DNA of 19,891 nt from Candidatus Thorarchaeota archaeon (GCA_011364905.1 RDNZ01000047.1:1-19891); one strand, 5' to 3'. Counted from the stretch's first letter, positions 1 to 19,891 are shown. The notes: generated by a model from the sequence alone, not told the origin. Numbers and translations: made by a program.

Positions 1-75
1 CAGGTCATATTCAGTAATGCTAACGTTATCCTCACCTTCTAATATCCCCACAAATATGCCCTATCGTGGATTCGG

Positions 76-1140
76 ATGGATCGAGATGACATGGCAGATA
101 AGGTGGGTCTACCTCCCGGAACAGTGGTTCATACCGGAATTGATCGAACTGAAGAAGTCACTATCAGCATTATGGAATTTGCAGATGGTCAGATGAGGGA
201 ATACGTTGCTGATTGCATAGATGACTGCAGTCCTCCACCTAGTTTGAACATAACAAAATGGGTTCATGTGTGCGGTGTGCATGATGTTGATATTGTGTCG
301 AAGGTCTGCGAATTCTATGGACTTCATCCTCTTGTCATTGAGGACATTCCTAGTGTTGGTCAGCGTCCCAAGTTAGAGATAATGCCAAAAAGCGTGTATA
401 TCGTTTTGCGCAGTTACGACATCACGGAGGATGCAGACCGGTTTCATTCAGAACAAGTATCGATCGCGTTTGGAGAGAACTTCGTCCTATCATTTCAAGA
501 GTCACCTGTTGACATTTTTGGTCGCATAAGAGAAAGAGCCCGAACTCAAGATAGTCGAATAAAGACCGAAGGTCCCGATTATATAGTATACACTATTCTT
601 GATCTTTTAATTGACAAGTATTTCGTGGTCCTTGAGCGGATGGGCGATTTGATTGAGGATTTGGAGGACGACTTGATTGAACAAGTGTCCAGTGATATTC
701 TCACCAGGATTTACAGGGTCAAGAGGAGCCTCCTGGCTTTTCGTAGACATATATGGCCTCTGCGCGAAGTGGTTTTCAAGATGCAGAGGGACACTCAACA
801 ATTCGTAGATCAAAACATGCAGGTCTTCCTGAGAGATCTCTATGACCATGTGATTCGAGTGACGGACCATGTAGAAACTTTCCGTGAGTCCATAACTGGC
901 ATGCTCGATATTTATCTTTCAAGTGTGAGTAACAAGATGAATAATGTGATGAAGGTACTCACTGTTATTTCAACAATCTTCATACCTTTGACATTAATGG
1001 CTAGTATATATGGAATGAATTGGCACTGGATTCCGGAAATCGAAATACTCGGTGCCGCTGGATATCCTATTTTTCTTCTAGCGATGTTGACAGTGACAAC
1101 ATGTCTCGTGATATACTTCCGGAGAATAAACTGGATCTAG
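76..1140 (+). CDS. corA: Magnesium/cobalt transporter CorA
   Basis: N-terminal KVGLPPGT, LHPLVIEDI..QRPKLE, YLSSVSNKMNNVMKVLT, signature YGMN (GMNW) and two C-terminal TM helices; 354 aa fits the family. Confidence 0.95.
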   Translation: MDRDDMADKVGLPPGTVVHTGIDRTEEVTISIMEFADGQMREYVADCIDDCSPPPSLNITKWVHVCGVHDVDIVSKVCEFYGLHPLVIEDIPSVGQRPKLEIMPKSVYIVLRSYDITEDADRFHSEQVSIAFGENFVLSFQESPVDIFGRIRERARTQDSRIKTEGPDYIVYTILDLLIDKYFVVLERMGDLIEDLEDDLIEQVSSDILTRIYRVKRSLLAFRRHIWPLREVVFKMQRDTQQFVDQNMQVFLRDLYDHVIRVTDHVETFRESITGMLDIYLSSVSNKMNNVMKVLTVISTIFIPLTLMASIYGMNWHWIPEIEILGAAGYPIFLLAMLTVTTCLVIYFRRINWI

Positions 1141-1143
1141 CAT

Positions 1144-2109
1144 CTAAGCTAACAGAACAACGAATATGACTCCTGTGACAGTCAGAATAGCTCCAAGTAT
1201 GGATTTGTGGGAGAATTTCTCTTTTAAGAAGAAAATCGACATAGGCAAAGCGAAAAGGGGCGACACGGACCCGAGAACAGCTGATACAGTAGCTCCGATT
1301 AGTTTGACTGCATATGTGTAAAGAAGAGTCCCTAATGCCATTCCAAAAAAGGCTCCTATAAGGACGATTTTTGTGGCTCGTTTACTGGGTTTTGGCATTC
1401 CTCTGTGAACAGCTCCTAGGAAAATCGGTACCATAAGACCGGAGCCAAAGATCATCCGTACAAAGTTGGCATCGATTGGGTCGATATCTGCCACTCCAAG
1501 CTGAAGAAGAACTGTTCCTCCTGCCCAGCATATTGATGAGAAGAGAGCTAGAGCCAAGCCCAGACGATCAAGGCTTTTGAGTCCCTCATCTATTTGCCTG
1601 TTTCTGTGTTCTTGAGAGATTAGCATAACACCTACTACTGCAAGAAGAATCCCGACAACCCTTGTGACTAGAATCTCCTCATTAACTACATAAATTGAAA
1701 TCAAATAAGTCGCGATAGGGAAAGTAGCGGCAATTGGGTACGCATATGACACGCCGATTCGGTCCTGTGCTGTCAAGAAAGCAAGATCGCCGATTACCAG
1801 CCCAACTGTGACCGAGAATGCAAGAAATAGCACTGACTGAAAAGGTACGACAAAAGCAGTTGTTCGAAATGGCAGAAAAACAAGGACCGCCATTACTGCC
1901 AATGACAACCACATTTTGAGTGCATTTATTGCGAGTGGAGTTGCTTCACTGCCTTGTGATTTGTACACATTGACCCCTACAGCCCATAAGAAGGCAGTGA
2001 CTAGAGCGATAGCACTTCCTAAGACAAATTCTGGAGATATCTGCATTTGTAGGTGTGTCAGGTTATTACCCATAACAAAAATGTAACTGAAGCGGACTAT
2101 TCTAGCCAT
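1144..2109 (-). CDS. DMT/EamA family transporter
   Basis: About 10 hydrophobic helices in two EamA-like halves (AQDRIGVSYAYPI / AVKLIGATVSAVL; SPLFALPMSIFFLKEK). The true start may be the ATG at 2046 (MQISPEF). Confidence 0.9.
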   Translation of the reverse strand: MARIVRFSYIFVMGNNLTHLQMQISPEFVLGSAIALVTAFLWAVGVNVYKSQGSEATPLAINALKMWLSLAVMAVLVFLPFRTTAFVVPFQSVLFLAFSVTVGLVIGDLAFLTAQDRIGVSYAYPIAATFPIATYLISIYVVNEEILVTRVVGILLAVVGVMLISQEHRNRQIDEGLKSLDRLGLALALFSSICWAGGTVLLQLGVADIDPIDANFVRMIFGSGLMVPIFLGAVHRGMPKPSKRATKIVLIGAFFGMALGTLLYTYAVKLIGATVSAVLGSVSPLFALPMSIFFLKEKFSHKSILGAILTVTGVIFVVLLA

Positions 2110-2117
2110 CCATGCTC

Positions 2118-2750
2118 TCAGTAAATGTTTCCACTTTTTAGATCCTCAAGAAACTGACGCTTGCTTTCTTCGTCAGCGCAATTCAAAACGCAACCAAAGT
2201 TTGGACACTGTGAGCAGGCCCAGTGTCTTATTGTAGTCATGAAGGATATTGCCACTACCAATTGGACAAGTACAAACTCCCACCTTGTAATGACGTAAAC
2301 AATTGGGAACAGTAAGAAGAAACCAGTAAAACCTAGGAACGTGGCCTGCGCAGGACGACTGATATGACCTGGTTTGTGTTTGAACAGCTTCGGACTTCCC
2401 CAATTTCCCAAACAATAGAAACGGTTTTCGTTTCCATGTTCCGCTCCTGAGAATTCGTAGCATGGACAATGTCTGCATAGCACATACCACTCCAGTCCCC
2501 CAGCAAAAAATAGCATGGTAATTACGAAATAAAGGATAAACATCAAAAATCCCTCATTTAGGACAAATGGACCAAGTCCGAGTAATGAACCGATGTCAAA
2601 ACTCCATCCGAAATAGCTCACATTGGATGTGACCATTCCGGCAAATGCTATGAAATATGGTGCAAAACCAATTGTTGCGAACCATCTCGCATCGTGCCAG
2701 TGATACCTAGCAACTATTCCACCGAAGGTCTTCTGCTTCACTTCACTCAT
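2118..2750 (-). CDS. Cys-rich integral membrane hypothetical protein
   Basis: About 4 TM segments plus motifs LCRHCPCY, YCLGNWG and CSQCPNFGCVLNC; RBS-like GGTGCGGAG just upstream on the minus strand. Confidence 0.8.
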   Translation of the reverse strand: MSEVKQKTFGGIVARYHWHDARWFATIGFAPYFIAFAGMVTSNVSYFGWSFDIGSLLGLGPFVLNEGFLMFILYFVITMLFFAGGLEWYVLCRHCPCYEFSGAEHGNENRFYCLGNWGSPKLFKHKPGHISRPAQATFLGFTGFFLLFPIVYVITRWEFVLVQLVVAISFMTTIRHWACSQCPNFGCVLNCADEESKRQFLEDLKSGNIY

Positions 2751-2774
2751 CTCCGCACCTTCTCTTCTTGAAAA

Positions 2775-2788
2775 GAACTATCTAGTTC
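2775..2788. promoter_or_regulatory. Palindrome GAACTA-TC-TAGTTC, putative operator
   Basis: Perfect 6-bp arms in the divergent intergenic region, between a TTTAAA box (2805-2810) and the minus-strand start at 2750. Confidence 0.4.
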
Positions 2789-2889
2789 AGAAGTGTTCCA
2801 CGCATTTAAAGAATCTCGATAAACCTCTTCTAAGAGCACTCATAAGAAAAATAAGGAACAAGTTACGTGTATTTCGTTCGTGTTGCATT

Positions 2890-4599
2890 ATGGGTATATT
2901 TCAACTGATAAAATCAAGCAGAAAAGCAAAGACATTGCTTGTTGGTGTAGTCATCCTGGTAGTAGGTGTCGTGTCGACTTACACTTTGACTTTCAATGCC
3001 GACATTAATCATCCCTATACAATCAGACATTATACTCTTGAATCCGGCGACGGGGTACTCATTCAAGCACTAGTCTATACACCCGTTGATACTTCAAGTA
3101 ACTGCCCAGGTGTTGTGGTTGGACATGGGTTCTGTGAGAACAAGCAATACATGCAACCACTGTCGATTGAACTTGTGAAGCGTGGCTTTGTGGTTGTGAA
3201 CATAGATTTCCGTGGTCACGGGTCTTCAGGAGGCTATCTGAGTGAGTTTGGACGAAGCAATGGGCTCGTTCTGGATATGTTGGCAGGGGTGAGTTACCTA
3301 GAAGATCTTGGGTTTGTGGATAGGATTGGCCTTGCAGGTCATTCAATGGGCGGCGGGACTTCGATGCTTACCGCACTACAAAATCCCACGATGATTAATG
3401 CAACAGTTGCCATTGGAGCGCTCTCCACCTTCTCTTCGAGCGGCAATATCTCAGATGTGCGTAATCTTCTTGCTGCATTTGCCCAGTACGACCAAGGAAT
3501 ATCTCGGGATGATGGATTGAACTTCCTGAGGTCATACACGGGGAGTGAAGATGTAGAGATTGGAACACTGTATGGAAGTTTTGCTTCAGGGACTGCCACG
3601 AAGGTTTCCATAAGCCCTTTCTCTGAACATCTAATGGAGCCAATTGATTCAACCATTATCTATGAGGCAGTTCAATGGTTTGAATCTGCTTTCAATGGTG
3701 CGCCAGCTTCAGATGTCCATATCACGGCACAATACCTTATCACATCTCTCATTACTACGCTCATAGGACTGCTACTAGTTCTTTTCACATTCATTTCATA
3801 CTTGGGAAGTTATGTCTTCAAAGCAGGACAGGTACATTCTCGTCCCTCGATGAGCAGCGAGAGATTCCCCTTCCGCCCCATTTTGGCTTACATGCTTGCG
3901 GCTTTCATAGGCTTTGTACTCCTTATTCCCCTATCTGCGATTTTTGTGGATGTCGCACCTATTACCATGTTCAATTCTGTTTTCGGTGGGCAAGCTGTTG
4001 GACTTGCTACCGGAGTGGTATTGGTGCTTCTCTTTTCATCATACAATAATCGCAAATTACAGCTGGGGATGATAATGACAAGGATCAAAGAGATGTCGTT
4101 AACCTCGCCAATCCCTTCACTTCTTTATGGTCTCATCGCGGGACTAGTGAGTATAGCGGCGTTTATTGCCGCATTCGATTGGAGCATAGTGGCTTCGCTT
4201 CCCACTATCAGAGAAACTGGTGTCATTTTCTCATTGACGTTCTTGTTATTCCCATTCTTTTTCCTGAAGGAATTCTATCTGCGGGGGTCCATTCAAGAAC
4301 GTCTAAGATACTCTAGTAGAATCAAGGAGTACTTCGTAATGCTAGTCATTGCCATACTCATCGACGTTTTCATATTCTTCCCTGTCATGATGATTGGATG
4401 GCAATCAGTTTCCCTGTCCTTCGTTGCATTAGCACTGACCGCTGTGACTCTGTTCATTATCTTTCAACAGGTGTTAACAACATGGGTCTACATGAATTCA
4501 GGTCGGAATGTTCTTGGTTCGACAGTCTTCTATTGCATTCTCTTTGCATGGATGGTGATTTGCTTCTACCCATTCGGTCAACCAATGATGCTCCTATAG
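2890..4599 (+). CDS. Membrane-anchored alpha/beta hydrolase with multi-TM C-terminal domain
   Basis: N-terminal TM, HGF oxyanion motif, DFRGHGSS, nucleophile elbow GHSMGG, candidate catalytic His (SEH), then about 8 TM helices. Confidence 0.9.
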   Translation: MGIFQLIKSSRKAKTLLVGVVILVVGVVSTYTLTFNADINHPYTIRHYTLESGDGVLIQALVYTPVDTSSNCPGVVVGHGFCENKQYMQPLSIELVKRGFVVVNIDFRGHGSSGGYLSEFGRSNGLVLDMLAGVSYLEDLGFVDRIGLAGHSMGGGTSMLTALQNPTMINATVAIGALSTFSSSGNISDVRNLLAAFAQYDQGISRDDGLNFLRSYTGSEDVEIGTLYGSFASGTATKVSISPFSEHLMEPIDSTIIYEAVQWFESAFNGAPASDVHITAQYLITSLITTLIGLLLVLFTFISYLGSYVFKAGQVHSRPSMSSERFPFRPILAYMLAAFIGFVLLIPLSAIFVDVAPITMFNSVFGGQAVGLATGVVLVLLFSSYNNRKLQLGMIMTRIKEMSLTSPIPSLLYGLIAGLVSIAAFIAAFDWSIVASLPTIRETGVIFSLTFLLFPFFFLKEFYLRGSIQERLRYSSRIKEYFVMLVIAILIDVFIFFPVMMIGWQSVSLSFVALALTAVTLFIIFQQVLTTWVYMNSGRNVLGSTVFYCILFAWMVICFYPFGQPMMLL

Positions 4600-4708
4600 T
4601 TTAACGGAGATGATACTAATCGTGAGGGAGCAATCTGCCAGGATACACATTGACATCGGTTCTCCAGAAAGACTAAAGTTCGAGGTAATCATGTAATACT
4701 GAGCTAGG

Positions 4709-5011
4709 ATGTCAGAAGAAGAAGAAATCGATCGGATTGCCGAGGTTGCAAATAGAATCTATGATGCAATCTTCGGTGGCCTTGATTCTGTTGAAATAGA
4801 GGGAGAAAACATTCCCATAACTCAAACGTCACGAAGTAAAGTGCGTCTAGTCGAACGAGATGGTTACACCTACATCGAACAGAATCCTCACAAGGAATCA
4901 CATTGGGCCAAGCTAGCACAAGAGGGTCATCAGATCATGTGGGTCATACAAGGCAGAAAGTATCTTGCTCAAATTAAAGATGGTAAGTTCATTAATTTGA
5001 AGAGAAAGTAG
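4709..5011 (+). CDS. Small soluble hypothetical protein
   Basis: 100-aa ATG ORF filling the gap; protein-like composition with motif IEQNPHKESHWAKLAQEGHQIMW. Confidence 0.75.
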   Translation: MSEEEEIDRIAEVANRIYDAIFGGLDSVEIEGENIPITQTSRSKVRLVERDGYTYIEQNPHKESHWAKLAQEGHQIMWVIQGRKYLAQIKDGKFINLKRK

Positions 5012-5032
5012 TGCAGTCCAAAAATTGGTTCT

Positions 5033-6115
5033 CTATTCACGAATGAACGAAAGCCACGTGCTGGCTTCAGGGTATTCAACCACCAACTGATTATGAGATG
5101 CCCAACTTCTGTTTCCTTTGAGGGTCTTCAATAGGCATCCCGCCAACCACTCCTTCATCTGTGTCCTGGCTCCAAGAAGCCTCTTCACCTGCTTTGGAAC
5201 CTGTTCAGCTAAATGCTTCTTCACGAATTGTGGTTCTAGGATATCGGTTATCAGAGTTGGTCGCTCATCAATCAACCACGCGTTCAATGCAAACATATAC
5301 GCAAGTAGACATTCCTGATGAAATCGAAACATCCTATTGTACAATTCATGAGGCTTATTGAAACTATAGACAAGAAGAAGAGAATCAACATAAAATCGCT
5401 CGCAACAGGAACACTCTGGATAACTCTGTCCTCTGACAGTTTCTATCTCCTTATCACAACTCATGCACTGAATCAATGGCTCTGCAAATACTCTTTCACT
5501 ATGTTCCTTGTAAATCTCCCTCAACGAGCCAGTGGAAGCAAGAGTTGGGATGAGATGACTTCTAAGCAAGTCAACAAGAGCAAGTTTCTCCCGAGTCATC
5601 TCCCCGAGATAGCCAAGAATCTTTGCTTCCATGAGACTCTCAGGCTCATTCTGGCCAATCCAGGATCTAAAGGCTAACTGGTACGAGTTGAAAAGGTACA
5701 CCCTTTGCTCTAGTCTATCATCAGGGTTTGAGTGAATTCCTAGCGCTTCTCTGAGTCCTCTCCCTTCACATCCGAGTTTCCATGGAGTTGTGATCTTTTC
5801 ATTTCCGATTTCTGCACAAAGAATGTCAAGACTGGTTGGAAATGCATCATTATTCCTACACCACTCAGCCATGTGAATTCGAACATATCGCTTGTTTCTG
5901 GATAGAATCCCCGATTCTCGCTGCATTGTATTCAATGCGCGTATCTCTTTATCCCACTGCATTGGGTCATCGGAGAGTTGGACATTCCACCATAGATTCC
6001 AAATTCCTCTGCCAAATCCAGGGGTAATTGTATACCCATCAAGTACAACTTCAAAGCCAGGTTGTACATGTTGATATGAGAGTAGACGTGGCGAGGCTTT
6101 GTCCATTATTTTCAT
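5033..6115 (-). CDS. Hypothetical protein with internal helical duplication and Cys cluster
   Basis: 360-aa ORF, no recognisable family; CMSC and CSCC lie between two similar segments. Confidence 0.8.
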   Translation of the reverse strand: MKIMDKASPRLLSYQHVQPGFEVVLDGYTITPGFGRGIWNLWWNVQLSDDPMQWDKEIRALNTMQRESGILSRNKRYVRIHMAEWCRNNDAFPTSLDILCAEIGNEKITTPWKLGCEGRGLREALGIHSNPDDRLEQRVYLFNSYQLAFRSWIGQNEPESLMEAKILGYLGEMTREKLALVDLLRSHLIPTLASTGSLREIYKEHSERVFAEPLIQCMSCDKEIETVRGQSYPECSCCERFYVDSLLLVYSFNKPHELYNRMFRFHQECLLAYMFALNAWLIDERPTLITDILEPQFVKKHLAEQVPKQVKRLLGARTQMKEWLAGCLLKTLKGNRSWASHNQLVVEYPEASTWLSFIRE

Positions 6116-6171
6116 CTATTATAATGATGCAGGAAGTGTATCAAAAGCTTTCTCGGCTCTCTATGTCTGTA

Positions 6172-6882
6172 TCACTGCTTCCTAAGAATCCCAACATTAT
6201 ACCTTTGTCCAACAAATGTATGCTCCAAATACCATCCTGCTTTCTCTGCAAGTTCTGACATTAGTTTCTCTCCACACAAAAGCAAGTACCACCAGTCATC
6301 AACCTCTCCTTGAAACACATTTCTGAGCCTCACCTGACCTATTGGTTTGCCTTCTTCCCTATTTTTCGCATGATAAGCTAGATGCAACTCGTTGTCCGTG
6401 TCAGCAGGGTCTCTTGATCCCGCCAAAACTACCGCATCATTAGCAGTGAATTCATGGAATCCATTAAGCATCCTTATGACACCTTCAGGAGTACCCATTA
6501 AACCAAAGTTGTTTCCAAAGAGAACGACTGTCTTGAAGTCTGAGCGGTCAAGTTTGATATCATCTGCAGACATCAAGTGAACATTTTCAAAACCACGCTT
6601 GTGACAAAGTTCAACGGCAAGAGGTGAAAGGTCTACTCCATAGTACTCGATGCTGTTCTGTTTTACATACTCCCCAATTCTAGCTAATCCACAACCGACA
6701 TCCAAGAGAGGACCTTCAATTTTTTGCAGAGCCTTTTGTTCGGCTTCGGGCCACTCCTCATATGGCATGATGTAGTTGTAACCTGATGTATGCCGGATAA
6801 ACCCGTCATCTCTCTCAATGATATAACTGGCATCCTTCCCTTCCAGAGCTGCCTGCATGACTTTACCAAATGTGTCGGCCAT
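6172..6882 (-). CDS. Class I SAM-dependent methyltransferase
   Basis: Motif I LLDVGCG, then GVDLSP and post-motif LFGNNFGLMG. Confidence 0.9.
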   Translation of the reverse strand: MADTFGKVMQAALEGKDASYIIERDDGFIRHTSGYNYIMPYEEWPEAEQKALQKIEGPLLDVGCGLARIGEYVKQNSIEYYGVDLSPLAVELCHKRGFENVHLMSADDIKLDRSDFKTVVLFGNNFGLMGTPEGVIRMLNGFHEFTANDAVVLAGSRDPADTDNELHLAYHAKNREEGKPIGQVRLRNVFQGEVDDWWYLLLCGEKLMSELAEKAGWYLEHTFVGQRYNVGILRKQ

Positions 6883-7003
6883 AGTTTCAACGCACCCTTT
6901 CTATCCTAGAAAAAACCTCCTATCGGCAGTTTGTCCATTCCAGTTAATACGACACAATAGCTCAGTTGCCCTAGTTCCTTCAAACAATTTTGCGTTCTCA
7001 GTA

Positions 7004-7022
7004 TAACAACAAAGAGTTGTTA
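7004..7022. promoter_or_regulatory. Inverted repeat TAACAAC-N5-GTTGTTA, putative operator
   Basis: Perfect 7-bp arms in the 208-bp spacer between the two divergent methyltransferases. Confidence 0.4.
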
Positions 7023-7090
7023 AGACTAAACGTTTGTGAGGGCTCGTAAGCAATGCCATTGTTTTCTAGAATTTAAAGGATTGAACAAAA

Positions 7091-7948
7091 ATGACGAAGG
7101 ACGAAAAGAGAGATCCATCAACAATCCAATCTACAATGGCAGGGGCGCTATGGGCACGAGCAAAATATTCTCAATTGTATCCAAATATATTGACAGACGA
7201 AAGAGCACCAGAACTTCTTGAGCAGGTTATGAAACTTCATCCGGATTCGGGAGATGAATTCGCTCTGTTGGAAGAGTTTATTGATGAGTTCCTTGGCCTT
7301 GCCTTTATAATCCGAGCAAGAACCTTCGATGATGCAGTCAAAGCATTCATTGCTGAGAAACCGCTCGCTTCAATTGTGAATCTTGGCAGTGGACTTGATA
7401 CTACTTTTTCTCGAGTTGATAATGGGCAGATACGATGGTACAATTTGGATCTCCCGGATGCTATCGAGTATCGAGTTAGGTTAATCCCTGAAACAGATAG
7501 AAGCACATGCATCCCGAAATCTATCTTCGATTTCAGTTGGATGGATGAGGTGGATTTCAGTGAGAAAGGGGGATTGTTTATGTTTGCAGGAGGACTCTTC
7601 GCGTACTTTGAAGAGAATGCCATTAGTTCTCTATTCGATGAGATGGCAAAGAGATTTCCAGGCGGGGAGATTCTTTTTGATAGTAGTTCCTCAAGTGGAA
7701 ACCGGATAATCAATCGACGGTTTAAGAAATTCCAAGTCACAGGCATCGACCATAAATTCGATGCGAAATCTTCGAGGCAGATTGAGAGCTGGTCAAAACG
7801 CCTTCAAGTAACGGACTGGTTCACATTCTTCTCCCGCATTGAAAAGAATCCGAAATGGAAATGGCGAACCCGATTGATGATGAACTTGAATTCGAAACTG
7901 GGTCTAGCTAAGTTCATACACGTGAAATTCAAAGGGTCCGATGAATAA
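7091..7948 (+). CDS. Class I SAM-dependent methyltransferase, LCM/TcmP-like O-methyltransferase family
   Basis: LWARA, RARTFDD, IVNLGSGLDT, WYNLDLPD and AGGLFAYF motifs typical of leucine-carboxyl-methyltransferase-like proteins. Confidence 0.9.
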   Translation: MTKDEKRDPSTIQSTMAGALWARAKYSQLYPNILTDERAPELLEQVMKLHPDSGDEFALLEEFIDEFLGLAFIIRARTFDDAVKAFIAEKPLASIVNLGSGLDTTFSRVDNGQIRWYNLDLPDAIEYRVRLIPETDRSTCIPKSIFDFSWMDEVDFSEKGGLFMFAGGLFAYFEENAISSLFDEMAKRFPGGEILFDSSSSSGNRIINRRFKKFQVTGIDHKFDAKSSRQIESWSKRLQVTDWFTFFSRIEKNPKWKWRTRLMMNLNSKLGLAKFIHVKFKGSDE

Positions 7949-7994
7949 AGAGCAGATCTACTCTCTTAACAAAGCTAAGAAAAAAGTAACAACC

Positions 7995-8040
7995 TGTGTC
8001 CGCAAGATGTGTCCCTTTGATGTGCCTTCGCATTATATAC
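7995..8040 (+). promoter_or_regulatory. Three 13-bp-spaced TGTGYC direct repeats followed by TATA-like TTATATAC
   Basis: TGTGTCC at 7995 and 8008, TGTGCC at 8021; TTATATAC at 8033-8040, upstream of the MFS start at 8097. Confidence 0.5.
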
Positions 8041-8096
8041 TAATTCTTGCGCTCTTCTGATGGTTATTATTGACTTGAAGAAGGGAAAAGGCACCG

Positions 8097-9614
8097 ATGA
8101 GTAGGACTTCCAGTTTTATGGGTTTCACCGATGCAGACGAAAAAGCACTGCATCTCGGCAAAGTACTGATGATTCTTATGCCGACTGCAAACATCATCTT
8201 CACACTCAGTACAACATTCTATATGATATTTATCGCTGAAGCGCTGGGCGGCGGAGATTACATCGCTGGGCTTGCACCTCTAGGTGTGCTCATAGCTATT
8301 GAGATGATTTCCCAGACAGCCCTCGACTATCCTAGCGGAGCACTTGGAGACGCCATCGGTCAAAGGTATGTCATCGCAATAGGAAACACACTCTACGGAG
8401 TCGTCTTTTTCATGGTGTCCTTTGTGACATCATCTACACCCTTCTATTACTTAGTGCTCATTTACATGCTTCAAGGAGTTGCTCAGTCTCAGATTAGTGG
8501 AGCATGGGGGGCTTGGTTTGACAATAACTACAGGGTGGCAATGCCTCATGACACTGAACGGAAGCAATACGGTGTTTTCTGGGGCAGAATGGGTATGATT
8601 GCCCAGATTGCATCAACTGCAGCTCTCATACCCGGGAGCATTCTAGCTACAGTCTTCAGTAGGCCATTTGTGTTTCAGATCGAAGCGGCGGGAGCAATTG
8701 TATTCGCAATGATGGTCATGAGATATATCCGCGACTTTCCTGAGGTTGAGGCTCAAAGAGAGACTCGTCCATCAATGACTGAGTACACCTCTCTGCTGAA
8801 AGAAGGAGTGAGTTATCTTTGGAATACACCTTATGTCAAATACCTGTGTATTGGTTCGATGTTGACTGCCAGCACAATCAACGTTTGGGGCAACCTGATT
8901 CTCTTTCCGCTCTACTTTAGTTATCTCATCACTGATGTCGCTGTGGCTTCATACCGAACAATCGCATTCATTCCAGGAGTGGCAGCAAATGAAAGGTCAG
9001 GCATCTGGTCACAAAGGTTTGAACCCAAGAAGTGGATCCCTCGCTTCAGACTCCTCCAGGCATGTGGATTTGTCTTCTACATTATTCTGGCGGCGATGAT
9101 GTTCTTTTTCCCTCCAGTGGGTGATGCAGCAGTGATGGCTACAGTTTATCTGCCATTCACCTCAATCGTGCTCATCGAACTACCCGTTCAACATATCGTT
9201 CCAATAGTCCTGCTGTTCGCTCTCTTCACAGTGACTATGTTCTTCGGAGGCTTTGCGGAAATTCTCACCCAGAGAGAACTTCTTGATGCAATCCCGAATC
9301 GTAATAGAAACTCACTGTACTCACTTCAGCCAACGATTCTTTTGCTTTTATCGACACCTCAGATTGTGTTCTTTGGTTGGCTGATTCCACTCGTTGGTTT
9401 TCCTCCAACCTTACTGATCTGCGCGATGATCTCACTTGCCGGTGTCATGATCATAAGGCATGCCCTTTCACTTGAGAAACCATTTGTTGCCATTGAAACT
9501 GAACAAACCGAATCAATAGTGACTACCAAGGAATCATCTGATGCTTATGAAGCAAAACTGCTTCTAGAAGAGCTTGCTGATGAAGCTGAGCAAGTTGTTT
9601 TGAGACCAGAGTGA
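8097..9614 (+). CDS. MFS transporter
   Basis: MFS motif A-like DYPSGALGDAIGQR, about 12 TM helices, and LLDAIPNRNRNS before TM11. Confidence 0.9.
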   Translation: MSRTSSFMGFTDADEKALHLGKVLMILMPTANIIFTLSTTFYMIFIAEALGGGDYIAGLAPLGVLIAIEMISQTALDYPSGALGDAIGQRYVIAIGNTLYGVVFFMVSFVTSSTPFYYLVLIYMLQGVAQSQISGAWGAWFDNNYRVAMPHDTERKQYGVFWGRMGMIAQIASTAALIPGSILATVFSRPFVFQIEAAGAIVFAMMVMRYIRDFPEVEAQRETRPSMTEYTSLLKEGVSYLWNTPYVKYLCIGSMLTASTINVWGNLILFPLYFSYLITDVAVASYRTIAFIPGVAANERSGIWSQRFEPKKWIPRFRLLQACGFVFYIILAAMMFFFPPVGDAAVMATVYLPFTSIVLIELPVQHIVPIVLLFALFTVTMFFGGFAEILTQRELLDAIPNRNRNSLYSLQPTILLLLSTPQIVFFGWLIPLVGFPPTLLICAMISLAGVMIIRHALSLEKPFVAIETEQTESIVTTKESSDAYEAKLLLEELADEAEQVVLRPE

Positions 9615-9652
9615 CGAACCTACTCTCGTCACTCACCCTCAAAAAGCCTGAA

Positions 9653-10576
9653 TTAGTTGAGGCTGAAACCTGTTTCTTCAAGAACTTGGTGAACTCTTCT
9701 CACACGGGGATCGGGGAAAGTGGTCCCCGGAGAAAGAATCAGAGGTTCCGCTATGACAGCAAGTCCAGACTCTACTATTTTCTGAACGACCATCTCAACT
9801 TCTCGCACATCTTTTACAAAGAACTTGAAGAACAACGTTGGTTCCGTGGCTGAAATAAAATCATCCAAATGCAGGAGGGCAAACTTGCTCTGCAACCAAT
9901 CCAGCAGTTGTTCCTTGTTTGTCGTACCTACATTCCACTGCACTTTGGCAAATACCTCTATGCTCCCTGCATTCAGGGCATCCCCAACTCCGAGTGTAAA
10001 AAGAACTGCTTCACTCTTCTTCATCAAATCAATACTCTCTTTAATTGCGTTTGAATGAAATCCTGTTTCTTTGGCAATTTCACTCACTGGCATTCTAGGG
10101 TTTCTGACTAGACATTTTAGTATCTCGCGGGAGATGTTTGTGAGTTTTATTTTTCCTCCCCAATAGTGCAAGAATCTTGAATGCAACTCTACATTCCTTA
10201 GTCCATGATGCTCGCGCAGATGATGAGTTAGGGACTTGAGTTCTTCTTGATTGAAGTACACACCAAGCACGAGATATCTCCCATCATGCACTCTGGAGAC
10301 CCTGTGCACCAATGGGTTACTTCCAAGTTTTTTGAATAGATGTTTTTCGTCTGGATCAATATCGAAATTGAGAATGGCAATTACAGAGTTTTCTTCAGTC
10401 ATAGGGGGGCTTAGAATCACAAGAAACTCTCTGATAATGCCTGAGGATTGCAGATTCTCAATGCGTTTCTTTACCTCATTTGCTGATACTCCAGAGAGTG
10501 CCGCAAGGTCTTGTAAACTTGTTCTGCAATCGACCTGTAGCTGCTTAAGGATTAGTTGGTCGATGGAGTTTATCAT
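9653..10576 (-). CDS. Tandem-duplicated Lrp/AsnC-type winged-helix regulator
   Basis: Two AsnC-type HTHs (IDQLILKQLQVDCRTSLQDLA...RIENLQSSGII; ISREILKCLVRNPRMPVSEIAKETG), each followed by an alpha/beta domain. Confidence 0.85.
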   Translation of the reverse strand: MINSIDQLILKQLQVDCRTSLQDLAALSGVSANEVKKRIENLQSSGIIREFLVILSPPMTEENSVIAILNFDIDPDEKHLFKKLGSNPLVHRVSRVHDGRYLVLGVYFNQEELKSLTHHLREHHGLRNVELHSRFLHYWGGKIKLTNISREILKCLVRNPRMPVSEIAKETGFHSNAIKESIDLMKKSEAVLFTLGVGDALNAGSIEVFAKVQWNVGTTNKEQLLDWLQSKFALLHLDDFISATEPTLFFKFFVKDVREVEMVVQKIVESGLAVIAEPLILSPGTTFPDPRVRRVHQVLEETGFSLN

Positions 10577-10686
10577 GCTTCAAAGATTTGCCTAAATCGT
10601 ATGATATGAATCTAACGAACAATACTCCAAGAGATTTTTTAAGCCACCTAGGTAACTTGAAAACCATACTACGGGAGTCGAATGGA

Positions 10687-11025
10687 ATGCCAACCAAAGA
10701 AGAACTGATGGAATCACTAAAAACAATGGTTGGAAAGGTCGAACTTCCAACGAATAAGAAGCGTTTTGCAAAGTACAATAAAACTCTGCAATTGGATTTC
10801 ACTGACATTCCAGAAGCTGTTTGCTATATTGTTTTTCAGGAAGGTTCAGCCACCATCAATGAAGGTGTCAACGAAAGCGCTGAACTAAGAATCACAACTA
10901 CATCTGAAACTATGATGGCAGTTCTCAATGGAACTTTAAGTCCCACACGCGCCTTTATGTCAGGTCAGCTAAAGGCCAAAGGTCCGCCAAATGACTTGAT
11001 GAAACTGCAAGCTCTAATGAAGTAG
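10687..11025 (+). CDS. Stand-alone SCP2 sterol/lipid-binding domain protein
   Basis: AELRITTTSETMMAVLNGTLSPTRAFMSGQLKAKG is a typical SCP2 C-terminal signature. Start reassigned from TTG 10588 to in-frame ATG 10687 (112 aa), which has GGGAG upstream and a TTTTTTAAG box near 10636-10643. Confidence 0.9.
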   Translation: MPTKEELMESLKTMVGKVELPTNKKRFAKYNKTLQLDFTDIPEAVCYIVFQEGSATINEGVNESAELRITTTSETMMAVLNGTLSPTRAFMSGQLKAKGPPNDLMKLQALMK

Positions 11026-11028
11026 GCA

Positions 11029-12093
11029 CTACCTCTCATAGAAGAACTTGCCTTTGGAATATATGACCTCATCACCTGCGATTATCTCGCCGTCGTGCAT
11101 CGTCTTGATCATGTCGACGTGAACTGCAGACTCATTTGTTCCGTTGCATTCTTTGTAGGCCCGACCCAAAGCACAATGGACTGTGTCTCCAATTTTCTCG
11201 TCGAAGAGCATATTCAGTGTGTGCTGCTTGATGCCTCTATTTGTGCCAATAGCCATCTCCCCGAGTCTTCGTGAACCCTCATCAATTTCAATGATTTCTT
11301 TAAGAGTCGCTTCGGCTTTTTCAGCAGAGAAGTCCACGACCTCTCCTTTTTCGAATGTGAGTCGCACACCCTCTATGACCTTACCTTGTTGAAGGAATGG
11401 GATGTCAAAGAGAATCTTTCCTTCAACTGTATCCTCCACTGGGGCAGTGAAGACTTCGCCGCTTGGCATGTTGTGCTTTCCATCAGAGGCAATCCATATC
11501 CGTCCTTCTGTGGATGCATGGAGATCCGTTTCAGGACCAATATATCGAATATCTTTGTGCTGTTCGAGATGCTCCTTAATCTTGTTCATTATCTTACTCT
11601 CAGCTTCCCAATCTAGAAGCGTGGCATTGTAAACAAACTCCTCGTACTCGTCCATACTCATGTTCGCTTGCTGGGCCAAAGCAGGAACAGGATGTACAGT
11701 TAGACACCATCTTTTGGAGAGGTAGAGGTCCATCACTCTTTTCATTGCGACATCGCGTTGTATCACTTTTTTAGGATCAACATTTGCCAAGGCTTTCGTA
11801 TTGCCTGGGGATCGCAATGCTATTATGACGTCAGCCTTTTCAAGAAGGGCTTCGAAATGAGTTGGCGCTCTTTTGATGGTGTCATCATCAGCCCCATCGA
11901 AGAAAGCCCTGTCCATCTCTTCTGTACTCATTACAGTGATAGGGATTGCCCCTTTCTCAGCGATCTTTTTGTAAAGTGCGACAACAAGTTCATGGGCTTC
12001 CGGTGTGGCACGGATACCGACCATATCTCCCTTTTTAACCTCAGTGCTCCATTCGACAAGTATCTTGGCATGTTCCTCTATACGTGGGTCCAT
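11029..12093 (-). CDS. Aminopeptidase, M29 family (aminopeptidase T/II/PepS-like)
   Basis: NMPSGEVFTAP, LGEMAIGTN, LFDEKIGDTVHCALGRAY and SAVHVDMI metal-binding motifs. Start taken at ATG 12093 (MDPRIEEHAK); 12117 is the alternative. Confidence 0.93.
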   Translation of the reverse strand: MDPRIEEHAKILVEWSTEVKKGDMVGIRATPEAHELVVALYKKIAEKGAIPITVMSTEEMDRAFFDGADDDTIKRAPTHFEALLEKADVIIALRSPGNTKALANVDPKKVIQRDVAMKRVMDLYLSKRWCLTVHPVPALAQQANMSMDEYEEFVYNATLLDWEAESKIMNKIKEHLEQHKDIRYIGPETDLHASTEGRIWIASDGKHNMPSGEVFTAPVEDTVEGKILFDIPFLQQGKVIEGVRLTFEKGEVVDFSAEKAEATLKEIIEIDEGSRRLGEMAIGTNRGIKQHTLNMLFDEKIGDTVHCALGRAYKECNGTNESAVHVDMIKTMHDGEIIAGDEVIYSKGKFFYER

Positions 12094-12153
12094 CGTGAGT
12101 TTCCTCGATTTTTTCACGAGGCTATGGTATCATATAGCTTCCGGACTGAGCCA

Positions 12154-14112
12154 CTAGACTTGTTTCTTCTTATACAAGTAGACCGCTATCAAAGCAGCTG
12201 CTGCAATACCTCCGCCTACGACCACTATAGTAAACGTATCAGGTCCAAGCGGAGGAAGAGAGTATTCTCCAACGATATATGCTTGGGTCCATACATCTTG
12301 AGTCATAGTATCAAAGGTAATGTATGCTAGTCCTGTTGAGGTGACATCTACATGGAACGGAAAACCGCTTGGCACTGGCCAATAATCATCTCCTATAGTC
12401 CATGTCTGTTGAAGGGTTCCATCAAGACTATGCTTTAGAAGGAAATACGATTCATCATATCTTTCTCCTCGCATTAATACCAACAGTTCATCATTTGGTG
12501 TCAAAGCAATATCGTATGCCCGTAGATCCTCAAGCCAATTATTTTGATACTCCATTTCATCGTTTGCAAGAAGTGTTTCGTTTCCTTGTAAGTCGACTTT
12601 TTTGATTAAGACCCCAATACCCGTTGTTTCGGCTATATAGAGTGATTCATTTCCATCATAACATGCCGCATGAGCGAAACTATTCCACAGGAGGTTTCCG
12701 TCAAGGTCAAAGCATGCGATATGTCCAGCTACATAGGATATTATCTGTGAGTCGGTGACCCAGAGATCGCCCTCCGTATCAAGGTACGTGCTTAATGGTA
12801 CAGGTTTGGTCCATAGAAGATCTCCCGAACTGTCAAACTTCAGCAAGATCGAGTTTTCGAATGTTGGCTCACTTCGGATGTTGTTCTCTGAAGCCATTAC
12901 ATAAATTGAACCATCGCTATGAACACCAAGAGCGACTCCAATTTGGTCATATTCTTCTCCCCACTCCTTTTCCCAAATCTTCTGACCATTGGTGCTCCAT
13001 TTTGTAAGCATGAGATTATGATAGTCCGGACCTTCGAAGCCATAGAAGTAACCTGTGGTAAATAAATTGCCATCATGAAACGCGATTGCTCGCGGTCTGG
13101 TAAGATTGTCATTCCGTATCAACCATCCGCGCCTCAAGACTGGGTTGTACTTGTACAAGAATTGGCGACTGGCGTATAGTCCATAGGTTTCACGAAGTTC
13201 AAAGGATGTGAAACTTTCGCCTGTGACGTATAAGTTACCCTCAGGATCAAATGTTGTTCCTCGAAATCGGTCCCAAACATCTGGATCTTCTTCAGAAAAC
13301 GATGGAAAGAAATCCCTGACCTTCGATCTGAAGGTATTGTTATACAGAGGAGTAAGATACGAAGCAGGATTCGGTTCTGCTTCCATAAATACATAGAGAC
13401 GTAGAGAAGTTACTTCAATGGCGACTGATCCATTTTCTAACGAGCTACTAAAGAAATATGTTGGAGCCAATCCCACTCCCAATGTCAGAACATCTTGGGG
13501 GTCCTCTTGGACACCATCCTCATCTTCAACCATTCCCCGCCATCCTGCCACGATGTCGAAATAGTTCAGATCAACGCGCTTTTGTTGGATAACGCTGGTA
13601 TATGGCGGGTCGGAGTAGAATACCCTATCCCAATTGTCGGATGAATCAGTTAACCAAACATACAGCTTGAACATGTTGCTTGCAGACTCTTCTGTATTAA
13701 AACTGCCTGAAAGGGTTGTACTGAAATTCAGATATATCTCAGCATCCTTGGGTATTGTTTCATAGGGCCAGTCAAAGGATTGAACGAAATACACAAAGTC
13801 ATTGAAGCTTGGATATGTGCTATCCTCAATAGATCGAAAGTCTAGCTCTGTGTCCTTAGTGTGTGTCCAATTCAAAATCATTGAGCTTCCACTATAAGTG
13901 TGCGAAAACTCTCCAGAGCTGCCATTGACAAATGCATCCGGTTCGGTTTCGAAATCCGGATCTGGCAAGACCTGTGTGATGTCTATAGCTGACGGTGTTG
14001 CTCCCTGGTCGCGGAAGACAGCTGAATGATTGCCAGTTGTTACTTCAAATGGGATACCGAGTAACATGATACAGGCAAAAACGATTCCAATGATTTTTTC
14101 GAGATTAACCAT
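12154..14112 (-). CDS. Cell-surface protein with beta-propeller-like repeats and C-terminal membrane anchor
   Basis: N-terminal hydrophobic signal, repeated blade-like motifs (DPEGNLYVTG, TKWSTNGQKIWEKEWG, LKFDSSGDLLWTK, DLDGNLLW), several NxS/T sequons, C-terminal TM plus KKK; RBS-like GGGTGAG. Confidence 0.8.
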   Translation of the reverse strand: MVNLEKIIGIVFACIMLLGIPFEVTTGNHSAVFRDQGATPSAIDITQVLPDPDFETEPDAFVNGSSGEFSHTYSGSSMILNWTHTKDTELDFRSIEDSTYPSFNDFVYFVQSFDWPYETIPKDAEIYLNFSTTLSGSFNTEESASNMFKLYVWLTDSSDNWDRVFYSDPPYTSVIQQKRVDLNYFDIVAGWRGMVEDEDGVQEDPQDVLTLGVGLAPTYFFSSSLENGSVAIEVTSLRLYVFMEAEPNPASYLTPLYNNTFRSKVRDFFPSFSEEDPDVWDRFRGTTFDPEGNLYVTGESFTSFELRETYGLYASRQFLYKYNPVLRRGWLIRNDNLTRPRAIAFHDGNLFTTGYFYGFEGPDYHNLMLTKWSTNGQKIWEKEWGEEYDQIGVALGVHSDGSIYVMASENNIRSEPTFENSILLKFDSSGDLLWTKPVPLSTYLDTEGDLWVTDSQIISYVAGHIACFDLDGNLLWNSFAHAACYDGNESLYIAETTGIGVLIKKVDLQGNETLLANDEMEYQNNWLEDLRAYDIALTPNDELLVLMRGERYDESYFLLKHSLDGTLQQTWTIGDDYWPVPSGFPFHVDVTSTGLAYITFDTMTQDVWTQAYIVGEYSLPPLGPDTFTIVVVGGGIAAAALIAVYLYKKKQV

Positions 14113-14277
14113 CTAACTCACCCATCCGAAAACTTTCGTCACGAACTCGCAAATAAATTCATCGAATTCAAATAATGGTGTAGTAAAAAGAAAGCAAACT
14201 AATTTTGGATGGCGCTAAGAGAGATAGATATTCATTATTGCGAATACTTGAATTTCCTAGGAGTGAATCTACGGGAT

Positions 14278-14682
14278 TCAAATCTCACGTTTCTCTGTAG
14301 CAAGAGTGGCTCCACAGTATGGACATTTCACACTCAATGGCCCTACCCATTCTATCTGTTCAGAACTGATACTTGCTCCACATTCGGTACAGAATCGTGG
14401 GGGTTCGTAGACGTATGACTTTTCCTTGGGTGCTTCCGATGCTGCAGCCCTCATCATTCCAAACATTCCAAACCCGCCTGTCGATAGACTATCCCTCATC
14501 CCGTAGAGCATGATTCCTGCACCGACTAAGAAGCTGACCATTGGCACAACCAGCACGTAGAACAGGATTGTTCCGACATTTGATGTGTCAATCCAGAAGA
14601 ACTGAATGAATCCACCAAAAAATCCGCCAACCATGACTATCATGCCAATGACCATTGTGGCAATTCGTTTACCTGAGGACAT
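14278..14682 (-). CDS. Two-TM membrane protein with C-terminal zinc ribbon
   Basis: Two hydrophobic helices, then CTECG...CPYCG. Confidence 0.85.
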   Translation of the reverse strand: MSSGKRIATMVIGMIVMVGGFFGGFIQFFWIDTSNVGTILFYVLVVPMVSFLVGAGIMLYGMRDSLSTGGFGMFGMMRAAASEAPKEKSYVYEPPRFCTECGASISSEQIEWVGPLSVKCPYCGATLATEKREI

Positions 14683-14818
14683 GTTTGGTCTCCATCAGTT
14701 TCTCGACTTCTCAAGATATAGGTTTCACTGTGACAAATATGCCTGAAACAATGTTTTTATCCTTCCACAGCTCTACGCTTTTTCAATTCCTGCTATCACG
14801 GGATGGGAGATCGTAAAT

Positions 14819-15592
14819 TTGTCGCTTTCAGATGAGCGTTTTTTTCTACAGTGCCCTCACTGCAATGCTAAGTACGTATACAATGTTGACAAAGTAGATG
14901 CCAAGGGAAATGTTTCTTGCCAGAATTGTGGCAAGCCGATACCTGCAGAAGGTCAACCTGTGATTGACATTCCAGAGGAGCCATATGTGCCATATGAGAA
15001 GAGACAAGAGGAAACTAGTATAATAGTAGCCAAGATTTATGGCCATGGATTTCTATTTTCTTTATTGTCGCTCATCGTTGTTATTCTTTTTGCCTTTCTA
15101 GCTAGCTTTCTTTCCTTTTTTGGTGGGATAATTGGGCTCATTCTATCTTTCGTACTTCTGTGTGGAATGATTGGATCTGTGAACATCGGACTAGCTAGTG
15201 CTCTTTGGGATATCAAGTGTAAAACCGAAATGAAAAGTGTTTTCGCTCAAGGAGGTGTCATTTTTCTAATACTGCTTGCTATGAGTGTCATTTTCCTACC
15301 TGTCGCGTTTTTGCCGTATCAAATCGTTCTTCTTCTAGATTTCTTGGTCTATCCCTTCATATATGGCCTTGTTTTCAGAAATATTGCCCTACAATTTGAG
15401 ATTGGCAAGAATGAAGAATATAGAGCTGTTTCCTCGGGATTTCAGAAAGGCGTTTGTCCTCACTGCAATGCAGAATATGCATATGCAATATCGTCCCGGG
15501 ACAGCGAGGGCAACGTTAGATGCCAAAACTGCTCACAGATCTTCAAGCTCGAGATTCGCCCCAAACTCCAACAAGGTCCAGATATTGACTGA
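14819..15592 (+). CDS. Membrane protein with N- and C-terminal zinc ribbons
   Basis: CPHC-x18-CQNC at both ends flanking about 4 TM helices; TTG start preceded by GGGAG. Confidence 0.85.
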   Translation: MSLSDERFFLQCPHCNAKYVYNVDKVDAKGNVSCQNCGKPIPAEGQPVIDIPEEPYVPYEKRQEETSIIVAKIYGHGFLFSLLSLIVVILFAFLASFLSFFGGIIGLILSFVLLCGMIGSVNIGLASALWDIKCKTEMKSVFAQGGVIFLILLAMSVIFLPVAFLPYQIVLLLDFLVYPFIYGLVFRNIALQFEIGKNEEYRAVSSGFQKGVCPHCNAEYAYAISSRDSEGNVRCQNCSQIFKLEIRPKLQQGPDID

Positions 15593-15753
15593 ACTCCTAG
15601 TTCGTTGAAACTTTAGGAGATGGTGCTTCTCTGACTGAAACAGCATAGCCTATTCAGTCGCTGCAAAGCATTTCGTCTATTCAATGGGATACATTTCGGT
15701 GGGACGAGAATTTGCATTTCCAATGGTCTTCGCCATGTAGAAAACTCGGTGGA

Positions 15754-15791
15754 TATTTAAGTCAGTAGAATTCTACTGCGTAGATATCTAC
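15754..15791 (+). promoter_or_regulatory. TATA-like box followed by two tandem palindromic operators GTAGA-N2-TCTAC
   Basis: TATTTAAG at 15754-15761; perfect 16-bp palindrome CAGTAGAATTCTACTG at 15763-15778; perfect 12-bp palindrome GTAGATATCTAC at 15780-15791. Confidence 0.75.
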
Positions 15792-15832
15792 CTAGACTGC
15801 ATGAACTCAAGTTTCGCATTTATTGAATACAA

Positions 15833-17935
15833 ATGTGCATGGAGTGTCAAGGAATGAGGCGAAGAACTAAGGGACTACTGGCGTTTCTGGTTATTGCTGC
15901 AATTACGGTTTCATCGGTACTTTACATCATGAATGGAATATTGAATCGGCCTCCTCCAGAGCCTCTCAATCTGGACGAGGCACCAGCTGAGATTCGTGTC
16001 ATAAAAGCTGATCTCAAGGACAAGCTGTCCAAAAGTATGTTCACCTGGGATGATATGACCAATTTTACCGTTTTTGCTGAATATGTCGCTGAACATCATC
16101 CCGAAGCATTAGGCATCACAAAAGATTGGGAGATAACTGCTGTTCTGGAGATCATTGACACTGGATACTTGTGGTTCGTAGTCGAAAATGATGCATTGAA
16201 TCTAACTGCTGCAGCAGTAGCACCTGCTGATCCTGATGTTACAATAACCCTTAGATTTGACACTCTTGTGGAAGTATTCAGTGCCCAGACAACCGCTGCC
16301 ACTGCATTTCAACGTGGAGATGTTGATTTCGATGGGACTCTGGCGATTGCGCTTAAGATAGACCGATTGAATACGATTTTCTCGTACACGATTATGGATG
16401 CAAAGCTCTACTACTCTTCTGGTATTATTGACTTCGTACTCACTGAGAACATAGAGGGATCGCACACTCCAGGCTACACCTTGTTTCCATGCATCGAGAG
16501 CATCATCACAAATGAATCGATGGAGACCGGGGCTATGGGTGTAGGAAAGGTGCTCATTGTTGATGACCAAGGAACCGTCGTGAATCAATTAGATGATTCT
16601 CAACACAGCGTTCACAAGTTCATTAATTCAACAGCAGTCATGATGGGTGGATCTGACGGGTTGATGGAGATCTGGGATTTCGTTTCTGATACTCGAGTGG
16701 AACTTGATGTTCCCGCTGGCCATCATGAGTTGGACTATAATCCGATAACTGATACCTTCATGGTTCTGGAGACTGCAACCCAGGGAGAGATCTGGAATGG
16801 GCTCGAAGTAATATATGATACAATTAGTGAATACAATTGGGATGGAGACCTTCTCTGGCAATGGGATGCTAGGGTGCATCTTCCATTCAATTCAACAATT
16901 TACACAGCTATATGTAACAATTATACCTTCAGGGGCTATACCGATTGGATGCATGCTAACAGCTTTGCTTGGGATAAGGTTGAGAATACAATATGGCTTA
17001 ATGTAAGAAATCAGGACACAATCCTGAAGATCGACAAAGACACTGGCGAGATTATTTGGCGGGCTGGACGAAATGGCAATTTCACAATACTTGACATAAA
17101 TGGCACTGAAATTGATTCGATTGCGCATTATCCTCATAGCCTAGAGTGGCTGGGGGGCAATCGTTACATTTTGTTTGATAACGGTCTCTTCGACCCTGAT
17201 GTTCCATCATCTATGACTCGGAATGGAACTGGAGTATCTGGCTTTGTAGAGTTTGAGATTGATGAAGAAAATCAGGAAATACGTGAGGTCTGGTCATGGC
17301 ATGCAACAAATTCGACCTATTACTTCTCCGAATCAGGGGGCGATGCTGACCGATTGCCTGATGGTAACACTCTTGGTATCTTCGCAAATCAAGCATTAGT
17401 ACTTGCTCAACCTGATCCCGTCATCTTTACAGAAGTTACTCAAGACGGTGAGATTGCTTGGGAGCTTCAAGTCCGTGGTGGGAACGGTACTTACTATTGG
17501 GCTCATAGAGTTGAGAGATTCTATGAAACCCCCCTGGTCGAAATTCAGAATCAAGTCCTAAATATCAATGCAGGTACATTGTATCTGAATCTCTCAACGT
17601 GGAATTGTGTGAAAGAGATGTTTTCAACAGATGGAGAGATTCGCGTTATTGTGGATGGCACTGAGCTTTACCAAGATGCATTCGAGTTTCAACCTCAGTG
17701 GATAGCAACAAATCTTGAGGTTTCAGTGAGTGACCTTCCAACAAACATGAAGTATATCGAAATCCAAGTGGAGAATAGTGATGGGATTCTCAAGTCAGTA
17801 GTCATATATGGGTCCATAAACCCGCCATCGATTAATCCTGTATTCTATGTATTCGCAGGAATTATGGTAGCTATTCCGGTTATCGTAATGATAAGTCTGA
17901 TACGAACTGGAAGAATCAAATTTGGTAGAGAGTGA
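15833..17935 (+). CDS. SCP2-like domain / aryl-sulfate sulfotransferase (ASST) fusion, anchored at both termini
   Basis: N-terminal TM; SCP2-like PDVTITLRFDTLVEVFSAQTTAATAFQRGDVDFDG; ASST motifs GHHELDY, DWMHANS, NVRNQ, HYPHS, LFDNG, GDADRLPDGNTL; C-terminal TM. Likely start is ATG 15854 (GGAGTG upstream). Confidence 0.85.
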   Translation: MCMECQGMRRRTKGLLAFLVIAAITVSSVLYIMNGILNRPPPEPLNLDEAPAEIRVIKADLKDKLSKSMFTWDDMTNFTVFAEYVAEHHPEALGITKDWEITAVLEIIDTGYLWFVVENDALNLTAAAVAPADPDVTITLRFDTLVEVFSAQTTAATAFQRGDVDFDGTLAIALKIDRLNTIFSYTIMDAKLYYSSGIIDFVLTENIEGSHTPGYTLFPCIESIITNESMETGAMGVGKVLIVDDQGTVVNQLDDSQHSVHKFINSTAVMMGGSDGLMEIWDFVSDTRVELDVPAGHHELDYNPITDTFMVLETATQGEIWNGLEVIYDTISEYNWDGDLLWQWDARVHLPFNSTIYTAICNNYTFRGYTDWMHANSFAWDKVENTIWLNVRNQDTILKIDKDTGEIIWRAGRNGNFTILDINGTEIDSIAHYPHSLEWLGGNRYILFDNGLFDPDVPSSMTRNGTGVSGFVEFEIDEENQEIREVWSWHATNSTYYFSESGGDADRLPDGNTLGIFANQALVLAQPDPVIFTEVTQDGEIAWELQVRGGNGTYYWAHRVERFYETPLVEIQNQVLNINAGTLYLNLSTWNCVKEMFSTDGEIRVIVDGTELYQDAFEFQPQWIATNLEVSVSDLPTNMKYIEIQVENSDGILKSVVIYGSINPPSINPVFYVFAGIMVAIPVIVMISLIRTGRIKFGRE

Positions 17936-18482
17936 AATATTGAGTAAAGATTTCAAACTATTCCTGCCTACTCCAGAGAAACTGACACCAATTCAAGCGC
18001 TTATACTGATTCAGTTGCTTGGAAACTCAAAATATGGCTACGAAATACTACGCAATCTTCGAGACGCATTTCACGGGTCTTGGGAACCAAAGACTGGAAC
18101 CATATATCCTTCACTTCAAGCTTTGGAGAAAAAGGGGTATGTTTCAAAGAGAGTTAAAGATGAAACAACACACTACAGTCTTACAAAACAAGGAAATGAA
18201 AAGCTTAGAGAGATGAGTGATATTATTGCGTACTACCTTCTGTTCAACTCTCGCTTCATTGAATCAACTGTAGCGAATATGCCTGCGTCTTTCACACAGG
18301 AAGTCTTTATGAAAATACACCTAGCTGGAATTGACGAGATGATTCCTGAAGCTCCTATTCTGGAAGCAATTCGAGAGCTTCCAGACAAAGACGTGAAGAG
18401 AGTTTTCCTTGAAAGGAGAATTGAGATCTTGGAAAGAAAAATCAAACTGGTGAAAAAACATCTGAAAAACCTGGATTCTTGA
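17922..18482 (+). CDS. PadR family transcriptional regulator
   Basis: KYGYEIL, WEPKTGTIYPSLQALEKKGYV and YSLTKQG; overlaps or abuts the upstream stop (TTG start at 17922 or 17940). Confidence 0.92.
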   Translation: MVESEILSKDFKLFLPTPEKLTPIQALILIQLLGNSKYGYEILRNLRDAFHGSWEPKTGTIYPSLQALEKKGYVSKRVKDETTHYSLTKQGNEKLREMSDIIAYYLLFNSRFIESTVANMPASFTQEVFMKIHLAGIDEMIPEAPILEAIRELPDKDVKRVFLERRIEILERKIKLVKKHLKNLDS

Positions 18483-18491
18483 GGTGATTGA

Positions 18492-19891
18492 GTGAAGGAG
18501 TATGATATTGTTATCGTTGGTGCTGGCCCAGGAGGATCAATTGCCGCGAAAGAGGCTGCAGAGAAAGGCCTCAAGACTATTTTCTTTGAACGCGGAAGAA
18601 AACCTGGAGAGAAGAACTCCTCTGGTTGTGGATTAGGTCCACGTATGTGGCGAGATTTCGATATCATGAAAGAACTAACACCTGAATCATGTCCTTCAAT
18701 GAGACCTGGCTCTGCTGCTCGGAACTACTTTGTAAACAGCGAGGGTGAGGTGACTGGGTACATCATGACTAGACCCACGGAGTCAGTCAGCTATGAACCT
18801 GCAAAGAGCTGGATCACAATGAATTGTTATCGGAGTGAGTTTGATCCTTGGCTTGCAAAGTTTGCTACCGACGCAGGGGCAGAACTAAAGACTTCGACTT
18901 TGGTTACAGGTCTCCTAAAGGAAGAAGACAAGGTTGTCGGAGTCATCGATGAGAAGGGAGAAAAATACAGAGGATTTGTTATTGGGGCTGATGGTGCCGT
19001 TTCGATGGTCGCCCAGCAGTCAGGATTGCGTCAACGCTGGAATCAGGAGCAGGTGACATTAGTTCCGCAATATGACTTCAAGTGTTCTCCAAGCAAAATT
19101 GATGACATAATGGGTGATGAGGCTCTGGCTGTCTGGTGGTCTGCGACATTCCCAGCAGCTTATCATGTGTTCTTTCACGATGGTTTTCATGTAGGTCTTG
19201 GTAACTGGATGACTTGGTGGGATAGGACGCCCATTTACTATCTAAATAAGGTTGTCAATCTGGAGTATTTTCAAAGGTTGATCAGAGTTCTTGATGCCAA
19301 ACCTAGAGAGTTTCAAGTTCACCTTCTACCTTGGCAAGGTATGCCTCACGATACTCATACCGATAATGTGATTCTGATAGGCGATGCTGGGGGATTTCCT
19401 TGTCCATTAGAAGCCGAAGGCATCTATCCTGCCATGGTGACAGCAAGAGCAGCTATTGAAACAGCAGCGGAGGCAATTGCATCTGGTGATACTTCAAAGG
19501 AATTTCTCTCTCGCTACGATGAAAAATGGAATTCAACATCAGTAGGTGAGGAGTTTAAGACAGGTGTGGAGCTGGCAAGCATCTGGAAGGCTCTCCCATT
19601 TAGCCCAAAGGAGACCATGTCTTGGTTTGTCCCGATGTTTATGGAGGTAATTGGTGGGATAATTGATTGGTCAGAGCCTCATGCTGTTCGAGTTAGGCAA
19701 GTAGCACGCAAAATCAAGCAATATTTGCCGCAGGCTGTCCCCTTCATAATGAAAGAAGTGATTCCTCTCTTGACTGCAATACTTGGTGAAGAGAAGATGG
19801 ACCTTCTAACAGATCCAGAGAAACTTCTGACTGAAATGCCAGAGATTGAAGAAGCCATTTCTAAGGCATTCACGACACCTGATGAGGAGGG
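18492..19891 (+). CDS. FAD-dependent oxidoreductase, geranylgeranyl reductase/FixC-like (3' end beyond the window)
   Basis: Manually translated and absent from the ORF track. GTG start after GAGGTGA (18481-18487). MKEYDIVIVGAGPGGS, KNSSGCGL, YRSEFDPWLA, IGADG and LIGDAGGFPCPLEAEGIYPAM; open for 466 codons to the window end. Confidence 0.92.
   Translation, partial: MKEYDIVIVGAGPGGSIAAKEAAEKGLKTIFFERGRKPGEKNSSGCGLGPRMWRDFDIMKELTPESCPSMRPGSAARNYFVNSEGEVTGYIMTRPTESVSYEPAKSWITMNCYRSEFDPWLAKFATDAGAELKTSTLVTGLLKEEDKVVGVIDEKGEKYRGFVIGADGAVSMVAQQSGLRQRWNQEQVTLVPQYDFKCSPSKIDDIMGDEALAVWWSATFPAAYHVFFHDGFHVGLGNWMTWWDRTPIYYLNKVVNLEYFQRLIRVLDAKPREFQVHLLPWQGMPHDTHTDNVILIGDAGGFPCPLEAEGIYPAMVTARAAIETAAEAIASGDTSKEFLSRYDEKWNSTSVGEEFKTGVELASIWKALPFSPKETMSWFVPMFMEVIGGIIDWSEPHAVRVRQVARKIKQYLPQAVPFIMKEVIPLLTAILGEEKMDLLTDPEKLLTEMPEIEEAISKAFTTPDEE

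Follow-up and report, generated by a model that had tools for sequence, protein, structure and literature searches.

A predicted PadR-controlled flavin/Fe-S operon of Asgard archaea, headed in one Thorarchaeal lineage by an SCP2-ASST gene

An enzyme architecture of two flavoproteins and an Fe-S protein has been proposed to catalyse the initial, still unsolved reaction by which benzene is degraded anaerobically (PMC13416013, PMC13101534). It is found in the heterotrimeric 'conspicuous flavoprotein' BzS1_12970/80/90 (Musat et al. 2026, PMC13416013) and in the 'Magic' proteins 24-26 of Ca. Anaerobenzenivorax ORM2a (Toth et al. 2026, PMC13101534). The operon that we describe here from Asgard archaea would encode a core enzyme of the same architecture, likened to these two by its three-gene order and domain make-up alone: a PCMH-type FAD protein (~54 kDa), whose C-terminal part is an oxidase domain, is followed by a CCG/Hdr-like Fe-S protein (~47 kDa) and then by a second FAD protein with the FAD-binding domain only. 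The glycolate oxidase GlcDEF of E. coli is a more distant likeness. In contrast to the BzS1/Magic version, which is accompanied by beta-oxidation/CoA genes, the Asgard core is joined to genes for PadR, GGR/FixC-like plus FixX and CrtC-like/SCP2 proteins, and nothing suggests that benzene is the substrate of the Asgard enzyme.

The accompanying genes also have described counterparts. FixCX of FixABCX (7koe) consists of a GGR/FixC-superfamily FAD protein followed by a ~90-aa 2x[4Fe-4S] ferredoxin with overlapping gene ends, as here, and a GGR-type FAD protein with a dedicated ferredoxin is known as the gene pair MA1484-MA1485 of Methanosarcina acetivorans (cited in PMC12042123). Unlike FixABCX, however, the operon is without EtfAB/FixAB genes (no Etf gene occurs in it at any locus examined), and its flavoprotein scores below both the GGR and the FixC cut-offs. 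Regarding the ASST, the E. coli enzyme has a catalytic His436 and the sulfuryl-binding residues His356, Asn358 and Arg374 (PMC13426309), while caprazamycins are sulfated in two steps by Cpz8 and Cpz4 (Tang et al. 2013, cited in PMC4257720). The ASST of our locus shares the beta-propeller fold and the counterpart residues of E. coli ASST (3ELQ) and Cpz4, but it differs from both in being archaeal, predicted to be membrane-anchored at both ends, and extended by SCP2 at the N-terminus and by a beta-sandwich at the C-terminus; moreover, it is paired with a PadR redox operon and not, like most other members of its family, with a PAPS-type sulfotransferase gene.

Type III alkylsulfatases (SdsA1/Pisa1) similarly fuse a sulfate-ester enzyme to an SCP2-type hydrophobic-ligand domain; this SCP2-like domain is C-terminal and the catalytic fold is that of a metallo-beta-lactamase, whereas the protein described here has a beta-propeller and another domain order. 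Finally, the regulator resembles the PadR/LmrR autorepressors in its winged-helix PadR domain, its C-terminal domain and the palindromic putative operators at its own promoter. The bacterial PadR/LmrR operator is ATGT-N8-ACAT, in contrast to the tandem GTAGA-N2-TCTAC found here, which is predicted to occupy the interval from the TATA box to the transcription start, an archaeal promoter geometry unlike that of PadR/LmrR.

Gene order and the redox core

The window, that is, the whole stretch of DNA analysed (19,891 nucleotides), is an entire contig of a Thorarchaeota MAG, and its end appears to hold the promoter and, behind it, the first three of the eight genes that make up a repressor-controlled operon (Table 1). 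A sequence-only reading had placed here co-directional, tightly coupled genes for SCP2-ASST, PadR and a GGR/FixC-like flavoprotein behind one TATA box with two palindromes; the genes lie where it put them, behind one operator-bearing promoter, and both palindromes (12 bp each) are present, as is the overlap that it saw between the PadR stop codon and the ribosome-binding site of the flavoprotein. It had the ASST stop either overlapping or abutting the PadR start, and only the latter stands after correction of the start to TTG 17940, most likely the true one, 4 nt past the ASST stop. The upstream TTG 17922 was rejected, since orthologues that head their own operon begin with ATG at the residue matching 17940. 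No residue is missing from the flavoprotein ORF (the orthologue also has 466 aa), and what the contig end cuts is just the stop codon.

Table 1. Features of the locus, in positions of the window, and the remaining genes of the predicted operon
Feature	Position	Strand	Basis or remark
TATA box ATATTTAAG (TATA-like)	15753..15761	+	sequence
Operator 1, palindrome GTAGAATTCTAC	15765..15776	.	predicted; within 16-bp perfect palindrome 15763-15778
Operator 2, palindrome GTAGATATCTAC	15780..15791	.	predicted; centre 15 bp from operator 1
SCP2-ASST ORF, 700 aa	15833..17935	+	Pfam; likely start ATG 15854
N-terminal TM helix of SCP2-ASST	aa 10-37		
SCP2 domain of SCP2-ASST	aa 52-188 (nt 15986-16396)		
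Beta-propeller ASST domain	aa 200-563 (nt 16430-17521)		
Beta-sandwich of SCP2-ASST	aa 568-660		
C-terminal TM helix of SCP2-ASST	aa 669-691		
PadR-family putative repressor, 180 aa, TTG start	17940..18482	+	Pfam PadR; start from orthologues
Ribosome-binding site GAGGTGA	18481..18487	+	sequence; shares bases with PadR stop codon (18480-18482)
GGR/FixC-like FAD flavoprotein, 466 aa, GTG start	18492..19889	+	Pfam FAD_binding_3
FixX-like ferredoxin, ~90 aa	gene 4		2x[4Fe-4S]
VAO/PCMH-type flavoprotein, 482 aa (FADox482)	gene 5		C-terminal oxidase domain
CCG/HdrD-like Fe-S protein, 423 aa	gene 6		
Second VAO/PCMH-type flavoprotein, 527 aa	gene 7		FAD domain only
CrtC-like protein	gene 8		double lipocalin

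Relatives keep the arrangement of the trio, and their gene order agrees with the earlier suggestions that the operon continues beyond the window and that a ferredoxin gene might follow, a FixX-like one standing directly after the flavoprotein. The full order is SCP2-ASST, PadR, GGR/FixC-like, FixX-like ferredoxin, VAO/PCMH-type flavoprotein, CCG Fe-S protein, second flavoprotein and CrtC-like protein. G010 and G018 carry all eight genes in identical order, short contigs of G019 (two copies) and G021 show the first part of it, and the continuation in the window's own genome was found at the end of another contig, C68.

What is conserved across Asgard archaea is PadR together with a GlcDEF-like two-flavoprotein/CCG Fe-S enzyme, often with GGR/FixC-like, FixX and CrtC-like proteins. 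The flavoprotein/Fe-S core was found in 146 of 400 Asgard genomes; GGR-FixX and CrtC-like genes adjoin it in distant Asgard families, where the GGR/FixC-like flavoprotein is 64-73% identical, and GGR-FixX is absent from some versions of the operon (G044, G024). This core occurs without any ASST, so the trio does not hold up as the functional unit that it had been taken for. The hydrophobic substrate postulated at the same time is plausible, given the recurrence in the operon of genes for SCP2 (which close it in G041, G042, G044 and G353) or CrtC-like lipocalin proteins. As models for the flavoproteins, 4-alkylphenol oxidases and 2-hydroxyacid dehydrogenases cannot be separated by sequence and fold. 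Transporter, CoA ligase and beta-oxidation genes are not among the conserved neighbours of the operon, which counts against the explanation proposed below. For the heterotrimer, and as a lead only, the Atlas look-alikes are bacterial FAD_binding_4-only proteins.

The promoter element and its distribution

The regulator scores 60 bits against the PadR profile (PF03551; cut-off 27). Within the window alone, two such palindromes are weak evidence (0.42 are expected, and 15 of 200 shuffles reach two). The comparative evidence on the operator is all drawn from a single family of MAGs, which are close relatives and not independent. In 11 aligned promoters, the operator footprint is 87% conserved versus 34% and 44% in the flanks and the TATA-like element keeps its place (consensus ataTaTAAgTag). 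Operator 1 is kept as GTAGAAT.C.AC in all orthologous promoters, and operator 2, if the usual archaeal TATA-to-start distance is assumed, would have its centre over the transcription start.

The 27-nt composite operator pattern is stronger evidence than the two palindromes by themselves: searching the 28 genomes of the genus with it gave matches in 14, with one or two sites each, and none with the reversed pattern as a control. All tandem sites except one lie at the promoter of this operon, and a PadR gene accompanies the operator at 14 of 16 promoters, the other two being cut by contig ends. Depending on the genome, the operator stands directly 5' of ASST-PadR-GGR, PadR-GGR or PadR-FADox482, and it is present at PadR-first promoters, those of the sister genus g25 included. 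In g25 it also precedes an unlinked ASST-CrtC unit (two promoters, with padR encoded elsewhere in the genome) as well as, in the same genomes, the PadR-GGR...SCP2 operon that stands separately. A PadR paralog (33% identical) in the window's genome has its own tandem GTAGA-N2-TCTAC pair at its promoter. In one case, locus L030 of G044, an ASST of group A is without the operator. From this distribution, the tandem element most likely serves PadR as its operator in a small regulon. The earlier proposal that PadR controls this promoter is strongly backed by comparison, as a prediction from sequence.

The SCP2-ASST surface protein

The start conserved in the ASST family is M8 (ATG 15854). The ASST profile (PF05935, Arylsulfotrans) matches residues 240-551 with 101.3 bits (cut-off 24.2) and the SCP2 profile (PF02036) scores 31.8 bits (cut-off 21.3); the SCP2 region has 4jgx and 4uei as PDB sequence matches and also resembles Pfam Alkyl_sulf_C at E 1e-4, below the cut-off. 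In the AF2 model (pLDDT 87) residues 52-188 form helices and a five-strand sheet, and the ASST part has the beta-propeller fold, with Cpz4 (9kf4, E 2e-23) and E. coli ASST (E 1e-15) as top Foldseek matches; Cpz4 is the best PDB match by structure and by sequence. H374, N376 and R392 fall in the same alignment columns as His356, Asn358 and Arg374 of E. coli ASST, and H435, which is one position off His436 in 3ELQ, aligns exactly with the His of Cpz4. H374, R392 and H435 are invariant in 42 family members and N376 is at least 90% conserved. As judged from these alignments, the protein belongs to the ASST family with its catalytic residues conserved. It has two TM segments and 12 N-x-S/T sequons, and its ASST ectodomain is predicted to lie outside the cell, whereas the redox proteins would be cytoplasmic.

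The ~700-aa SCP2-ASST family, of which no description was found in the searched literature, is spread across Asgard archaea and suggests that sulfation chemistry takes place on the surface of Asgard cells. A PAPS-type sulfotransferase adjoins SCP2-ASST at 20 of 40 loci, other loci of the family being linked to PLP-enzyme/phosphodiesterase genes. In the window's genome, the orthologue of this sulfotransferase lies directly 3' of an APS kinase gene and is not adjacent to the ASST paralog described here. The linkage of the family to PAPS sulfotransferases would point to sulfate addition rather than removal, which argues against a role in desulfation. At the head of the operon, the ASST gene is a recent lineage-specific addition in one Thorarchaeal lineage. 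Most operon-carrying genomes are without a group-A ASST (no match in the operon-bearing G001, G008, G013, G014 and G015), and therefore the ASST seems dispensable for the core function.

How sulfate transfer and redox chemistry may be connected

We favor, with a probability of roughly 0.55, a PadR-autoregulated eight-gene operon in which a core enzyme oxidizes a poorly soluble compound, probably hydroxylated or aromatic, and a late-added surface ASST acts on its sulfate form. PadR dimers on the two GTAGA-N2-TCTAC palindromes, between the TATA box and the transcription start, would block initiation until a hydrophobic ligand releases them. The cytoplasmic GlcDEF-like heterotrimer would oxidize the compound independently of oxygen, passing electrons from its Fe-S subunit via the small ferredoxin to the GGR/FixC-like flavoprotein, and the CrtC-like protein, or the SCP2 protein in other genomes, would handle the hydrophobic ligand. 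The weakest steps concern the outward-facing ASST, anchored at both ends, which might remove or transfer the sulfate of an aryl- or alkyl-sulfate form, and its SCP2 domain, which might pick up the now lipophilic product for cell entry, induction of the operon and processing. (De)sulfation would in this way precede redox modification of one and the same substrate. A co-regulated surface sulfotransferase is one experimental handle, suggesting a hydroxylated compound that exists in the form of its sulfate ester. The small repressor and its sharply defined 27-bp putative operator offer another: PadR probably responds to the very substrate of the pathway, which screening for ligands could therefore identify. 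It is tempting to speculate further, at decidedly long odds, on an undescribed Asgard surface sulfuryl-transfer system, in which the SCP2-ASST ectoenzyme and a cytoplasmic PAPS sulfotransferase communicate via a lipid-soluble sulfate carrier. One Thorarchaeota paralog, rewired under a PadR operator, would desulfate the sulfated hydrophobic or aromatic compounds of the sediment at the surface, feeding the products to an oxygen-independent flavin/Fe-S enzyme of the suspected benzene-activation family.

The ASST gene could instead be a passenger that landed between promoter and padR by rearrangement, co-transcribed while keeping its usual surface sulfation and with no link to the pathway. Its absence from most operon-carrying genomes, the separation of an enzyme outside the cell from redox proteins inside, the ties of its family elsewhere to PAPS sulfotransferase or PLP-enzyme/phosphodiesterase genes and the one group-A copy without an operator are all consistent with this idea. 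We nevertheless consider it unlikely, since the ASST-CrtC unit of the sister genus stands apart from padR yet lies behind a separate copy of the operon's operator and takes along its CrtC-like gene, and since group A is a distinct ASST clade whose long stem branch (length 0.55) fits a change of role. To a different connection, in which the operon would serve to produce or regenerate a phenolic, lipid-soluble carrier of sulfate that the cytoplasmic PAPS sulfotransferase loads and the surface ASST uses to sulfate extracellular targets, we give very little weight. Such a two-step scheme, spanning the membrane, would fit the sulfotransferase linkage of the family, the position of the orthologue by the APS kinase gene and the closeness to Cpz4, the ASST of the two-step Cpz8/Cpz4 system (PMC4257720), but the window's paralog stands apart from the sulfotransferase gene, the redox operon is widespread without any ASST, and no polyketide or aromatic biosynthesis gene was found in the cluster.

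Equally improbable is a lipid model along the lines of the sequence-only reading, with a dedicated modification system: SCP2-ASST would add sulfate to a lipid of isoprenoid or sterol-like type, which a genuine geranylgeranyl reductase would saturate. In its favor, lipids are bound by SCP2 and CrtC-like domains, the Methanosarcina pair cited above (PMC12042123) offers a GGR-ferredoxin precedent, and the best NCBIfam match of the flavoprotein is the GGR superfamily model TIGR02032. However, its score of 133.8 bits is below the cut-off of 158.8, FixC (NF007542) reaches 72.7 bits against 610, and FixC 7koe_C and GGR 3oz2 match it about equally in the PDB. Of the six further GGR-family paralogs in the window's genome, five exceed the TIGR02032 cut-off (199-242 bits), one of them likely being its lipid reductase; on these grounds, the flavoprotein was rejected as a housekeeping lipid reductase, and the supposed isoprenoid reduction finds no support. 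Moreover, the operon versions without GGR-FixX speak against the model, and an inducible repressor would fit catabolism or detoxification better than membrane biogenesis. The GGR family has a conserved Cys motif of PCGG type and a YxWxFP motif. The flavoprotein has the variants SGCGLG and VWWSATFP, the former at the place where the other GGR paralogs of the genome have the PCGG-type motif.

An eight-gene operon behind a tandem operator

The window's ASST (SCP2-ASST surface protein), PadR and GGR (GGR/FixC-like flavoprotein) genes open an operon of eight genes, whose tandem operator adjoining padR is both conserved and specific. The sequence-only reading had claimed these three genes, which ORF calling and Pfam and NCBIfam searches confirmed, and the promoter elements and the overlap of GAGGTGA with the padR stop are present as it placed them. 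It had also stated that the ASST stop overlaps or abuts the PadR start; orthologues indicate that it abuts without overlapping, the start most likely being the TTG at 17940, 4 nt past the ASST stop. The window covers the whole of C45, one of 95 contigs of a 3.08-Mb MAG that is 81% complete, and the contig end cuts off the flavoprotein stop codon alone; the protein is full length, because its orthologue has 466 aa. Homologues bear the names Thorarchaeota and Promethearchaeota, which places the genome among the Asgard archaea.

That the operon might continue was rightly suspected: in congeners, five further co-directional genes follow the flavoprotein, with gene ends that overlap or abut. In this genome, the last four lie at the end of a second contig (C68), reading inward, and the first of them begins at residue 33. 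Therefore, C45 joins C68 across a gap of ~390 nt, which should hold the ferredoxin gene. The unit is closed by a convergent radical-SAM gene. The six proteins of redox or lipocalin type all lack a signal and a transmembrane segment.

Features of the window, the operon continuation in congeners and related loci in this genome
Feature	Position	Description
AsnC-type regulator	9653-10576 (-)	adjoins standalone SCP2 gene
Standalone SCP2 protein	10588-11025 (+)	145 aa; Pfam 53.7 bits
Surface protein	12154-14112 (-)	652 aa
Promoter element	15753-15761	ATATTTAAG
Palindrome	15765-15776	GTAGAATTCTAC
Palindrome	15780-15791	GTAGATATCTAC
SCP2-ASST gene	15833-17935	700 aa; Pfam SCP2 31.8 bits, Arylsulfotrans 101 bits
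PadR regulator	17940-18482	Pfam PadR 60 bits
GAGGTGA	18481-18487	overlaps stop of PadR
FAD flavoprotein	18492-19889	best NCBIfam match, GGR superfamily model
Operon gene 4		92-aa 2x[4Fe-4S] ferredoxin; end-to-end FixX alignment, low score
Operon gene 5		482-aa FAD_binding_4 + FAD-oxidase_C protein (FADox482)
Operon gene 6		423-aa Fer4_8 + 2xCCG protein (HdrD/GlcF/TfrB-like)
Operon gene 7		527-aa protein, FAD_binding_4 only (FADox527)
Operon gene 8		359-aa CrtC-like double lipocalin
Second PadR paralog	C68:63305-63933 (L072:4305-4934)	192 aa; 33% identical to window PadR
PAPS-type sulfotransferase orthologue	C36:125820-127507 (L142-L144)	55-61% identity
SCP2-ASST paralog	C5:30324-32396 (L023)	49% identical

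Tandem palindromes and their putative regulon

Strong comparative evidence suggests that PadR uses the palindromes as its operator and controls a small regulon to which ASST also belongs. The 27 nt covering both palindromes are far more conserved across promoters than their flanks: mean identity over 11 promoters is 87%, compared with 34% in the 20 nt 5' of the TATA region and 44% in the next 12 nt 3'. The palindromes come after the TATA box and ahead of the expected start of transcription, the usual archaeal repressor geometry. Of 28 genomes in the genus, 14 matched a 27-nt composite pattern, with 1-2 sites each, and the reversed control pattern gave no match in the same search. All matches but one are at promoters of this operon family; the exception, the second match in G013, is intragenic, within an ORF of >1000 aa, and was set aside as probably due to chance. 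This genome contains six copies of the exact palindrome GTAGANNTCTAC (3.4 expected): two at the window promoter and two more as a tandem pair directly 5' of a second PadR paralog on C68. There, GTAGAGCTCTAC and GTAGACATCTAC stand in tandem with a spacing of 21 bp, and a Redoxin/thioredoxin-like gene comes after the paralog.

The operator is followed by ASST-PadR-GGR in this genome (G000), G010, G003, G018, G019 (two copies) and G021, the contigs of G003 and G018 stopping within the ASST gene; by PadR-GGR in G001, G002, G008, G013, G014 and G015; and by PadR-FADox482 in G024 and G044. At the padR-first promoters, the PadR ATG lies 13-17 nt past operator 2. In the sister genus (G041 = G378, G042 = G382), a CrtC-like gene directly follows ASST, and PadR-GGR-FixX-FADox482-CCG-FADox527-SCP2 is an operon of its own at another place in that genome.

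G019 (a MAG 74% complete) has two diverged operator-ASST-PadR-GGR copies, on C268 (L031/L086) and C311 (L026/L091), whose ASSTs share 85% and 68% identity with the window ASST; either the unit is truly duplicated or the bin combines two strains. The ASST orthologue of G021 (L029/L016, C86, 544-2635) is in two reading frames, split near residue 146, through a frameshift or else a fault in the assembly.

A phylum-wide redox core and a lineage-specific ASST

The redox core is phylum-wide in Asgard archaea. Matches to the 527-aa flavoprotein occur in 146 of 400 Asgard genomes (E <= 1e-40), mostly in single copy, and the trio of FADox482, the Fe-S protein CCG and FADox527 is intact in all 14 distant loci (14/14). 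GGR/FixC-like and FixX genes adjoin it in five of these, in the same or divergent direction and at 64-73% identity, while a CrtC-like gene follows it in six. An SCP2 gene, found by Pfam since BLAST was too insensitive, ends the operon in G041, G042 and G353 and lies between FADox527 and CrtC in G044. Among the conserved neighbours of the core operon in 20 loci, there were no transporter, CoA-ligase or beta-oxidation genes. The trio shares its architecture, the level at which the likeness holds, with a heterotrimer that is abundant in anaerobic benzene degraders (PMC13416013, PMC13101534). PCMH/VAO enzymes were the best PDB sequence matches of both VAO-type flavoproteins, and the 527-aa subunit, as modelled by AF2 (pLDDT 80), matched D-lactate dehydrogenase and 4-alkylphenol oxidases equally (TM 0.68-0.73, 15-19% identity), which leaves a phenolic substrate neither favoured nor disfavoured.

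A conserved protein of ~135-160 aa with no Pfam hit lies between FADox527 and the CrtC-like gene in L128, L129, L133 and L134, the position of the SCP2 gene in Thorarchaeota; in L127 it lies ~3 kb downstream, and no CrtC-like gene is present there. Its sole resemblance to SCP2 is a C-terminal G-x-V-K-x-x-G, and hhalign of the ~135-aa protein of Loki-type loci against SCP2 gave a 16-column C-terminal motif match with a probability <1%.

To this core a lineage-specific ASST was added, and two gene arrangements place it behind the same operator. In a quick maximum-likelihood tree, the window's copy belongs to a Thorarchaeota-specific clade, group A (support 100, stem 0.55 long). Genes for a PLP enzyme and a phosphodiesterase-family protein accompany its sister clade, and group A is nested among clades with a PAPS-type sulfotransferase neighbour. 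We infer an older PadR-first order, with the ASST gene inserted later, 3' of the operators.

The ~700-aa SCP2-ASST architecture is present in Thor-, Sif-, Hod-, Hermod-, Heimdall- and Lokiarchaeota. The AF2 model of the window protein (pLDDT 87) has, between two TM helices, the SCP2 domain, then a beta-propeller and a beta-sandwich; in the PDB it matches Cpz4 best and E. coli ASST next. Residues H374, N376 and R392 align with His356, Asn358 and Arg374 of the E. coli enzyme; H435 is one position off its catalytic His436 and aligns exactly with the Cpz4 His. Across 42 family members, H374, R392 and H435 never vary, and conservation of N376 is at least 90%. Since the N- and C-terminal helices have positively charged ends and the protein carries 12 N-x-S/T sequons, its bulk is predicted to face outward.

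A proposed pathway and its alternatives

In the reading that we favour, PadR would repress by occupying the start site until a hydrophobic ligand frees it. The core would then oxidise a poorly soluble compound without oxygen, electrons passing through the Fe-S centres and ferredoxin to the GGR/FixC-like flavoprotein. The outward ASST, aided by its SCP2 domain, might turn sulfate esters of the compound into a membrane-permeant form, which is the weakest step of the proposal. The sequence-only reading had proposed an inducible system that captures a hydrophobic substrate at the cell surface, (de)sulfates it and redox-modifies it; its observation stands, and its interpretation is supported in part.

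The ASST could instead be a passenger gene without a pathway link to the redox enzymes. Group-A ASST was not found in the operon-bearing G001, G008, G013, G014 and G015, as a passenger would allow; in the sister genus, however, the operator is found at both the ASST-CrtC unit and the PadR-GGR...SCP2 operon, and we regard this explanation as unlikely. A lipid-modification system with a true geranylgeranyl reductase seems improbable. The window flavoprotein matches FixC (7koe_C) and GGR (3oz2) about equally in the PDB, and it scores 133.8 bits against the GGR superfamily model, under the 158.8 cut-off, and 72.7 bits against FixC (cut-off 610; NCBIfam). This genome has six further GGR paralogs, 5/6 above the GGR cut-off, and because the C41 paralog stands well ahead of the rest as a match to the digeranylgeranylglycerophospholipid reductase model (443 bits), we rejected the housekeeping lipid reductase as the identity of the window enzyme.

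Two-step sulfation across the membrane through a lipid-soluble phenolic sulfate carrier, which the operon would make or regenerate and the ASST would use, is a long shot. A cytoplasmic Sulfotransfer_3 protein (PAPS-type, ~380 aa) is the immediate ASST neighbour in 20 of 40 family loci (L039-L065), a pairing that mirrors the two-step Cpz8/Cpz4 sulfation as outlined in PMC4257720; in this genome, the orthologue is found not beside ASST but immediately downstream of an APS kinase gene. The parts of the operon come from known families; their combination and regulatory logic are new, the ASST link and the operator regulon being the additions of this analysis. Our literature search returned no paper on these SCP2-ASST proteins in Asgard archaea and none joining Thorarchaeota with arylsulfotransferase; the two papers joining Asgard archaea with sulfotransferase concern, by title and abstract, unrelated subjects.

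A PLP-dependent (PALP) enzyme gene precedes the ASST paralog of this genome in L023 and its orthologues in L034-L037, where an alkaline-phosphatase/phosphodiesterase-family protein is encoded just upstream of the PALP enzyme. This context is conserved. In the window, the standalone SCP2 gene adjoins the AsnC-type regulator and an M29 peptidase gene, and its product is merely 21% identical to the SCP2 proteins ending the redox operon in relatives. The 652-aa surface protein begins with a signal or anchor and ends in a TM helix; it has nine glycosylation sequons and weak NHL/SBBP propeller repeats, and its homologues recur near group-A ASST in L030 and L033.
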